Positions 1 through 64,000 of a stretch of 64,000 nucleotides of DNA are shown piece after piece. The DNA is taken from assembly GCA_000165345.1 (NCBI GenBank), contig CM000434.1:576001-640000 (forward strand). The letters run 5' to 3'. The notes under the pieces were generated by a model. The model saw nothing but the letters and a program-made list of their open reading frames with translations, searched no databases and was not told the origin of the DNA. Both the position numbers and the translations under genes were made by a program. Numbering within the stretch: the first letter of the stretch is position 1; every line of letters begins with the position of its first letter.

Positions 1-2
1 GA

Positions 3-191
3 CTCAGCCGTTGCAATGAAGACTTCCTTAAGAGAGTCAAAGCTAATGATGCTGCAAGACACGAGGCCCACGTTGCAGGTTTACCATCACCTGTAACAAA
101 GCGTGTTCCACAATTACCAAGAGAAGGTGGATTTGTCGACTGTTCAAATATGGAGGTACTCACTCCTCACATTACTGTCTCTATTTGCTAA
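3..191 (+). CDS. 3' end of an upstream gene, partial (frame 3, ending ...FVDCSNMEVLTPHITVSIC*)
   Basis: Open frame from the window edge to TAA at 189-191. Its GC content is higher than the flanking spacer, which suggests coding. I recognise no domain. A GTACTC..TAG interval at 156-240 could be an intron, but this is not established. Confidence 0.25.
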   Translation, partial: LSRCNEDFLKRVKANDAARHEAHVAGLPSPVTKRVPQLPREGGFVDCSNMEVLTPHITVSIC

Positions 192-390
192 TTTGATGGA
201 ACTGACTTATAGGCACCACTATTTAATTTTTTTTTAGCTTCGTGTTTTCTCTCGTTCGCTCTAATTATCTAAATTTATAACTTGTATCACCTGTAAATAT
301 AGTGTTAGCTCAGGTTTGAAAATATATTGATGAAACAAAAGGGTTCGAGTTACAGAGTAGAGGTTAGTAGAGGTTGAAGTATATACTAGG

Positions 391-2358
391 CTAAATGGCT
401 ATTTTTTGTTCTTGCAGGAAAGGTCCAGTCTCAACTAAATAAAAGACCGTTAGTGAGAAAATGAAGAATGTAAGGATTGGGTATAGAACAGGGAATATAT
501 CAAATACCGACCCAACTTGTATTTCAGCAGACCTCTTGAAAGAATTAAGTGAATCAAAGGGGTCAATTTGATTTGAGTTAGGAAAAGAATAAGCTGATGC
601 TAATTCTGATTTCTGTAGATCAAGAGTAGTTTTTGGTAATATCCAGCCTTCTTTCCAATAATAAGCTTCTAAAAATGCAACTACTGGTCCTTGTTCAAAA
701 ATGTCTTTATCATAGTCATCATCAGTAAGATCGTTTATACTACTCAACATCTGATTAGTTACTTCTGCTGGAGTCTGGTTTGGACGATAGCAGTCAAAGC
801 AAGATCCTATCGGAGGGAATGACACTCCAGTTCCAACGTAAGAAATGGATGACGATCTTTTTTGTTTTAAATGTTCATAACTACTTTCAGTTGCAACTCT
901 TAGAGTTACTAGATTATGAACTCTGAACAGCCAAAAAACCAGACCCTCAGCCTCATAAAGTAAAACTGGGAATTTGTTGTTATTCATGGGAGGAATATAG
1001 GAAGTTCTATCACATGTATTATTATTAATCATTGTTTCAAAATGTTCTTTACAGCTTTGGCATACCATGAAATATTTGACCGTTTCAGCTATTCTATTTA
1101 CGACTTGCCCAGGCGTTAGTGAAGGCCCATTATATAGAGGACAGCCTTTTCCTTGTTGTTGAACGCCTTTAAGCAATGATATAGACCAAGAGTGGAAAAG
1201 AAGCCAAATTCCGCAGAATAAAGACTTTTTGCATATATAAAATGTAGGATCACTACCATTTTGTGTAGTACTTATACCTTCAACAACAACTGTTTTTATA
1301 AAGCTTTGCCAACTTTCCAAAGAAAGTTTGGAATAAATTGAATTATCCCTGTTGTCCATATAATTTTTGAGAAATACCAATATTTCTTCAAGTTTTGCTC
1401 TCGTTCTTTTGCTTGGAATAAGCACCCAACTAGTTTCAACAAATCTATATAGGGCATTTAAACGCCTCTTCTCCAGAAATTGTGAAGTATTTACTACATT
1501 GTTTCCAAAAAAGACCCAATTATGTAAAATATAAAATTTGGTCGTAATTGCATCAACTATTGCATGGGAAGGGCTAATTTGCATCGATTCTTCGCTCCAT
1601 CTACCAAAGTGATTTGAAATGCCAGTTTTTGTTTGTGATATTGCTGAAGTTGATAGTACAGAGTTATTTAATGGCTTGAATACGTTTGATAAGTCAAAAG
1701 CTCGGATAATTGAACACATTAAAAATGTTTCTTCATTTATTACTGGCATAGAAATTGACTTGCTTTTTAAATGCTTCAAATAAGGCACTTCCATCAACTT
1801 TGGAATATGCTTTTCTGGAAATACAATATGCTTTTCTGATTTTCTTGTACAGTTTATATCGCTAAACTCTGTATAATTAATTAATGACTCTAAATTTATT
1901 GTTTTATCCTCGGGACCAATTAGCCTTAGGTTTGGGAGTCCATCTATTCCCCAAATTGAGCATTCGCTATATCCCTTCCCACATTCAAATGCATAGAATT
2001 TTACGCCTGTAGGAGTCAAAGATTCAGCAACTTTTTTTAAAGGATTTGAAGCCATATGGCAGTACGCACAGAATGAAGAGTAAAAAATAATTACTTTTGG
2101 TCCATGTAAATCATTTAAAACTATGTCCCTTAACTCCCCTACGGAAGATAATTCCTTAATAAATGCTGATTTTGTATAAATCCCTTCCTTTGTTTCTATT
2201 CTAAGAAGATGAGCACCCACAAACCATGTGCAAATATACCAAATAAAAAATAATAAGCAACAAAAAATATATCTTGACCACAACATTCTGCTCAATATTC
2301 CATTACTTTTGTCAATCAAGTGATTTTCTCTTTTGTATTTCCATGAAAAACGATTCAT
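391..2358 (-). CDS. Quiescin-sulfhydryl-oxidase-like (QSOX) flavin thiol oxidase: thioredoxin-like domain plus Erv/ALR domain, N-terminal signal anchor, C-terminal TM
   Basis: 655-aa ORF with an ATG start. Thioredoxin-like segment FYSSFCAYCHMASNP carries a CxxC. Erv/ALR-like segment WLLFHSWS...CPLYNGPS...FMVCQSCKEHFETM has the W..H, CxxC and HF motifs. Hydrophobic N-terminus CCLLFFIWYICTWFVGA. C-terminal hydrophobic stretch FPVLYPILTFFIFSLTVFYLV. Confidence 0.7.
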   Translation of the reverse strand: MNRFSWKYKRENHLIDKSNGILSRMLWSRYIFCCLLFFIWYICTWFVGAHLLRIETKEGIYTKSAFIKELSSVGELRDIVLNDLHGPKVIIFYSSFCAYCHMASNPLKKVAESLTPTGVKFYAFECGKGYSECSIWGIDGLPNLRLIGPEDKTINLESLINYTEFSDINCTRKSEKHIVFPEKHIPKLMEVPYLKHLKSKSISMPVINEETFLMCSIIRAFDLSNVFKPLNNSVLSTSAISQTKTGISNHFGRWSEESMQISPSHAIVDAITTKFYILHNWVFFGNNVVNTSQFLEKRRLNALYRFVETSWVLIPSKRTRAKLEEILVFLKNYMDNRDNSIYSKLSLESWQSFIKTVVVEGISTTQNGSDPTFYICKKSLFCGIWLLFHSWSISLLKGVQQQGKGCPLYNGPSLTPGQVVNRIAETVKYFMVCQSCKEHFETMINNNTCDRTSYIPPMNNNKFPVLLYEAEGLVFWLFRVHNLVTLRVATESSYEHLKQKRSSSISYVGTGVSFPPIGSCFDCYRPNQTPAEVTNQMLSSINDLTDDDYDKDIFEQGPVVAFLEAYYWKEGWILPKTTLDLQKSELASAYSFPNSNQIDPFDSLNSFKRSAEIQVGSVFDIFPVLYPILTFFIFSLTVFYLVETGPFLQEQKIAI

Positions 2359-2406
2359 AAATAATCCTCTATTTTGCGATTAACAAGTTACCGGTATTTG
2401 TTCTTT

Positions 2407-2418
2407 ATGGCGCGAAAA
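2407..2418. promoter_or_regulatory. E2F-like box ATGGCGCGAAAA (reverse complement TTTTCGCGCCAT) in the divergent QSOX / NOT2 promoter
   Basis: Matches the canonical E2F/DP site TTTSGCGCS. It lies ~50 bp upstream of the QSOX ATG (2358) and ~165 bp upstream of the NOT2 ATG (2584). Confidence 0.45.
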
Positions 2419-2583
2419 TATAATTATTAATAATAAAATAACCAATAAAAAGGCCAGCTTGCATAACGTGTTTAAAATGATTATTATTTATACCGCTTTG
2501 AAAATTAATAATATTGGAAAATTGTTGAACTGCAATAATAAAGTGTATGTAAGGGATTCATCTTGCCTAACAGTAAATCCTTG

Positions 2584-3570
2584 ATGGATGCTAAAAATCA
2601 GGTACAGAAGAGTTCTTCTTCTTCGTGCGATCAAGAAGATACGTCACCACAAAATAATACCATAAATAGTCAAAATCAATGCGATCAACAAACTTCAACT
2701 CAGAATAATGTAGATAAAGATTTGAGCCTTGAAGACATTTTATATGAAACTAATCAGCAAGCAATCTCTTACAATCGAACAAACTATGGCTTGCTAGGAA
2801 TACTCAACGTAATAAGAATGACCGATTCTGATTTGAATATTCTGGCTCTGGGAACTGATTTGACTACGCTAGGGCTCAATTTGAATTCATCTGAATGTCT
2901 ATATCTTAATTTTGACTCTCCCTGGAGTTCTAGCAAACCAGCTCAGCCTGAATCTGAAACAAACGAAATAATTCAGGCATTTGCAAACACTCCTAATAAT
3001 GTTTCACAAATCATTGGGTTGAAGTCAACGTATGTCCAGAAATTTGCCCTAGAAACCTTGTTTTACATATTTTATAATATGCCACAGGATTTGCTTCAAG
3101 GATTTGCTGCTGTAGAACTGTGTAATAGAGGATGGTTATACTATCCTGATTCATTGCAATGGTATTCAAAGGTTCAAAATGAAGAAAAGCAGACAGCTGA
3201 GTGGCAAGTTTTTGATACCGATAAATGGTGCAAAGTCCCTATATCTGACCCTCCATCAAGTAATTTACTTTCGATAGATGAGATTCGTCCAAGCGTGGAG
3301 GAAGGAGTCAGAATCCACTCCAAATGGATACAAGAGCAAAACCAAATTTATCAAATTGTCCAACAACAAATGCAGCAACAATCGAATAGTCGTAACAAGG
3401 GTTCCGAACCACAAATTAATTCTAATATGAACAATATCAGTGATTTTAGTTCAGCATATAATCAAAGAAGTATTCAACAAACTTTTTCCCAGGCTGGGAA
3501 CAACCAGACAATTAATTCAAACAATTATTCTAATTTTAGATCGTCCAATAGGCATAATTCAAGCTTTTAA
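2584..3570 (+). CDS. CCR4-NOT complex subunit with NOT2/NOT3/NOT5 C-terminal domain
   Basis: The ORF track starts at a TTG at 2563; the first ATG is at 2584 (MDAKNQ...). The segment TLFYIFYNMPQDLLQGFAAVELCNRGWLYYPDSLQWYSK matches the NOT-box. The N-terminus and tail are Asn/Gln/Ser-rich low complexity. Confidence 0.6.
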   Translation: MDAKNQVQKSSSSSCDQEDTSPQNNTINSQNQCDQQTSTQNNVDKDLSLEDILYETNQQAISYNRTNYGLLGILNVIRMTDSDLNILALGTDLTTLGLNLNSSECLYLNFDSPWSSSKPAQPESETNEIIQAFANTPNNVSQIIGLKSTYVQKFALETLFYIFYNMPQDLLQGFAAVELCNRGWLYYPDSLQWYSKVQNEEKQTAEWQVFDTDKWCKVPISDPPSSNLLSIDEIRPSVEEGVRIHSKWIQEQNQIYQIVQQQMQQQSNSRNKGSEPQINSNMNNISDFSSAYNQRSIQQTFSQAGNNQTINSNNYSNFRSSNRHNSSF

Positions 3571-3847
3571 GCGCACTAACTTATTAATACTTTATATATA
3601 TTTAAATTGTTGGCAAAATTAAATGCTTAATTATAAGGTACTAACTACCAAATTTTTTTCTATACATTGTAATGAACTTAATATTTCAATATCACATATT
3701 AGAAAGCCGGACCTGAAGTAGTTTACTTTAATTTTAATTTTTTTTTACCTCGGATTTTTTGTTCGCTTTGTCGCTTACCTCGTACTGCATTTTTACTTTC
3801 GCGCAGTATCTCGATTTATATGTTAATAGTAAATTGAGTTAAAGAAT

Positions 3848-6241
3848 ATGGAACTTTGTGACGACTCATCTGTATTGTTTAAGATATTATTTGAAAGATG
3901 CTTTCAAGAGTATCTCTTACTATGTTGTGACCCAACTGAATCTGCAGCGAACGCTATAAATCTCGCGAATGAACTAGCTCGTAAATGTTCCACTAAAGAC
4001 GAAAAGCAGCTTCTAATATTCGATTTGGAGGGATTATATATGATGATTGAGAAATATAATTTGTGTGACCGTATTTTAGGAAGCTACAAACGTCTTATAA
4101 ATATTAAGAATTGTATTAATAATCTTAAAGAAATTAATTATTCCCTTGAACAATGTAAACAAGTTTTGGCTAAACATAATATGAGCGTCATTGATATAGT
4201 AGGGATTTACTCTGATTATTATATTCTTAATAAGCTGTTTCTTATTGAAGAAGGTGATGACTTCGAGATTAAAATTGATATTGCTCACTTAAAGATGTTT
4301 ACGGATTGGATTGAATTGATGAGTCGTGAATATTTTGAACTAACAATTTTAAAGAATGGTATAAACAACGAACCAATTTCTAATATAATTAGTTTAGCCC
4401 AGTCAAATGTAATAGAGATGATCAGGAACAATTTCAATGTCACCTCTGAAGTTACTCAACATTTTGATGAAAAAGTAGGTAACAGAATCATAAAGCCCTT
4501 TCAAATAAGATTTATCTTAGTGTTACTACAAGGAAATATACTTGAACATGGATTTGGAGGATTTTCTGCTCTTAGAAGTACTCTGAATCTGATTTCCTTG
4601 TTCCACAACAATATTCAAGAAGTTTTAAAAAATTGGTTTATTAAACTTCCACTAGAATATTTAGAGCAGGCAGTTTCTACACTTCAGCAAATGATAAGTG
4701 TCCGATTTTATGAATTATATGACGATCATAATTATGAAAACCTTGATATTATCAGATTCCCCTTCAGGAATATTGCATCAAGTTCCATTAAATCTCTTAA
4801 ACCTGCTTTTCTTAATGATTTAAGAATCTCAAGTAATTTGCTTAGAATATTGTTTGATGCAAATAAAGAAAGAGGAATAATTACAAAAAATTTTGATTTT
4901 TCTAATAATAATAGATTAGATATCTCGCTTTTCACAAATGAAGCAATTAATTCTGCCAAAGCTTTATTGCAATATGAACTCAGGCAATGGTTTTTATCCA
5001 ACCCACCTTCAAACGATACTGAATTTGGTTTATTAAAAAATGCTTATCTCCTTGAGCCGTCTATTAAAGCGCAAGCACTTCAACAAGACTCCTTAATGCA
5101 GCAAAGACTAGAACTTCAATCATCAATTTCCCAAGCACTTGGATCTGTTGAATCCCTTTTCAATCCCACTCAGGCACTTATCCAACCATTTCTTGTACTA
5201 AAAGTCCATAGGGACTCAATTGTAAATGATTCCATGGAACAATTAGTAATTCAAAGTAACTTGAAAAAACAACTTAAAGTCAGCTTTGTTGGGGAAGAGG
5301 GGGTTGACGAAGGTGGAGTTCAAAAAGAATTCTTCCAATTATTGGTTCAAGAAATTTTTAACATTGACTTTGGTATGTTTATTTACTATGAAGATACCCG
5401 ATTATTTTGGTTTAACATGGCATCACTTGAATCAAATGGAGAATTTGAATTGATAGGAATTGTCTTGGCATTAGCAATTTACAATGGAATTATTTTGGAT
5501 GTACATTTCCCTCTTGCTGTATACAAAAAGCTACTTGGGTACAAGGTTGATATCGGCGATTTATATGAAATACAGCCTGAAGTCGCTAACTCGCTACTGT
5601 CACTATTATCAATAAAATCTGATTCTGAAATGGAACAGCTTTGTCTTACTTTTTCTGCAACTATTAATAATTTTGGAGTTATGGCTGAAGTTCCTATTGC
5701 TCCTGGGGAATTTGATCCCTCAGAACCTGTTACAATTTGTAATGTCCATAGATATGTTGAACTTTATTTAGATTGGTTTTTAAACAAGTCCATTGAAAGT
5801 CAATTCAGAGCATTCTACAACGGCTTCCAAAGCGTATGCGGAGGAAGGACTTTAGAATTATTTTCTCCAGAAGAACTAGTGTTAGTTATCTGTGGAAGCT
5901 CTGATTTTAATATTGATTCTTTAATTGAAGCATCGCAGTACCAAGATGGTTATACTAAAGATAGTACAACCGTTGTTATGTTTTGGGAAATAGTCAAAAA
6001 GCTAGACTTGAAGCTACAAAAAAAACTTCTTTTCTTTGTAACTGGTTCAGATAGAGTACCTATGAAGGGTCTGGGCGAATTGGGTTTTGTTATCGGCCGC
6101 CATGGCCCAGACTCTGATTTACTTCCTACTGCGCACACATGTTTCAATTTCTTATTAATACCAGATTACCAGAACAAGGAAAAGCTGGAAAGGCTTTTAC
6201 TTATTGCGCTTGAACATTCTAAAGGATTTGGGCTAAAATAA
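3848..6241 (+). CDS. HECT-domain E3 ubiquitin ligase
   Basis: 797-aa ORF. The C-terminal ~350 aa is a HECT domain ending ...TGSDRVPMKGLGELGFVIGRHGPDSDLLPTAHTCFNFLLIPDYQNKEKLERLLLIALEHSKGFGLK, with the catalytic Cys in TAHTCFN. The N-terminal ~440 aa has no domain I can recognise. Confidence 0.8.
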   Translation: MELCDDSSVLFKILFERCFQEYLLLCCDPTESAANAINLANELARKCSTKDEKQLLIFDLEGLYMMIEKYNLCDRILGSYKRLINIKNCINNLKEINYSLEQCKQVLAKHNMSVIDIVGIYSDYYILNKLFLIEEGDDFEIKIDIAHLKMFTDWIELMSREYFELTILKNGINNEPISNIISLAQSNVIEMIRNNFNVTSEVTQHFDEKVGNRIIKPFQIRFILVLLQGNILEHGFGGFSALRSTLNLISLFHNNIQEVLKNWFIKLPLEYLEQAVSTLQQMISVRFYELYDDHNYENLDIIRFPFRNIASSSIKSLKPAFLNDLRISSNLLRILFDANKERGIITKNFDFSNNNRLDISLFTNEAINSAKALLQYELRQWFLSNPPSNDTEFGLLKNAYLLEPSIKAQALQQDSLMQQRLELQSSISQALGSVESLFNPTQALIQPFLVLKVHRDSIVNDSMEQLVIQSNLKKQLKVSFVGEEGVDEGGVQKEFFQLLVQEIFNIDFGMFIYYEDTRLFWFNMASLESNGEFELIGIVLALAIYNGIILDVHFPLAVYKKLLGYKVDIGDLYEIQPEVANSLLSLLSIKSDSEMEQLCLTFSATINNFGVMAEVPIAPGEFDPSEPVTICNVHRYVELYLDWFLNKSIESQFRAFYNGFQSVCGGRTLELFSPEELVLVICGSSDFNIDSLIEASQYQDGYTKDSTTVVMFWEIVKKLDLKLQKKLLFFVTGSDRVPMKGLGELGFVIGRHGPDSDLLPTAHTCFNFLLIPDYQNKEKLERLLLIALEHSKGFGLK

Positions 6242-6485
6242 CTAAAACACTTCTGTAAATACCGAATGTTCTATTTTTTATCGCTTAAATTATAGAAAAT
6301 AAATGATTAGTTTTTTAAAATATTGATAAATATTGTATTGCTTAGATATTTTTGATAAATTCAGCTATTTAAGACAATAACAATTGATGCTACTTTTTGT
6401 AAATCTTGAAAACCTACGGGATTTATAAATCTCAAAGTTTCACATATATAAAAAAAAGCCTCGTTTTTGTGCTGCAACTCACATA

Positions 6486-6568
6486 GACAGTGTGGCCGAG
6501 TGGTCTAAGGCGTCAGACTTGAAATCTGATGTGGTCTCCACGCGCAGGTTCAAATCCTGCCACTGTCG
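6486..6568 (+). tRNA. tRNA-Ser (anticodon UGA), class II with long variable arm
   Basis: Acceptor stem GACAGTG/CACTGTC is a perfect 7 bp, followed by discriminator G. The anticodon stem TCAGA/TCTGA carries loop CTTGAAA, giving anticodon TGA with U33 and A37. The variable arm is GTGG-TCT-CCAC. The T-arm GCAGG-TTCAAAT-CCTGC has the TTCAAAT loop. A T6 run follows immediately (Pol III terminator). Confidence 0.9.
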
Positions 6569-6780
6569 CTTTTTTACAAAAATCCTTAATGTCAATTCCG
6601 AAATAATAAATTTATATTTTAGTTTTTTGGATTTAAAAAAAATTTATTGTAAATGTTAGTGAGCCATTCAAGTTTACTATCGCAATTATTCGATTTTTCA
6701 TTATTAATTTTTATCTGAGTTTTTTTTTCAGCATTTACTTAATACCGAAGACCAAAAATTTTTCTGAAAAAACTCAATAA

Positions 6781-9700
6781 ATGCCAGAGAGGTTCAAAGG
6801 CATTAAAATCAATACAATATGGGCAATTTTTCGGGTACAGTTTTTAGTATTATTACTTTTTCTTAATAATTTAGCTTGTGAAAATGAAATTTTGGATGAA
6901 TCGGAAAGAAATGCAGCTCTTATAAACAGTTCTTCACATACAAATCCGGATTCAATTCAAAATGAAGTAGCAAACCCAATGAATGAAATTACTCTCCTTT
7001 CAAGTTCAGGAGAAATTTCAAGCTTTAATGCTTTTGAGCTAAATGTTCAAGATCAATGTAATCAACTTTGGACATATAGGAATAAGCTGGTGCATGAAGT
7101 TTCAAATATAGTCAAATTGCATAAACAGTTTGTAATTTTTCTAAATAAAATCGATCCTAAAAAAAATACGGTTCATTTGGAAGAGATATTCAAGAAATCT
7201 TTGGATCTTTCTTTAGCCAGCAATCGTAATGAAGAAATCAACAAAAAATTTAAAGAATATCTTGGGTTGGCAGTAGATTACAGGTTCATCTCTTCAGATA
7301 AAGATGAATCAACAGTAAAAATACTTATTTCCAACAGATCCCCTTTGAAATCTTCACTAAAAGATCTTCTTATTTTAAAAAATGAATATTTAAAGTATAT
7401 TAGTAATTTTGATATTTGCGTTAAAAAAAAAAAAAAAGTGATAAAAAGTGGATCTGACTCTCTAAATGCGTTGATAAACCTTTCTAAACTTTTGAATATT
7501 TCTGAAAACGCATTATATGATGAAAACATTGGCTATCTTGAACAAATTTCCTCAATTACAAACAATCTTGATTCTAATCTTAGTTTTATTAAAACATTAA
7601 AAAAACTTCAAGAAGTTTGCGATAAAGGTCTTGCTCAGGACGATCAATCAAATAAAAAAAGTAAGATTAAATGGTTAAAAAAAAACTCTAATAAAATTAA
7701 CAAAACTATGAGTAGTTTTGAAGATATTTTTAAGATGAATTCAAAAAAAGTCCATAATTTGTTAAATTGTATTAACCACTTTCAAACCTCGAACTCAATT
7801 AATGATAACACTCTAGCAATGGTTAATACAATAGGAAACCAGATTGTAAATCACTCTATAAATAGAAGAAATGTCTTATCAGTTATCTCATCTAGGTATA
7901 CAATTACAACATTAAATACTTATATACTGAACAATAGGTTGTTTTCTTTATGGTTATTTGTTCAAAAAAGATTAACAACCATTCAAATCGCAATTAAAGT
8001 TATGAAAGAATCCAAAGAATTGACTAATCGTATGAATTCTGTTTTTTCTATGGATGAAGCAATTGATTTACTAACAAAGTGTTCCGAAACTTTAAGAAAA
8101 ACTGCATCAGATTGGAATGTTTTTTTTTCTGATAAAAATACACTAATCATTAAAAAACTACACAAAGAAACACTTGAACAGTTAAACCATTATAAATTTG
8201 AGGGTGATCGAAATACGCTTGCAATGTATATGGAATGGATTTGGCTAAATAATCATATTCAAAGTGTTATTGAGCAAGGATATGATGCATTCGAGGGAAT
8301 TATTAAAGGCACTTTGAAAAGTCCGCTTACAAATTGTGCAAAAAATTTAAGCTCACTATATAAGAACCTCAAATCGGAATTTAGTGCTAAGGAAAATTTT
8401 AGTGAGAAAACTATTAAAAAAATCAACAAAGAATATAGAAGTGTATTAAATGATGTTTCAGGTCATTTATTAAAGCAAATAGATTCTCTTTTCTCTCTAA
8501 AACACTCATTTTTGTGGCCACATAATAATGCGACTTTAATTTCAGCAATATCAATGTATAATCGAACTTCAGAGTTTGTAAGCTCAATAAACTTGCCTCA
8601 AGAACAAAATTCATTCGAAAAGCCAAATTATTCTTATGAGCTGTTAAAACAACAACAAATAATTACTAATGGATTTTCTACATTATATGAAAATATTAAA
8701 ACTAGATTTAATTGGGATTTAAGCTTATTCCAAACTGAATTCGGATATGTGAAAAATATTAATCTTGGATTAGATACAGAAGAAACCATTAATTTTTCTA
8801 AACTAAAGGTTTATCAAGATTCTTCTGAACAATTTGGAGAATGGTTTGAAAGCACACTTGAGTTTTTGAATTTGAAAGAAAATTTCTCAAAAGCAAAGAA
8901 TATTCTTGAGCAAGCAATTCAATTCAGATTACAATTTATACAACAGTGGTCCGATATAATTGCAAAGATTATAAATAAAGTAGGGAATCCAACAGCATTA
9001 AGTATTAGTAAAATATCTGAAGAAGCCTACACATACTATTTACAATATCAAGTTTCAAAATCAAAGGAGTTTTCGAATTATTTTGAGAGTGATTTATCTA
9101 TTCTGAAGTACGTAGATGTTGTGGATAATTCACTATCTGATTTAAACAGAGAAAGTTTCGTCTCAAAATTTGAAACTACAAATGCGCCCAATTTAGATGG
9201 TTCTTATCATGGCGATGATGAATTTCCATCTGTATCATCTATTAAAAGTTACTTAACGGATTTAAAAAATAGAGTTGATCATTATTGCAGTTATGAACAA
9301 AAAAGAAACAAAAATGATGAGGATTACCTCTCAATTGTCAGACAGATTTGCGATAAATTTTCCATCATTTTTTCTACTATTAATCAAAATTTAAAAGGAG
9401 TAGATTCAAAATTGCAAAGGGTTTATTCAGATTTAGAATCTCAGAAAGAAGATATTTCGAAACTTGATACAATTATTCAAGATTGCATTTCCTTAGATAA
9501 TAAAGTAGGTAGAGTTAAATGCTGGATTCCAAATCAATCTATTGAATTACCACTGAGAAGGGCACTTCAAATAAGGAAGGTAATGAATAATTGGTTAAGA
9601 GAAACTATTAAAACAAAAGTACTTGTATTTTCAAATTTTATTGAAGATTGCTTGAAGTTGAACTTTAAGGGATCCTTGATTTTCCAAAACAATGAATCAA

Positions 9701-11235
9701 ATAAAGTTGAGCAAACTCAAATTGAAAGAATTAATTCTTTCCAATTATTATTAAAGTTAATAAATGATTTAATGCCAAATATTGTCGAGGAATTAAATAC
9801 ATTAGAGACTATTTATTTGAAATACTATCAGAATAAGATAAATGAAATAACATCTGCATCAAAGTTACTTTTATTTAATTATTTGAAACTTAACTCCATG
9901 AAAACTACTCTAATTCATAATTATGGAAAGGCTAATTTATTTCAAAAGATTTTCAGATTTCCTAAGCTTTTACTATCCAAAGATGAAGTCCATAACATAG
10001 AAAGTTCTACATTCGCATTTGACAGTCCTGTAAATAATAACGCAACTTATGCAGCAGATTTAACTGATTACATTAAAAATAATCAGCTATCTTCAAATAA
10101 TCACACTATTTTGTTAGGAAAATATCTCAAAGCACTTTCAACATTAAAACATAGAATTGAGGATATTCCACAAATAAATGATAATAACTCATCATTATTA
10201 AATGAAAATCTAAAGTCAGAAATTGAATTTGAGAAATATAGAAACATCGAGGAGAAGTCATTATTGATTCTCGGCGAGTCAGATAAATATCTCAAGCTTG
10301 CAAATATCGAGCACTTTAGATTCTACACTATTCGGAATATAACGGGCAATATAACTGATGTAATTTCAAAACTTTCGGAGGAAATTAAATTAAAAGAAGA
10401 AAAACTAGAAAAAAGAGAAGAAGAAATTGCAAATACTAATTGTTACAGACGGTGGAAATGGAAAAAAAGGGTTAAGAGGCGAAAAATGAAAAAAATTAAA
10501 GATGAAAAAATAGATAAAATGATCAAAATTAATAAATCTAACGCTAATTTGAATAATTTGAAGTTAAAAAAGAAAGAAGCTAATGGAAAACTAAAGTTAT
10601 TTTTGACAAAGACAATAAACATTGAAAATTTTGATACAAGCTGCAATCCAGTAGAAGATCTTGAAAGTATATCATATGACGACAAAAGCGATTTAGAAAG
10701 CTTCCAATTTGATGATTTATACAAGTTTGATGAAAGGCCCGGAAGATACAATCCCAAAAATCAAGAAGAACAAGAGATTGAATATGATGATGATACTGGA
10801 GGTACAACTGAATATGGAAAGAAACCCAATTCGCTTATATCAAAGATAAGCACAGCTGTAGATATGGCTGTTACAATTAATAACTCAATTAGACAGTATA
10901 AGGAAATCAAAAATGAATTAGAACAAAGTGGAATCGAATTTGGACAAGAAAACTCGGGAGTAAATTTAATGGCAGGGTTTGACGTACTGAATGCATTGAC
11001 CGGAGGACCTACTGAGGATTTGAGTGCAATGTTAGGTTCTATTAACGAGCAAGATCAAGTTTTTAATGAGGCCGATATTTTGGGCGAATTACAAACAGGT
11101 GAGATGCCAAATGGCGTGGAAAAGGAAGTCAATAGTAGGCCTTTCGAAGGCTTGGATATTTCATACGATGATTTTAAACGAAAGGTTGAATTCGAGCTTA
11201 AAAACTCTGATTTGAATTTTGATTTTGACGATTAA
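6781..11235 (+). CDS. Large (1484 aa) lineage-specific secreted-type protein; Asn/Lys/Ser-rich, with a coiled-coil and basic cluster
   Basis: A single uninterrupted ORF. The N-terminus FRVQFLVLLLFLNNLAC looks like a signal peptide. A highly basic stretch RRWKWKKRVKRRKMKKIKDEKIDK lies near residue 1220. The C-terminus is acidic. No recognisable catalytic domain. There is an A15 homopolymer inside the CDS at 7427-7441. Confidence 0.5.
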   Translation: MPERFKGIKINTIWAIFRVQFLVLLLFLNNLACENEILDESERNAALINSSSHTNPDSIQNEVANPMNEITLLSSSGEISSFNAFELNVQDQCNQLWTYRNKLVHEVSNIVKLHKQFVIFLNKIDPKKNTVHLEEIFKKSLDLSLASNRNEEINKKFKEYLGLAVDYRFISSDKDESTVKILISNRSPLKSSLKDLLILKNEYLKYISNFDICVKKKKKVIKSGSDSLNALINLSKLLNISENALYDENIGYLEQISSITNNLDSNLSFIKTLKKLQEVCDKGLAQDDQSNKKSKIKWLKKNSNKINKTMSSFEDIFKMNSKKVHNLLNCINHFQTSNSINDNTLAMVNTIGNQIVNHSINRRNVLSVISSRYTITTLNTYILNNRLFSLWLFVQKRLTTIQIAIKVMKESKELTNRMNSVFSMDEAIDLLTKCSETLRKTASDWNVFFSDKNTLIIKKLHKETLEQLNHYKFEGDRNTLAMYMEWIWLNNHIQSVIEQGYDAFEGIIKGTLKSPLTNCAKNLSSLYKNLKSEFSAKENFSEKTIKKINKEYRSVLNDVSGHLLKQIDSLFSLKHSFLWPHNNATLISAISMYNRTSEFVSSINLPQEQNSFEKPNYSYELLKQQQIITNGFSTLYENIKTRFNWDLSLFQTEFGYVKNINLGLDTEETINFSKLKVYQDSSEQFGEWFESTLEFLNLKENFSKAKNILEQAIQFRLQFIQQWSDIIAKIINKVGNPTALSISKISEEAYTYYLQYQVSKSKEFSNYFESDLSILKYVDVVDNSLSDLNRESFVSKFETTNAPNLDGSYHGDDEFPSVSSIKSYLTDLKNRVDHYCSYEQKRNKNDEDYLSIVRQICDKFSIIFSTINQNLKGVDSKLQRVYSDLESQKEDISKLDTIIQDCISLDNKVGRVKCWIPNQSIELPLRRALQIRKVMNNWLRETIKTKVLVFSNFIEDCLKLNFKGSLIFQNNESNKVEQTQIERINSFQLLLKLINDLMPNIVEELNTLETIYLKYYQNKINEITSASKLLLFNYLKLNSMKTTLIHNYGKANLFQKIFRFPKLLLSKDEVHNIESSTFAFDSPVNNNATYAADLTDYIKNNQLSSNNHTILLGKYLKALSTLKHRIEDIPQINDNNSSLLNENLKSEIEFEKYRNIEEKSLLILGESDKYLKLANIEHFRFYTIRNITGNITDVISKLSEEIKLKEEKLEKREEEIANTNCYRRWKWKKRVKRRKMKKIKDEKIDKMIKINKSNANLNNLKLKKKEANGKLKLFLTKTINIENFDTSCNPVEDLESISYDDKSDLESFQFDDLYKFDERPGRYNPKNQEEQEIEYDDDTGGTTEYGKKPNSLISKISTAVDMAVTINNSIRQYKEIKNELEQSGIEFGQENSGVNLMAGFDVLNALTGGPTEDLSAMLGSINEQDQVFNEADILGELQTGEMPNGVEKEVNSRPFEGLDISYDDFKRKVEFELKNSDLNFDFDD

Positions 11236-11331
11236 TCAAATTGATTTTTTTTATTAACAAAGCTAAATTACAAAAAAAAAAAAAAAAATATGCAAAAAAC
11301 TTCTAATTTAGAGAATTAAGTACTCATATAG

Positions 11332-11934
11332 TCAGTCAGTCATACCTGGTACTTTATTTATTGGTTTTCTACGTCTAACTTGTTTGCTTTTAGGTTTATT
11401 TGAGCTTTTCTCTGTTTCCTCGCTTCCTACACTTGTTAATGAAGCTTCAGTGTAGGATCTTTTTGATTTTTTATCTCCAACAACTTTCCAACCTCCTGAA
11501 TCATTCTTATCTATTTCAAATGATAAGCCTTGTATATGTTTTGTTGACGGAACAAATTGTTCACTCTTTTCAGGAATTTGTTTTTCCTCGTCCTCGCTTC
11601 CTTCAGTATCTAAAGGCGGAATAAATGGCTTTGATAGAGTTTTTTTTTGATTAGATTTGGAACTTTGCTGCACGATCTGTTGAGGTTCTTTATTATATTT
11701 CTGTTTATTATTCCCCTTCTTTTTATTTTGTTTCTTGACCTAATTAAATAATTCGAGTCAATTTGCTAGTTTAAATAAACACTTTAAACTCACCTTCTTC
11801 TTTGTTAACTCAGCATAGCAGATAAAAGGAAACACAATTGAGAGTGTAATCAAAGTAAAAGAAATAAAAATGGCAGTGGGGTTGCCTACTGAAAGATTTT
11901 CTCTAATTAATTTAATCAAATTTACGTCAAGCAT
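11332..11934 (-). CDS. Small two-exon gene encoding a ~185-aa signal-anchor / Lys-rich protein
   Basis: The ORF track reports only 11332..11673, starting at a GTG. That frame stays open upstream to an in-frame TAG at the string TTAATTAG|GTC, which is acceptor-like. 44 nt further up on the minus strand is a canonical donor GAAGAAG|GTGAGT. This gives an intron at 11750..11793 and exon 1 at 11794..11934, starting at the ATG at 11934. Exon 1 encodes MLDVNLIKLIRENLSVGNPTAIFISFTLITLSIVFPFICYAELTKKK; exon 2 is 11332..11749. The 44-nt intron length matches intron 2 of the MOD5 gene in this window. Confidence 0.4.
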
Positions 11935-12104
11935 TATTAATAAAATCTTAAATAAAAAAAAAAAAAAATCTTTCCGCCAATAATTATTCAGGGGTGAAAT
12001 TTCAAAATCGGAAAAATCAATTTAATTGCGAACCAAATTGTAGGGAAGATTAATGTGATAAATTAAAAGCATTACTCAAACTAAGTTGCTAATACTAAAT
12101 TCCA

Positions 12105-13085
12105 ATGCAAGAGCTAGATTCATTGGAGAATACTAATATCGAAACAATTGAATACAGCGTTGACTTTCAAAACGAAGGGGTCTGCAAATTTTTATTTAAG
12201 CCAGATCACTATGCTCTTTTTTCCAAATTAAAGAGTCTTCTAGATAATGAGTGTTTCGATCTTGAAAATCTTGATATTTCAACACAAGTCATAGATTTGA
12301 ACCCACAACATTATACTGCGTGGTACTTCAGAAGAAAAATCATTCGCGAAAATTATGTTGAACATGAAAATAAAACGGAGTTCCTTAGAGAAGAATTAAG
12401 ATTCGTTAGAGGTATTTGTGAAAGAGCTCCAAAGTGTTATCAATCATGGTGGCATATGAGAGTTATTAGAGAATTACTTGGATTTGACATTGAAGAATTA
12501 AATTTCATAAGTAAGCAGCTGGAATTTGACGCAAAAAATATGTATGTGTGGAATCATAGGACTTGGTTTATTAGGAAATACAATTCTGTTGAAAATGATT
12601 TACTTATTAGTGAGTTGGATTTTATCTCAAAGTTGATTTCTGAGGATTGCAGAAACAATAGTGCCTGGTGTTACAGGCATTTTATTTTCACTAATTTAAA
12701 AAAAATGAATGCATTAAAAGAGTCTGATCTACTTGAGGAGGTAGATTACATAGTTAATTGGCTGATGTTTGCTCCACACAATGATTCAATATGGAACTAT
12801 ATAATTTCATTCTTTAGCAAAATAATGGTTAATGGAAATGTTAACAAAGAAACCTTAATTAAGAATTTGAGTCTTGAAAATGCGCCTAAGAGTTTTATAG
12901 ATGCAATTGATGAAATTTATACTAATCATTATGATAGTTGCCATCAGGTTGTGTATATTAAGGCTTGTATGGAATATGAAAAAGGTGATACTGATTTTGC
13001 TTTAAAAGCTTTCAAGCTTCTGCAATCAGTGGATCCAATAAGAAAATTCTACTGGAAATGGAGGGCAGATAATTTAAAAACTTGA
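12105..13085 (+). CDS. Protein prenyltransferase alpha subunit (FTase/GGTase-I alpha, RAM2/FNTA-like)
   Basis: 326-aa ORF with five tandem PFTA repeats built around W..RR/W..R motifs: TAWYFRRKII, QSWWHMRVI, YVWNHRTWFI, SAWCYRHFIF, SIWNYIISF. Confidence 0.8.
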   Translation: MQELDSLENTNIETIEYSVDFQNEGVCKFLFKPDHYALFSKLKSLLDNECFDLENLDISTQVIDLNPQHYTAWYFRRKIIRENYVEHENKTEFLREELRFVRGICERAPKCYQSWWHMRVIRELLGFDIEELNFISKQLEFDAKNMYVWNHRTWFIRKYNSVENDLLISELDFISKLISEDCRNNSAWCYRHFIFTNLKKMNALKESDLLEEVDYIVNWLMFAPHNDSIWNYIISFFSKIMVNGNVNKETLIKNLSLENAPKSFIDAIDEIYTNHYDSCHQVVYIKACMEYEKGDTDFALKAFKLLQSVDPIRKFYWKWRADNLKT

Positions 13086-13431
13086 AGTGCATGTGTATAT
13101 TTAATAAATATTAATTAAATTCCTGTAATTTATTCCAAAATGCACTAAAATTAATTTCTAAACAACGTTTTTATCAGAAAAGTACAGGGATTCTTCCAAA
13201 TTGTTTATTTCATCAAAGTTTACAGTATTCTCAACGGTCTATAGGAATAATTATAAATATTATAAGGTAATCTTTCTTTTTTCAAACTCACCTCCGTCTT
13301 TCCTTTCAATCTAGCAATAGAAAAAACTCTTAACATTTGAAGGCAAAATCTAGATGATGTTAGGATTTGTTCAAATATATCAGTGGCCTAGAATGTTATT
13401 AGTGAATTAACTAACGCGTTAATATTTATAT

Positions 13432-13899
13432 TTAACTTACTATCTGGTTATTTCTTAAATCGGCAATTTTTTTTGTAGCAAAAAGTCTTCGAATATCACC
13501 ATTTAAGAATAATAATGAAAGGCAGGTCAATGCAACAACAAAGTCAAATACATTATTTACTTTGTTAAAAAATCTTTTTTTCATTAAGAATAGTTTAATT
13601 ATTACTTCAAATGTCAAGGTTAGTGTTATAATTGTTTCCAGGAAAATAGAAAATCTACTTCCTGATTGAGCCCTAAACAAGCCACTGAAAAGAACCAAGA
13701 TGTTTAATAAAAAAATTCCAAGGTAGAGATATTTTGAAAACTCAGAATAGTATAATCTTTTAACTATTGTAATAGCCCTTTCCTCACATGTTAAATTTGA
13801 AGCCCAAAATGAAAACCCTTGATCTCTGGAGCTTCCGTTAATTTCAAAGTTGTGAAAATCGGTACTAGTAAGTCCTCCAGGGTATCTATACATATCCAT
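13432..13899 (-). CDS. Hypothetical small membrane protein (2-3 predicted TM helices)
   Basis: 155-aa ORF with an ATG start. Hydrophobic segments LYLGIFLLNILVLFSGLF, IFLETIITLTLTFEVIIKLFLM and FDFVVALTCLSLLFL. No recognisable family. Confidence 0.35.
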   Translation of the reverse strand: MDMYRYPGGLTSTDFHNFEINGSSRDQGFSFWASNLTCEERAITIVKRLYYSEFSKYLYLGIFLLNILVLFSGLFRAQSGSRFSIFLETIITLTLTFEVIIKLFLMKKRFFNKVNNVFDFVVALTCLSLLFLNGDIRRLFATKKIADLRNNQIVS

Positions 13900-13978
13900 T
13901 ATAATTTGGAACTATATTCATAATTCGAGGAAAAAAAAACACGATTGTAATTAATACATGAAATAATTGGTAAACTTT

Positions 13979-13986
13979 ATGGCGCC
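13979..13986. promoter_or_regulatory. E2F-like box TTTATGGCGCC in the divergent promoter between the 13432..13899 (-) and 14100..14957 (+) genes
   Basis: GGCGCC core with a 5' T-run. It is 80 bp upstream of the minus-strand ATG. Confidence 0.4.
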
Positions 13987-14099
13987 TTAATGATTAATTG
14001 AATTACGAATCATTATGAACTCTTATTAATGCAATTTATTCCATAAATGTATTCATTATTGATTTGTATAAAATTCAATTTTATTAGGTTTAAGTTATA

Positions 14100-14957
14100 A
14101 TGCAACAGATACAATCAAAACTCTCAATTATCTCAAAATCTATTAATAGTAAATCTCTAAATTCATTTGAATTTAACAATAATTATAATAGTCAGAACCC
14201 TAAATTCCAGATTGTTGAAGAACAAAAATCAGGCAATAACAGTGAATTAGAATTTTTGATTGACGCATCTAAATTTTACAGCCTAATTTGTCCTAGTTTA
14301 TCAAGCCGTTTAATTTGCAAAGTTGCAAATTTAACATCCGAAATCAGTCAGACAAAATCATATAGTGATTATTTTTCAGGAAAAATTTGTCCAAAATGTT
14401 TTTCAGTATATTTAATAGGAATTAATTGTAAATTAGAGGTCAAGCCTATTAAAGGGATTATTAGGAAAAGACTGAAAAAGAAACTACTCAAGCTTAGCAA
14501 AATTAGTGGCCAGAATTTCCAAAATTATTCTTTTAAGAATATATTAATTTCATGTAAACTTTGCAAATTTAGTTTTAAGAAACCTTATTGGGAGAAAAAG
14601 ATTAAAAATACGAATAGACATGAACCACTAAATGATGCTCAAAATAATAAAAACAAAGTCGAAGACATTCTTAACTACTCTAATTTTATCTTAAGCAATG
14701 CTGATACAAGCATTCAAGATCAATGCCGTCAAAATAGTAATAAAAGTGGTAATTCACAAAATGGAAATCCGAACACTAATAAAAATCACAGATTCTTTAA
14801 TAAGACTCAAAAGGCGGGCTCAATGCTTCAAGAAAAAAAAAATTCTTATGTTGACATTACTAATTTAACTGAGTTAAATAAGGATATAAAGAGCGAGCAA
14901 AGCAGCCAATCTACACAGGGCAATAGTTTTTATGATATTTTATCCATGCTTGAATGA
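14100..14957 (+). CDS. Hypothetical protein with paired Cys motifs (possible zinc ribbon)
   Basis: 285-aa ORF. It carries CPKCFSVY...C(x12)CKLCKF-type Cys pairs, basic Lys-rich patches and an Asn-rich tail. A resemblance to Rpr2/Rpp21-type zinc ribbons is speculative. It ends only 14 nt before the MOD5 ATG. Confidence 0.4.
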   Translation: MQQIQSKLSIISKSINSKSLNSFEFNNNYNSQNPKFQIVEEQKSGNNSELEFLIDASKFYSLICPSLSSRLICKVANLTSEISQTKSYSDYFSGKICPKCFSVYLIGINCKLEVKPIKGIIRKRLKKKLLKLSKISGQNFQNYSFKNILISCKLCKFSFKKPYWEKKIKNTNRHEPLNDAQNNKNKVEDILNYSNFILSNADTSIQDQCRQNSNKSGNSQNGNPNTNKNHRFFNKTQKAGSMLQEKKNSYVDITNLTELNKDIKSEQSSQSTQGNSFYDILSMLE

Positions 14958-14971
14958 CATGACCTTTTGAA

Positions 14972-16376
14972 ATGTGTTTTATTTCATTGAATTCGTATAT
15001 TAAAGATGTCCCAGTTATTTTCATTTTTGGTACAACAGGTAGATTAACTTATTACATTCAATAAGGCTTAAATAACTTTTTTAAATCTTTGTTATTTCTA
15101 TAATGTGTAGCTTCTGGCAAAACTCGTTTATCTATAGATATCTGGAAATATCTTGACAAAAAAGTATGTTTATTCAATTCATATAGAAAACCATATTTTC
15201 TTTTTAGGGATTTAAATCAGAAATAATAAATTGCGACTCAATGCAACTATACAAAGGCTTTGATATTGGAACTGCTAAAGTATCCAAAGAAATTCGTAAT
15301 AGAATCCCTCATCACCTATTAGATGTTTTTGATATTGATGAAGATTGTACAGCCTCCAAATATATCAGTATAGCAGTACCAATAGTAAGTTGTGATTTAA
15401 AAGTAAATTCAGTGCATTTATATCACATATAGATCGATAGATTGATCAGCGAAAATGTTACTCCAATTATTGTTGGTGGCACTCACATGTACCTTAAAGC
15501 GTTGATTTGGAAGTCTATTATTGACTCAGAAACATGTAGTAGCGTAAATCCTTCAATTAAAGATGAAGAATACTCAAACTTCACAAACGAGGAGTTGCTT
15601 GAACAGCTTTCGAAGATTGACCCTGAAAGAGCATTGTCATTAAATATAAATGACCGACGAAAAATAATCAGAGGGATAGAGGTAAATTTTTATAAATATT
15701 TATTAATCACAGTTAAGTAGATTCATAGATTTATAACACAAACGGGTTAACATTTACAGAGTTAAAGAAAATTCATCCATACAAAGTTAGATACAACAAT
15801 AGTGTATTATTTTGGGTAAGAAATAACAATATAAGAGAATGCATAGATATAAGAATAAATGAAATGATTAATGTAAGTTGCAATTCAGCGTCATATTTAA
15901 ATTTGAACATTCTTCCATAGGATGGATTATTAAAAGAGGTTTTTTTACTTAAGGAGAGGTTATTAACTTGTAATAAATATATTGGTTTATTACAAGGAAT
16001 AGCCTACAAAGAATTCATAGATATTCTCGACAAAAAAACAAAAATAGAAGACATTTCCGAAGAAGAACTCAATATATGTATTGAAAATTTGCGTATAAAG
16101 ACGTTTCAATACAGTAAGAGACAAGAGAAATTCATTAAAAAACATATAATTAATCGCGGATTAAATGTAAATATATTAGAATTTGATGGTGAAGTATCAG
16201 ATAGTCAGAAATTGGAACTACTTGAATTTAATTTTCAAAGTACTTCAATTATTTATAAATACTTGTCTAAATTATTTAATTTAAAGAATAACTCTGAAAG
16301 CAAACAAGTTTATTCATCTTGGGAAAAGTCAGTGTTAACTCGCGCATTCATGATTCTGGATAAAAAATTAAGTTAA
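14972..16376 (+). CDS. MOD5: tRNA dimethylallyl (isopentenyl) transferase, MiaA/MOD5 family; 6 exons
   Basis: Exons are 14972..15038, 15111..15163, 15208..15384, 15433..15681, 15729..15872 and 15921..16376. Introns are 72, 44, 48, 47 and 48 nt. Their donors are GTAGAT, GTATGT, GTAAGT, GTAAAT and GTAAGT; all acceptors are TAG. The spliced protein reads [66 protein letters not shown]...RIPHHLLDV...[15 protein letters not shown]...IRGIEIYNTNGLTFTEL...PYKVRYNNSVLFW...LQGIAYKEF...FQYSKRQEKFIKK. Across those segments it matches the MiaA/Mod5 consensus: P-loop GTTASGKT, DSMQx[20 protein letters not shown], GY(K/R)E and AKRQ.TW. The ORF track shows only three fragments: 15241..15432, 15442..15720 and 16089..16376. 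Confidence 0.75.
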
Positions 16377-17500
16377 TATGGCGAAATACTCCTTGACAGA
16401 GAGCGTGAGGAGTCACTTTCTGGAGAAATTTCTCCATCACTAGGAGGATAGATTTTTGTATCCTCTTTAATATGTTTTTTGTGTTTTTCTGAACTTATTC
16501 TATTCAATTCAACTGTCGAATAAGGGTTAGATCTAGTGTTTATATGTTTGTTTCTCGGCCCAAAACTGTTATAGTCACTCTGCACAGTCGACTTATAATT
16601 ATTTCCGAGCTCTTCATATCTCGTTTGGTTATTTTCTCTTCTGGATGAATGATTACCATAATTATCACGGTAATCCATATGCTCCCTATTTCTCCTATCT
16701 CTATAATTGTTTGAATAGTAATAAGCACGGCCTTCACCGGAGTAGCTTTGTCTATGTGATTTATATCGGAAATCGCCTTTATGAGCTATATTTTCATGTC
16801 TGTAGTTGCTATCCCTATTGGGAGAATGCGCTTTGATCCATTCTTTTAAATCTTTTGCTTGCTTTCTAATTTTTAGGTAGCCAACATGAATTTTACCGTT
16901 AAAGTGATCATTTAACCTTTGGTCATTGTCAGTTTCTGAAAGAAATGCGGCACAAATTTCACATGGGTGAAGTTTTTGACGATACATTCCATTCTCAACA
17001 TCTTCCTTTGTAGCAGATATCTTCATTTTTTGTTGATTTAGTCTTGTTAAGTCTTCCATCCTCTTCAAAGAGCCATCTATATCGCCATTTGCACCTAAAT
17101 CATCAATCTCCTTCATAATTTCTTTAATCTCAAGATCTAATGCCCGTATATTTTCATCTTCAAGTTTTGAACTTCCTGAAAGCTCAGCACGAACACGGTT
17201 TCTTTCAATCTTTTTATTGCAATCATCTACCATTCCCTGAAATACTCTCAAACTATCTGTCTCATATTTAATTCGAGTATTTCCTTTCGATTCTCTTTCA
17301 CTTAAGTACTTTTCCCTTAAAACTTCCGAATGGATATTTTTACAAGGACCCATATACAGCTTTGTATTTTCAAATAATTCATGAGGACATAGTCCGCATA
17401 AGTAGAATTTACAGACATCATTATCATGAGGGTTTTTCTTCTCTATTGGAGCTTCAATCCCTCCCATCAAATCTTCAATCTGACGTCTGATTTCATCCAT
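16373..17500 (-). CDS. LUC7-like U1 snRNP-associated splicing factor
   Basis: 375-aa ORF. First zinc finger: VCKFYLCGLCPHELFENTKLYMGPCKNIHSE. Second zinc finger: CEICAAFLSETDNDQRLNDHFNGKIHVGYLKIR. A coiled-coil lies between them and the C-terminal tail is RD/RS/Y-rich, the LUC7 layout. Its TAA stop overlaps the TAA stop of MOD5 on the other strand at 16373-16376. Confidence 0.75.
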   Translation of the reverse strand: MDEIRRQIEDLMGGIEAPIEKKNPHDNDVCKFYLCGLCPHELFENTKLYMGPCKNIHSEVLREKYLSERESKGNTRIKYETDSLRVFQGMVDDCNKKIERNRVRAELSGSSKLEDENIRALDLEIKEIMKEIDDLGANGDIDGSLKRMEDLTRLNQQKMKISATKEDVENGMYRQKLHPCEICAAFLSETDNDQRLNDHFNGKIHVGYLKIRKQAKDLKEWIKAHSPNRDSNYRHENIAHKGDFRYKSHRQSYSGEGRAYYYSNNYRDRRNREHMDYRDNYGNHSSRRENNQTRYEELGNNYKSTVQSDYNSFGPRNKHINTRSNPYSTVELNRISSEKHKKHIKEDTKIYPPSDGEISPESDSSRSLSRSISPY

Positions 17501-18029
17501 TATTATTGGAATATATTAATTCATATCAACATTTACATGTATATGCATTTATTTAAATGAAATTAGTACTAACATTTATTTATTTATTTCCAATTATTGA
17601 CTAATGCGCCTTTAAAAATTATTAAAGTAAAATAAAAATTAAAAAAAAATTCTTTGAATATAGAAAGATAAACCCAATTTTCAAAATAAACCTTAGATTT
17701 CAGGAAGAAAAATTGAGATTTGAATTGAGTTAATCTTGTATGAAAAAGTAAGCAGGAATAAATATCTTTGTGAGTACAAGCTACATCAAAAAAAAAAAAA
17801 AAAGAAGATGCAGTCCAGTTCACAAAATAAGGTCGGTAATAACAATTTTCAAGGAAAAATGAATTTCTTGAGTAGATAAAAATTATTATAACTTTTACAT
17901 TAATCAAAATAAAATAAGTGACAAATTTACCGCCTGCTTAAACGCCCCATACTAAAAAAGAAAGAAAATCAAATTCTTAATTTATTACTGTGGGTTTGAA
18001 AAAAATCATTCCTCTAATAGAAACCCATT

Positions 18030-21000
18030 ATGAGGAATATAAACTTCTCGTCATCATCTTCTGAAAATTTGACGAGAAGTTCAGTATTAAGAAGACAATT
18101 ACATGACCAAAGCCATTTTTTGCCTTCTAATTCTTTAGTAAATTCGAACAATACGGTACAGGATTATAGGTTTTTACCCAAGCCAACATTTAGAATCGAA
18201 GATAATAATTTGTATTCTAATTTGAATCAAAGTAATTACAACTCTAATTGGAAGCAAACATCATTGGGGCTTTTAAAGTCTCCAATTAATGGTTTAAGTA
18301 GAAGTTCTCAAGATTTGAGGAATTCATTGATTGAAAAGACTACAGAAAAAAGTAGCAAGTATGTTAAAACCCCATACCCACATGTTTACAAACCTGACAG
18401 CTATTTAAAAAATGAAATTAGCATTCCAAGCCATGGAAGCCACCTTCCTTTATTGCCTCCCAGCAGATTCCCTTTCCAATCAGAAGCGAGACGTACAATT
18501 AACAGATTATCAGATAGTACTACTAAATACAACTTAGGTTCCAATGATTATGATTTGCAAAGAGATACACAAACATGTAGGAAAAGAAATTTACAACAAG
18601 TTTATAAGCAAAAAAATGAAAATGAGCATGAAGAAGAGGAATTCCACGATGCAATTAGTGATGATGAATATATCAGCAATGAATCCATGAATAATCCAAA
18701 CAAAAGACCTAATATTCCTCCTCAAAAAAAAACTTACAACCAAACTCCCTCAACCGCAGCTCAAACAGGATTATTAGGTACGCAAAACAATACTCCAAAT
18801 AAGCCAACAAACACCTATGGCTTACCACTTTCTATGATAGATGATGATTATAAACCGGATCCTACTCCAGCTTATAACTTTTCAGATGAAAAACTTCGTG
18901 ATGTACAAAAACAGGCAAATCCATTGGGTTTAACGCAGTATTCACATCCTTATAACTTTCCGAAGGCCTCATTTTTACCTCCTAATACGGAGCCTAGTTC
19001 CAACATTATTCATTCATCAGTACAAAGAATAAGAACTCCACTAAGATACAGATCTAGTTTACTTGGCGCACTTTCAAATCGAACAAATTCATCATGCAGG
19101 ATTTTGTCTGCTGCAGAAATGAAGAAAGTATTCTGCAAATCAAAAAAACCTATTGGTAGCTTAAAGGACTTTGTTCACACGATAGAACTTCGCAATGAAA
19201 CTTTAAATGAGCCAAAAACAAATTCAGAATTACCAAAAGTGCCTGAAGTTCATTCAGAAATTGAGCATGCTATCGAGGACAAGTCTTCCAAGAACGACAA
19301 GGATAGTAGTCCTGAAAAAGATTCAAAAAATAACAAAGAAGACATCATTAGTTCTAAATCTGAATGTTTAAATCAATCTACATTGGAAGTATCCAACATA
19401 CTATCAAAAATTGCAGATAAATCAATTTCACCTGAAAAATCAGATGGGGATAAAGAGCTAGTGGAAAAAGTAAATAATGTTGATAACTTACAAGTTTCTT
19501 CACCTAATATCTTTGTTAATGATTCAAAGCTACCAGTCTTAAGCGAACAAGATAATAAATCTAACATCACCACTATTGACATTGAAGCAACAGTTGAGAA
19601 AAGAGATGATATTAAGGAAACTAAAGAAGTAGTTTCTGAAGATTTTTCATTGAAAGAAAAAGATTCAGAAGTTACTGAAGCAAAAAAAGATGAGCCTGTG
19701 CCATGGTGGCTGGCTAATGTTGATAAACCAAATTTGGTTGAAGTAGACAACGAAGGGGTGTTTATGCCTGATGAAGATGATGAAAAGAAAGATAATGAAG
19801 AGAAGCCCACTATTTCTGCAGCAGGCCTATTTTCACTTCCTTCTACTGAAGGTTCAAGCGATAAAAATATTGCAACTTCATTATTTTCATTTGGTAATTC
19901 TTCTACAAATGCATGCGTTTCTACTGGAACCTCTTTATTCGGGTCTTCATTATTCCAAATTAACAAGACTAGTGAGAATAGTGCCGCTCCTGAGGAGCCA
20001 AAGCCTGAGGAGAAAGCTCTTCCTTTGCTTAATAGCCAGTCTAGCACCTTTTCATTTGGTCAAGGCATTGACAACAGTGCTTCAAGCAACATTTCATTAT
20101 TCGGAATTACCTCTAAAACTGTGGAAGAAAAAACTACAATTGGCGAGATAGAAAAGCCCATTTCTGAAACAGTTGTTGATACAGAAAAGGAAACAACAGA
20201 TTCTAGTTTAAAGCCTCAATTATCAATATTCGGAAGACCATCTCCAGTTGATGAGGAAAAAAAGCAAGCTGAAAATTCCGAGAAAAAAGTTGGAATTTTT
20301 AGCACGGATAATCCTGGATCGCTATTTTCTTCTACAAACAACATCAGTGGCTTGTTTTCTCAACAGAGTTCGAGCATGAATCAATTATTTGGATCATCTA
20401 GCGCTTCAAGCTCTACTCAAAATGCTTTCAGCACGAAGGATATTTTCAGTCTTTCTTCATCTGGAGTGTCTACAAAAATAAATGATACAGAAAAAAGAGA
20501 AGTTTCAGCCCCAATTTTCGGTTCAAGTGATATGGAAAGCAAGAATCCTGCTTCTGATGTTTCTTTATCTGCATCTTTGGGTTTAGGTAATTTGAACTCG
20601 TCTTCAAATATGAGTTTTACGGGTGGCAGCACTGCTTCACAGACGACTCTACAGACTCCAGGATTATTTGACGCAAAGTTAATAAATTTTACTGGAAGCA
20701 CTAATTCTTCCACCGCAGCTGCTTCTTCATCATTGTTTGGTGGCTCTAATCCAAGTAATAACACTTTGGGACTAGGAAATTCTTTATTTTCAACCCCAAC
20801 AAATAATAATTCGATGGCTTCAGGCTTATTCCCAAATCCTAATACATCTACCAGCAATAACATTCCTTCAACAACAGCTGTAAATTCTATTTTTGGAGCT
20901 CAGCAAGTTCCAGTATCGGACGTAAACCCAACTCAGAATACTTTGAATTTTGATTCCAATATTGCCGGATCAAGCAACTCTGTACCAGGTTCAAATAATA

Positions 21001-21434
21001 TAAATATTTTCTCACAAACGCCATCTATTTTTGGTTCCAGTAATAGTTCAAACCCTTTTGTGTTTGGATCAAATAATAAGCCAAATGACCAAACTGTTAC
21101 TCAAACTCCTGGACAAAATTTGGAACAAAGTAGTGGCTCAAACATTTTTGGATCACCACAAGGAATCTTTAATTCAACAAACAAAGCAGAAACAAGTATT
21201 TTTGGTGGAATGCCTAGTAACCCTGTAGCAACTCAGTTTGACCCAAAACCCCAAGTTTCAGGCCAGCCCCCAATAAATACAAGTATTTTTGGATCTAACC
21301 CTACCAATTTGCTCGGCGCATCGCCATTAGTGGGAAACAATAGTAATCCAAACCCCTTTGTTGGTCACTCATCCAATCCAGCAGGAGGAACTTCTCATAG
21401 GAGAAGAATTGCGAGAGCTAAAAGATCCCATTGA
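18030..21434 (+). CDS. FG-repeat nucleoporin (Ser/Asn-rich, ~25 FG/SLFG/SIFG repeats)
   Basis: 1134-aa ORF. The C-terminal two-thirds is a run of SLFG, SIFG, IFG, PFVFG and NIFG repeats separated by S/N/T-rich spacers. The middle is acidic and Lys-rich. The C-terminus ends in the basic stretch HRRRIARAKRSH. Confidence 0.6.
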   Translation: MRNINFSSSSSENLTRSSVLRRQLHDQSHFLPSNSLVNSNNTVQDYRFLPKPTFRIEDNNLYSNLNQSNYNSNWKQTSLGLLKSPINGLSRSSQDLRNSLIEKTTEKSSKYVKTPYPHVYKPDSYLKNEISIPSHGSHLPLLPPSRFPFQSEARRTINRLSDSTTKYNLGSNDYDLQRDTQTCRKRNLQQVYKQKNENEHEEEEFHDAISDDEYISNESMNNPNKRPNIPPQKKTYNQTPSTAAQTGLLGTQNNTPNKPTNTYGLPLSMIDDDYKPDPTPAYNFSDEKLRDVQKQANPLGLTQYSHPYNFPKASFLPPNTEPSSNIIHSSVQRIRTPLRYRSSLLGALSNRTNSSCRILSAAEMKKVFCKSKKPIGSLKDFVHTIELRNETLNEPKTNSELPKVPEVHSEIEHAIEDKSSKNDKDSSPEKDSKNNKEDIISSKSECLNQSTLEVSNILSKIADKSISPEKSDGDKELVEKVNNVDNLQVSSPNIFVNDSKLPVLSEQDNKSNITTIDIEATVEKRDDIKETKEVVSEDFSLKEKDSEVTEAKKDEPVPWWLANVDKPNLVEVDNEGVFMPDEDDEKKDNEEKPTISAAGLFSLPSTEGSSDKNIATSLFSFGNSSTNACVSTGTSLFGSSLFQINKTSENSAAPEEPKPEEKALPLLNSQSSTFSFGQGIDNSASSNISLFGITSKTVEEKTTIGEIEKPISETVVDTEKETTDSSLKPQLSIFGRPSPVDEEKKQAENSEKKVGIFSTDNPGSLFSSTNNISGLFSQQSSSMNQLFGSSSASSSTQNAFSTKDIFSLSSSGVSTKINDTEKREVSAPIFGSSDMESKNPASDVSLSASLGLGNLNSSSNMSFTGGSTASQTTLQTPGLFDAKLINFTGSTNSSTAAASSSLFGGSNPSNNTLGLGNSLFSTPTNNNSMASGLFPNPNTSTSNNIPSTTAVNSIFGAQQVPVSDVNPTQNTLNFDSNIAGSSNSVPGSNNINIFSQTPSIFGSSNSSNPFVFGSNNKPNDQTVTQTPGQNLEQSSGSNIFGSPQGIFNSTNKAETSIFGGMPSNPVATQFDPKPQVSGQPPINTSIFGSNPTNLLGASPLVGNNSNPNPFVGHSSNPAGGTSHRRRIARAKRSH

Positions 21435-21596
21435 CATAATTAATTAGAAATATTCGAGTAGGCTGTGTAACTAATCAGATAAAGAAGTAAAATAACACTA
21501 GATGATTATATATTATCAGTGATTATATTCTAATTATGTAATTACCTCACTATCTATTATCTAAAATTTTAACTATTGAACAGATTTGGTCTTTAA

Positions 21597-22694
21597 TCAA
21601 AAGTTTGGGTTTGACCATTGTGACTCTGGTGGGAACTGTAGGCTGTGGAATTGTGAAAGAACCCCATCTTTCCATACTCCTTGAATTGAGTGGCCCATTG
21701 CAAATCTAAGAATTCCCTTGCCATCTTTCCTTCCATTTGCCCATTCACCCTCATAAACGTTATTATCCTCTGCACAATAAAATATTCCCTTGCCATGCCT
21801 TCTGTCATTTTCCCAATATCCTTCGTACCTGTTTCCATTGGCATAAGTATATACTCCAAATCCACATGCTTTGTCTGCAACCCAGTTGCCTTTGAACCTA
21901 TCATTATTTGAGTAAAATAGTTCACCTTCACCGTGCTTTTTTGCGTCAAGCCAGTCGCCAACGTATTTATCTCCTCTGCTATAAGTTAAAGTACCCTTAC
22001 CGTTAACTTTTCCATCCTTCCAGTATCCTTCGTATTTCTCACCGTTCTGATAAGTCAGTACTCCATAACCTTCTTTAACATCATTAACCCATTCGCCTTC
22101 ATAAACATTTCCACATGGGAAAATGTATGTACCTTTGCCATGCATAGAACCTTCGAACCAGTCGCCTTCGTAAACAGCAGAGTCAACATACACATATTTA
22201 CCGTGACCATGCATCTTACCATTTACCCAGTCTCCTTCATATTTCTCAATAATTTGGTCTCCTGTACTACTTACATATGTTACAGTTCCTTTTCCATGCC
22301 TTTTATCATCTCTCCATTCACCTGAGTAAATATCACCATCTACGTATTTATACACGCCTCTTCCGTGCATCTTACCATCAACCCATTCTCCTTCGTATAC
22401 ATCGCCATTGCTGAAAGTTAACTTACCATATCCATTGATCTTTCCATTTTCCCACTGTCCCTCATATGTATTTCCACTTGAAAAACTTGCTTTTCCTTGA
22501 CCATGGATTTTATCGTCAACCCATTCACCTTCATACGAAGCTCCATCAGCATAAGTAAATTTTCCAAAACCTTCTCTCTTACCCATTACAAAGTCTCCCT
22601 CATACTTTTCATTTTTTGAGTATATCAATACGCCTCTTCCATGAAATAGCCCACCTTTAATATCCCCAGAATAAGAATGACTGGATGTTTCCAT
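21597..22694 (-). CDS. MORN1: MORN-repeat protein (MORN1-like, ~15 tandem MORN repeats)
   Basis: 365-aa ORF made almost entirely of 23-aa repeats of the form YEGEWVDGKMHGRGVYKYVDGDIYSGEW. The length and repeat count match apicomplexan MORN1. Confidence 0.8.
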   Translation of the reverse strand: METSSHSYSGDIKGGLFHGRGVLIYSKNEKYEGDFVMGKREGFGKFTYADGASYEGEWVDDKIHGQGKASFSSGNTYEGQWENGKINGYGKLTFSNGDVYEGEWVDGKMHGRGVYKYVDGDIYSGEWRDDKRHGKGTVTYVSSTGDQIIEKYEGDWVNGKMHGHGKYVYVDSAVYEGDWFEGSMHGKGTYIFPCGNVYEGEWVNDVKEGYGVLTYQNGEKYEGYWKDGKVNGKGTLTYSRGDKYVGDWLDAKKHGEGELFYSNNDRFKGNWVADKACGFGVYTYANGNRYEGYWENDRRHGKGIFYCAEDNNVYEGEWANGRKDGKGILRFAMGHSIQGVWKDGVLSQFHSLQFPPESQWSNPNF

Positions 22695-22980
22695 GTTTCT
22701 TCTAATAAGTCTAGCTATTTGAAATAATCGTACAGTTGGTATTCTATTTTTTTAATAAATAAATATCTTTCAAAAAAATATATTTTATATGGGAAAAATT
22801 ACAATTCAGTTTTCAAGAATATTGAATTAATAGCCAACAATTTCAATATTATTGAATTCTATCCTTCATAGACCCAATAATATTTAAAATAATTTTTTTT
22901 GACTTTAAATTTAACACGTCAGTAGGATGTGCTGCTGCCACAAGACTCAAACAAATTGCATGCAAAAATTCCCCACATTT

Positions 22981-22996
22981 AGCGCCAAATGGCGCG
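22981..22996. promoter_or_regulatory. Palindromic double E2F-like box AGCGCCAAATGGCGCG in the divergent MORN1 / 23477 promoter
   Basis: GCGCCA-AA-TGGCGC is a perfect 6-bp-arm inverted repeat. It is ~290 bp upstream of the MORN1 ATG. Confidence 0.45.
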
Positions 22997-23476
22997 TTAG
23001 TTGCCAACATAGAACAAAACAAAATTTTTAACATAATTAAGTAAAGTTAATATTAAACTACACACAAAAATAATTAAATTTAGGATTTGCCACAATTAAA
23101 ATACTAAGTGATTTAAAAACACCTTCTTTGAAAATACTATTTGAAAGTTTGACTTGCCATTCTATTTTTTTTTCATTTAGTGCTAGTTAGCCTTGATCAT
23201 CATATCTCGTTTTTAGGTTTATGAACAAAGCTGTTCTATTAATATTACTCCTTTACTCGAATACTTAGTGAGAATATTTATGTATATTTTGTTGGTAATT
23301 ATTAAATTAGATTCTATTAAGTTTTTCAATTTTTGGCGCATTAAGTGCTTTTGAATGATAATCTGTTTGAATAGTGAGTTAAACTATATACTATTGAAAA
23401 AGAGTATTTTGCTGAGTTAAATTTAGACATTAATCATCTAAAATAATCTGTAATCTACTCAATTTTGTAGCAGGAT

Positions 23477-26260
23477 ATGTATTCCCAGATTCCTATTTCG
23501 CCCTCTTTAAGATCAAAATACAATTCAGGTAACCAAGGGGTCCAAAGGAAAATAAATGCTGATGACATGAATACAGCTGTCAGCTCATACTCTAATAACA
23601 TGTTTGCTACAAATTTAGATGGATACGATGTATTTGACAATGTTAATAAGGATTCTGAGCTGAATATGCCAAAAATTCAAAAATCTAGCTTTCCGCATGG
23701 GAGCTACAGACCATCTTCTAGTAATATAAGTATTAATAATGGAATAAATATAGATTCTAACACAAATAATAGGCCAAATATTGGTAGATTCTCTGTGAAT
23801 CCAGGTAATTTGAACGTGAATGGGACAACTAATCAGATTCAAACAAGTAGTGCTCCAATGAGTACTCCTCTCCCGGCTATCCCACAACCACCTGTCCCGT
23901 TTCAGAACAACTCCTCTATTTCTGGAGGAATTCAGTATCAGTCTCCAAAAAATACTATCCCTACTCAGCCTCCTAATAATTTGCAGCCTGTCAATCAGAT
24001 ATCAAAGCCATTTCTTCAAAATACCAACACAAATCCTAACTTTCAGAATATGCCCATTCCATATCCTCCAAAAGCTCCACTTTCAGATTGTAATAATTCT
24101 GATTCTGAATCTTCGTTTAGCAAGAAAATGCAGGATAATAAGGAAAGACTTGAACAATTAAATATTTCTAGAACAATGTTGGCATCTATGGGTTCTCCTT
24201 CTAGTGATTCTCGGCATTCTTATTCTCAAGACAAATCTCAAGAAGCTGATAGGACTCAGAACCCATTCCAAAGTGGAAAAAATTCAATATCTCATTTTGG
24301 TATTCAAGAACCTAATTCAAATAAGAATACAAGCAGATCGAATTTAAGATTACCACCGAAAGTTCCAGGTATTAGTTCTAACAATGCATTCAAATTTAAC
24401 ATATCACAGCCAGCCCAGAATAATCAAATTAACCTTGAAATGCCAGAAGTTTCCATGAAAAGTGTGGATAGTAACGCTGAAAGAAATATCGTTGGATTGA
24501 AGGATACAGTTAGACCTCCAACAGCACCTACATCTTTCCCTTCAAATAAATTGAATCTCGATAACAACAGTAATCTAGCCAATAATCTCGTAAAACCCCC
24601 TTTTAAAAGTCATAACGATCTTTCAGCAAGTCAGGATTCATTTTTTTCATCAGATACCCAAGACACCTCCAAGATATCTCAAATTCCTCGCCAAACACCA
24701 TCAGTTGTACGTCCGCCAACTGCCCCTAATTCAATATCTAAATCTTCATCATTACCAAAAGTTGACTTACTTATTAATTTGATGGATAAAACAGTTGAAA
24801 ATAAGCGTAGAGAATTTGAAAAACTAAACAAGCTTAAATCTGCATTATCTGAGCTTGGCGACTTTAATAAGAAACTATTGGAAGAAAATACGAGATTGAG
24901 GAGTGGAAACAATAGTACAAATTTACAAGAAGTCAGCTTGTTATCAAGAGATTTACAAAACGAATCTACGGAGTTCACCAATAGCTATCAGACGCCTTTG
25001 AGTGATGCTGTAAGCCCTTTCATTCCTAGTGTTCACGATCCAGAAACGCAGATTAACTCTCTTAAGACAATTATTAACAAAAAAAATCAACGAATTTCAG
25101 AGTTGGAGAAAAAATTATCAAATAGAGAATCAAACAATCTTTCTGCAACAGAATTTGATGTTTGCCATTCTTTACTCCAAAAAATAAAAACCAGAGATGA
25201 AGATCTGAGCAGCACTTTAGAGGAAATTCAAGAAACTTATATTAACTCTATTACTGACCAGGTTAATAGCTGCCTCTCAATCCTTACAGATAAAAGCTAT
25301 GGAAAACTGAAAACTATTGCTAACGATGTCTTAAATCAAATAGAGTTCAATTATAAAGCTCTGAGTGTGACTCTTGAACATTTATTTGAACAACAAAGTT
25401 CAACATTGGAGAATATTAAACACGAAGGAAGAGTAGACACACAATTGGATAGCTCAAACTTACAAAGTAAATTGAGTTCAAGAGAATTTAATGCTCATGA
25501 AGTTAATCTAAATAATATTCAATTTGATACAGTCGTAAGTAATGGCTCTAAGAGTTTTGATAACACTTTTGTCCAAGAAAATGCTCAAGATACTTTTAAA
25601 TTTAAAAAATCACAAGGAACTGGAGACTATTCGAATAATGGCGATGAGTTTCTTGTAGCCCAAACAAAAAAAATGTCTTTAAACGGAAACGTTGAGCTAG
25701 ATAATGAAGTTAACGTTCCTCAATGTATTATAAATAGCAGTATTGAAGTTAATCACGACGAGTCAGCTATGCAAAATCAACATCAAGAACTTAATTTATA
25801 TCAGAATAGCACTTTCAATCATGAAACTCAAGACCATAGAAATGATTATGTTCAGAATCAAGCTTTCAACACCATGAATGTAGCTCAAGGGGCATTTGTG
25901 AATGACCATGCTAATAACCATATATATGAGCTTCATAAGGACGAGGATCATTCGTCTTCAACTCAAAGAGTGGAACAAGAAAACTCTTCTCATCCAGCGT
26001 TTGGTTTTGAACAGGAAAAACATTATAATAGCCATTTTGGCCAATATGAAGGAAACAATTTTTCTCCAGAAAAAGAGAATGCTCAACAGGGAGCTGATTA
26101 CACAAATAGCGTTCCTCCGCCAGTGTTCGCAGCATATTATGAAGGTGGTGACAATGAGAATAATAATCTCTTCACTATGGACACAATGGTAAATGCAGAT
26201 GGATTATACTTTGATAACCATTCTCATTACCATGTTCCAACGAATTATAGTAATATTTAA
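23477..26260 (+). CDS. Hypothetical low-complexity protein (N/S/P/Q-rich, central coiled coil)
   Basis: 927-aa uninterrupted ORF with an ATG start. Coiled-coil-like region around residues 430-560 (KRREFEKLNKLKSALSELGDFNKKLLEENTRL...). No catalytic motif. Confidence 0.45.
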   Translation: MYSQIPISPSLRSKYNSGNQGVQRKINADDMNTAVSSYSNNMFATNLDGYDVFDNVNKDSELNMPKIQKSSFPHGSYRPSSSNISINNGINIDSNTNNRPNIGRFSVNPGNLNVNGTTNQIQTSSAPMSTPLPAIPQPPVPFQNNSSISGGIQYQSPKNTIPTQPPNNLQPVNQISKPFLQNTNTNPNFQNMPIPYPPKAPLSDCNNSDSESSFSKKMQDNKERLEQLNISRTMLASMGSPSSDSRHSYSQDKSQEADRTQNPFQSGKNSISHFGIQEPNSNKNTSRSNLRLPPKVPGISSNNAFKFNISQPAQNNQINLEMPEVSMKSVDSNAERNIVGLKDTVRPPTAPTSFPSNKLNLDNNSNLANNLVKPPFKSHNDLSASQDSFFSSDTQDTSKISQIPRQTPSVVRPPTAPNSISKSSSLPKVDLLINLMDKTVENKRREFEKLNKLKSALSELGDFNKKLLEENTRLRSGNNSTNLQEVSLLSRDLQNESTEFTNSYQTPLSDAVSPFIPSVHDPETQINSLKTIINKKNQRISELEKKLSNRESNNLSATEFDVCHSLLQKIKTRDEDLSSTLEEIQETYINSITDQVNSCLSILTDKSYGKLKTIANDVLNQIEFNYKALSVTLEHLFEQQSSTLENIKHEGRVDTQLDSSNLQSKLSSREFNAHEVNLNNIQFDTVVSNGSKSFDNTFVQENAQDTFKFKKSQGTGDYSNNGDEFLVAQTKKMSLNGNVELDNEVNVPQCIINSSIEVNHDESAMQNQHQELNLYQNSTFNHETQDHRNDYVQNQAFNTMNVAQGAFVNDHANNHIYELHKDEDHSSSTQRVEQENSSHPAFGFEQEKHYNSHFGQYEGNNFSPEKENAQQGADYTNSVPPPVFAAYYEGGDNENNNLFTMDTMVNADGLYFDNHSHYHVPTNYSNI

Positions 26261-26367
26261 AAAGATTTAAGACTAAAGGGATAAATTAGACAAACTTAGA
26301 CAGATTGTGGTTATATAATGTATATATGTAACTTAAAGTAGCTTTAATCTTGATGTTAATAACTCAT

Positions 26368-28026
26368 CTACTCTTGTGGAAGTGATTCAACTTCCGATGG
26401 AGGAGCTCTACTAAAGGGAACCCAGTTAAAATTTTTATCAATTAAAGTAATTCCTGGTCTTCCAGAACGTTTAACAATACCCTTGAGAAATTCCTGGTTA
26501 CAGAAAATATAATGTTGATCCTTGATATTTCTCATAATTCCGTTTTCTTCCAAAATTCTGATTACATCCTCCCTCCTGATTCCAGTGCTTCTTACAACGT
26601 TGTCAATAAACTTACTATAGTTACTTACTTGGAGAGGTTGTTTCGAACCACCTCTTTCACATATCTTGTTTTGTTTAAAATATTCGAGAAGATATTCAGA
26701 TATCCTATGGGCCCACCAATTATTATAGATTGCCCTACCCAAGTCAGAAAGAGGTCTTTCAGGATGTCCCCATTTACCTTCTTTAAGCGAAAGTTTATAT
26801 GACAAGTCAACAAGAAGCTTTCCATAACCCTTCCTCTGATAGCAAGGTAAAGTTAGGATACATGCAAGATTATAATGGAGTAATGAAACCTTTTCTTTGG
26901 AAAAGTAGCCGACAATATGACATCCCTCTTCATCAACTTCAGTGACAATATAGAATAAAAATGGTTCTACATCGTACTGTAGAGTTTTGTGATCTAAGAA
27001 TAGTTTGGCCAAGTAACATAAATTTTCCGCGTATCCTCTAGTTAATGCACCATCAATTTCGAAGACTGAAATATTATCCTTTCTATATATTTCATTACCT
27101 GGGGGATGCCTTAGTTGGCACCTGGAAAGATGCCTAATAAGTTCATCTTCAAAGCAAAAAAAGTCCAAACAGTACTCACAAAAATGTAAAGTGTCAACAT
27201 TTTGATACTCATCTGGGAGTGGAGAAAAGTACCAAGTGTCTAAAATGAATTTTCCTATACGAACTCTGCCAATTGTCCTAAGTCTAGTTGTTTCCTCATG
27301 GTCAAGAATTGCAGAGTGGTCCATCCCTTCATGCTCATCAGGATCTTCTCCATCAGAAATGTCCAAAACCCCTACATTTCTTTTCTTAGACTTATTCCCA
27401 GATTTATTAGCTGAATTTGAAACTACTAATGAAGATATAAATTTTATTCCCTGTTTCTGAAACCTCTCAATTAAAACAGGATCATTTAATTCTTCAACAT
27501 CAAAAGAGAGTTTTATATCTTTACCTTTAACCCATCTATCCAGACGTCTATTTAGACCTCTAAAATGCACATAAAACTCATAATCCTCCTTGATTTGCGA
27601 CTCATTAGACGATGAACTCACTTTGATTAAAGAATTCTGTTTATTCCCTCCCGTCTTTTTGTTCACTAAATGCGATAAATGAGTGACCTGAGTTCCATAA
27701 AGCTTCCAACCTACTACGCGAGCGAGCATCTGTTTACCTTCTTCCTCAAATAGTGCCAGTACCCATTGGTTCACACTTGGGAAGTCGGCTGTTGGGCCTT
27801 TTTCTATTGTAGGAACTGCTTCATCTTCCTTACATTCATCCAAAGTCTTATCTGAATGTTCCTCAATTGAGCTGTAGATTCTTGCATTCGTCTTTTTCCT
27901 TTGATTTTCAGATGAAATTAATTCGCTTGAGACTGCTTCATTATTATTTGAAGTATTACTTGGTGTATTATTTGCCTGTTGTTTTTGAATGTTGGATGAC
28001 CTTGAACGCAAAGCCATATTAACCAT
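26368..28026 (-). CDS. MYST-family histone acetyltransferase (Esa1/KAT5/KAT8-like) with N-terminal chromo-barrel
   Basis: 552-aa ORF. C2HC zinc finger: LHFCEYCLDFFCFEDELIRHLSRC. Acetyl-CoA-binding core: ...LACILTLPCYQRKGYGKLLVDLSYKLSLKEG, carrying the Q/R-x-x-G-x-G/A motif. The N-terminal segment WVLALFEEEGKQMLARVV...YEFYVHFRGLNRRLDRWV resembles a tudor-knot / chromo barrel. Confidence 0.85.
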   Translation of the reverse strand: MVNMALRSRSSNIQKQQANNTPSNTSNNNEAVSSELISSENQRKKTNARIYSSIEEHSDKTLDECKEDEAVPTIEKGPTADFPSVNQWVLALFEEEGKQMLARVVGWKLYGTQVTHLSHLVNKKTGGNKQNSLIKVSSSSNESQIKEDYEFYVHFRGLNRRLDRWVKGKDIKLSFDVEELNDPVLIERFQKQGIKFISSLVVSNSANKSGNKSKKRNVGVLDISDGEDPDEHEGMDHSAILDHEETTRLRTIGRVRIGKFILDTWYFSPLPDEYQNVDTLHFCEYCLDFFCFEDELIRHLSRCQLRHPPGNEIYRKDNISVFEIDGALTRGYAENLCYLAKLFLDHKTLQYDVEPFLFYIVTEVDEEGCHIVGYFSKEKVSLLHYNLACILTLPCYQRKGYGKLLVDLSYKLSLKEGKWGHPERPLSDLGRAIYNNWWAHRISEYLLEYFKQNKICERGGSKQPLQVSNYSKFIDNVVRSTGIRREDVIRILEENGIMRNIKDQHYIFCNQEFLKGIVKRSGRPGITLIDKNFNWVPFSRAPPSEVESLPQE

Positions 28027-29217
28027 ACAAGCCCATTAAAAAAAAATATCATAAAGTATTTGCCTTCAGTTTGTATTTGGTTTCCCTAAATCAATTACAA
28101 AAATACTATTAGTCAGTCATGTATTCGAGAAAACCACTTTCCATTCCCTGCGTAATATTATTTTCTATTTCAACGAGATTCCCTCAAATTCGCACAATTT
28201 TGCGCTACAAATTAATTCCCAAAATTTCAATTATTGGAATTTGGCAATTGCTAGGAGTAAAAGTCGCAAGCCACAAGTTCAAAGTCACAACTGCCTTAGA
28301 CAAACTAAAGCCCACTTCATCCAAGGCCTGTCATTACAGTGCATTAGTCCTAATCATTTCTACACTATACTAGTCAATTTGAATAGGTATTACGAATGAG
28401 CTAGAAGAATAATAAGGCTAGTAAGGAAATTAACAATTTCCAATAAACAATAAAGTGAAATAAACGCTTTCCTTCTCATTCAAAGTCGAGAAGACAGATC
28501 TTCAAATATGAACTAGCCAATAAGAATAATATAGTAACAGGAGAAATTAGCCAAAACTAAAATATGAGAAGTGTGTTTCTTACAAAATACTTCAACTTAG
28601 ATACCAGTACATATTGTTCCGACCTTTCAATACAAATATCCTCGACCAAATTTGCACGATATCTTTCTCTGATTTTATTTAAAAGAAATAAATTTTGAAA
28701 TGCGTGTCTTTCCCGCTCGATACCTATTCTGGAGACGCGAGGCGTATTTAGAAATGTTATACTTTAAGAAATAGTAAAAAGGCAAAAAGAATTACTAATA
28801 TTAGATAGGATAGTTAAAAAGAGAGGGATAGAAACGGAGGGATAGATGTATAGCAATACGTATTAGATAAATAGTGAGCAAATAGTCACAATTAAGTGGC
28901 AGAATGTGAGTGTATACTTTGCTGTGCGGACTGCCATTCACGCAGACAAGTCCAGACAGACCATTGCACAGAGAGCTATTTGTGTTGTGTACAATCTTGT
29001 GCAATATCGGTTGAGTTTTTTTATAATTAATAATATATAGAATATTTATAATAATAATTTAAATAATATATTTTATTTATTATTATTTATATTCTTCGGA
29101 CAACAAAGCTCAATACCAGTTTGTTCTTCAACTCGCTGTCACAGTTTAAAGTACACTACACAGGATTTGAATAATTGAAGCTATTTATCTGTATATTTAT
29201 GAAAGCTTGATAGGCTG

Positions 29218-31296
29218 ATGAAAGATAACATCATGTCCGAGAATGACTCAGGCCATATTTCAACAGAAAATCTGTTAAATAATAATAACCAGGAAAAGGA
29301 TTTGTCAATAGACGATAATAATGTTGCAAATACGCCATCAGATGATTTTGGACATAAAGAAGAGGTTACTCAGGATTCTAGTCCAGTATCGCTAAATTCA
29401 TCGCCAATGCAAGAGCATAAAAGTGAGGTTGAGGATATAAAGGGAGAAATTGCTCAAACAGAAAAGTTTGATGAGTCGGTTTCCACTGAAACAAATGATG
29501 CAAAACAAGAAAATTTGGATGAAGTTAAGGAAGATAATACCACAGAAGGTAACCCTATGCAAGATGAGACCAATGATTCAAATATAGAGTTACAATGTGC
29601 TAATAATTCACTAGCTAAGGGAGAGTCCGCTCCATCTAATTCAGAGGAACATTCTGGTTCTATTAATATGCCAGAATTATCGCTTCCATATAAGCTCTGG
29701 ATTGACGCAAAGAGCAGAGACTGGATACTTGAATGGCAGACAAAGAATGGAAGATGGAGTGTTAGGAAGTTTAGTTGTAAGCGTTGGGGAAAAGGAAAAG
29801 CTTATTCTCATGCAATGAATTTCTTGGCATCATTGACTTCTTGTGGAATCATAAAGGATTCTAATTATAATCAGCAATTAGGAGATTCTAATGAATACTC
29901 AGCTGAATCTGTAAACCATGTAAACAGATCTGTTGAGGATGAACTTGTACTGCAATTCCTTTCCCAGCGTGATGCAGTTGCTAATGCAGAAAAACAAAAG
30001 AACGGATTCGGATCGAATTCTGGGTTGAATACACTAGCAGCTATCGCAGCTGCAGCTGCAGCTGCAGCCATTGCTTCAACTCCAACTAAGTCTCAGGCTC
30101 CAACTAAAGATCATGCTTCTTCTCAATCAACAGCCACACCTCAACCACAAGTTAGAGGTGCAGTCAGAAAGAGTGGTGTGCCTGGAGTCTATTGGAGCCA
30201 GAAGCCTCAAGGATGGAGAGTTGTTTACTACACCGGTAAAGATCGTGAGTTCGAATATTTCAAGGTTCCAGCGAACGCCTCAGAGGAAATAATCAGTGAA
30301 ATTCTGGAAGTAGCTAAGCGATTCAGATCTCAAGTTACTGCAGAAGGCCGTCACTTACCAAATGGTGCAGTAGGCTCCAGTTCAAAGAGAGCAAGAATGG
30401 CAGAAAGAAAAGCAGCTGCAGCTGCAGCAGCAGCTGCTGCTGCTGCTGCATCAGCTGCTCCTGACGCACCCAGACATTTACTTCAATCAAGAACTAATCA
30501 CTTCCCTGAGGAAGGACTCACAGATTATTTAAGGAATCCATCTGATATCACCTCAAAGAGTCTTTTAGAAACCGATCCCTTATCACAATTTTCATCCAAG
30601 TTTAGCCCAGCAAATATTGCAGGATTACAGAATCCGACAGGAGCTATGTCGCCAGGTCCTTATGAATGGCTCTATAATCCTTTATTAATGAACTTATATG
30701 GTAACTATTCTGCTGCAAGCCAGGCAGCTGCAATGCAGCAGTGGGCAATGTTTCAAAATTCCTTTTCTCAAAATGGCGGAATGCTTCCCTCAGCTATTCC
30801 AGGGCAAGTTGATACCTCCACTCCTCAAGCTAACCCAATGTTAAATTCCTTTTTGTCAAACCCATTCATGAATCCGTTTGGGTTACAAGTACCACCAATA
30901 CTAGGACAAAATGCAAACTTGATAGCTCAGATGCCTCAAGTTTCTACAATGAATCCAGCTTCACAAATGAACATGAATATGTTTGGTCGTTATTATGGAA
31001 TGACCCTTCCGCAAGGCCAAACCAACCACTCGCCAGCAGTATCTCCTATAGGTCAAAATGCCAATCCCGCATCTTCAGCTCCTTCACAACCTGATTCTGC
31101 GATGTGGTTTAATCAGCTTAATTCCGCACAGCAGTTAATGCCTAATCATGATCAACTAGTGCAACAACCAGCAACTTCGGACTCTTTTAACACATCTCGA
31201 GCAGATGAAGACACCTCCCTTATTAGCGAGACCACAAGCAAACAAACAGAAAATCTGCTCGAAGTCTCATCGAGCAGCAACAAGACATCCAGCTAA
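29218..31296 (+). CDS. ApiAP2 transcription factor with two AP2 domains and poly-Ala tracts
   Basis: 692-aa ORF. AP2-like domain 1: YKLWIDAKSRDWILEWQTKNGRWSVRKFSCKRWGKGKAYSHAMNFLASL. AP2 domain 2: SGVPGVYWSQKPQGWRVVYYTGKDREFEYFKVPANASEEIISEILEVAKRFR. Two poly-Ala runs are encoded by (GCW)n at about 30037-30075 and 30412-30459. The tail is Q/N/P/M-rich. Confidence 0.75.
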   Translation: MKDNIMSENDSGHISTENLLNNNNQEKDLSIDDNNVANTPSDDFGHKEEVTQDSSPVSLNSSPMQEHKSEVEDIKGEIAQTEKFDESVSTETNDAKQENLDEVKEDNTTEGNPMQDETNDSNIELQCANNSLAKGESAPSNSEEHSGSINMPELSLPYKLWIDAKSRDWILEWQTKNGRWSVRKFSCKRWGKGKAYSHAMNFLASLTSCGIIKDSNYNQQLGDSNEYSAESVNHVNRSVEDELVLQFLSQRDAVANAEKQKNGFGSNSGLNTLAAIAAAAAAAAIASTPTKSQAPTKDHASSQSTATPQPQVRGAVRKSGVPGVYWSQKPQGWRVVYYTGKDREFEYFKVPANASEEIISEILEVAKRFRSQVTAEGRHLPNGAVGSSSKRARMAERKAAAAAAAAAAAAASAAPDAPRHLLQSRTNHFPEEGLTDYLRNPSDITSKSLLETDPLSQFSSKFSPANIAGLQNPTGAMSPGPYEWLYNPLLMNLYGNYSAASQAAAMQQWAMFQNSFSQNGGMLPSAIPGQVDTSTPQANPMLNSFLSNPFMNPFGLQVPPILGQNANLIAQMPQVSTMNPASQMNMNMFGRYYGMTLPQGQTNHSPAVSPIGQNANPASSAPSQPDSAMWFNQLNSAQQLMPNHDQLVQQPATSDSFNTSRADEDTSLISETTSKQTENLLEVSSSSNKTSS
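30037..30459 (+). repeat. Two (GCA/GCT)n trinucleotide microsatellites encoding poly-Ala inside the ApiAP2 gene
   Basis: gcagctatcgcagctgcagctgcagctgcagcc at ~30037-30075 and gcagctgcagctgcagcagcagctgctgctgctgctgca at ~30412-30459. These are GC-rich simple repeats in an otherwise AT-rich gene. Confidence 0.8.
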
Positions 31297-31742
31297 TGTA
31301 AAAAAGTCTCTAAAGTTTTTCAGGTTCTTATTTTTCTTGCCTCGAGCTAAATCTTCCAGGCAAGATTTTCTAGCTTACGCTTTATTTTTTTTCTTATGTA
31401 TCTTATGTTCCAATGAAAGCGAATTTGAACAATTAAAAAAAACAGGTTTGTCGCACTAATATTGTTATTCAAGGTTATTAATACCCGTCGCATCATGTTT
31501 TAGAGTATTCACTTATTGGCCAAAATGAGTGTTTTTTGACAGTTATTATCTAAATTGTCAGGCATGTATGCAATAATCCTTTAGATTGATTTATTAATTA
31601 ATAAATTAATAAATACAAGTAGTCGTTATTATAAATACCTAAATCAACTTTGTATTTAGATATCACTCTAATTCAGTTTTAGTTGAGTTTAACTTCTCTC
31701 GTAATACCTTTGGTGACTCTTAATTGTTGTTAAATCTCGATA

Positions 31743-32417
31743 TTATGAGTCTGAGAACTCTGTGGAGAATATTTCCGAAATTACTTTGGCCTTTATAGGG
31801 CCGATCCCCTGAATCTTTGAAAGCTCTTCTTCGGAAGCATTCACCACCTTTGAAATCGATCCAAAATGCTTTAAAAGATTCTCTGAGTCCGTCTTGTTAA
31901 TCCTTGGTAAGGAGCTCAAGGCGTCCCTGATTCTGGAAAACAAGTCTAACGAAAGCCCTCCCCTAATGATTTCGCTTGAAGAGTTTTCATGAGATTTTAA
32001 AGTTTCTAAAATATGGCCAGCTTCTTTTGGACTCCAAGCAAGAAACAGAGTCATATTTAAGTCAAAACAAATATCAGTAACTTCCAAAATAGCCGCATCA
32101 ATCGCACCAGAAGGAGGAATATCCACCAGACATAATAAAATTCTGACTTTATAGTTCTTCTGCAAGGATTCGATCCTCTTCCTCAAATATTGGTTGTGAA
32201 GCTTGTGATATTTTATGCTAATAAAAACCACAGCATCATACTTACCAACAAGAAAGTCTGGTACAATATTCTGAAAATCGTAAGGGACATTACACACATG
32301 AGCAAGTATTGGATTTCCTCTTTGTCTAGTACTGGCTATTATCATTTCCCCTGCCTTGTCATCAAAAAACTTAGGCTGGGATTCCTTCTTTACAATATCT
32401 TCTTCTTGGCTTGACAT
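31743..32417 (-). CDS. ERCC1: ERCC1/Rad10 nucleotide-excision-repair endonuclease non-catalytic subunit
   Basis: 224-aa ORF. RQRGNPILAHVCNVPYDFQNIVPDFLVGKYDAVVFISIKYHKLHNQYLRKRIESLQKNYKVRILLCLVDI...LAWSPKEAGHILETLK matches the ERCC1 central domain. The C-terminal HhH2 region is INKTDSENLLKHFGSISKVVNASEEELSKIQGIGPIKAKVI. Confidence 0.8.
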   Translation of the reverse strand: MSSQEEDIVKKESQPKFFDDKAGEMIIASTRQRGNPILAHVCNVPYDFQNIVPDFLVGKYDAVVFISIKYHKLHNQYLRKRIESLQKNYKVRILLCLVDIPPSGAIDAAILEVTDICFDLNMTLFLAWSPKEAGHILETLKSHENSSSEIIRGGLSLDLFSRIRDALSSLPRINKTDSENLLKHFGSISKVVNASEEELSKIQGIGPIKAKVISEIFSTEFSDS

Positions 32418-33175
32418 GATTAAACTCTTCCAAATAAAATAGACCCTAAAAATGCTTTTGTCAGATTAACACAAGTTAAAAATGAATAACTGTCCAACAA
32501 CCATATAGATATATATTTTCTAGACAAAGATATATAATTTTGCAAACTTTCGGTTCAGATTTTGCATGTAAAGTTTGCACTGACTACTTTTGAATTAAAG
32601 AAGAAAATTGAAATATAATTGCAATCAACTTAATTTGCATTATAATTGTAAGCTCCTGCTAGAGAAGTTGTTTCTTCTTATTACTAATAGCAATTTTCTT
32701 TAATATAAAAAAAAAAAAAAGAAATTTAAAAACTATTATCTTTAACTGTGGGTAAATATTTACTTAATCATATTCAAAACCGCCAAAACTTTTGAATGTA
32801 AAAGTTCCAATCGGATATTTCAGAAACTAGAGTAATTTTTCTCACTCTAATTTCTCCGGATTTTTTATTAAAAAGTTTTACAGGAAAAAAATATTTATTT
32901 AATTGTTGCCCCTACATGTTTTGCTCGACAACTTTTTTACTGTACACAATTAAATGTCTCCAAGGCGCAAAAAGCCCTGGCCCAAATAAATTAAAATATA
33001 AGAAATCGACAGCGTGTACGTCTGGGTATCCTGGGTAAATAATTTTTAAATTATATTTATTGTACATCAAGCCACAATTAAATGTAAAGGACTCCCCCTC
33101 GCTTGAGAGTGTGATTGTACATTTAGAGGATTTTAACTGTTATATATACTTTGTGGAAATCATATACCTATAAGA

Positions 33176-33928
33176 ATGTCAATGGAAGGTGCAAAATTGG
33201 TGAGAGTGCATCCAGAAAAGGCTCTCGAGTTTCCGCTTGTGTTGTACAGCTCTGTGACAACTCCTCTTATTTTGGAGAATATTACATCTTCGACAGTAGC
33301 ATTTAAGATTAAGACTACAGCTCCAAGAGGTTATTTAGTACGTCCGAGCAGTGGGTTGATTCAAGCAGGCCAATCAAAGGAGATTCAGGTAATCCTGCAG
33401 CCTTTGCAATCAGTTGAACAAGCTTCTCCTTCTCACAGGTTCTTGATCCAAACTACAGCATGTGACAGTTCTGTTGAACAGCTTACTAAGGATTTCTGGC
33501 AGGACCTCAGCAAGGAACAACTCTTCGAACACAGATTATCAGTCATTTTTAAACAGGAAAACATGGGTGTGAATGAACCTCTCTCATCAAGCGCAGTTGG
33601 AACCTCGTCAAATGCATCTCAGGGAGTTCCAACATCTCTTATTTCTTCAGCAGCTGGATCTTCATCCAGTAATACTGCTCAGGCAGGTTCAATGGACTCA
33701 GAGTTTAAAAACAAATATGACGAGCTTGTTCAATATTGTCTGGCTTTAGAGAAGCAGAGCAATGAGCTTAAGGAGGAGGTGGTTTCTTTGAGAGAAAAAC
33801 TGGACAAATCTGAGTCTAAGCTCAAGTCCTCAAACCAGGGTAACATCGCACAAGGGTTTGAGTTCTGGCATATAATTGCTATGATTATTGTTGCAATTGT
33901 TGCCTTGAAACTAATCAACTACTTCTAA
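33176..33928 (+). CDS. VAMP-associated protein (VAP/Scs2-like): MSP domain + coiled coil + C-terminal TM anchor
   Basis: 250-aa ORF. MSP domain: LEFPLVLYSSVTTPLILENITSSTVAFKIKTTAPRGYLVRPSSGLIQAGQSKEIQVILQP. Coiled coil: KYDELVQYCLALEKQSNELKEEVVSLREKLD. C-terminal TM: FWHIIAMIIVAIVALKLINYF. Confidence 0.8.
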   Translation: MSMEGAKLVRVHPEKALEFPLVLYSSVTTPLILENITSSTVAFKIKTTAPRGYLVRPSSGLIQAGQSKEIQVILQPLQSVEQASPSHRFLIQTTACDSSVEQLTKDFWQDLSKEQLFEHRLSVIFKQENMGVNEPLSSSAVGTSSNASQGVPTSLISSAAGSSSSNTAQAGSMDSEFKNKYDELVQYCLALEKQSNELKEEVVSLREKLDKSESKLKSSNQGNIAQGFEFWHIIAMIIVAIVALKLINYF

Positions 33929-34338
33929 TCAGTTTTTATATTAGTATACGGGGTCATTATGGGCTTCCTAATGTCAGTCTTAGTCAAATTATTAACTAGA
34001 ATCATCAAATATAGAATAGCTCATTTTGTCTAAATATTTATTTTAACCACATTAATATTTTGTTTTTTTTCTAATCTGCATTTTTTGATTCGATTGGCTT
34101 TTTACACGAGAATTCTAATCGAATTACCAAATTGAGTTTGTTCCAAGAAAATTTGATTTTTATTATTATTTCTAATTGAAAATTGGTTATAATAAATTTT
34201 ATGGAAAAATTTAAATTGAAAGTTTTTCAGTATTTTTGTCAGAAACCGCTGCCAAAAATAAATGGTCATATTTTTTGAATTTCTTTGAGCTTAACTGAGT
34301 ATTCAAAGAAAATATCAAAAGTTTGCAAATGTTAAATT

Positions 34339-37300
34339 ATGAAAAAAAAAGATGAAAAAGAGTTTGTTCCAAGCTGTGGGCATTGCCAAAACTATTTTCT
34401 TTACAAGAGAATAAGATCAATTATAGGAAAAGGTGAAAAGATAAATTTGACAAACTTATTTGAATTTAATTCATCTTCTAGCCAACCAAATGAATCTAAT
34501 CATAACATAGGAGGAAGACTTGTTTATACCAAAAATGGTAACTTTCTATTTCTCCAAGAGAATATTATGAATAAAAGTTCAAATCCAAGATTTGTTTTGA
34601 TACCATGCGAAATTTCTGGGAAATTTAGGTCAAACATAATGCTTAAATGTTGTGAGACAGAATTTTCATTTGTTTCTTGTTGGATAATCATAAGAAATTG
34701 GGCAATTGTGAAAATGAAGACTGGAGAGCCAAGTGCTCCTTTAAGAAGCATCCTGCTTAATAGGCATTTAAACCCCTCTAAGTTTCAGGACGAAAGTACA
34801 ACCTTTAAAGTCTTAAGAAAGAGGCTTTTATGTTTCAGTGCATCAACAGCTTTTTGGATACCATATACTTTTTCTAATGAAGAACATATAGTAAATGGGC
34901 TAAAGGGTATTCAAATTACAGGAATAATTACTCATATATCTACCGTGGTAATGCATAAGGGAAACAATAATATGAGCTCAACAAGTATGATAGTCAATGA
35001 TGAAAAAGCATCAATGATAAGTGGCTCTGAAACAAGTGACTCAGAAGAAATACAATTAAACTCACAGATTAATAAGTTTGGTATAGATGAGATTCTGAGA
35101 CCATCCGAAAATTCAGTGTGTGAATTAAGTTTTTCAATTGTAATAAAATCAATATCAAATAATCAAGAATTTGTAATTTTCTTCCCTGGAGTAAATCTCT
35201 CAATAAATAGATTTGTCCTGGAATGGAGGAATATTTACAGATTTGAAAATGTGATTGCAGGATCTGTATCAATTCATAACTTTGGAGAATCATCAAGAGA
35301 GAAAAAGTGTCTAATAGCTAATAAATGTACGTCAATAGTTGCAGAACCCGTAACTGAAGATATCTCAAGAACAATCTCCGAAACTCCTAAGTTAATTCAA
35401 ATTGAGAAAGTACTTGGATTTGGTGTATATGAAATAAAAACCGACAAAATACCTATTAAACTCTTTCTCCAAAATTCAAATATTCATGAGACATCATTAG
35501 GATGCTCAATTTCAAAAGGTTCAATTTTATGGGTTAGAAATTTTCGTGTAATTACCAAAGAATTTGGAGATCGTTCGCTTCCAATAGGGATTTCAATAGA
35601 ACCTTCATCTGACTGGGGACTAGAAAGACATTCTAAATTCGCATTAGAAAAAGTAACTGCCTTAAAAAAGACAATATGGGAAAACTTACCATTACATATT
35701 CAAACGATCGGTCACGAGTATTTGGAATTTAATGATTTTAATTCAGAAATCCATAACAATCCAGAGATTGTTTTCCATCATCCATGGGATATCAGAAACC
35801 TTTGCTATTTACATTATAGTCTTTATGTAGATTTGTTCAATTTAGTTAGAACTTCAGCAGATAAATCTCAAGTTCTTCCAATATTGCTAGTTCAGATTAT
35901 TTCAAACCAAAAAAGTGGCTCGCCAATTTCAGTTTCCAAGGATTTTGAAATCAAATATCCAGATGGGACAACAACTCCCCAAAATTCTTGCTCGCTCATT
36001 TGTAGTAACTGCTTGCATTTCCAAAATAATATTACTCATCCCAGCCAAACAGTTGAACTTAAATCAAAAGATTCACAACAGTGTCCAATATCTTGCACAG
36101 ATACATTGTTTGGACTCTGGAAAATTGCCTCGATTGAAGAATGGGTAGATTTGATTAAAAGCCTTGAAGTATCACAAAAACTTAGCTTAGGAAATTCATT
36201 TTCCTCTAATATTACTTTATATATTGAATATTTGTATTATATCAGAGGCGATGTCAGAAAACTACCTATATATCAAAAAAATCAAAAGAATGATAAAACT
36301 AGTGATGTCTCGAATAATGTTAATAGCCTCAGATGTTCGTTTATTGCAGAGGAAAGCTTTCCTGTATATATAGGTTCTTTTGGCCATTTTCTAGCTGAAG
36401 TTATCATGGAAAAGGCTTTTGAATCAAATGCTTGGATCTCAAATGTGTATTTCATCAAGACACCTTCCTTATATGACTCAAAAAATAACTATTATCCACT
36501 ATTTATTGATTGTAATTCAGAAGTAAATTTTTTATTCAATTCAAACTGCTCAAAATATTCTTTTGAAAAAAAATTTGTATTTATCAAGAAAGCAATGTTA
36601 AGATTATACAATCAAAGGATTTCGTTTTTTGTCAAAATTTCAGATATTGTATGTATTAATTTTGAAAATTGTTTCCTTAAACCTCCAATTTCACAAGGAA
36701 TTCTTTCAGGAAATCAAATAAGAGGAATTTTATTATTTATTTGCGATAAAGAAATTCAAAGCTCAGTTGAAGGATGCAAGCAGTATTTACATTGTCTCCC
36801 ATTTTTTAAAACATATTCAAAACTTTCTAAATTAGGAATTCAATTTGATAAGAATGAAATAATTGAATCTCAAATAGAAAAGTTTCAAGTACCTCCTAAT
36901 TGGTATTCATTCACAAGTGTTTCAAGGTTTGTGTTAATTCTAGATAGACCAATTTTACAAAATTCTGAAGTTTTGCTATCTGAAATTCAGGAAAAAGAAT
37001 TTTTTGAAGCCATTAATACATTTGATATTGAAAAGATTGAATATTTAATAATTAAAGAACTTGTTTTTCCATCCCAGTTTTCTTCAGATGCTATGAATTT
37101 TGACAAAACTAAATCATATATAGAAATAAAGCTATTGGGTAACAATAACGAATCTATATTATGGCCTGAATGCTTAAAATCCCCATTTTCCTATAAATTT
37201 GAAACCAATATTCAAGCTAATCAGGGTTCCTATACTGTATTTGATATTAAACATTGGACCGAATACTTATTTGAATGGCAGGTTCTTTCAAGGAGAAGTT

Positions 37301-39168
37301 CTATCATTTATAGATCCACAAAGGTTGCTAGGAATGAAATAATTAATTTTTTTACTAGCTTTTATCAGCAAATTTCTCTCGAATATGATAATGATTCAGA
37401 AATACAAATTTCTTTAGAAAGTGTAAAAATACTTGATATTATTCACTTCGTTGGACTCAATCCAAACAATAAGTATGGACGTTGGTCAATTATAAGAGTA
37501 ACTACAGATCTAAGTACTAAATTTAAGCCTGGAACTACAAATCTTCAGAGTATTTATTTGATTGCAGATCCTCCTTGGAACTCAGGATGGATTGACATTT
37601 GGTTCTCCGAGGAAGACGCTTTAACACATGATATTAAATTACTTCTCCCAGGGGAAACAGCATCTTTTACGAATATTAGAGTTGAAAAATTGGTCAATTC
37701 TTTCCCTCCTCTTTCTCCAGTTTCTGATATTATGATTTCTGTTTTAGATGAGTCTTTTGAATTTCCAGGACAAGATAAATCTATTTACTTTAATATGTAT
37801 GATCAATCTCAAACAAAATTGGAAAAGACAACATTTTCTGACTTTAATCAGGCTCAAACTGAAAGGAAAAAAACTGGAAACACTTTAAGTATTTTCAATA
37901 ATGGAGCAATTATCTTTAGAACATCAATTCAAAACGCAATGATCAAAAGAGATAAAGCTCAAATATATTCAAGTAGTCAAAATTTTAACAATCCTGGAAA
38001 AGATTTATTTTTTTCATATCTTTATTTTTCCCCCACCTCAATTTCAGATGTTGTCTCATATTATCATTTTGATCCAGGATATCAAGAATATATTCAGAAA
38101 GTCCATTGGAAAACATGTGATCCATGGATTGACAAATTTTTAATTTTGAATGGACCCAAAAAAATTGAAAAAGAACCTAATGACAACAAAAAGGATGAAT
38201 CTAACAAACTTGTAAATTCTTTCTCACAATCTAAAAACCTTAACAACTCTCATCAGATCTTTAATATTCATAAAATTCCAAATCCATATATTCTTGCCCC
38301 AGATGGAGCTCCAATTACTCGAAATTTTTTGTCTCTTATGAAAACCAATCATACATGTTTTATTGCCTTTAATAGAGCATACTGTATTGACACCGAAATA
38401 TCTACAGATATTTCTCAGATTAACTTTAATCCTAGTTTCAGCCCAATACTAAACTTTGATGAATTCAAAAGCATAGATCCAGATTTAGTGTTTTCGCTCA
38501 AAAGTTCAATATTGCATATTCAGAAAATCAGTTTAAGCTGGTTTTGTCTTAATTGTCTTCAGACAATTGTAGGAGACTCAGTTTGTCTTTGTGGAGTGGA
38601 TATTGGAAAATCATCTCTTTGGAAATCTCTTGCAATTTATTTAATTGGAGCTTTGGAGATAGAAACAACAGATTCAATGCCCAAGATACTTCCCTTTACC
38701 ATGTCAAACTGGAACGTGATCAAACTTCTTGCTTATGTAGATAAAATCGGTGATCAAGAGATAGAATCAAAAATCTTATACAATCGCATTATTGAACTTG
38801 CTGATATCATTTGGAATCACATGGAAGGTTTAAATAACTCTTTAGGAATTCAAACAATATACTCTTTTGGAAAAGCCCCAACAAATTGTGAATTTCTGAG
38901 TTCTATGGAAGATAATTCAGAAGAATGTAAGCCTGTTGGGATAATTGGACAAGTACAGTTGTTTGATAGAGATAAAGCTCTTAATATACCTACTGACCCT
39001 ATTTCTAATTTGGAAATGGAAGTATGTCTAAGATGTGTCCAATCTTCAAATAAAAATACGCTTTCATACATTTATTTACACGTAATTAGATGGAAGGTCA
39101 GAAACACCAAGTTAGAACTAGAAGAAAAACTCAAAAATATTAATTTTCAATTTGATCTTGAAATTTAG
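34339..39168 (+). CDS. Large (1609 aa) hypothetical protein, Cys-containing, no recognised domain
   Basis: Single uninterrupted ORF with an ATG start. Ordinary, non-low-complexity composition suggests a folded multi-domain protein. Its TAG stop at 39166-39168 overlaps the TAA stop of the convergent transporter gene. Confidence 0.5.
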   Translation: MKKKDEKEFVPSCGHCQNYFLYKRIRSIIGKGEKINLTNLFEFNSSSSQPNESNHNIGGRLVYTKNGNFLFLQENIMNKSSNPRFVLIPCEISGKFRSNIMLKCCETEFSFVSCWIIIRNWAIVKMKTGEPSAPLRSILLNRHLNPSKFQDESTTFKVLRKRLLCFSASTAFWIPYTFSNEEHIVNGLKGIQITGIITHISTVVMHKGNNNMSSTSMIVNDEKASMISGSETSDSEEIQLNSQINKFGIDEILRPSENSVCELSFSIVIKSISNNQEFVIFFPGVNLSINRFVLEWRNIYRFENVIAGSVSIHNFGESSREKKCLIANKCTSIVAEPVTEDISRTISETPKLIQIEKVLGFGVYEIKTDKIPIKLFLQNSNIHETSLGCSISKGSILWVRNFRVITKEFGDRSLPIGISIEPSSDWGLERHSKFALEKVTALKKTIWENLPLHIQTIGHEYLEFNDFNSEIHNNPEIVFHHPWDIRNLCYLHYSLYVDLFNLVRTSADKSQVLPILLVQIISNQKSGSPISVSKDFEIKYPDGTTTPQNSCSLICSNCLHFQNNITHPSQTVELKSKDSQQCPISCTDTLFGLWKIASIEEWVDLIKSLEVSQKLSLGNSFSSNITLYIEYLYYIRGDVRKLPIYQKNQKNDKTSDVSNNVNSLRCSFIAEESFPVYIGSFGHFLAEVIMEKAFESNAWISNVYFIKTPSLYDSKNNYYPLFIDCNSEVNFLFNSNCSKYSFEKKFVFIKKAMLRLYNQRISFFVKISDIVCINFENCFLKPPISQGILSGNQIRGILLFICDKEIQSSVEGCKQYLHCLPFFKTYSKLSKLGIQFDKNEIIESQIEKFQVPPNWYSFTSVSRFVLILDRPILQNSEVLLSEIQEKEFFEAINTFDIEKIEYLIIKELVFPSQFSSDAMNFDKTKSYIEIKLLGNNNESILWPECLKSPFSYKFETNIQANQGSYTVFDIKHWTEYLFEWQVLSRRSSIIYRSTKVARNEIINFFTSFYQQISLEYDNDSEIQISLESVKILDIIHFVGLNPNNKYGRWSIIRVTTDLSTKFKPGTTNLQSIYLIADPPWNSGWIDIWFSEEDALTHDIKLLLPGETASFTNIRVEKLVNSFPPLSPVSDIMISVLDESFEFPGQDKSIYFNMYDQSQTKLEKTTFSDFNQAQTERKKTGNTLSIFNNGAIIFRTSIQNAMIKRDKAQIYSSSQNFNNPGKDLFFSYLYFSPTSISDVVSYYHFDPGYQEYIQKVHWKTCDPWIDKFLILNGPKKIEKEPNDNKKDESNKLVNSFSQSKNLNNSHQIFNIHKIPNPYILAPDGAPITRNFLSLMKTNHTCFIAFNRAYCIDTEISTDISQINFNPSFSPILNFDEFKSIDPDLVFSLKSSILHIQKISLSWFCLNCLQTIVGDSVCLCGVDIGKSSLWKSLAIYLIGALEIETTDSMPKILPFTMSNWNVIKLLAYVDKIGDQEIESKILYNRIIELADIIWNHMEGLNNSLGIQTIYSFGKAPTNCEFLSSMEDNSEECKPVGIIGQVQLFDRDKALNIPTDPISNLEMEVCLRCVQSSNKNTLSYIYLHVIRWKVRNTKLELEEKLKNINFQFDLEI

Positions 39169-40874
39169 TTAAGATACATTCTTTTGCTACTTCTTTTGCA
39201 AAGAACTAACTTAATAAGTAAAAGTATTAATATTATAAAAGATATTAATGCATAGAATAAAATTGAATAAATGCTTGAGCTCATCTGTAACTCTTGGTAG
39301 TAAATATAATTATTAGGAAAACCCATCTTTGTAAGCTTGTTAATTAATTGGATTGGGAATAGCTTTTTTATTGGAATATGAAATATTGAGGGTATAATAT
39401 TAAAACTTGAATTACCTGCAATACTAATTGTGTAATTCTTTTCTGGAACGAACAAGCGAATATATTTATATAAACTTGGATCAGAAAATATACCTGTAAT
39501 CATGAGGTAGAGCCCATATGATATTACTGATTTACTAGATTTATTTAAATTAAAGAGTTGGAACCTTGGTATAACTTCCATTAGTGTCGTTAAAAACGAC
39601 CCCATGAAGAATACTGCCACCATATGTGGTATAATCCAATATAAGTTGAACGAATTAGCAACAATGTCAATGATTGAGAACTTGGAAATGTTTGGAATTT
39701 CAAATATGAAATGTATTAATATCAAATTCAGCATGAAAAAGATCACAACAGAAATTGATGATAAACAAAGAATACTGATAGAGCTCATTCTACCAATTGG
39801 AGTTATAGAATCTATCTCAAACCTTTCCTTGAATTTTTTAGTGAGGCCAAATAGATTTTTATAAAGGATGGCAAATATAAGAGATCCAATTGCAGATCCA
39901 AGTAGGAAAACTACGCAATTTAATGTATAATAAGTCAAATTTAAACTTAACAGATATGCATCTGAACGATCTCCATTAAATCCCAAATCTTCATATCTTT
40001 CAAAAGAAAATGATGAAGTTATCTGATAGAAACTATATATTTCACTCACTATATTTGTGAATAATCCTACCAAAAATATCACAAAATAGATGATAATTAT
40101 TTTTATTTTGTCTTTGCTTTCATCACTATTATTTGAGATGCTGCTTTCCAATTTCTTGTAGTAGTAATTATCCTGAAGAACCATTTCAAGAGCTGAATTA
40201 TTATTTGAGCTCTTAAAGTCCTTATAAATAGAAATGACAAGTACAAGAGAAATTAATGTTGAAACTCCTCCAGTAAGAATCCAAATTATACGAGAATATG
40301 TTGTGACAACTTCATCATTTCCTTTTAGATAAACCATTGTAGAAACTGCAATAGATAAAAATGATCCAAAACTCTTGTAGCAAGATACTGCTCCAAATAA
40401 CTTGGCTGTTTCAGGGCTATTAAGTTTATAGTTTACAGAAATGACTTGTACTGATGGCTCCAATGCTCCATATGAAAAAGAAAGCAAATATCTACAGAGA
40501 ATCAAAGTAATGTACGAACTAGAAAATGGTTGTATCATAGATATCAAGCCACAAACCATAAATGATATACTTAAAACTATTTGTGGCTTCAAATAATTGC
40601 AAACTAGACTCCAAAACAAAAAGCCAATGCATCCAATAAGATGTTGGGAAAAAAGTATCCATTCTGAGTTCAAATAACCTGCTGATTTCCTCCAAATATA
40701 TCCAAATAAAAGCATATTTACAAATAACCTTTCGCTGAATCCTTGCAATAGACACATAAACAGTGTAAATTTGAATGAATGAGAAATTGGTCTAGATTTA
40801 GAGATGGTTACATTTTGACTTTCCTCGCTGTAGTCTGAAGTAAAATCACTAGAAGTTGTTTCTTCTCTAATCAT
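39165..40874 (-). CDS. Polytopic membrane transporter (about 10-12 TM helices; MFS-like, family unassigned)
   Basis: 569-aa ORF with many hydrophobic helices: LFVNMLLFGYIW, LIGCIGFLFWSLVCNYL, IVLSISFMVCGLISMIQ, FGSFLSIAVSTMVYL, IIIYFVIFLVGLFTNIV, VVFLLGSAIGSLIFAILY, ILCLSSISVVIFFMLNLILIHFIF, VAVFFMGSFLTTLMEVI, ISYGLYLMITGIF, ILFYALISFIILILLLIKLVL. A hydrophilic central loop separates two halves. Confidence 0.55.
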   Translation of the reverse strand: MIREETTSSDFTSDYSEESQNVTISKSRPISHSFKFTLFMCLLQGFSERLFVNMLLFGYIWRKSAGYLNSEWILFSQHLIGCIGFLFWSLVCNYLKPQIVLSISFMVCGLISMIQPFSSSYITLILCRYLLSFSYGALEPSVQVISVNYKLNSPETAKLFGAVSCYKSFGSFLSIAVSTMVYLKGNDEVVTTYSRIIWILTGGVSTLISLVLVISIYKDFKSSNNNSALEMVLQDNYYYKKLESSISNNSDESKDKIKIIIIYFVIFLVGLFTNIVSEIYSFYQITSSFSFERYEDLGFNGDRSDAYLLSLNLTYYTLNCVVFLLGSAIGSLIFAILYKNLFGLTKKFKERFEIDSITPIGRMSSISILCLSSISVVIFFMLNLILIHFIFEIPNISKFSIIDIVANSFNLYWIIPHMVAVFFMGSFLTTLMEVIPRFQLFNLNKSSKSVISYGLYLMITGIFSDPSLYKYIRLFVPEKNYTISIAGNSSFNIIPSIFHIPIKKLFPIQLINKLTKMGFPNNYIYYQELQMSSSIYSILFYALISFIILILLLIKLVLCKRSSKRMYLN

Positions 40875-41355
40875 TTTCTTATGGTTTATTTTGATTGACT
40901 TTAAGTCTTAATTTTTCATTTGAATTTTATTAAAGGAAAAACATGTATTTAATAGAGCCCGCCAATAATTTAAGATCCAATAACTTTGTCAAAAATTTCA
41001 AATTTGGAAATAATAATAATTTAACAGAAAGCCAAAACGTGAATTAAGCTTTTTAAATTACACACTGATTTCAATTCCTGAACTACAGAGAGTGTCCGTA
41101 GTTCAAGTGAATGTATTCATTATTTTTGAAACATAGTGATATAACTTTGTCAAGTTTTTGTAAAAGCAGAAATACAAACATTAAGAAAAATTAAATTTGG
41201 CCACTTATTTATATGGCCAATTAATAAGTTAAATTTTTGGGATAATCCAAGATTCTTTGTATTCAATTTATAAAAATACAAGAAAATACATTTCTACTCA
41301 ATTTGTAATGAAAAAAGAGAATAAATCGAAACTAATGTACTTGTTTAAAGTATAA

Positions 41356-42177
41356 TTAACGATTTTGAGTTCTGCTTTGTCGGTGAGAACGAGTTCTATG
41401 AAGATTTCCAGTAGAAAGGGAAAAGCCATCGTTGAATTCTTGCGAGCTTCCTTGCCTTAGCATTCTATTTCTACTAGAACCTGAGGAATTGTCAGAGTTT
41501 CTGATAACCCTGTTTCCGCGTCCATCTTCTTCAATTTCTTGAACAGTCTCTCTAACAGTTCCATCTGCTAATCTTTCAGTAGTTTTAGTCCTAGTGATCA
41601 CTCTTCCATTTATAACACTTGTACTAGTAGAAACAGATTTTGAGACCCCTCCTTGGAATCCCATCCCAGAGCTGAATGAGGAAGATGAAAAGCTTTGCAT
41701 ATTTCCAAAACCTGAGCCTGATAGACCAAAATTACTAAATATTTGAGAATGTAAGTCGTCAAAAGGAGAAAGTCTACTCCCTCTTGATCTAGAAAACCCT
41801 CTACTACTTCTGGATGGCTCATTAAAGCCAGGAAATTCTCCGAAAGACGAAAATATGTCAAAAATATTGTTTGTACCAAAGAATTCTTCAAATATACGGC
41901 TGGCATGTCCCATACTAAAGTGACGATCAAATCCATGAAAATCAGATGAAAAGTCAGCAGAAACACCATCAGCTCCATAGGTATCATATCTATTCCTCTT
42001 TTCCGGATCAGAAAGAACTTCGTAAGCTTCTGCAATCTTTTTGAACATCTCCTCAGCTTCTTCTCTATTATCAGGGTTTTTATCAGGATGCCATTTTAAT
42101 GCTAATTTTCTATATGACTTCTTTATTTCACTAGTAGATGCATCCCTTTTAACTTCCAAAATTTCATAATAGTCCAT
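41356..42177 (-). CDS. DnaJ/Hsp40 J-domain protein, short type (J domain + G/F/S-rich region, no C-terminal substrate-binding domains)
   Basis: 273-aa ORF. J domain: [68 protein letters not shown], carrying the HPD motif. It is followed by a Gly/Phe/Ser-rich segment and an R/S-rich tail. The overall layout resembles DNAJB6/B8-class proteins. Confidence 0.85.
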
Positions 42178-42341
42178 GATCTAAGGTTTTTAGATACTTA
42201 AGTGTTGTTGATAAATCCAAAAATTCATTAACCTAGAATGATTACTAAAAAATAAGGCGCTAAATTTTTCCCCCTTGCCATACCGGCAATAAAAAAGAAT
42301 AGGAAAAATTTGCCTAAATAAATTTGTGGGAATTAGAAATT

Positions 42342-45300
42342 ATGAATCCCATAAAAAATGAGTATTTAATTGAAGGCTATAGTGTTCCGTTTCCATATGA
42401 TGCTTATAAATGCCAAATTAATTATATGCAAAAGATTTTGTATTCACTTAAATACAAAAAACATGCACTTTTAGAAAGTCCTACAGGTACCGGTAAAACA
42501 TTATGTTTATTAGCATCTACCCTTGCATTTCAAAAGCATTTTCTGATTAGCCATGGGTCATTAAAGAAGCCTATTGAAAATACCAGTTCTGCTGGAGTTA
42601 TTAAATCAGAAGGAGGATCAATTGAATTGATGGGAGTCCCACGTACTGTTCTAGAAAACAACAAAGAGACAAAAATGGATATGCTTATCCCTAGAATAAT
42701 ATATTCTTCAAGGACGCACAGCCAACTTTCCCAAGTAATGCGTGAATTAAAATCTTCCGGAATTTCTGATGGCTTCACTATTGAGTTATTCGATACAGAC
42801 GCTGAAAATAAAGCGAAGATTGAAAAATCAACTTCAAAGAAACGTCCAGTTATTAAGGGTGGAAAGAAGCTTTTCAAAGCAACAATTTTGGGTTCAAGAG
42901 ACCAGCTATGTGTTCATCCTAAGATTTCCAAATTTAGAGGGAATGCATTGATAAAAAATTGCCGAAAAATAACCAAAGAGGGCAAATGCAAATATCATAA
43001 CAACTTAAAACAGGCAAACACTTCAGGGGTTGCTGCAGATATCCAAGATATAGAAGATCTTAAAAATATCGCATCATCTTCTGATTCGGGTTACTTTTGC
43101 CCTTTTTATGCAACTAGAGAAATTGAAAGCGTTTGTAATGTTGTTTTACTTCCTTATAACTATCTTTTAGATAGCATTACACGTCAGAACCTAAAAATTG
43201 ACTTAAATAATACTGTATTGATTTTGGATGAAGCTCACAATGTAGAATCTGTTTCAGAAGAGGCTTATTCATTTGATTTGAGAGATATTGATCTCGCTCT
43301 TTCTCAAAAAGCGATTCAGAATATTCTAGAGGCCACAAAGCTTGGGCTTTTGCAAGAAAAAGAATCTGATGAACAAGATTCAGAAGTAGATATTTCTTTT
43401 GATATTGAAGTGGCAGTTGCACTGGCAACTGGTATTCACTTACTTTCTAGAAATCTGAAGGAAATCCCATGTCCGGTTCCTACAAATAATAATGGTTCAA
43501 AGTTCAAGAGCTTCCCAAAAATGGGTGAAGTTCAAGGGACTACTTATCCAGGTTCTCATATTTACTCTTTGTTTGCTTCCTCTGGGTTCGGAATTGATAA
43601 TTTTCAAGCTATAGATGAATGCCTCACGAATATGATAAATTTTGGCCAAAACTTAGTTGGGCCTGGAGGCAATGTATCAAGCCAATTGGATGTAAATTCT
43701 ATTCAGATAAATGCAAGAATAGGCGCATTAGAAAGGTTTCAGAGATGCTTAAGACTAACATTCAATGAAACAGTAATGAAAAACCCTCAGTGGTTTAAAC
43801 TGTACATTCATTATGAGCCTGATAGTTACAAGGAAATTAATGGTTTTGATGAAAATGGAGGTCAGAATTCATTTGTAGACCCAGAAACTACAGATCAAGG
43901 ATTGAGCCTCTATCTTAGTTTTTGGTGTTTTAGCGCTGCTGCAGCACTTTCTTCTCTTGTGTCTGCAGGAGTAAGATCAATGATTATTACATCAGGTACT
44001 CTCTCTCCATTGGATACCTTGGCTCAGCAATTTAGCAGCTCAAATGTAACATTTGATGTGTTTCTTGAAAATGATCATGTTATAGATAGCGAGTCACAAC
44101 TTTGGGCTGCCACTTTAGAAAGAGGGAATTCAACTAATAATACACATTTAATTGGTTCATACGAAGCTAGAAACAATCCATCATACTTTTCTTCACTTGG
44201 AAGTGTAGTTTTCGATTGTGTTAAGCGAATTCCGGATGGGATTCTCTTATTCTTTGGATCCTATTCTTTAATGGATCAGGCTGTGAAACATTGGACAGAT
44301 CAGGGCCTAATTGAACGTATTAAGGCCTTTAAAAGTGTTTTCATTGAACCCAGAAATTCCTTTGAATTGGGTTCGGTTTTGGACTCATATATGGATTGCA
44401 TTAAGAAGGGAGCAGATTCTTCATCCCAGAATGATGGATATTTTAAAGACAAGAAAGCTAAAAGCGGCTTGTCAGATTTTGTCCTCAAATCCAAGAGGAT
44501 TTCTTCTTCAGGCTCACTACTTATTGCAGTATGTAGAGGGAAGGTTTCAGAAGGAATCAACTTTTCAGACAATGCTTGTAGAGGAGTAATCATTGCAGGA
44601 CTTCCATTCCCATCAATAGCAGATGCTAGGGTTTGTCTCAAAAAACAATATATGGATGAAAGCAAAATGGATGGACGTCAATGGTACAATCAACAGGCAA
44701 TTAGAGCTGTAAATCAAGCTATTGGCCGTGTTGTTCGCCATAGAAATGACTATGGAGCAATTATTCTTGCAGACAAACGCTTTAATCAACCAAACATTTA
44801 TACCAGGCTTTCAAAATGGATCAGAACTAATACAAAACATCTACCTCAATTAGATTCCAGACAGCTTGATAATATTTCAGATTTTTTTGAAAAGAAACTT
44901 TCTATTACTGTAAATGGCACTAATTGCCAGTCTTCAGAAGGCAATAATAACAAAGAAATCCCCACCAAAACTTTACCTAGTAATATTACAGGAAACAAAA
45001 CAACTTTGTACGGAAGAAATCCTTCTGTAGTTAGCTTCCCTAACTTGTCAAACGAAATTAATACATTGTTGAAACGGGTAGAGAATAAAAATACAACAAA
45101 GGAAGAATCTAAGGGAGAAGAGAATAATACTAATAACAAAATAATCATTCCAAAACCTTTCCCTGGCCTTATTTCCAAAGTTAGTGTACCTTGGAAGAGA
45201 GTAAAAACTTCTTCCCCTTGCTCAGAGTCTCGAAATTCAACACCATGGACATTTTCTTCAAATAAAAACGAAAGTAGTATTCATGAAAATCAAAAAAGGA

Positions 45301-45644
45301 CAAATTTCAATATTATTCCATTAGAAAAGATGAATTACCAAGAAATATTGAATAATTCAAAGAATATACTAAAAGAAGACGAGTTTAATCGTTTGAAGCC
45401 TTATATACAAAATTTGAGCCAAGTGAATTCCAACTCTTTAAGATCTATTGCTAATATTTTGTTTCCAAGCTATATAATGGATGAAAAGGAGTTAACTGAA
45501 AGAAAATCGTTGGCCCTAGAACTCTTAAAACTACTCTCGAATAAATATAGAGAAGAGTTTAGGACAATGATTGAGAAGATGACTTCAAACATCGATATGA
45601 TGAAAGATAAGGCTTTGGTTGATGCATTGGAAAGCGAATTATAG
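42342..45644 (+). CDS. RTEL1-like Rad3/XPD-family Fe-S DNA helicase
   Basis: The ORF track starts at TTG 42324; the first ATG is 42342 (MNPIKNEY). N-terminus: VPFPYDAYKCQINYMQKI...LLESPTGTGKTLCLLASTLAF (Walker A). A four-Cys Fe-S cluster: C(196) ... C(213) ... C(222) ... C(259)PFYATRE. DEAH box: LILDEAHNVE. C-terminal motifs: GRVVRHRNDYGAIILAD. The N-terminal spacing matches RTEL1 better than XPD, CHL1 or FANCJ. There is a long N/K-rich C-terminal extension. Confidence 0.8.
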   Translation: MNPIKNEYLIEGYSVPFPYDAYKCQINYMQKILYSLKYKKHALLESPTGTGKTLCLLASTLAFQKHFLISHGSLKKPIENTSSAGVIKSEGGSIELMGVPRTVLENNKETKMDMLIPRIIYSSRTHSQLSQVMRELKSSGISDGFTIELFDTDAENKAKIEKSTSKKRPVIKGGKKLFKATILGSRDQLCVHPKISKFRGNALIKNCRKITKEGKCKYHNNLKQANTSGVAADIQDIEDLKNIASSSDSGYFCPFYATREIESVCNVVLLPYNYLLDSITRQNLKIDLNNTVLILDEAHNVESVSEEAYSFDLRDIDLALSQKAIQNILEATKLGLLQEKESDEQDSEVDISFDIEVAVALATGIHLLSRNLKEIPCPVPTNNNGSKFKSFPKMGEVQGTTYPGSHIYSLFASSGFGIDNFQAIDECLTNMINFGQNLVGPGGNVSSQLDVNSIQINARIGALERFQRCLRLTFNETVMKNPQWFKLYIHYEPDSYKEINGFDENGGQNSFVDPETTDQGLSLYLSFWCFSAAAALSSLVSAGVRSMIITSGTLSPLDTLAQQFSSSNVTFDVFLENDHVIDSESQLWAATLERGNSTNNTHLIGSYEARNNPSYFSSLGSVVFDCVKRIPDGILLFFGSYSLMDQAVKHWTDQGLIERIKAFKSVFIEPRNSFELGSVLDSYMDCIKKGADSSSQNDGYFKDKKAKSGLSDFVLKSKRISSSGSLLIAVCRGKVSEGINFSDNACRGVIIAGLPFPSIADARVCLKKQYMDESKMDGRQWYNQQAIRAVNQAIGRVVRHRNDYGAIILADKRFNQPNIYTRLSKWIRTNTKHLPQLDSRQLDNISDFFEKKLSITVNGTNCQSSEGNNNKEIPTKTLPSNITGNKTTLYGRNPSVVSFPNLSNEINTLLKRVENKNTTKEESKGEENNTNNKIIIPKPFPGLISKVSVPWKRVKTSSPCSESRNSTPWTFSSNKNESSIHENQKRTNFNIIPLEKMNYQEILNNSKNILKEDEFNRLKPYIQNLSQVNSNSLRSIANILFPSYIMDEKELTERKSLALELLKLLSNKYREEFRTMIEKMTSNIDMMKDKALVDALESEL

Positions 45645-45668
45645 TATTATAATCGCTTTCCTTTGAAA

Positions 45669-47141
45669 TCACCAAATATAATTAAAGCTTTCTAATTGCT
45701 TCTTATTTAAGTTTAAATTATCAAAATTAATGTTTTGTTTTTCTGAATTAATGTATATTTTTCGTTGGTTTTTAGATTTCTTGTTATTTAAATCTTTTTT
45801 GTGATTTTGTTCGTTCTCCTCCCCATATAAATATGAACTAAGATCTGATGTATTTGACCAATGGATTGTATAGTGGCCATCTTCTGATGGCCACTTTTCC
45901 ATGTATTCTTGGGTTGCATAATACAATTTCCTCATTGTTTCTAATGCACTATATTGAGACATCTTTGATAATTCATTAGAGCTTTCTTTTTCTAATACCT
46001 GCTTTTCCATTGCATTCTCTGAAAAGGTATATCCATTTTCAATAATAGAATGGACTCCATAGCCATCATTCCCAGAGCTATAATCAGAATTATAACACTT
46101 AGTTTGGAAAATTTGGTTATTTTCGATATGGCTGGAGTCAAAGTATATATTATCTTCACTACTAGGTCCAGACTTACAAAGAATAGTCTGATTTAGCTCT
46201 TGATTATCATCGTACACAGTAAATCTGGCTCTTTTTCTGGCTCCCATGCCTCTATTTCCTGCTTCAATCTGATCTGTTTGACATTTGTTCAATTTACTCT
46301 TATTTCTAGCCTTTAACCAAAGCTGTTTTGCATACTCGTAAGCATCTTTTATTGAAGAATGCCTACTCAAAGCAACCCATCCGACGTATGAGTTGTGGTA
46401 CCTGACTCTATAACCAATTTGCCTTCTATCAAAGTATACCCCAGGAATTGATGGCATTAACTGGGCCTGAGTTTCAACCTCATTTAGTATGCTTCTCTTC
46501 CCATTCCTATCAACAGCAGTGAATTTATCCAATCCGGATGATCTTATTTGATGTTGATAACATTGTGAATGCACAATTCTTTGTCCATTATCCTGAATTA
46601 CTTCACCGAACATACTAAAATTATGATGAAAGTGAAAATTAGACAATGCTTTGTGCTGCGAATGATCAGATTTTAAACCACCAATTTCGTTGGTAAAAAC
46701 TTTAAGTTCACGGCAATCGTCTGATTCTTGACATCCTATGGAAAAAAGTTCTTCATGAATATTACTATCAGAAACTACACCACTCAAGCTTTCTGAGCCA
46801 ATAATCTCACCTATATTGCAGATTTTTGAGGATGAAAAGCTATCTCCTTGCAAAACATAATAAGGATTTAACTCCTTTAATCCCGATTTATCAATGCCAT
46901 CTCCGAATGAATGGTGACAATTAACAATATTTTCACCTTTACAATTCGGTATTTCACATTCGGCCTGATTGATTACTGTATTTGTTGATTCCTCAAATTC
47001 CTTGTTATTTGGAATGATAATTTCAGTTTCCTTTCCAGTTTTCTCTTCAATGACCAAATCCTTTCCTCCATTGAATTCTAATTGCAGATCTGGACAGTTG
47101 TTATATTTTTCAAGAAATGAGTTTTCTGAAGCTAATAACAT
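45669..47141 (-). CDS. ApiAP2-domain protein (single AP2 domain)
   Basis: 490-aa ORF. AP2 domain: PSIPGVYFDRRQIGYRVRYHNSYVGWVALSRHSSIKDAYEYAKQLWLKARNK. Its stop lies only 24 nt from the stop of the convergent RTEL1-like gene. Confidence 0.6.
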   Translation of the reverse strand: MLLASENSFLEKYNNCPDLQLEFNGGKDLVIEEKTGKETEIIIPNNKEFEESTNTVINQAECEIPNCKGENIVNCHHSFGDGIDKSGLKELNPYYVLQGDSFSSSKICNIGEIIGSESLSGVVSDSNIHEELFSIGCQESDDCRELKVFTNEIGGLKSDHSQHKALSNFHFHHNFSMFGEVIQDNGQRIVHSQCYQHQIRSSGLDKFTAVDRNGKRSILNEVETQAQLMPSIPGVYFDRRQIGYRVRYHNSYVGWVALSRHSSIKDAYEYAKQLWLKARNKSKLNKCQTDQIEAGNRGMGARKRARFTVYDDNQELNQTILCKSGPSSEDNIYFDSSHIENNQIFQTKCYNSDYSSGNDGYGVHSIIENGYTFSENAMEKQVLEKESSNELSKMSQYSALETMRKLYYATQEYMEKWPSEDGHYTIHWSNTSDLSSYLYGEENEQNHKKDLNNKKSKNQRKIYINSEKQNINFDNLNLNKKQLESFNYIW

Positions 47142-47523
47142 CAGTGAGAAAAATAGAATTTTTTCTTGGAACTGGAGTTTCCTGCAAAAATCTTTGCAAA
47201 TTTGACATTACTTTTCATTTATGCACTTTTTTGTCATCTGGTGACAGAACCCACACATTGATTTACATAAAACATAAAATATAAATATTAAAAACAAAAA
47301 AACTCAAGATTCATCAAGACTAATGAAATACATTAATTAACATAAAATAATTACAAAAAATCAACAATAAATAAATTTCTGACTTCTTACTCATTACTTT
47401 AGTAGTCAAGACTTTTTTTTTCAAAAATAGTTTGCATGTATAGCCCGCCAAATGTATTAAAAAAAAATGAATTTTACTAGAATAATAGTATTAAATAAAT
47501 TCGAAGAAATTTTCGTTAGGTAA

Positions 47524-50280
47524 TTAGGAAATTGCAAAAAATAGATCAATAGGCTCGCCCATGTTGGCACAATGTTTGGATAATTCTGTATGATCGCTGA
47601 GTAATTGATCAGAAAATGAGGAAGCAATGTCAGGAAGTTCCACAAAGTCTTGATATTGAGCTGATGTAATAATTGAAAAAACACTAGATGAATCATGCAT
47701 ATTATTTCCAAGTCTAGGGGTTTCTGTTAAGTTTTGTGACTCTATTAGACTCTCTCCATTATCATCTACTAAACCGTCTCTAGAGATATTTGAGTCGTTG
47801 TGACTATCACAGCCATGAATAAGTTTTTCTTCTGAACAGCTTCTAATTCCAGCCTCTCTTGAAATATGTTCTTCATCATCTATTTGCCCCTCTTCCACAA
47901 TTCTTAATGGTGAATTGCAATGGAAAGACATGGATAAATGTTGTAAAGGAGATATCGAATTTAGTACAACATCCAAATTCTTGTGAAAAGGATCCAAATG
48001 ATCAGTATCTCTTTCTGAAATTGTGTTGTTACCTTCAAGAGCCTTAAGTAGAGCTTGTAGTTCGCTTGAATACATTAGAAGATGCTGTTGGATTGCCAAA
48101 TATAAAGCTTTATGGTATAATATTGTCCTTTTAGAATTAATTACTTCTGAAGTTTGTTTTTTGTTTAAAATGTCCGAATTCGTTTCTTTACAGTTATACA
48201 ATCGATCTGAAGACTCCTCTAAACGAGAATTTTCTACATTTTTTTGTATATTCAGATATTCTTGTACTACAGATGATTTGACAATCAGTTTAGTGACTCC
48301 TGGAATATTTCCATCCAACCAGCTTACATATAACCTGTTTAGACTTTCTATAGGAATTGATCTGACTAGATCCCAAATAAAGTTTGAGGAATATCCTTGA
48401 CTTGATGCTTGCTCAAATTCCATACCAAGCTCAAGTTCCAATTCTTCAATCGATTCATCTTGAGATCTTTCGCTGAACTTTTCATTTGTAATTATGGAGC
48501 TGTTATTCTCGCCTTCTTCTGATAAAAACATTCTTTTTCGTGGGAATTCATGCTCCTCCTCCTCAAAGAAGATCTGCTTTGGTTTTGATTTTGGCCTTCC
48601 TCTTCCCCTACTCTTCTTAGTACTTTTACAAAAAATTGAACCTTGATTTAGTGCTTGCATTTCTGCTGCTGAGTCATTGCATTCGCTGGAGCTTGAACTA
48701 CGAACACAATCTACATTATTTATTCCTGAATTATCAATACAACCATCATCTTCGATGAAATCTCGCTTTTGAAGATTCAAATCTTCCAACACTTGATTTG
48801 AGTTTATTTGTAAGTTTTCTTCATTCATATTTCTCTCAGTATTATTTGTAAGCAGTGAAACCTCTGGAACCGGGTTTTTTTTTAAAGCTCTTTCCTCAAA
48901 GCCATGTATTTTTGGAGTTATATATTCAAATTGTCCATTGGACTTTTTCCCTCTATATCTCCACTTTTTAATATGGCTTTCTATATCCAATGTTGATACC
49001 CACAACAAACTCCCTAAAGGATATCCTGCATCCAAGTATTCTTCTGGGCACATCTCCATACACCAAACCTTTAAGAGCCTTTTTATTGATTTTAATTTGT
49101 TCATTGATTTTAGCTGGTAATAAAAGTCCATCAGCCTTTGAGGATTGCTACTTCTTGCTCTTGGATCCAAGTGGTATGGTGGATCTACTACAAACATAAA
49201 TAATAATACCTTCATAAACACGGGGCCCATGATATTCTTTTGTCTGTGGTGATTCAAAACATCAACTTTATGACAACCATTCAGTTGAAGCTTCTTATCA
49301 AAGAAATAGTATTTCCCTCCTCCTCCACTCTTTAATGCTCGTTTTTCAGTACAAAATGCTAAAAACCCAGAATTTTGCTTTGAAACACAATTTACAAAGT
49401 AGTTCTCAAACTCTTCTATATTCTTCTCTTTCCCTAAATCGTCGATACTTTGTACTATTGGAATTGGGCACCTATTTGGAGCATCCCTCACTATTTTGAA
49501 GATCTCTATCACGCTAGGAACAAGCTTTAAGTAACATGTTCGACTTTTTGTAAACTCAAGCATTAGATTTGTCTTTAGAATATCTAGATACTCATTGTCC
49601 ATATATCTAGAGATATCTTTCGGCTCAGATGTTCCCTCTGAACGCATCTCTTTAAAGACAGTATCTGTAACATTGTATATTGAAACAGAAGATGTACTAC
49701 TTGAGTAGTTTGAAATCTGTCTATTCAAATTGATTTTTTCACTTGGAAAATTCGAGCAGCATTGTGTCTGAATGTTTGATATTTCTTGATTCCTTTCGTT
49801 TGCCTTATTTTCACTATCCAATAGAAACTTTGAACTAATTATTTGACCTTGCATTTCTTGACAACCGATCTTTTCTTCACTTTGAAACATATCATCAGCA
49901 TTATTATTATAGAAATTATAGCTAAAGATCCCATTTCTATCATTACTATGCGAAAGATCATCATCATGAATTATATTCTCTGACCATCCTAGCATTCCAA
50001 TACTATTGTTTATCAAGCAAGGAATATTCTCAGAAATTACCTTTTCTTCTTCTGAATTTCCTTCAGTACAAATAAGGTTTCTTCCCTCTTTTACCTTGTT
50101 ATATATAGAATTGGGTATCATCCTCTTATTACTATTTAATAAGGGAGAGCTTACCTCATGTAAAGACGCCGGAGAAAGTGTTGAGGGTGTCATTGGAGCC
50201 TTGTTCTGTCCATCATCATGCCAAAACAAGAATGGTGTTTTTCTAATATATTCTTCACTGTTGTTAATCATATCCGGCAA
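47524..50280 (-). CDS. MT-A70-like (METTL3/METTL14 family) putative N6-adenosine methyltransferase with an AT-hook
   Basis: 918-aa ORF. Catalytic-motif region: VLLFMFVVDPPYHL (a DPPY motif, analogous to DPPW), followed about 50 aa later by GSLLWVSTLDIESHIKKWRYRGKKSNGQFEYITPKIHG. This aligns with the METTL3 block [36 protein letters not shown]. An AT-hook KKSRGRGRPKSKPK lies further C-terminal. The N-terminal 450 aa are low complexity. The family assignment rests on motif spacing only. Confidence 0.4.
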   Translation of the reverse strand: MPDMINNSEEYIRKTPFLFWHDDGQNKAPMTPSTLSPASLHEVSSPLLNSNKRMIPNSIYNKVKEGRNLICTEGNSEEEKVISENIPCLINNSIGMLGWSENIIHDDDLSHSNDRNGIFSYNFYNNNADDMFQSEEKIGCQEMQGQIISSKFLLDSENKANERNQEISNIQTQCCSNFPSEKINLNRQISNYSSSTSSVSIYNVTDTVFKEMRSEGTSEPKDISRYMDNEYLDILKTNLMLEFTKSRTCYLKLVPSVIEIFKIVRDAPNRCPIPIVQSIDDLGKEKNIEEFENYFVNCVSKQNSGFLAFCTEKRALKSGGGGKYYFFDKKLQLNGCHKVDVLNHHRQKNIMGPVFMKVLLFMFVVDPPYHLDPRARSSNPQRLMDFYYQLKSMNKLKSIKRLLKVWCMEMCPEEYLDAGYPLGSLLWVSTLDIESHIKKWRYRGKKSNGQFEYITPKIHGFEERALKKNPVPEVSLLTNNTERNMNEENLQINSNQVLEDLNLQKRDFIEDDGCIDNSGINNVDCVRSSSSSECNDSAAEMQALNQGSIFCKSTKKSRGRGRPKSKPKQIFFEEEEHEFPRKRMFLSEEGENNSSIITNEKFSERSQDESIEELELELGMEFEQASSQGYSSNFIWDLVRSIPIESLNRLYVSWLDGNIPGVTKLIVKSSVVQEYLNIQKNVENSRLEESSDRLYNCKETNSDILNKKQTSEVINSKRTILYHKALYLAIQQHLLMYSSELQALLKALEGNNTISERDTDHLDPFHKNLDVVLNSISPLQHLSMSFHCNSPLRIVEEGQIDDEEHISREAGIRSCSEEKLIHGCDSHNDSNISRDGLVDDNGESLIESQNLTETPRLGNNMHDSSSVFSIITSAQYQDFVELPDIASSFSDQLLSDHTELSKHCANMGEPIDLFFAIS

Positions 50281-50344
50281 TTATTGCTCAATTGCCTATT
50301 TATTGGAAATAAACAAGTACTTGGATGCCTGTGTAATATATAAT

Positions 50345-50392
50345 ATATCTATAATTAATATATCTATGAATATATATATTAATTATAGATAT
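50345..50392. repeat. Perfect 19-bp AT-rich inverted repeat (atatctataattaatatat / atatattaattatagatat) with a 10-nt spacer
   Basis: Left arm 50345-50363 is the exact reverse complement of right arm 50374-50392. It sits 65-112 bp upstream of the ATG of the MT-A70-like gene on the minus strand. A second imperfect inverted repeat agataactt/aagttatct lies at about 50422-50452. Confidence 0.7.
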
Positions 50393-51931
50393 CAGCTTTA
50401 ATTAGTCAGCTTTATCACCCTTTAGAGATAACTTCTCATCTAAAGTTATCTAGTTTTATGGTTGATTAGTTTGACCTTTAATTATTAATTCAGCTATATT
50501 GTAGAACGCTCCAATTGATTTCATTCCACACATCAAACTATTACAGCGCTTCAGTAAGGCTCATATGACTGTGTTTAACATAAGTAACGCACTATTTAGT
50601 GCCTAATTACCCCCACAACACGACATAGTTTTATTATTAATGCAAATCAATAGGTAAGCATAGAGAATTCAGATTAGACTTATGTTTACTGTCCAACCAA
50701 TATCCAGAGTTTGCACCAATATTTCCCGGTATATTTTCCAGGTTCAACTATTGGAATATTTTAGAACAGTAGTACTACTATTTAACATTACAATGTTTTG
50801 CTATATATTGGAGGTCTACTAGTTTTTAAACAAAAGTGTTTGCCCCATTTAATTCCACTATATACTCCAAAATACTATTTAGTTTTCTGGAGCTCCATGA
50901 TATTATCGATGAGATAATAAATGGGAGATATATCTGGGAACTGAATAGAATATAATTTATAGTCTAATATTAAAAAATTCCAAATTACACCATTCATTTT
51001 TCCAATTACTCCAGATAAATTCTCCAAAATTATTATTAATGTTCCTAAACACGTCTGAAGTGACATAATTAAAGGTTAAAACGTGCATTCTGGAGTACAG
51101 TGGACACAGACTAGACATATTTTAAGACAAAAATGCATCCCAGCACAAAGCTTGCAATAAGCGCCTGCATTTTAAAGTTCAAGTTTGTTGTAATCCCTCG
51201 AAGAAATAATACTCCAGAACTATAATTTATTGGGAGAATTGCGTTTGCAGTACTTATTCTTACTCTGTATCTTATTACTTTCTTATACAAAGTGTCTCAA
51301 ATTATAGGCCTTAAAATATAAGCGGTCTGAATCTGACACAGAATGAACTGGGTTGCATTTTGAAATAAAAAAAAAATTCTATGATTAAAAAATAGTATAG
51401 TAATTTATGTGTTGTTAGGTAAAATGTTTCTAGTGAGAATTGAATGAATTCACGGAGAAATATGGTATTTTGGGCATTTCGAGAGTTAATCTCCGAGCTC
51501 GTCTTATTGTATGAATAAGGAGAACAAAGGCAATGAGAGAAAGTCAGCATAATGGGAACCTGTCATAGTATTTTTTCTAGAAAACAAGTAAAAATTTGAC
51601 GATATATGGACAAGTTATCGTGAAATTCAAGGTATACCTAACAAAAACAAAAAGTTTAAAGATCTACAAGGTGCAACCACCTTTTTTCACAAAAGAAAAA
51701 CCCTAAAATACGCTTCCTGCGGAACTAATAGTATCTATGTATGTGTGACTAAATTCGCTTTTTTATTATCGTTACTCAAACTCAAATCGTAGAAAGTTCG
51801 GATTTAACATAGGAAATTTGCTACTCTCTTTCTTCTCTTAGAATATGTCTACGTCTCTAGTATTTATCTAGGCTGGCATGGCGGGGTCCCGGGAAATAAA
51901 GATAAATTGTAAATGATAAAAAAAGGAAAAA

Positions 51932-52909
51932 TTAGAGTTCGTCAGAAGCAGAGCTAATCTCGTTATCAGGTTTTTTATTTTCATTTTTAATTATTTTTCC
52001 AAGCTTGAGCTTGAAAATGATGACCTCGTTAGGGCCAATAAGTTCTCCTGCGCCCTGTTCGCCGTAGGCTAGGTCATAAGGAGCGAAAAGAATGACTTCT
52101 TGTCCTTCAGTCATCATAGTTAGGGCTTCTATCCAAGCAGGGATTAACTGCGAGATTTGGAGCTTTGAGGGCTCTTCCCCCCTATTATATGATGAATCAA
52201 ATTCAATACCTCCAAGAGTTTTCCCTCTATAAAACACTTCAACCTCATCTTCTGGCTTAGGTTTCTCTTGTCCAGTACCTTCTTTGACCACGATGTATTG
52301 TAGTCCTGAACTAGTAGTAATAACGCCTTTTCTATCCTTATTCTTAGCGATAAATTCGTCTGATCTCTTTTTTAACAGACTTTTTTTGGATTCCCTGTTT
52401 TCTGGATATTCTTGCTCCGTCCATAATTCCGACTTGTCCTTGCATGACTTGGTCCCCAAACAAATTCTGGAAATTTCTTGATCAAAGCTCAATTTACTTG
52501 TTGAGATTAATTCTAGCTCAGGCTCCCAGGTACTTAGATTTGATCTGCATGCGCTAATGAAATCCTCTATAGTAAACTCGAGAGAGTTATCAGCTAAAGG
52601 TTGCCAAATATGGTTGGAGCATGCAACATGACTTTCCAAGAAATTTGAAACCACTATATCTGTAAAGCCCTTAGGAGGTTGCGAGCTTTTATAAATGCTT
52701 AGCTTCTTGGAAATATATTCCTTTAAGGCGAAGGTGATTAGCTGGCAAGACTCGCACATTAAAGTTCTTTGAACCTGCGGGACGGTGCCAGGGATAAAGT
52801 CAGTCAGTCGCTTTACTTCGAACTCATCGCCAGTCCACTCGAGTCTAGAACATAGTGAGATCGTGCTAACAAAGGAGAGGAACAAAATAACTTTTAGAAA
52901 CAATTTCAT
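51932..52909 (-). CDS. Secreted FKBP-type peptidyl-prolyl cis-trans isomerase (Mip/FkpA-like, N-terminal signal peptide)
   Basis: 325-aa ORF. Signal peptide: MKLFLKVILFLSFVSTISLCS. C-terminal FKBP domain: GVITTSSGLQYIVVKEGTGQEKPKPEDEVEVFYRGKTLGGIEFDSSYNRGEEPSKLQISQLIPAWIEALTMMTEGQEVILFAPYDLAYGEQGAGELIGPNEVIIFKLKL. Confidence 0.8.
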   Translation of the reverse strand: MKLFLKVILFLSFVSTISLCSRLEWTGDEFEVKRLTDFIPGTVPQVQRTLMCESCQLITFALKEYISKKLSIYKSSQPPKGFTDIVVSNFLESHVACSNHIWQPLADNSLEFTIEDFISACRSNLSTWEPELELISTSKLSFDQEISRICLGTKSCKDKSELWTEQEYPENRESKKSLLKKRSDEFIAKNKDRKGVITTSSGLQYIVVKEGTGQEKPKPEDEVEVFYRGKTLGGIEFDSSYNRGEEPSKLQISQLIPAWIEALTMMTEGQEVILFAPYDLAYGEQGAGELIGPNEVIIFKLKLGKIIKNENKKPDNEISSASDEL

Positions 52910-53649
52910 TTTTTTTTCAAATTACCAAACTAATTAATTATCTAGTGTGGCGGGCTACTCATAGCTTCTTTTTCCCCCCCCTAAAAAAATGGGGAAACCT
53001 TTTCGCGAGAAAAGTCCTAAATTAAGGAAAAGTAAGTTAAAATATAGAACAATTAGACTCAATTAATGGAGATTAATGTTTTAATTAATTTGTTTCAAGT
53101 AATCCGTATATATATACATATATATATTTTTAAATTATAAACACAATTTTTTATTATTAGTGTAACCAGAGAATTTTTTTTTTGCATGCGCTGAAAAGCA
53201 AATAAAAAGTAGCACTGCCAACACTTCACACAAATCCAAAATTAAATATTGGAAAATAAAATTAAGAAAAAAATTCAATTTGTTTAATTTTTTATATTGT
53301 TTGTCAATAAATTTGCAAATTTGTGTAATTGCATGCGCCAATGATAATACTGTAAATTCAAAGTTTAGCTAACTATTTTATTTACATAAGAATAAAGCAT
53401 TTAAGGAGATTGTGTGATAGAGGCAGTAAATAAAGTTAAAGGCCCAGTTAGATTTCCAAGGGAACAAAATAAGTTTTATAATACATTTTTTTAAAAATAC
53501 ATTCTACAAGTTGAGTATTTATGCTCGCTTTGAAATACATGCTCGCTTGAAAGAGGACACGCCCACCAAACTCTGAGCGCAGAATTTAATTTTTTGGGAA
53601 ATTCTCATATAATGCTAAGTTGGTAAATTTGAGGGGAAAATAGCAAATT

Positions 53650-56223
53650 ATGAAAACAGCTTCAGCTTCTTCTTCAGGAAGAAGGGTGGAGTACGAAGCA
53701 AAGGAAGTTAACGCGTCAGGTAATTCAAAGAAAGGTGAGCAAGTGGGATATAATAATGGAATTCAAGAGACAAAGTTCTCTAATAAGAAATCTAGTAATA
53801 ATTTGCCAAATAGGAAATTAAAGCTCGACCATTGCGTTTTAAACGGGCCAGAAAATCATTCGTCGATTGAAATTTGTAAAGATATCCATGAATCGAATTC
53901 AAATTGTAGCATTAATTCAGAATCTGCTCCAAAGAGTAACCCAAAGAGGGTGTTTGAAATGATTGACCGAACATTAAATACTCTATTAGAAAAAATAGTT
54001 CCAAGCGCAAAGAAGAAAAAGGAGAAGATGATAATTTTACAATGTGTAGAGCTTTTGGTGAGAGAAACATTTGGCGATTCAGCAAAGCTGTTCCTCACAG
54101 GATCAGCAGCAGCAGAAGTTGACTCAGAAATGAGTGATGTTGATTTAGTCGTATTCACTCCATTAGATTCAAGGCTTGCTTTAACGAAAATAGCAAGTCA
54201 ATTCAAAAGTATTAAGAAGAAGCATAAGGAGGATTGTTTGAGGTGTAGAAAGCACAGTGGACACCAGAAATTCAAAGCTGATACTGACCTCAGCTCAGAA
54301 TGTATAGAAGGACATTTATGCGAAATGGAAGTTAATGTGATTGCAACAGCAAAAGTTCCAGTAATGATGATAAAAAGTAGATATTCAAAGTTTAAGACAG
54401 AATGCGACGTATCTGTAAATATGTATACTTCTTTAATGCATTCCATACTATTTCAGTGTGTGCTTTATTCGTATCCAGAGCTCCAGCCAGTTTTAAGGTT
54501 GTTAAAGTATTGGCTACATATTAGGAGACTCCCAGTTGCTAAAGATGGCGGCCTTCCATGTATAGTTTGGCTTCTTCTTGCAATTGTTCACTGCAGTGTT
54601 AACGGAAATAAGTCTTCAAGGTCCCAAAGAGAGCATCTGGAAAGTATATGTATTCCAGCTAAACATATACTTTTGAGCTTACAAGTTCACTCTTCTGGAA
54701 CTAGTTTTCAAAGTACAGAATTTGGATCTCCTTTAAACTCATTCCAGAATGGATCAATCAGTACTTGTGAGTACCATGATTGTGACTCTAGAACATTTGA
54801 TACTGAACTGGGCAATCCTTCGAGCATTCCAAATTTCAAAATGGATATTCTAACTCACAATCGACAAATTGAAAGAAACAGGTATTTAAGTCATTCTAAT
54901 TCGAACAATATTAACTCAAAAGTTCCAGATACTATTGATTTTGGTGAAACTGGAACTACATTTATGGCTCTTGTTTCATTCTTCACCTCACTTTGGAACC
55001 GAAGCTCTCTCACCTGCAGTGTTTCAGTTATTAATAAGAATGTTCAACCTAAAGATGTTAAAACTGTTTCACAAATTATATTCAACAATGGTGGAATATG
55101 GGATGAAATATTAACTCTTGACGATCCCTCTGCTTCGTTAGTAAGACAACTTGAGCTATTAAAGTGCGAGCTAGATGATTTTGGCTTCAAGAACAACTTG
55201 CTTGCGCAAATATTCGATCCAGAAGATCCTAATAAACTCGAAAAAGAACATTTCTATTTTGAATCAAAGGAGGCTGAGAAAAGACACGAGTTGGAAATTA
55301 GTCTAGCCAGCATCCTACCACCAAGTGATTGCTTGATGGTTTCTAACCTTGCTGCAAGAATTACTTGTGGTACCTGGTTAGTCTATTTGTACGAGCTTAA
55401 AAGATGCCACAATATTTTGGAAACTTACTTACAACAAATCGCAATTTCTACGAATGAAGTCAGCGAACAAGAGTTAGTTAATGAACTTTTTCATCCAGTA
55501 AACGATGAGATATACCGAATTCCAGCAAAATTGTCAACAAAAACTCCCGTATGCATGTATCCGTGTATGGATTTAGACCTCATTATTGAAAACAATATCA
55601 TCGCTTTGGTCCAAGTTCCATATTTTGAGCAAAACCACAAATTCTGTTTGGTACTCATATATGGCCACTTAGTTATTATGAGAATTGAAAATATCTGTGT
55701 AGATTGGGAGGGAGGATGGTGGAGCAAAGAGTTCCTCAGTAGAAGAGATGTAAGGTCAGTGCTTCATGGGTCTCTCTTCTCTCCTATCCCCCTTTCATTC
55801 AGTCATCTAGGAAATGGGGGGTCAGCCTGCTGCATCCTGCAGCCATTAGATTCTAGAACTATTAATTGTTTACCAAAAAATGACCAAAGTGACTTCAATT
55901 CAAAGGACATAGTAATTGACGAAATTATGGTTAACCCTGCCGTATTCATCACTCTTCTAAATGATGTTGAATGGTATTCAGTTGATGATATGAATGGGTT
56001 CTACATTATGCCCGTTAAAGAATATTACAGATTCCTCGATATGGAGTCCATTGCAAAGGAATCCCCATATTGGCATGAGAATTACTTTGGAAAAAATAAT
56101 TATTTGCAGCCACATGTTCCAAGTTGTAGATATTGTAAAAAAACTTCAAATTCTACTGGTATGGAAAAGATCCTCCAGTACAAAAACCAATTTTGGGCAA
56201 TTAAGAGAAAGAGTATCTCGTAA
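53650..56223 (+). CDS. Non-canonical poly(A)/poly(U) polymerase (Cid1/Trf4/GLD2-type terminal nucleotidyltransferase) with PAP-associated domain
   Basis: 857-aa ORF. Pol-beta-type NTase motif: LFLTGSAAAEVDSEMSDVDLVVFTP (GS ... DxD). PAP/25A-associated-like segment: LRLLKYWLHIRRLPVAKDGGLPCIVWLLLAIVHC. Long N- and C-terminal extensions. Confidence 0.7.
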   Translation: MKTASASSSGRRVEYEAKEVNASGNSKKGEQVGYNNGIQETKFSNKKSSNNLPNRKLKLDHCVLNGPENHSSIEICKDIHESNSNCSINSESAPKSNPKRVFEMIDRTLNTLLEKIVPSAKKKKEKMIILQCVELLVRETFGDSAKLFLTGSAAAEVDSEMSDVDLVVFTPLDSRLALTKIASQFKSIKKKHKEDCLRCRKHSGHQKFKADTDLSSECIEGHLCEMEVNVIATAKVPVMMIKSRYSKFKTECDVSVNMYTSLMHSILFQCVLYSYPELQPVLRLLKYWLHIRRLPVAKDGGLPCIVWLLLAIVHCSVNGNKSSRSQREHLESICIPAKHILLSLQVHSSGTSFQSTEFGSPLNSFQNGSISTCEYHDCDSRTFDTELGNPSSIPNFKMDILTHNRQIERNRYLSHSNSNNINSKVPDTIDFGETGTTFMALVSFFTSLWNRSSLTCSVSVINKNVQPKDVKTVSQIIFNNGGIWDEILTLDDPSASLVRQLELLKCELDDFGFKNNLLAQIFDPEDPNKLEKEHFYFESKEAEKRHELEISLASILPPSDCLMVSNLAARITCGTWLVYLYELKRCHNILETYLQQIAISTNEVSEQELVNELFHPVNDEIYRIPAKLSTKTPVCMYPCMDLDLIIENNIIALVQVPYFEQNHKFCLVLIYGHLVIMRIENICVDWEGGWWSKEFLSRRDVRSVLHGSLFSPIPLSFSHLGNGGSACCILQPLDSRTINCLPKNDQSDFNSKDIVIDEIMVNPAVFITLLNDVEWYSVDDMNGFYIMPVKEYYRFLDMESIAKESPYWHENYFGKNNYLQPHVPSCRYCKKTSNSTGMEKILQYKNQFWAIKRKSIS

Positions 56224-56654
56224 TGATACATAACCTGATAAAATGTTTGTAAATTCAATTTTTGTTTTTATATTTAAAGTAAAACATGTTTCCAATGGGA
56301 GCAGGGAGTGATGCATAGCTTAAGATAAATAAAAGCCATATTTCATTTAAAACAGTCCATTCAGGCTATGATAAATTAAGTTCTCCGAAATTCCAAAATG
56401 ATAATTTCCGATAAAACAACAAACTATTCAATTAAGAACAATTTACTCCTAAAGCGAGATCACTCAAATGAAGAAATTCAAGATTATATCATATAGTCTA
56501 ATAGAATGTAAAATATAGTTTAGAGTTGCTCCTAATTTAAACTTTACGTTAATAAACAACTTTTGAACCTTAAACCATGTTTCAATAGGATGCTTGCAAT
56601 TCATTGAGCATCTTTTATAATAGAAAATGAGCAAAGTACGGCAGACTTAATTAT

Positions 56655-58205
56655 TTACCTATATGTTCTTGGTAGTGGGGTCTTTAGATCGTCATCTGTT
56701 AAATGGTGGTTACTGTCAATTTCCTTAAATTCTGGTTTTACTGTATGACGATAATAATCTAATTCTTTCAAATTAAAGTCCGTTTCTTCAAGGCCAGTAA
56801 ATTGACGAAGTTGTTTCCTTGCAACTGTTGCTTGGAACTTCCAGTTATTAGGAATACTAGTATTTGACTCATTAATCTTTCTAATAGAGCTCATTCCTGA
56901 AATAGTTGATTTACAGTTCAATATCGGAGAATTCTCCTCCGAATTCTTAAAATTTTCTTTAGAACCCTCTAGCGTACCGAATGATTGTCTTCCCAAGTGT
57001 GCTAAACTATTCATTGATAGGAAACCGCGCAACTTGGGAAGTTTTTGAGGTTGCATGCGTGCATGCAGTTCTGGTTTTTGGTCAGTATGCTGGCTTTGCG
57101 CTTCTCTGGGTTCAGAGTCCTGCTTTTTTAATTGCTCAAAAAATGCAAGAGAAGAATTATCATGGTTTTCCTGCGTTCGGTTATTATTCAATATATTAGA
57201 TTTTGAAATAGAGGAAGTTGTATCTGATTTAGACCAATTTGAATTACCTTCTTTCTTTTCAGAAAGAAGCATAGAGTCTAGGACGCCTCTGAGTTGGGCC
57301 TTTTTACTTTCTGAACGCATTTGTGTTGCAAATTTTGGAGTCTTAGGAACAGTAGTATTTCTCCTTGGAATACCGTATTTACTTCCAACTACTTCTTTAG
57401 TTACATTCATTTCTGTAGTGATTGTATCTAAAGATGGGTCGCTATTACTCAAATTAAATTTCTTTATAGATTCCAAGATAGTTTTAATACGCCTATCTTC
57501 ACTAAACTCCTTATTTTTTGTTGAAACTTCCTCATTAAATTTATCTTTCAAACTTCCTAATTTCTCATATAGTTCTTTGGATTTGCTTGCTGCTCTAGCA
57601 TCCGTTGCGAAGCTAAAAGGCTTGGGAACTGTTGTAGCCTTCGAAAAAGTGCTTACCCTTGATTCTGCACCAATAGATGACGTGGATCTGGCTGACATTG
57701 GAGCAGCGGGAATTCTTCCATTGTAAAGCTGATGTAAATTCAGACCTAGTTCAGCTTTGTAAATATTGGAACCCGAAGATGAAGATCTATTATGTTTTAG
57801 CCTTTGCTCTGCTCTTTCAGAAGTTGCAAATTCAAACCCCTTTGGTGTTGTGACATTTGTTCGAGAAGCCCTGCTTGAGTTGGAGAAGCTTCTAGGTTGC
57901 TTTTCTAAGCCAATCTCTTGATTCACGTCTGGTTTTGTATTATTTTTGCCCAAATGTGATAGAGTGGAGCTTCTGTTAATTCTTATTGAAGTTCTTAATG
58001 ATCTACAAGAAGGAAGCTGAACTGAAAGCCTTTTTTGTACTTCTGATTGCTGCCCATTTACTGATCTTGTACTTGTTAATCCTTTGCTGATACTTGAGTT
58101 ATTTATCTCACTCTTTGGAGTCAAGCCAGTAGATATGCAGCTTAAAGATAAAGAATCCAGCCTTAAATGGCTTGGAATCGCCAGCTTCTTCGTGCGTTCG
58201 CTCAT
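56655..58205 (-). CDS. Ser-rich protein with three TPX2-type repeats (PKxFxFATxxRA)
   Basis: 516-aa ORF. Repeats: TPKGFEFATSERAEQRLK, VPKPFSFATDARAASKSK and VPKTPKFATQMRSESKKAQ. These resemble the (K/E)PFxFx(T/S)xxR repeats of the TPX2 microtubule-nucleation factor. The rest is S/T/N-rich. Confidence 0.45.
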   Translation of the reverse strand: MSERTKKLAIPSHLRLDSLSLSCISTGLTPKSEINNSSISKGLTSTRSVNGQQSEVQKRLSVQLPSCRSLRTSIRINRSSTLSHLGKNNTKPDVNQEIGLEKQPRSFSNSSRASRTNVTTPKGFEFATSERAEQRLKHNRSSSSGSNIYKAELGLNLHQLYNGRIPAAPMSARSTSSIGAESRVSTFSKATTVPKPFSFATDARAASKSKELYEKLGSLKDKFNEEVSTKNKEFSEDRRIKTILESIKKFNLSNSDPSLDTITTEMNVTKEVVGSKYGIPRRNTTVPKTPKFATQMRSESKKAQLRGVLDSMLLSEKKEGNSNWSKSDTTSSISKSNILNNNRTQENHDNSSLAFFEQLKKQDSEPREAQSQHTDQKPELHARMQPQKLPKLRGFLSMNSLAHLGRQSFGTLEGSKENFKNSEENSPILNCKSTISGMSSIRKINESNTSIPNNWKFQATVARKQLRQFTGLEETDFNLKELDYYRHTVKPEFKEIDSNHHLTDDDLKTPLPRTYR

Positions 58206-58805
58206 ATATTCATTATATTACCAGATTCACCCATTAAATAAGGTTCAAATATTTCTTGTTATCTTTTTTCTGCTTTATGAAGATCTTCGATCGATCCTTA
58301 TTAAACATGCAAAACCCTTCCTAACATGAAATCAAGTGGGGTCATTGTGCCGCTCAATAATCCCACCCCACAAAAAATTTAGTGCCAGACCTTTGCTATT
58401 TCAAGGAAATGAAAATTTTAAGTTAAGCAGGTAGAGTATACTGCTAAACCCGCTAATTTTTTAAAGTCATTTAACAATAGCTGGAAGCTCAGTTTCCTAA
58501 CCTGAACTTTCTAAGTTAGCTTGAAATCTTCCTAATATCTACCCTCTATGACCCTAATTCGTTAAAGAAATTGATTCTAATATTACTCGAATGAGAATTT
58601 TGAAAACGAGATACTTATAATCTGATCTAAATCTTCTAATTAAAAGATAAAAAATAAGTTTCAATACTTTGTCTAATTTAATTATTTGTTTGTTGTGAAA
58701 AAAATCTAACTTTCAGGAAAGTAGATATATAAAAATAACGGAAATTTTATGTTAGCTTCTGCCAATTCCGAAGAGCAGACGGAAATGACTGTTCTGGATG
58801 AACGT

Positions 58806-60071
58806 TTATCGGATGTTTGGAACAACTGCATATCCAAAGACTTGTCTTCCTGGAGGTGGCTGCATAGGTGGTTGGTTTTGAGGAATAATTGGAGCTCTGC
58901 TATTATATGGCGGATTTTGAGGGGCATTCGGTGTGCCAGGAGGTGGGATGAGTGGCATATTTCCATGATTCCTGTTTGCACCGGTAGCTCCGCAGAAGCA
59001 AAAACCTCCAATAATGCAACTAATTATAAGGATAATAACAATGACTGAGATAGTCAATGGGCCGATGAATGAATTCTTATTATCTGATCCATTGTAGTTT
59101 TTATTCATGTACTCAAAATCGCCATTATCTCTAGTTTGAGGGGGCATTTGAGGAGCTTGAGGTGGAACCTGAGGTGGAACTTGAGGTGGGCCTTGAGTAG
59201 GGAATCTAGGAATCTGAGGTGGTGTAACATAACCAGGATGCCCAGGCATTTGTGGTACTTGCATTGGAGCATATAATGGCGCAATACTTGGCTGTGCAAT
59301 AATAACAGGTTGGATGTGCCTATTAACAACTTCAACTCGTTTAAGTTTATTAGCCTTGCTATCTTTGTTTTTTCTAACTTTTTTCTGATGATGACTAACA
59401 ACCTTATACTCCTCTCTTTCTCCGCTTTTATTAATAATATAATATCTCTTCCCAATCTCGCTTCTCCTAGCATTTCTATCTTTAGTGCATTTAACTCTAT
59501 TCTTTTTCGACTCGTTGATAATTATAACTCTGCAATCTCCAGTCTTACTTGAATGGTTATGCTTAGAGCAAGAACATGATTCCGAAGTCTTTGAATTTTT
59601 ATCGCTTGATGCCCTTGTATCAGCATTATTCACAAATAAAGTGTTTTCACTCAATTTCAATGTTTCTGTATCCAAAGAAGCTGATACCTTTTGCTCTGAA
59701 TCAATTTTAGTAGCTGGCTCCTCAATTGTTGTATTCCTGGGAATATCGCTAGAGTATATAACACTACTTGATGGAACAAAGCCTAATACGTCTTCATTCC
59801 CTGTTGGAGAATCAGTATATGGATCCTTAATACTATCAGAATCAACTTTACTTTTGGCAGTCTCTTCAATGGGAGAAGGATATTCCGCGTTCATCATGCT
59901 AATTAGTGTACTAATACTAATTCCTGCTTGTTTTGCTTCATCTTCAAGCTCACTAAGGGTAATATTATGTTTTTTACAAAATTGTAAAATTTCTTCTCCG
60001 CTACAGAATAAAAAAATACTTTGAAATAGCCCCAAAAAAATAAACGGCAGTAAAGCCCTCAACGATACCAT
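58806..60071 (-). CDS. Type I membrane glycoprotein (signal peptide, S/T-rich ectodomain, single TM, Pro-rich cytoplasmic tail)
   Basis: 421-aa ORF. Signal peptide: MVSLRALLPFIFLGLFQSIFLFCSG. PQVPPQVPPQAPQMPPQ repeats. TM: LTISVIVIILIISCIIGGFCFCG. C-terminal tail is P/Q/N-rich. Confidence 0.5.
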   Translation of the reverse strand: MVSLRALLPFIFLGLFQSIFLFCSGEEILQFCKKHNITLSELEDEAKQAGISISTLISMMNAEYPSPIEETAKSKVDSDSIKDPYTDSPTGNEDVLGFVPSSSVIYSSDIPRNTTIEEPATKIDSEQKVSASLDTETLKLSENTLFVNNADTRASSDKNSKTSESCSCSKHNHSSKTGDCRVIIINESKKNRVKCTKDRNARRSEIGKRYYIINKSGEREEYKVVSHHQKKVRKNKDSKANKLKRVEVVNRHIQPVIIAQPSIAPLYAPMQVPQMPGHPGYVTPPQIPRFPTQGPPQVPPQVPPQAPQMPPQTRDNGDFEYMNKNYNGSDNKNSFIGPLTISVIVIILIISCIIGGFCFCGATGANRNHGNMPLIPPPGTPNAPQNPPYNSRAPIIPQNQPPMQPPPGRQVFGYAVVPNIR

Positions 60072-60201
60072 CGTTCAAACTGTTATACACTTATTTCGAA
60101 CGAAAATAGCTCAAATTTGTCGAAATTTTATTACAAAGTCGAATTTTATAGATACCTCTTAGATTTAACCTTTTATCCAGGTAAAATTCGACTAATACAT
60201 A

Positions 60202-60229
60202 TGGCGCCATTATAGCAAATGTGGCGCCG
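60202..60229. promoter_or_regulatory. Two TGGCGCC boxes (ATGGCGCCAT and GTGGCGCCGCC) 12 bp apart in the divergent promoter of two membrane-protein genes
   Basis: TGGCGCCA at 60202-60209 and TGGCGCCG at 60222-60229. They lie ~130 bp upstream of the ATG of the 58806..60071 gene. Confidence 0.45.
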
Positions 60230-60839
60230 CCAATTAATGGATTATTTTCTTTCTATTTCATGATTTTGTAGCTTTTGCTATACAATGCTTAAGTACTATT
60301 CATGTTGGTCTAGCTAAGTTAGCTTTGTAGTTAATACCACTCAGAGATTTCTTTCATCATTTGCTTTAAAGACTCTGGTGTGGTTTATTATTAATTACTT
60401 TATGAGTATATAATGTAATTTTGGGCGATTGCACGCCTCAAATAATGTATGATCAAATAAACTGAAATCCTGAAAGCTATGAGTTATCTTCCCTACAAAA
60501 CTTCTAAACTTTACTGGAACTATTGCTTTAGAGCTTCAAAACATGGGGGCTCACCAAACTACTAAAGCTTTTTAAATTCACATAATTTATTTCATAAGAT
60601 TGGTATTTCTTTCTTAAACAATGGAATATATAACTAAAATAACCTTTAAGTGAGTATGTGAACGATTTTTTCTTTACGAGTTTTTTTCTGGTGTGAATGT
60701 AGAATTAAATTTGTATCTACACACAAAAGTCATTTAATTCTATGTATATTTAAGAGGCAGCTTGAGTTAAAATTGGAATAACCAAAATCCAAAATTTGTA
60801 AATTTTAATTGGAATGAGTAAATCATATAGAGCTGTGAA

Positions 60840-61613
60840 ATGAGATTAGAAGTACTATTTGCATTAATTCTTCTGATCTTTAATATTAATTATTCGCAAG
60901 GTTTAGGATTGAGAAGAAACTATAATAGCTATTCCGAAAGTGCATACACTGATATTAAAAGCAGTGAAGCAAAAGACTCTGATTCTGATTACTCCGATGT
61001 TAAAGATTCATCTGAGATCCTAAACAAATCCATTCCTTTAAACAAATCTGAAAAGTCTAACTATACATCTCAAGTAGAATCAGAAGATGAAGACGATGAG
61101 CCAGAGGCATTATCAAATAAAGTCAAAAGTGACAAACATTTTAGTGAAAAGGATGATGGTGAGGACGATTACAATTCCAATATTGAAAGCTCTGAAATTG
61201 AAAGCTCTCGGAATCACTCCCAGAGCAAAAAGATCAGCAAAGAAGAAGTGAATATGCCTCAGGTACAGTATATGGCTAGGCAACAAAGATTCAACCTTGC
61301 AAGTACTGTTAATCCTCCATCCGACGTTTCGAACATAAACTATGTATTCCTTTCTCCAGCAGCTCAAAGACGAATTGATAGAAAAATTTCAAAACTGCAA
61401 AAAGGAGGAAGATATCAAGGGTCAATGAGAGAAACTAAAGCTATTGGAGAGTGGCAGAAACGTTATTATAGCAGACCTGAAACAGAATATAGCGAAGCCA
61501 TGAGTTCAAATCAAGGAAACAACTCAATTTTCATGTGGGTAATCCTGGGGTTTATAGTCCTTCTATTAACGTTGATTTGTATATGTGGAATGCGCTTTAT
61601 AACTAAAGAATGA
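60840..61613 (+). CDS. Acidic Ser-rich type I membrane/secretory protein
   Basis: 257-aa ORF. Signal peptide: MRLEVLFALILLIFNINYSQG. Acidic SD/SE-rich ectodomain: SDSDYSDVKDSSE..EDEDDEPE. C-terminal TM: IFMWVILGFIVLLLTLICICGMRF. Confidence 0.5.
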   Translation: MRLEVLFALILLIFNINYSQGLGLRRNYNSYSESAYTDIKSSEAKDSDSDYSDVKDSSEILNKSIPLNKSEKSNYTSQVESEDEDDEPEALSNKVKSDKHFSEKDDGEDDYNSNIESSEIESSRNHSQSKKISKEEVNMPQVQYMARQQRFNLASTVNPPSDVSNINYVFLSPAAQRRIDRKISKLQKGGRYQGSMRETKAIGEWQKRYYSRPETEYSEAMSSNQGNNSIFMWVILGFIVLLLTLICICGMRFITKE

Positions 61614-61959
61614 TATTCTGGAACCTCAGAATGAAAATCATAGCATACAGTAACAAAAACATAGGTGCACAACTATTGATTAAGCAATAGTTACAATTAG
61701 AAAGGTTTAACTCCAATCAAATTATCAAGTAGTTCGGGATTTGAGGTTTTAGTTTAATTAAATATTAAATTTGAGAATTCTTCGAAAATTTAAACCAGCC
61801 ATGCTGAATACTTGTCAATTTTTTGCAAAAAAAAGATCTTAGTGCATCTGCGTCTCAAATTCCAGGCTTAAATTTGGCGGCATGCCTTGGGCCCCCTCAC
61901 CTTAGAGAATTAAATAGGTTCTTTGTGAAAAAGTTTTGTTACTAGGCCTTAAGAATAAT

Positions 61960-62952
61960 ATGGCTAACCCAGTCCGAGGAAATCGTGATCCACGAAGGTC
62001 TCTCTTGATTAGGTCTTTGAGGTTTGATACGCCTACCTCTCTGGTGAGGAGAGAGTTTGAGCGATTCGGAGCTATCCGAGACGTTTATCTACCGTTGGAT
62101 TACAGATCGAGAAGGCCAAGAGGATTTGGGTTTGTCGAGTATGTGGAAGAGGAGGATGCCAGGGCTGCTTTAGAAAAGATGGATGGTGCTACCTTGGATG
62201 GGGTAACAATAAATGTAACTTTTGCTCAGGAAGGAAGAAAGTCACCAGAGTCTATGAGACATAGAGAGTATGAATCGTTCCATGGGAATGGAGGTAGACA
62301 CTTATCTGGCCATAGATATGGGCCTCACAACCATTACAAATCAGATCCATATAGGCGTTATCCTTCTCCAAGAGACTACAGAGAAGGGTCACGTTCATAC
62401 GGTGGCAATAGGCATCCACCGTATCGTTCAAGGTCTAGATCACCACCTCCTTCTAGGGGGTATGAAAGATATAAGGAACAGTATAATTATCGTCGGGATG
62501 AAGATTTTAGACGGGAAGATTATCCACGCTCACATAATATAAGAGGTAGAAGTTATTCTAACGGAAATGAAGGAGGCAACTACAGATCTGAGATTTATGA
62601 AAGAAACTATCCACAAAGAGATTCTGCACGAAGTTACAGCCGAGGTAGAAGCAGAAGTCGAAGTGGGAGTATAGGTAGAAGTAGGAGCAGAAGTAGGAGC
62701 AGAGACCGTATCCGTAGTAGAAGCAGAAGCATGAGTGAATTTGGAAGCCGAAATGTAAGTTGTAGTGTGAGTAGGAACAGAAGCACAAGTCTTAACCAAT
62801 CATCTTGCGAAAATCCTGAAAGAGGTAGAAACAATCATAGAAAGATTGAGACTCCTCAAAATGAGTCCAACTTTTTTCAAAAAGAATTTATGAATGAACA
62901 TAATGAAAAGAATTATGATAGATCCGACTCTGACCGCCAAATGTCAAACTAA
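61960..62952 (+). CDS. SR-family splicing factor (single N-terminal RRM + RS/RD/RY-rich tail)
   Basis: The ORF track begins at TTG 61936; the first ATG is 61960 (MANPVRG). RRM: SLLIRSLRFDTPTSLVRREFERFGAIRDVYLPLDYRSRRPRGFGFVEYVEEEDARAALEKMDGATLDGVTINVTFA (RNP1 is RGFGFVEY). Tail: RSRSRSGSIGRSRSRSRSRDRIRSRSRS. Confidence 0.8.
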   Translation: MANPVRGNRDPRRSLLIRSLRFDTPTSLVRREFERFGAIRDVYLPLDYRSRRPRGFGFVEYVEEEDARAALEKMDGATLDGVTINVTFAQEGRKSPESMRHREYESFHGNGGRHLSGHRYGPHNHYKSDPYRRYPSPRDYREGSRSYGGNRHPPYRSRSRSPPPSRGYERYKEQYNYRRDEDFRREDYPRSHNIRGRSYSNGNEGGNYRSEIYERNYPQRDSARSYSRGRSRSRSGSIGRSRSRSRSRDRIRSRSRSMSEFGSRNVSCSVSRNRSTSLNQSSCENPERGRNNHRKIETPQNESNFFQKEFMNEHNEKNYDRSDSDRQMSN

Positions 62953-64000
62953 TTGGGAACAACGGGAACTTGACAAACAGAAAAACGAAGAATCCCCGAT
63001 TCCTAGCAAATAGTTTTATGAGAAATTTTTGGAAGAAGCAGTTGTAGATCTGAGAAAACGAACTAAAACAGAAGCAGAGTGATCGATGAGTCACGGCTGG
63101 TGGTGAACTTAATACATTTCAACTACCAGTAGTTTTGGACCAAAATACGAAACTGTATATGGGTTCAAATAAGGCTCTTAATAGATTTTTGTTTTCTTTA
63201 TTGTGCAAACGTTTCTTTGGTACACTTATAATGCTCACACTAACTCATTTAAGTTGAATTCGTTTGAATGGATGTCATCTTAATGATGTTTTTTTAAGAA
63301 AAGAAGACTTAATTAATCGAAATACTAGTATACACATTTTAAAATAAATTAAATTAAAAAAAAGCTTAAACTCTCAATAATTAAACTAAACAGATAAGTG
63401 AATTTAGATGTTTAAATGAGTTATGGACACAATAGTCAATCATGCTCCAACCCTGTTCACAATGTTCAGACTTTTGCCAAGAAACATAAAGCCTTTTCTC
63501 CAACTTAAATTGAAATATTAGCCTTTGACTTTAGGGCATTGCATGTACTCCCCCTGTTTGCTTGCGTGAGCTTTTAAGCATTCTATTGAAAAATATTTAA
63601 ATATCAAGAATTCACTGATGTAGCCAGGAACCCCCTAGTTTTCCACATCTTTGACTCTGTATGCCCCCAGTAGCCTTATATGGAGAGCACTAAAGAAAAC
63701 ACTGAGAAATCTTCTCAGCAACTTACTTTCCACAAGTCGGACTTACTTGGACACATCTGCACCAAAAATTTTCTTCCGCCTCTGAATTCACATTGCTTGC
63801 TATATTTGAGTTTGAAGACCCTAGTCAATGATATTGTAAGTTTATATTAAGTCGAAGTTAGCTTTCGACCATTTAAACATGATATTCAGTTGGCTAATGA
63901 TTTAAGATTCCATTTTACGGGTTTTTTGTCTCCAACCTATCTCCTTATTACCACTGTCAATGTCATTTTTCCTGTTTCTTGTCGTTTTCTTTGTCATATG

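Follow-up and report, generated by a model that had tools for sequence, protein, structure and literature searches.

We describe a gene of two exons on the minus strand of Cryptosporidium parvum chromosome 6, located at 11934..11332 between cgd6_2500 and cgd6_2510; all coordinates refer to the window, i.e. the whole stretch of 64,000 nucleotides that was analysed. Very probably this is an ordinary protein-coding gene from whose transcript a 54-nt intron of the canonical U2 type (GT-AG) is removed. The spliced 182-aa product agrees residue for residue with GenBank QOY41133.1 (CPATCC_0014050 / CPATCC_002785, C. parvum IOWA-ATCC), and the gene model is thus already known. Since the exact model is public and the intron is typical of the genome, the finding is an ordinary one. 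A sequence-only reading of the same DNA had proposed that an intron joins an ATG exon with a transmembrane (TM) helix to a Lys-rich open reading frame (ORF). This central claim holds, because the annotated spliced product is identical and the junction is conserved across the genus.

Gene structure and the 54-nt intron

The coding part of exon 1 (11794..11934, minus strand) consists of an ATG followed by 46 codons and, as judged by translation, ends in phase 0. Its product, MLDVNLIKLIRENLSVGNPTAIFISFTLITLSIVFPFICYAELTKKK, opens with a short helix at the N-terminus, which is followed by the TM helix and by the first KKK. The spliceosomal intron follows at 11740..11793 (minus strand); it is 54 nt long, lies in phase 0, reads GTGAGT...TTAATTAG and has a GC content of 24%. 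The coding part of exon 2 (11332..11739, minus strand) contributes 135 codons plus a TGA stop (11334..11332) and encodes a Lys-rich disordered tail. Both exons share a common reading frame and the spliced product has 182 aa. At the donor, GAAGAAG/GTGAGT (slash at the splice site), the GT occupies 11793-11792 and the GTGAGT 11793..11788. The acceptor is TTAATTAG/G, and its TAG at 11742..11740 is the in-frame stop that bounds the downstream ORF at its 5' side. Both splice sites had been recognized in the sequence-only reading, and so had an exon 1 that begins with an ATG (at 11934) and encodes one hydrophobic helix; the helix quoted there lies inside MLDVNLIKLIRENLSVGNPTAIFISFTLITLSIVFPFICYAELTKKK. 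The intron length given at that time, 44 nt, was a miscount by 10, as the distance from the GT at 11793 to the AG at 11740 is 54 nt. The interval 11750-11793, which had been suggested for a transcript test, is likewise short at the 3' end and stops inside the intron. The predicted product of ~185 aa, anchored and highly basic, is indeed anchored and basic, but its size by translation is 182 aa.

The length of the C. parvum intron is divisible by three, yet two in-frame stops are located inside it, a TGA at 11760..11758 and the TAG at 11742..11740. In the 182-aa product Met occurs at residues 1 and 180 only. As exon 2 lacks any in-frame ATG ahead of codon 180, it is not translatable on its own. 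The 113-aa 'GTG-start ORF' is an artefact of a bacterial-code ORF listing. Simple ORF calling lists only a 58-aa and a 113-aa ORF, which bears out the earlier remark that the ORF track misses the gene.

In the proposed pathway the 54-nt intron (11793..11740) would be spliced out, so that exon 1 (11934..11794) would be joined to exon 2 (11739..11332). The spliced mRNA would then give rise to a 182-aa protein with an 18-residue N-terminal segment, a TM helix at residues 19-41 and a basic disordered tail of 141 residues. A conserved block inside the intron, AAATTGACTCGAATT (11750..11764, minus strand), is a candidate branch-site region: its TTGAC fits yUnAy, and the A in question is 18 nt away from the 3' splice site. 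The block is kept in the C. parvum clade, and related ACTYGAAT blocks are found in C. ubiquitum, in the SRR31860986 taxon and in C. serpentis. From this sequence pattern, AAATTGACTCGAATT may be the branch region. No clear branch-site consensus has been described for C. parvum (PMC2483917).

Conservation of the junction and alternative readings

We compared orthologous loci, with exon boundaries set by exact translation to the annotated protein. Immediately behind the TM helix and the KKK, and at one common codon boundary, every one of the 11 taxa has a phase-0 intron of the GT..AG type. Its length is 54 nt in C. parvum, C. hominis and C. ubiquitum, 53 nt in C. meleagridis, 55 nt in chipmunk genotype I and in C. 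canis, 57 nt in the SRR31860986 taxon, 80 nt in C. serpentis and 92 nt in both C. xiaoi and C. ryanae. The C. felis intron (GTAAGT...GATCAG; locus sequence 1501..2090) is the shortest of the 11 with 44 nt. In 7 of the 11 taxa the length is not divisible by three, so in those species only splicing joins both conserved frames. The donors of the orthologues read GTGAGT, GTAAGT, GTATGT or GTAAGC. When exon 1 is read through unspliced, a stop is met in all 10 annotated taxa tested; for the eleventh taxon, the Logan ORF call continues past exon 1 and terminates inside the intron. These read-through tails vary in length among the orthologues and are not conserved. Synteny is maintained at every locus, with farnesyltransferase alpha divergent upstream and a gene of ~1480-1530 aa convergent downstream.

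Sequence divergence is more rapid in the intron than in either exon. In C. ubiquitum, exon 1, intron and exon 2 have identities of 0.84, 0.59 and 0.81 to the C. parvum DNA; in C. canis the values are 0.74, 0.55 and 0.73. Within exon 1, differences at codon positions 1/2/3 amount to 6/2/14 in C. ubiquitum, 5/0/22 in the SRR31860986 taxon and 5/4/24 in C. canis; for codons 72-182 the counts are 9/9/41 (C. ubiquitum) and 19/18/62 (SRR31860986 taxon). The excess at third positions indicates that both exons are under coding constraint in the frames that the splice connects. The intron-length variation between species very probably settles the gene structure without RNA data. The SRR31860986 taxon is represented by a Logan contig of 34.7 kb; its coding sequence is visibly GC-richer, and its DNA identity to C. 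parvum is 80% in exon 1 and 70% in exon 2.

One might argue that the same donor is used with a distal main acceptor, GTGCAG/ at 11668, which would give a 126-nt intron and a product of 158 aa, or that both acceptors are used. We consider this improbable. The segment in question, the first 24 codons of exon 2 (11668..11739, minus strand; VKKQNKKKGNNKQKYNKEPQQIVQ), is treated as intron in the C. hominis model CHM_6g2505 (158 aa), so a public annotation does adopt the distal site; moreover, the 72-nt difference is in frame and CAG is a legitimate acceptor. However, these 24 codons (codons 48-71) show the third-position excess typical of coding sequence, with differences at positions 1/2/3 of 3/3/11, 6/8/14, 7/5/12 and 5/6/14 among the orthologues. 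The sequence [VLI]KK.NK.K right after the proximal acceptor is retained out to C. serpentis, whereas the distal CAG is replaced by CAA in C. ubiquitum and C. felis. The proximal AG is also the first AG past the conserved intron block. In addition, the CHM annotation series truncates MOD5 to 143 aa, which makes it the less reliable source. The distal site might nevertheless see minor use. A related and rather unlikely idea is that alternative 3' splice sites produce two in-frame isoforms (182 and 158 aa) and thereby toggle a 24-residue poly-Lys juxtamembrane segment; the motifs GGWKVV..KKSKR and KPINKVPGMTD might in that case recruit a cytosolic partner, e.g. ribosomes, RNA or acidic lipids.

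Splicing at the proximal acceptor also has to be weighed against no splicing at all, in which case two independent ORFs would be present, a 58-aa membrane micro-protein (11934..11758) and the 113-aa ORF (11673..11332). ORF callers do report both, and a 58-aa 'putative integral membrane protein' has been deposited for C. hominis UKH1. We regard this reading as very improbable nevertheless. For the 113-aa ORF, initiation at GTG is valid under the bacterial code only, in an exon that is AUG-less before codon 180, and open, conserved coding sequence continues 5' of this GTG for another 22 codons, right up to the acceptor. The read-through tails of exon 1 are variable in length and unconserved, and GT and AG mark one common codon boundary in all 11 taxa in spite of frame-shifting intron lengths.

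The weakest reading, that a stretch of AT-rich non-coding DNA flanked by two real genes resembles a gene by chance, deserves almost no credence. It is true that GTRAGT...YAG pairs which join open frames arise randomly: a scan of the 64-kb window found 37 donor/acceptor combinations, many of them within long ORFs, and in a single genome such pairs are no rarity. Against this stand the genus-wide conservation of the protein, whose aligned full-length orthologues are 48-98% identical to that of C. parvum, together with invariant motifs, a third-position substitution bias and conserved synteny. By the alignment and the codon-position pattern, chance is effectively refuted already. We take the comparative evidence to be decisive on this point, as the junction is kept in 11 taxa while the body and the length of the intron change.

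Flanking regions and the encoded protein

The start codon of the gene is separated from that of the divergent cgd6_2510 (farnesyltransferase alpha) by a common intergenic region of 170 bp. Here an E2F-like motif, TTGGCGGAAA, is located at 11971..11980 (minus strand), 36 nt 5' of the ATG. It is kept in all 11 aligned Cryptosporidium taxa, with the form TTCGCGCAAA in C. serpentis, and TTGGCGGRAA occurs a single time in the 64-kb window. The motif resembles E2F-like motif 4, TTTGGCGGGAAV, which is the most abundant class of upstream motifs in C. parvum (PMC3734150). Open chromatin at 5' ends is dominated by the E2F-like motif class (bioRxiv 10.1101/2025.01.17.633476). The position of TTGGCGGAAA, between two divergent genes either of which it may serve, fits a putative promoter upstream of exon 1. 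A second upstream block conserved across Cryptosporidium, ATTTCACCCCTGAATAA (12000..11984, minus strand), adjoins TTGGCGGAAA in the same 170-bp region. On the downstream side, 96 bp (11236..11331) lie between the stop codons of our gene and of the convergent cgd6_2500 (stop at 11235), so the 3' UTRs of both genes, unless extremely short, must overlap; the middle of this gap holds a T16 run (minus strand, at about 11275-11290). An Rfam scan of 11200-12150 at E <= 1 gave no match to a non-coding RNA.

The encoded protein contains a TM signal-anchor helix at codons 19-41 (11812..11880, minus strand; PTAIFISFTLITLSIVFPFICYA), with a Kyte-Doolittle maximum of 2.38 over 19 residues, centred on residue 30. 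There is no cleavable signal peptide ahead of this hydrophobic helix, and the helix is kept in all orthologues. Its flanks differ in net charge, with +8 on the C-terminal and 0 on the N-terminal side. By the positive-inside rule the helix would most likely be a reverse signal-anchor, with the N-terminus outside or lumenal and the Lys-rich tail cytosolic. An AlphaFold2 run with the orthologue alignment had a low-confidence mean pLDDT of 58.6; it placed helices at residues 2-15 and 19-50, reached a pLDDT of ~80 only in blocks of the 19-50 helix and left the remainder without regular structure.

The tail carries 33 K+R against 19 D+E and has a pI of about 9.9. Four motifs are conserved in it: the juxtamembrane K-run, P-F-I-P-P-L-D-T-E-G-S-E-D-E, FVPSTKHIQGLSFEID..GGWKVVGDKKSKR, and KPINKVPGMTD. 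The GGWKVVGDKKSKR motif (11458..11496, minus strand) covers residues 129-141, of which W131, V134 and K137-R141 are invariant in the alignment. KPINKVPGMTD forms the extreme C-terminus (11335..11367, minus strand; residues 172-182), with I174, N175, V177, P178, G179 and M180 invariant, and is retained in C. serpentis and C. ryanae as well. The invariant islands of the tail in the alignment are LDTE.S, FVPS..K.IQGL, GGWKVV..KKSKR and KPINKVPGMTD. In our best reading the cytosolic, disordered and basic tail would act as a membrane-tethered docking region for partners that recognize the conserved motifs.

A Pfam scan of the protein and all 11 orthologues returned only sub-threshold, composition-driven matches (TRAP_alpha, OATP and others), and a PDB profile search gave nothing below E = 0.1. 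The TRAP_alpha match (PF03896) has a best E-value of 0.0033 and was seen in 8 of 11 members, but it is weak and spans the TM helix and the Lys-rich cytosolic stretch only (profile positions 113-169). Membership was rejected, since with 14.6 bits the C. parvum protein falls well short of the gathering score, 24.7 bits. With only 18 residues N-terminal to the TM helix, the protein is also without the lumenal domain that makes up the bulk of TRAP-alpha. Among 1.84 billion representative proteins, an HMMER profile search detected outside Cryptosporidium only two giant low-complexity proteins and nothing credible. We class the gene product as a predicted single-pass membrane protein, restricted to the genus, whose tail is basic and disordered.

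Public annotation and comparison with other introns

The gene is also annotated as cpbgf_6002503. Orthologues of 182 aa are deposited for C. hominis (PPS97786.1, OLQ17653.1), C. meleagridis (POM84567.1, KAK9172076.1) and C. tyzzeri (TRY51060.1), and a homology search added orthologues of 180-185 aa from chipmunk genotype I, C. ubiquitum (cubi_02375), C. canis, C. felis and C. xiaoi. Those of C. ryanae and of the gastric C. serpentis came from the HMMER profile search; the C. serpentis orthologue is more divergent and was found by profile search only. In the 2004 Iowa II protein set the neighbours are present and the gene is absent. The orthologue table of the 2015 re-annotation (supplement) passes directly from cgd6_2500 to cgd6_2510 with nothing between. 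Hence the word 'cryptic', which the sequence-only reading had used for the intron, is justified relative to the 2004 and 2015 annotations but not relative to later ones, which contain the gene. All introns of the IOWA-ATCC annotation are described as supported by RNA-seq, a general statement that does not name this gene individually (PMC8744675). In the papers searched we did not find the gene individually named under cgd6_2503, cgd6_2505, CPATCC_0014050, CPATCC_002785, GY17_00000257 or cpbgf_6002503.

Public models of the gene are in conflict, with 182 aa in several annotations, 158 aa in CHM_6g2505, and 58 and 186 aa elsewhere. The 58-aa record PPA64909.1 is exon 1 read into the intron, and the 'partial' 186-aa record WRK32852.1 starts 4 codons upstream of the ATG. 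The importance of the finding reaches little beyond annotation hygiene. A reading of raw sequence recovers a real gene, overlooked in the C. parvum annotations of 2004 and 2015, at a locus whose public records disagree (58, 158, 182 and 186 aa). The protein itself could be of some small interest for tagging in cell biology or as a marker specific to the genus.

Five gene products of the window exactly match C. parvum proteins, and the GC content of the window, 33%, fits the genus. The convergent neighbour cgd6_2500 (6781..11235) is an ORF of 1484 aa that matches EAK89894.1 and QOY41132.1. On the other side, cgd6_2510 (farnesyltransferase alpha; 12105..13085) is an ORF of 326 aa, beyond which cgd6_2520 and an Rpr2/Rpp21-like gene follow. 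For cgd6_2520, an 'ion transport domain' protein (13158..13899, minus strand), a model of three exons gives 211 aa identical to QOY41135.1; its introns, 13440..13388 and 13291..13239 (minus strand), have 53 nt each. A one-intron model did not reproduce the 211-aa protein, whereas the two-intron model does. The 2004 model of this gene (155 aa) is the first ORF only, read into the intron. The gene for MOD5, a tRNA dimethylallyltransferase (14972..16376, plus strand), was rebuilt with five introns, and its 381-aa product is identical to QOY41137.1. The MOD5 introns, all on the plus strand, are located at 15039..15110 (72 nt), 15164..15207 (44 nt), 15385..15432 (48 nt), 15682..15728 (47 nt) and 15873..15920 (48 nt). 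Intron 1 interrupts the P-loop (GTT/ASGKT), and other public MOD5 models of 143, 319, 361 and 600 aa show that the annotations disagree strongly. Elsewhere in the window, ORF calling starts an ORF with a NOT2/NOT3/NOT5 domain (2563..3570, plus strand) at a TTG. A GTATGT...AAATAG of 125 nt (2545..2669, plus strand) would join a 53-codon upstream frame to this ORF and is probably a further intron whose 5' exon has been missed.

Within 5 kb, three genes thus contain eight introns of 44, 47, 48, 48, 53, 53, 54 and 72 nt. The sequence-only reading had rightly assigned 44 nt to MOD5 intron 2 (15164..15207 in the rebuilt gene), but from the supposed equality in length it had postulated a special class of minimal-length introns. 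With 54 nt instead of 44 nt the equality fails and the argument for such a class loses its basis. For C. parvum introns a median length of 61 nt and a mean of 82 nt have been published (n=213; PMC2483917), and a later re-annotation reported a mean of 99 nt with 22% GC (n=688; PMC4637869). The lengths of the neighbouring introns, 44-72 nt, are a spread around the known short mode of the genome and form no discrete 44-nt class.

In length (54 nt) and composition (24% GC) the intron described here is within the distribution of the species. It shares with other short C. parvum introns the GTRAGT donor, the YAG acceptor and the AT-rich sequence. It differs from them in its donor, as GTGAGT is a minority variant and GTAAGT, the dominant form, starts 84% of C. 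parvum introns (PMC2483917). MOD5 intron 2 is likewise a short phase-0 GT-AG intron in a neighbouring gene on the same chromosome segment, but with 44 nt and GTATGT...TTTTAG it is unlike the 54-nt GTGAGT intron. The closest known counterparts are QOY41133.1 and its orthologues, which have the two-exon structure, the position of the intron and its phase in common with the gene at 11332..11934; from QOY41133.1 itself our model does not differ in any respect.

What the first reader, a model, noticed from the sequence alone, without database searches (positions are those of the whole stretch)
14972..16376. MOD5/MiaA tRNA isopentenyltransferase is a 6-exon gene with 44-72 nt introns that the ORF track splits into three fragments
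The MiaA/Mod5 hallmark motifs are distributed over six exons: P-loop [36 protein letters not shown], LEIY-like GIEIY, PYKV..LFW, GIAYKEF, YSKRQEKF. Every junction has a GTAAGT, GTATGT, GTAAAT or GTAGAT donor and a YAG acceptor, and reading frame is conserved across each one. The ORF-track pieces 15442..15720 and 16089..16376 carry spurious tails or heads that are intron read-through. Five introns in one gene is unusual in a window where almost every other gene is one long ORF.
Basis: partly seen in the sequence, partly recalled or inferred. Interest (0 to 1): 0.55.

Follow-up and report, generated by a model that had tools for sequence, protein, structure and literature searches.

The report
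Six-exon Cryptosporidium tRNA isopentenyltransferase gene

Summary
It matches Pfam IPPT over profile positions 1-242 of 243 (E 1.4e-56) and NCBIfam miaA above its curated cut-off. The predicted fold resembles tRNA-bound MiaA and Mod5.

All five introns are GT...TAG and break the reading frame if retained. Their positions are conserved in C. hominis, C. ryanae and C. andersoni: exons 2, 3 and 5 are 53, 177 and 144 nt in every species, while intron lengths range from 44 to 160 nt. Substitutions between species fall mostly on third codon positions in every exon.

The 381-aa product is identical to a deposited C. parvum protein (QOY41137.1, CPATCC_002789) and 98% identical to the C. hominis model with the same five introns. 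So the gene structure is already known.

Two side points are of mild interest. The protein groups with eukaryote-type enzymes but lacks their C-terminal zinc finger. Several other deposited Cryptosporidium models of this gene are truncated or fused to the upstream Rpr2 gene, which ends only 14 nt before this start codon. Interest is low.

The parts
14972..15038 (+). Exon 1 (67 nt): ATG start and the first half of the P-loop (…VIFIFGTT plus the first base of Ala23)
   Evidence: Only 14 nt downstream of the Rpr2 ORF stop. Mismatches to the chipmunk-genotype orthologue by codon position are 1/2/6.
15039..15110 (+). Intron 1 (72 nt, phase 1, GTAGAT…TAG); splits the P-loop codon for Ala23
   Evidence: Read-through hits a stop at codon 9. 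The GTAGAT donor is kept in C. hominis, chipmunk genotype and C. ryanae. There is a 1-nt indel in chipmunk.
15111..15163 (+). Exon 2 (53 nt): [18 protein letters not shown], the second half of the P-loop
   Evidence: It is 53 nt in C. parvum, C. hominis, C. ryanae and C. andersoni. Codon-position mismatches are 1/1/6.
15164..15207 (+). Intron 2 (44 nt, phase 0, GTATGT…TAG)
   Evidence: Its length is not a multiple of 3, so retention shifts the frame. The same position holds a 56-nt intron in C. andersoni and a 160-nt intron in C. ryanae.
15208..15384 (+). Exon 3 (177 nt): DSMQLY (catalytic Asp50), DIGTAK, PHH
   Evidence: Alone it matches IPPT profile 1-43, E 1.1e-12. It is 177 nt in all four species.
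15385..15432 (+). Intron 3 (48 nt, phase 0, GTAAGT…TAG)
   Evidence: The in-frame stop is the acceptor TAG itself. Indels that are not multiples of 3 occur in C. hominis (+1) and chipmunk.
15433..15681 (+). Exon 4 (249 nt): [13 protein letters not shown] and most of the helical insertion domain
   Evidence: Alone it matches IPPT profile 49-129, E 7.2e-15.
15682..15728 (+). Intron 4 (47 nt, phase 0, GTAAAT…TAG)
   Evidence: Retention shifts the frame and reaches a stop at codon 13. It is the least conserved segment against chipmunk, 66% identity.
15729..15872 (+). Exon 5 (144 nt): IYNTNGLTF…PYKVRYNNSVLFW…INEMIN
   Evidence: It is 144 nt in all four species. It fills profile positions about 130-178 in the spliced match.
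15873..15920 (+). Intron 5 (48 nt, phase 0, GTAAGT…TAG)
   Evidence: The in-frame stop is the acceptor TAG. The position is conserved, with 61 nt in C. andersoni and 63 nt in C. ryanae.
15921..16376 (+). Exon 6 (456 nt including stop TAA 16374-16376): GIAYKEF, YSKRQEKF, then a poorly conserved C-terminal tail with no Cys or His (no zinc finger)
   Evidence: Matches IPPT profile 179-242. The tail from about residue 320 to 381 has low pLDDT. The stop overlaps the stop of the convergent LUC7-like ORF at 16373-17500.

Best explanation
Window 14972-16376 (+) is the Cryptosporidium parvum gene for tRNA dimethylallyltransferase (tRNA isopentenyltransferase, EC 2.5.1.75). It has six exons separated by five short spliceosomal GT-AG introns.

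Splicing rebuilds a 381-aa enzyme. Intron 1 even splits the P-loop, with GTT in exon 1 and ASGKT in exon 2.

By homology the enzyme works as follows. It binds dimethylallyl diphosphate with the P-loop. It clamps the anticodon stem-loop of tRNAs carrying A36-A37-A38 between the core and a helical insertion domain. It flips A37 into a channel. Asp50 of the DSMQ motif (equivalent to Mod5 Asp46 and MiaA Asp42) activates N6, which attacks DMAPP to give i6A37.

Shown here: gene structure, family membership, motif and fold conservation, and genus-wide conservation of intron positions.

Inferred: enzymatic activity; the substrate set (cytosolic tRNAs only, because Cryptosporidium has no organellar translation, which is my own knowledge); and dependence on scavenged DMAPP, because the parasite lacks isoprenoid precursor synthesis (PMC10496319).
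For: In-frame 381-aa splice product.

Family: Pfam IPPT 192 bits, profile 1-242/243. TIGR00174 miaA equivalog 208 bits against a 148.65 cut-off. PDB sequence hits to MiaA and Mod5 at 1e-24 to 1e-35. The P-loop Thr22 aligns with E. coli Thr19. Asp50 aligns with E. coli Asp42 and the Asp of Mod5 DSMQ (role of Asp46 from PMC5699536).

Fold: AlphaFold model of the 98%-identical C. hominis orthologue, pLDDT 82.8 and pTM 0.81. It matches tRNA-bound E. coli MiaA 3foz (TM 0.83, rmsd 3.3) and yeast Mod5 3eph (TMq 0.71).

Known annotation: the exact sequence is deposited as C. parvum QOY41137.1 (CPATCC_002789) and WRK32856.1. The C. hominis UdeA01 model has the same five introns.

Introns: exons 2, 3 and 5 are 53, 177 and 144 nt in four species, while introns vary from 44 to 160 nt and keep GT-AG. 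Indels lie in introns and are not multiples of 3; exons 1-5 have none. Exon mismatches to the chipmunk genotype are 43/25/101 by codon position. Every intron stops or shifts the frame if retained. Four of the five junctions lie in ungapped, conserved columns of 51 non-Cryptosporidium homologues.

A candidate substrate, tRNA-Ser(UGA) with A36A37A38, lies at 6486-6569.
Against: No transcript data could be examined directly, so RNA-seq support rests on the annotation authors' general statement.

Junction 2 lies in a 4-5 residue insertion (DKKGF) that is absent from all 51 non-Cryptosporidium homologues. The insertion and the 53-nt exon are conserved across the genus, and no other frame-preserving GT-AG pair is nearby (read from the sequence).

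The eukaryotic C-terminal zinc finger, which contacts tRNA in Mod5, is missing, so tRNA binding may differ.

Enzymatic activity and i6A in Cryptosporidium tRNA were not shown here, and I found no paper on them.
Confidence: 0.95

Rival explanations
1. A different exon set is the real gene. Candidates are the deposited alternatives: a 319-aa model that uses another frame of exon 1 and skips exon 2, a 361-aa model without exon 1, or a 600-614-aa fusion with the upstream Rpr2 gene.
For: All of these models exist in public records for C. hominis, C. tyzzeri, C. parvum Iowa II, C. meleagridis and the chipmunk genotype. Rpr2 ends only 14 nt before the ATG, on the same strand.
Against: The 319-aa models lose the P-loop (MFQLFSFLVQQ|GFKSE…). 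The P-loop positions G20, T22, G25 and K26 are at least 90% conserved in 55 homologues. Exon 2 has the same 53-nt length in four species and third-position-biased substitutions. The 361-aa model has no start codon and begins inside intron 1. Rpr2 and the transferase are in different frames, and Rpr2 is a complete separate ORF with its own stop in every species. The annotators themselves warn of false fusions of adjacent genes (PMC8744675).
Confidence: 0.03
2. The three ORF fragments are the remains of a decaying pseudogene. The apparent introns are chance GT...AG pairs in AT-rich DNA.
For: GT and AG dinucleotides are frequent at 33% GC. The unspliced sequence has stops in every frame.
Against: Exon lengths and intron positions are conserved between intestinal and gastric Cryptosporidium species. 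Splice sites are conserved. Indels are confined to introns. The third-position substitution bias is 43/25/101. The product is a full-length, gap-free match to the family profile with all catalytic motifs intact.
Confidence: 0.01
3. The gene is a bacterial-type MiaA acquired by horizontal or endosymbiotic transfer, not a descendant of the eukaryotic Mod5/TRIT1 lineage.
For: There is no C-terminal zinc finger (sequence; Pfam). Most of the best non-Cryptosporidium database hits are bacterial-like, at 32-37% identity. The best PDB sequence hits are Firmicutes MiaA.
Against: In an NJ tree of 52 sequences, Cryptosporidium groups with the two zinc-finger (eukaryote-type) proteins in 298 of 300 bootstraps. 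The GGTH motif is shared only with those two and with yeast Mod5, while 113 bacterial-like hits have GGTN, GGTG or GGSG. The stretch before the YSKRQ motif aligns to Mod5 with a 3-residue gap, but needs an 8-residue gap against bacterial MiaA. The gene has five old spliceosomal introns.

Caveats: only two eukaryote-type sequences, shared AT-rich composition, and a distance method.
Confidence: 0.08

Closest known systems
C. parvum IOWA-ATCC CPATCC_002789 (QOY41137.1, 'tRNA dimethylallyltransferase'); C. hominis UdeA01 CUV06679.1
   Same: QOY41137.1 is identical in sequence over all 381 residues. The C. hominis model is 98% identical, with the same six exons and introns of 72, 44, 49, 47 and 48 nt.
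   Different: Nothing of substance. The window is this gene.
Yeast Mod5 / human TRIT1 (eukaryotic tRNA isopentenyltransferases; PDB 3eph)
   Same: Shares the IPPT core, the P-loop, DSMQ with the catalytic Asp, the GGTH motif and the helical insertion domain. Sequence E-value is 8.5e-33, and the predicted fold gives TMq 0.71. Groups with zinc-finger eukaryote-type relatives.
   Different: It lacks the C-terminal zinc-finger domain that marks the eukaryotic enzymes (PMC5699536). Instead it has a roughly 60-residue Cys/His-free tail that is poorly conserved and predicted with low confidence. It has a 4-5 residue genus-specific insertion after the P-loop helix.
Bacterial MiaA (E. coli 2zm5/3foz, B. 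halodurans 2qgn/3exa; TIGR00174)
   Same: Same domain content, with no zinc finger, and a similar length for the catalytic part. It scores above the miaA equivalog cut-off. TM 0.83 to tRNA-bound MiaA.
   Different: Encoded by a nuclear gene with five spliceosomal introns. It has GGTH rather than GGTG or GGTN, and a Mod5-like extra stretch before the YSKRQ motif.

Membership tests
IPPT / MiaA tRNA dimethylallyltransferase (PF01715, TIGR00174) | Full-length match to the family profile above the curated cut-off | tested here: met
   PF01715 scores 192.3 bits (cut-off 23.6), profile 1-242/243. TIGR00174 scores 208.4 bits (cut-off 148.65), profile 1-280/288.
IPPT / MiaA tRNA dimethylallyltransferase (PF01715, TIGR00174) | N-terminal P-loop GxTxxGK[ST] that binds the DMAPP pyrophosphate | tested here: met
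   G20-T-T-A-S-G-K-T27, rebuilt across intron 1. G20, T22, G25 and K26 are at least 90% conserved in 55 homologues.
IPPT / MiaA tRNA dimethylallyltransferase (PF01715, TIGR00174) | Catalytic Asp in the DSMQ motif (Mod5 Asp46, MiaA Asp42) | tested here: met
   Asp50 aligns with the Asp of DSMQ/DSAL in Mod5 and E. coli MiaA. The role of Asp46 comes from PMC5699536.
IPPT / MiaA tRNA dimethylallyltransferase (PF01715, TIGR00174) | Two-domain fold: P-loop core plus a helical insertion domain that clamps the anticodon stem-loop | tested here: met
   Predicted model pLDDT 82.8. Foldseek to 3foz gives TM 0.83 and rmsd 3.3; to 3eph, TMq 0.71. This is a prediction, made on the 98%-identical C. hominis orthologue.
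IPPT / MiaA tRNA dimethylallyltransferase (PF01715, TIGR00174) | Forms i6A37 on tRNAs with A36-A37-A38 | not testable with these tools
   Only indirect evidence: tRNA-Ser(UGA) at 6486-6569 has the anticodon loop CUUGAAA, i.e. A36A37A38.
Eukaryotic Mod5/TRIT1 subfamily | C-terminal C2H2-type zinc-finger domain | tested here: not met
   No zinc-finger Pfam hit. Residues 305-381 contain no Cys or His. No room for a further 3' exon, because the stop overlaps the convergent LUC7-like ORF. Also absent in the C. andersoni and C. ryanae orthologues.
Eukaryotic Mod5/TRIT1 subfamily | Groups with eukaryotic rather than bacterial sequences | tested here: inconclusive
   NJ gives 298/300 with two zinc-finger proteins, and the GGTH motif is shared with Mod5. 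However, only two eukaryote-type sequences of unknown organism were used, with a distance method, and composition bias is possible.
Spliceosomal GT-AG introns | GT donor and AG acceptor, with frame restored only by removal | tested here: met
   All five are GT…TAG. Retention gives a stop within 9-21 codons or a frameshift.
Spliceosomal GT-AG introns | Position conserved in orthologues while length and sequence drift | tested here: met
   Exon lengths 53, 177 and 144 nt are identical in four species. Introns range from 44 to 160 nt. Indels that are not multiples of 3 occur only in introns.
Spliceosomal GT-AG introns | Junctions seen in transcripts | not testable with these tools
   Literature only: the introns of the CpIA annotation, which contains this exact protein, are stated to be 100% supported by RNA-seq (PMC8744675).

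The most novel reading that the evidence does not exclude
Rpr2/Rpp21 (an RNase P protein subunit) and the tRNA isopentenyltransferase both act in tRNA maturation. They lie 14-33 nt apart on the same strand in four of the five Cryptosporidium species examined; the fifth (chipmunk genotype) is annotated as a fusion of the two. They could be one co-transcribed unit: a dicistronic mRNA, or a transferase promoter embedded in the Rpr2 coding region. This would explain why automated annotations keep fusing them.

Separately, the enzyme may be a eukaryote-type isopentenyltransferase that lost its zinc finger. It would act only on cytosolic tRNAs, using DMAPP taken from the host.
Probability: 0.12. Interest if true: 0.4.

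Novelty: already known. Interest (0 to 1): 0.1.

Why it matters
For the scan, it matters little. The finding is a correct reconstruction of a gene that curated Cryptosporidium annotations already contain.

Its practical value is as a check on annotation quality. Of the deposited models for this one gene, only some (C. parvum IOWA-ATCC, C. hominis UdeA01, one C. meleagridis model) carry all six exons. Others lack the P-loop exons, stop inside intron 4, or are fused to Rpr2. The C. ryanae record misses exons 1-2, although they are present in its DNA.

Biologically the enzyme is a small point of interest. The parasite cannot make DMAPP and has no organellar translation, yet it keeps a tRNA isopentenyltransferase, and one without the eukaryotic zinc finger.

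Tried and rejected
- **Alternative splice sites at junction 2.** The junction sits in a genus-specific 4-5 residue insertion. Exon 2's 3' end has no other GT. The next downstream AG, 13 nt on, would break the frame (read). Rejected.
- **Intron-encoded RNA.** Intron 1 is unusually conserved: 100% to C. hominis and 91.5% to chipmunk. Rfam at gathering thresholds finds only a tRNA elsewhere in the window. In C. ryanae the intron is a 97-nt simple-repeat sequence. The excess conservation is within small-sample noise, so I dropped it.
- **Literature on a Cryptosporidium isopentenyltransferase.** No relevant paper found.
- **Exact mapping of the 614-aa chipmunk fusion protein onto its locus with GT-AG introns of at least 20 nt.** This failed. 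That fits a non-canonical or very short artificial junction in that model. Not pursued.
- **First NJ attempt with Biopython.** It timed out. I redid it with numpy.
- **Pseudogene and horizontal-transfer readings.** Considered and scored low; see the rival explanations.

Full report
**What is in the sequence.** The region 14972-16376 lies in a 33% GC window whose long ORFs are mostly uninterrupted. In this stretch the mechanical ORF list shows only short + strand pieces: 14972-15064, 15241-15432, 15442-15720 and 16089-16376.

The exons are 14972-15038, 15111-15163, 15208-15384, 15433-15681, 15729-15872 and 15921-16376.

The five introns are 72, 44, 48, 47 and 48 nt. Their GC is 17-31%. The donors are GTAGAT, GTATGT, GTAAGT, GTAAAT and GTAAGT, and all acceptors are TAG. 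If retained, each intron either shifts the frame (introns 2 and 4) or brings an in-frame stop within 9-16 codons. For introns 3 and 5 that stop is the acceptor TAG itself.

**Is it more than chance?** Splice-like dinucleotides are cheap in AT-rich DNA, so the weight rests on homology and on comparison between species.

- The spliced protein matches Pfam IPPT (PF01715) over profile positions 1-242 of 243, at 192 bits and E 1.4e-56.
- It matches NCBIfam TIGR00174 miaA at 208 bits against a curated cut-off of 148.65.
- Exons 3, 4 and 6 on their own hit collinear parts of the profile (1-43, 49-129, 179-242). Exon 5 fills the gap between them.
- In an alignment with 51 non-Cryptosporidium homologues, four of the five junctions fall in ungapped, conserved columns.
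- Junction 2 falls in a 4-5 residue insertion (DKKGF) specific to Cryptosporidium.

**Comparative test of the introns.** I fetched the orthologous loci of C. hominis, the chipmunk genotype, C. ryanae and C. andersoni. Gene order is conserved: prenyltransferase alpha, a small minus-strand gene, Rpr2, IPPT, then LUC7 on the minus strand.

Exact mapping of the deposited proteins gives the same five introns in C. hominis, with lengths 72, 44, 49, 47 and 48 nt. It gives six exons in C. andersoni. The C. ryanae record starts at an internal Met, but exons 1 and 2 are present upstream in its DNA.

| Species | Exon lengths (nt) | Intron lengths (nt) |
|---|---|---|
| C. parvum and C. hominis | 67/53/177/249/144/456 | 72/44/48/47/48 (C. 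parvum); 72/44/49/47/48 (C. hominis) |
| C. ryanae | 70/53/177/249/144/… | 97/160/91/57/63 |
| C. andersoni | 37/53/177/237/144/375 | 56/56/72/73/61 |

Introns range from 44 to 160 nt and always keep GT…AG.

Between C. parvum and the chipmunk genotype, exons 1-5 have no indels. Introns 1 and 3 have indels that are not multiples of three. Exon mismatches fall 43/25/101 on codon positions 1/2/3, and each exon, including the tiny exons 1 and 2, shows the bias. This is the signature of real exons separated by real introns under purifying selection. It rules out a decaying pseudogene.

**Already known.** The exact 381-aa sequence is in public records as C. parvum QOY41137.1 (CPATCC_002789, 'tRNA dimethylallyltransferase') and WRK32856.1. 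The C. hominis UdeA01 protein CUV06679.1 is 98% identical. The window is therefore C. parvum or a near-identical isolate.

The authors of the IOWA-ATCC annotation state that its introns are 100% supported by RNA-seq (PMC8744675). The 2015 re-annotation reports introns in about 10.8% of genes, 2-10 exons per intron-bearing gene with a mean of 2.6, and a mean intron length of 99 bp at 22% GC (PMC4637869). A six-exon gene is thus in the upper tail but within the described range. Its 44-72 nt introns are shorter than average.

Other deposited models of the same gene are worse:

- The original Iowa II entry (361 aa, 'partial') lacks exon 1.
- The 319-aa models for C. hominis and C. tyzzeri skip exon 2 and so lose the P-loop.
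- The 143-aa models read into intron 4.
- The 600- and 614-aa models fuse the gene to Rpr2.

**What it does and how.** The protein aligns with bacterial MiaA and yeast Mod5 structures at E 1e-24 to 1e-35.

- The P-loop G20-TTASGKT27 is rebuilt by removing intron 1, which lies inside the Ala23 codon.
- Thr22 aligns with E. coli Thr19.
- Asp50 of DSMQ aligns with E. coli Asp42 and the Mod5 residue known as Asp46. That residue is the base that activates N6 of A37 for attack on DMAPP (PMC5699536).

An AlphaFold model of the 98%-identical C. hominis orthologue is confident from about residue 8 to 320 (mean pLDDT 82.8, pTM 0.81). It superposes on tRNA-bound E. coli MiaA (TM 0.83, rmsd 3.3) and on Mod5 (TMq 0.71).

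The mechanism is therefore inferred to be the family's usual one. DMAPP binds at the P-loop, the insertion domain clamps the anticodon stem-loop, A37 flips into the channel, and a dimethylallyl group is transferred to give i6A37.

A candidate substrate lies in the same window: tRNA-Ser(UGA) at 6486-6569, with anticodon loop CUUGAAA, which is A36A37A38. Activity itself is not shown.

Cryptosporidium lacks the MEP pathway and is thought to scavenge isoprenoid precursors (PMC10496319). DMAPP for this enzyme would then come from outside the parasite. This is an inference.

**Which branch of the family.** Eukaryotic enzymes are distinguished by a C-terminal zinc finger (PMC5699536). Here there is none:

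- There is no zinc-finger Pfam hit.
- Residues 305-381 contain no Cys or His.
- The stop codon overlaps the stop of the convergent LUC7-like gene, so no further exon can follow.

Several features still point to the eukaryotic lineage.

- The GGTH motif is shared only with yeast Mod5 and with the two zinc-finger proteins among the top 120 database hits. The 113 bacterial-like hits have GGTN, GGTG or GGSG.
- The stretch before the YSKRQ motif aligns to Mod5 with a 3-residue gap, but needs an 8-residue gap against bacterial MiaA.
- An NJ tree groups Cryptosporidium with the two zinc-finger proteins in 298 of 300 bootstraps.

I read this as a eukaryote-type enzyme that lost the zinc finger. The taxon sampling is thin and composition bias is possible, so this part is provisional.

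**Verdict.** The feature is an ordinary, already annotated gene. Interest is low.

Noticed in passing
window 14100-14971: The Rpr2/Rpp21 (RNase P subunit) ORF 14100-14957 ends only 14 nt before the isopentenyltransferase ATG, on the same strand but in a different frame. The spacing is 14 nt in C. hominis, 18 nt in C. ryanae and 33 nt in C. andersoni, against a genome mean intergenic length of about 550-590 bp. Both genes act on tRNA. The transferase promoter must lie inside Rpr2, or the two genes are co-transcribed. Two deposited models fuse them.
   Followed up: partly
window 16373-16376: The transferase stop (TAA 16374-16376) and the stop of the convergent LUC7-like ORF (16373-17500, minus strand; PF03194 E 4.9e-61) share the tetranucleotide TTAA. 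The two coding regions therefore overlap by 4 nt, and their 3' UTRs must overlap completely.
   Followed up: partly
window 6486-6569: A tRNA-Ser(UGA) gene with anticodon loop CUUGAAA (A36-A37-A38), the sequence required for isopentenylation. It is a plausible substrate of the enzyme encoded 8.4 kb downstream.
   Followed up: partly
L002:2588-2967 (C. ryanae VHLK02000071.1): The deposited C. ryanae protein (292 aa) starts at an internal Met and lacks the P-loop. Exon 1 (2588-2657) and exon 2 (2755-2807) are present upstream, with GTAGAT and GTAGGT donors. The deposited extra 3' intron (GTGGAG…CAG) looks doubtful. C. xiaoi has the same truncated 292-aa form.
   Followed up: partly
window 15039-15110: Intron 1 is more conserved than its flanking exons: 72/72 identical to C. 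hominis, and 65/71 to the chipmunk genotype. Rfam finds no family there, and the C. ryanae intron at this position is unrelated simple repeat. This is probably sampling noise.
   Followed up: partly
window 15150-15225 (residues 37-45): A Cryptosporidium-specific insertion of 4-5 residues (DKK|GF) sits exactly at the exon 2/exon 3 junction. It is absent from all 51 other homologues aligned but conserved in length across the genus. It may be a trace of ancient splice-site sliding.
   Followed up: no
window 12105-13899: Two genes upstream is a protein prenyltransferase alpha-subunit ORF (12105-13085; PPTA in the orthologous loci), another user of isoprenoid diphosphates. Between it and Rpr2 lies a small minus-strand gene (ORF 13432-13899). 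In C. hominis it is annotated as 209 aa over 736 nt, so it too contains an intron.
   Followed up: no

Follow-up and report, generated by a model that had tools for sequence, protein, structure and literature searches.

E2F-like boxes in the 5' spacers of a 64-kb stretch of Cryptosporidium parvum chromosome 6

Genes and boxes in the window

The window, by which we mean the whole stretch of 64,000 nucleotides analysed here, covers chromosome 6 of C. parvum Iowa II from approximately cgd6_2470 onward. An earlier note on this DNA had placed it in Cryptosporidium. This was right, as seven of eight window proteins match entries for that chromosome exactly (CAD985xx, EAK898xx/899xx, CPATCC_002780-002809). 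The gene names QSOX, NOT2 and MORN given there are borne out by Pfam as well: the QSOX-like protein (cgd6_2470) has Evr1_Alr (Erv1) and thioredoxin domains, and NOT2 and the MORN-repeat protein are likewise confirmed. In other Apicomplexa, MORN1 belongs to the proteins of cell division. The gene for the Rpr2-domain protein is cgd6_2530.

Four sites with GC-rich boxes had been described in this DNA, at what were taken to be divergent promoters. All four are present in the sequence, displaced by 0-3 nt from their first coordinates, and the orientations of the ORFs agree with that placement: every one of them lies between divergently oriented ORFs, in a spacer of 21-30% GC.

The focal site consists of two boxes. 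The proximal one, ATGGCGCCAT (60201-60210, assigned to no strand), includes the palindromic consensus TGGCGCCA, and 131 bp downstream of this box is the ATG of a gene for a 421-aa membrane protein (58806-60071, minus strand). The distal one matches GTGGCGCCGCC at 60221-60231 and extends to a composite box, GTGGCGCCGCCAA (60221-60233), where TGGCGCC on the plus strand overlaps TTGGCGG on the minus strand. From centre to centre the two boxes are 20 bp apart in C. parvum.

The second site, ATGGCGCGAAAA at 2407-2418, lies exactly where it had been described, with QSOX on the minus strand 50 bp to one side and NOT2 on the plus strand 171 bp to the other. Its reverse complement, TTTTCGCGCCAT, is a canonical match to TTTSGCGCS. 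The third, TTTATGGCGCC, occupies 13976-13986, and what had been listed at 13979-13986 is its ATGGCGCC part; its neighbours are an ion-transport-domain gene on the minus strand, at 81 bp, and the Rpr2/Rpp21 gene on the plus strand, at 115 bp. The fourth, GCGCCAAATGGCGC, is found at 22982-22995, 288-296 bp upstream of MORN1 (minus strand). It had been called a palindrome, with coordinates (22983-22996) that are off by one. It is not a strict palindrome, because the perfect 6-nt arms of the inverted pair, GCGCCA and TGGCGC, enclose a central AA that is non-palindromic. A G-box, GTGGGG (22971-22976, minus strand), immediately adjoins this pair, and TGCATGCA is located at 22957-22964.

Full matches to [A/T][C/G]GCGC[G/C][A/T] are found at 60202-60209 (TGGCGCCA), 2408-2415 (TGGCGCGA), 13980-13987 (TGGCGCCT) and 22990-22997 (TGGCGCGT). 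The distal focal box matches except for the last flank base (TGGCGCCG, 60222-60229), and AGCGCCA at 22981-22987 is a half match. The boxes had also been said to match the E2F/DP consensus TTTSGCGCS; this stands for the site at 2407-2418, read as its reverse complement, and fails for the focal boxes ATGGCGCCAT and GTGGCGCCGC, which, like the majority of the boxes, have no T-run. TTTSSCGC with a T-rich flank is present at 2407-2418 (reverse complement), 23330-23341, 3797-3804, 28709-28716 and 61872-61880; it is absent from both focal boxes, from 13976-13986 and from either arm of 22982-22995.

More boxes are found in the window than the earlier note had listed. On the plus strand, 138 bp upstream of a 927-aa gene (23477, plus), TTTTTGGCGCAT at 23330-23341 is a canonical TTTGGCGC site that had been missed. 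Also missed was ATGCGCCAAT at 53333-53342 (no strand assigned; reverse complement ATTGGCGCAT; GCGCCA at 53335-53340), in the divergent spacer between the FKBP and poly(A)-polymerase-like genes, and so were TGGCGG/CCCGCC variants, which occur in most other 5' spacers of the window. Two boxes on the plus strand lie in tandem spacers: TTTCGCGC (3797-3804), 46 bp upstream of the ATG of a HECT ligase, and TTTGGCGGC (61872-61880), 80 bp upstream of an RRM-protein gene. Upstream of a prenyltransferase-alpha gene and the neighbouring minus-strand gene there is TTTCCGCCAAT (11971-11981, no strand assigned; reverse complement ATTGGCGGAAA). The divergent LUC7 / spm1-like spacer has GCGCC (AATGCGCCTTTAAAA, 17606-17610, no strand assigned) and a second box, CCGCC, at 17930-17934. 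Finally, TTTCCCGC (28709-28716, plus strand) lies in the spacer of a MYST acetyltransferase gene and a 692-aa gene.

One CGCGCA match is explained by a tRNA at 6486-6568. This tRNA is the sole Rfam match in the window; no RNA family of Rfam was found at any box or at the conserved block beside the MORN1 pair.

Distribution and conservation of the boxes

In the window as a whole, GGCGCC has three copies where 1.0 is expected, a number that 13 of 100 shuffles attain and that is not significant; TGGCGC, with 11 copies against 4.2 and none of 100 shuffles, is significant. We built a region map from the large ORFs, with 5.4 kb of divergent spacers, 48.7 kb of coding DNA, 10.9 kb of 5'-containing spacers and seven convergent spacers, and ran dinucleotide-preserving shuffles per region class. 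Divergent spacers hold nine copies of TGGCGC against 0.52 expected and four of TTTSSCGC against 0.28, numbers reached in none of 1000 shuffles; for GGCGCC (3 against 0.14) and SGCGCS (5 against 0.31) one shuffle in 1000 reaches the observed count. Coding DNA has two copies of TGGCGC against 3.4 expected, and the seven convergent (3'-3') spacers of the window have none. The earlier proposal depended on an excess in 5' over 3' intergenic and coding DNA after correction for GC content. The excess after correction for composition is confined to 5' spacers, and therefore the 5' enrichment of TGGCGC holds.

The same words emerge when all 2080 strand-collapsed 6-mers of the 5'-containing spacers (10.9 kb) are scanned without bias. 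Directly after poly-A/T come TGGCGC (9 against 0.80; Bonferroni 4e-4) and TGGCGG (8 against 0.71; Bonferroni 2e-3). If the box family is defined as the 5-mers GGCGC, GCGCG, GGCGG and CCCGC on either strand, it is present in 17 of the 18 5'-containing spacers of the window versus one of the seven convergent ones (Fisher p=2.6e-4). For the strict motif the corresponding figures within the window are 7/18 versus 0/7 (p=0.13), a comparison of limited power, the convergent spacers being few and short (2.9 kb). The genes that bear boxes have unrelated functions; among their products are a HECT ligase, prenyltransferase alpha, LUC7, a MYST acetyltransferase, ERCC1/Rad10, an MSP-domain protein, an MFS transporter, DnaJ, an RTEL1-like helicase, FKBP, a poly(A)-polymerase-like protein and an RRM protein. 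The distance from a box to the nearest ATG has a median of 132 bp and an interquartile range of 78-174. An orientation bias of TGGCGS toward the nearest gene seemed plausible by eye and failed the count; there is no strand preference, either in the window (8/15) or in other loci (15/23).

Through orthologues of three window proteins we obtained the syntenic loci of eight other Cryptosporidium taxa. Gene order is the same in all of them, including those of the gastric C. andersoni and C. serpentis. A box is present in 47 of 52 5'-containing spacers of these loci versus 3 of 29 convergent ones, in regions that are orthologous and so not independent of each other.

Individual sites have been kept to various extents. 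At 2407-2418, GGCGCGAAA is retained in C. ubiquitum and C. canis and weakened to AGCGCGAG in C. felis, and the orthologous C. serpentis spacer has no such box. TGGCGCC of the site at 13976-13986 is retained in C. ubiquitum, C. canis and C. felis, and the orthologous spacer of C. andersoni has ATATGGCGCCTAAT (L008:6015). The same three species, C. ubiquitum, C. canis and C. felis, which like C. parvum are of the intestinal clade, conserve the pair at 22982-22995, with the CCCCAC-N5-GCGCC arrangement of the MORN1 spacer found in C. andersoni too. They also conserve CCGCCA of the site at 11971-11981 (GCGCGA in C. andersoni), both boxes at 17606-17610 and 17930-17934 (GCGCCT in C. andersoni), gtcttTCCCGCTcgatac of the site at 28709-28716 and, invariant between them and C. 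parvum, TTTGGCGCA of the site at 23330-23341. The position of the box at 3797-3804 is occupied by CGCGCA, GCGCGC or GGCGCA in C. ubiquitum, C. felis, C. canis and C. serpentis. C. meleagridis and chipmunk genotype I have kept CCGCCAAAT of the site at 61872-61880, on the corresponding strand.

The focal boxes can be followed in C. parvum, C. meleagridis, chipmunk genotype I, C. canis and Logan SRR31860986. GGCGCC of the proximal box is invariant in these five. So is GGCGC of the distal box, which has the full TGGCGCCA in three of them, and the spacing from box to box is 18-20 bp in all five. The protein adjoining this spacer is 46-51% identical in C. canis and Logan SRR31860986, and the spacer itself, of about 770 bp, is mostly unalignable there. 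Across the spacer 11 of 12 box-core columns are invariant versus 22% of background columns. This conservation of boxes at orthologous promoters, in the alignments, locus by locus and against background columns, points to functional constraint on the E2F-like boxes.

The focal promoter and the MORN1 block

From the focal pair to the ATG of the 421-aa gene there are 131-156 bp, and to that of the 257-aa gene on the other side there are more than 600 bp. The 257-aa gene has invariant blocks of the CACACA type for itself, 112-152 bp before its ATG. Because of these distances and blocks, we think that the pair probably serves mainly the 421-aa gene and not both flanking genes.

On the minus strand, a 13-mer, GTCGAATTTTACC (60180-60192), follows the proximal box downstream at a distance of exactly 10 nt and is invariant in five of five species. 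It may belong to the same functional unit as the focal boxes. It could also be the 5' arm of a 5'-UTR hairpin, with 60137-60148 as the 3' arm. The candidate hairpin has a folding energy of -16.1 kcal/mol (z = -2.97). Across species 97% of its pair cells are paired versus 23-51% in slid controls; all seven one-sided changes give G-U pairs, and compensatory double changes number none. This pattern suggests that a 5'-UTR hairpin begins just downstream of the focal boxes.

A block of about 80 nt at 22900-22980 adjoins the MORN1 pair, holds TGCATGCA and the G-box, and is nearly identical in four species. A 61-aa ORF at 22849-23034 (minus strand) overlaps the MORN1 pair. We judge it to be probably non-coding, because the block is nearly identical at the nucleotide level in the four species and the flanking proteins are only 43-76% identical.

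The published motif and what may read it

The boxes are real, enriched in 5' spacers and conserved, and they are not new: they are the already published E2F-like motif of Cryptosporidium, an often-cited feature of its promoters. The earlier note said that such a motif had been described as over-represented upstream of Cryptosporidium genes, and the literature agrees. The most over-represented upstream motif of C. parvum is the E2F motif 5'-TGGCGCCA-3', with the core [C/G]GCGC[G/C], together with GGCGGG (Oberstaller et al. 2013, PMC3734150). A 2025 review writes the E2F-like motif as [A/T][C/G]GCGC[G/C][A/T] (PMC12246861). Bankier et al. 2003, as cited in PMC3734150, already noted the motif in non-coding DNA of chromosome 6, and Mullapudi et al. 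2007 described a GGCG core of no fixed orientation or position. Our boxes share with this family the organism, the chromosome where it was first seen, the sequence, the restriction to upstream or non-coding DNA and the lack of a rule for position or orientation, and differ from it in nothing essential. What we add is conservation site by site in up to eight other taxa, the architecture of the focal promoter, and a TGGCGG variant that is as enriched as TGGCGC.

A wider comparison is with the E2F/DP site of animals and plants (TTTSSCGC, e. g. TTTCCCGCC or TTTGGCGGG; for its structural basis see Zheng et al. 1999, as cited in PMC3734150). Both have a symmetric GCGC core and a location close to the promoter. 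There are full matches in the window: TTTTCGCGCC at 2407-2418 (reverse complement), TTTTTGGCGC at 23330, TTTCCCGC at 28709 and TTTGGCGG at 61872. Unlike the animal and plant site, many Cryptosporidium sites are the palindrome TGGCGCCA without a T-run. The animal and plant sites mark a subset of cell-cycle or DNA-replication genes, whereas the Cryptosporidium motif marks most genes. Of the animal complex, C. parvum retains DP1, RPD3 and LIN-53; pRB and most other partners were not found (PMC3734150).

The motifs of ApiAP2 proteins (TGCATGCA, the G-box G[T/C]GGGG and CACACA) are likewise short words over-represented upstream of C. parvum genes. They co-occur with the boxes here: TGCATGCA and GTGGGG at the MORN1 pair, and the CACACA-type blocks near the 257-aa gene. 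They are, in contrast to the boxes, other sequences, whose binding by AP2 domains was demonstrated on protein-binding microarrays (PMC4117751). The binding motifs reported for AP2 domains are 5'-TGCAT-3', CACACA and the G-box, and the E2F motif is classed as one recognised by non-AP2 proteins (PMC4117751).

It is likely, in our opinion, that the boxes are an E2F-like cis-element (consensus TGGCGCCA, half-site TGGCG[C/G], core [C/G]GCGC[G/C]) acting via E2F/DP. A box would be a short element of double-stranded DNA in the promoter, independent of orientation, which for most genes would typically sit about 40-300 bp before the start codon, with a median of about 130 bp. Its symmetric GCGC core would most likely be recognised by winged-helix heterodimers of E2F and DP, encoded elsewhere in the genome; the lack of strand preference is what one expects of a symmetric dimer site in DNA. 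The bound heterodimers may then nucleate an open-chromatin promoter near the start of transcription. If this is correct, the two consensus boxes of the focal spacer, two helical turns apart, would be the promoter of the 421-aa membrane-protein gene, and the 13-mer at its fixed distance of 10 nt after the boxes probably marks the start of the transcript. We infer here three things, namely which protein binds, what it does to transcription and where transcription starts.

Several published observations concern the presumed binding proteins. Among Apicomplexa, E2F/DP genes are reported in Cryptosporidium alone (PMC12246861). There are two E2F and two DP genes according to PMC12246861 and three E2F genes according to an earlier paper (PMC4117751); those named in the literature are cgd1_1560 and cgd6_1430 for E2F and cgd7_3650 and cgd8_1850 for DP (PMC12246861; bioRxiv 10.1101/2025.01.17.633476). 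The DNA-binding domain family of E2F/DP in Pfam has no match among the 27 large ORFs of the window. In sporozoites the E2F motif is dominant in ATAC-seq peaks, and over half of these peaks carry the annotation of bidirectional promoter (Xiao et al. 2025, bioRxiv 10.1101/2025.01.17.633476); the transcripts of E2F and DP are at their highest in early asexual stages (same source). The 2025 review describes most components as being without functional validation (PMC12246861). We found in the published literature no EMSA, protein-binding microarray or ChIP of Cryptosporidium E2F/DP and no report of mutagenesis of the E2F-like boxes.

With its near-ubiquity in 5' spacers, the E2F-like box behaves as a near-general promoter element, and this fits better than a classic cell-cycle E2F regulon. 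One may go further and see the box as a general core promoter element close to the start site of nearly all genes, which in some promoters would be part of a rigid composite that couples initiation to post-transcriptional control. We put this forward as a possibility that is on balance doubtful. The composite at the focal promoter would consist of two boxes spaced by 20 bp, a gap of 10 nt and GTCGAATTTTACC, which would open a conserved 5'-UTR hairpin; at MORN1 it would be TGCATGCA, the G-box and the E2F pair within 40 bp.

Another suggestion is that the boxes are functional and something else makes use of them: a factor other than E2F/DP might read them, or they could have a structural role as a GC-rich island that excludes nucleosomes or fixes the start of transcription. 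E2F/DP binding to the boxes is, after all, inferred (PMC12246861), and the motif occurs in nearly every 5' spacer, whatever the function of the gene. It also occurs in expression clusters of any peak time, and the expression of E2F does not track that of ribosomal proteins (PMC3734150); the rigid 10-nt distance of the focal box from the invariant 13-mer resembles a module of core promoter and start site. Yet specific bases are conserved here, not merely GC content, and the core is close to the E2F/DP recognition sequence, including canonical TTTCGCGCC and TTTGGCGC. Moreover, the over-represented motif was described in C. parvum, a member of the only apicomplexan genus reported to have E2F/DP (PMC12246861), and the motifs of AP2 domains are different, the E2F motif being classed under non-AP2 proteins (PMC4117751). 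We regard a different reader or a structural role as unlikely.

Less likely still is what the earlier note had proposed, that the boxes define a specific co-regulated E2F regulon of QSOX, NOT2, MORN1 and the two membrane proteins, like the cell-cycle targets of animals and plants. These genes do bear strict-consensus boxes, and the role of MORN1 in cell division elsewhere and the early asexual peak of E2F and DP transcripts would be in keeping with such a regulon. However, the box family is found in 17/18 5' spacers, before unrelated housekeeping genes, and the published expression clusters separate cgd6_2470 (QSOX, cluster 46) from cgd6_2530 (Rpr2, cluster 13). Because nearly all neighbours bear a box and these two genes are in different clusters, the regulon as it was stated is too narrow and improbable. 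The motif is in any case found upstream of 161 out of 200 expression clusters, whenever their expression peaks (PMC3734150, PMC4117751).

That the sites are chance GC-rich words in AT-rich DNA is refuted: the whole-window count of GGCGCC alone could be so explained, but region-specific shuffles reach the observed counts in only 0-1 of 1000, the unbiased 6-mer scan is significant after Bonferroni correction, and the exact bases are conserved even in species where the spacer around them can no longer be aligned.

Among the causes of diarrhoea in children Cryptosporidium is a major one, and how it regulates its genes is poorly understood. The E2F-like motif is thought to drive much of the transcription in this genus, the sole one among Apicomplexa with E2F/DP. 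No new principle emerges from our analysis. For one 64-kb stretch it confirms that essentially every 5' spacer is marked by the published motif, which is under purifying selection across the genus, and it supplies concrete conserved sites in the double box (60201-60233) and the composite at MORN1 (22957-22995).

A possible conserved hairpin beside the proximal E2F-like box

Two E2F-like boxes, a proximal GGCGCC box (60201-60210) and a distal one (60221-60233), stand in the divergent spacer between the minus-strand gene for a 421-aa membrane protein and a 257-aa gene. When this spacer is compared across five species (C. parvum, C. meleagridis, chipmunk genotype I, C. canis and Logan sample SRR31860986), the 13-mer GTCGAATTTTACC shows no variation, and its distance from the proximal box, on the 3' side, is exactly 10 nt in all five. 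An inverted copy lies about 32 nt downstream, and the two could pair as a hairpin (-16.1 kcal/mol, z = -2.97). The region occupies 60137-60194 on the minus strand, with counterparts at L001:2880, L002:2883, L003:2882 and L004:2146 in the syntenic loci of the other taxa. Across species 97% of the pairs are kept and, read as the sense strand of the 421-aa gene, every one-sided change yields a G-U pair; no compensatory changes were seen in the hairpin among the compared species. The region could form a hairpin in the 5' UTR, or it could mark where transcription begins.

On the other side of the spacer, the CACACA-type (AP2-like) blocks CTGGTGTGAATGT (60688-60700) and TACACACAAAA (60718-60728) are unchanged in the five species. 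They lie 112-152 bp before the start codon (ATG) of the 257-aa gene, which suggests that this gene has its own promoter, apart from the E2F pair.

A conserved block upstream of MORN1

Upstream of MORN1 a non-coding block of about 80 nt (22900-22980) is nearly identical among C. parvum, C. ubiquitum, C. canis and C. felis; the proteins on either side are much less conserved. Within the block are TGCATGCA (22957-22964) and, on the minus strand, a G-box GTGGGG (22971-22976). The block has no match in Rfam. The inverted E2F pair of MORN1 (22982-22995) directly adjoins it. The CCCCAC-N5-GCGCC arrangement is likewise found upstream of MORN1 in C. andersoni.

Genes and possible genes within apparent spacers

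The spacer that separates the HECT gene from the 1484-aa gene houses a plus-strand tRNA gene (6486-6568; Rfam RF00005, 66.5 bits). This gene explains a conserved CACGCGCAGG match at 6542, so that match is not a promoter box.

Synteny with annotated loci in four other species places intron-containing genes in two spacers that appear empty on a simple ORF map: one for a protein of about 182 aa (about 11330-11930, minus strand), the other for a tRNA isopentenyltransferase (IPPT)-domain protein (about 15241-15720, plus strand). A 3' intron is also present in the ion-transport-domain gene (13432-13899), whose product is 211 aa in newer annotations versus 155 aa.

Finally, an apparently gene-free spacer of 1.66 kb (50272-51931) has a relatively high GC content (31%). 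Within it, at 51879, is the GC-rich stretch TGGCGGGGTCCCGG, just 48 bp away from the FKBP gene's 3' end. This spacer may contain an unannotated gene or RNA.
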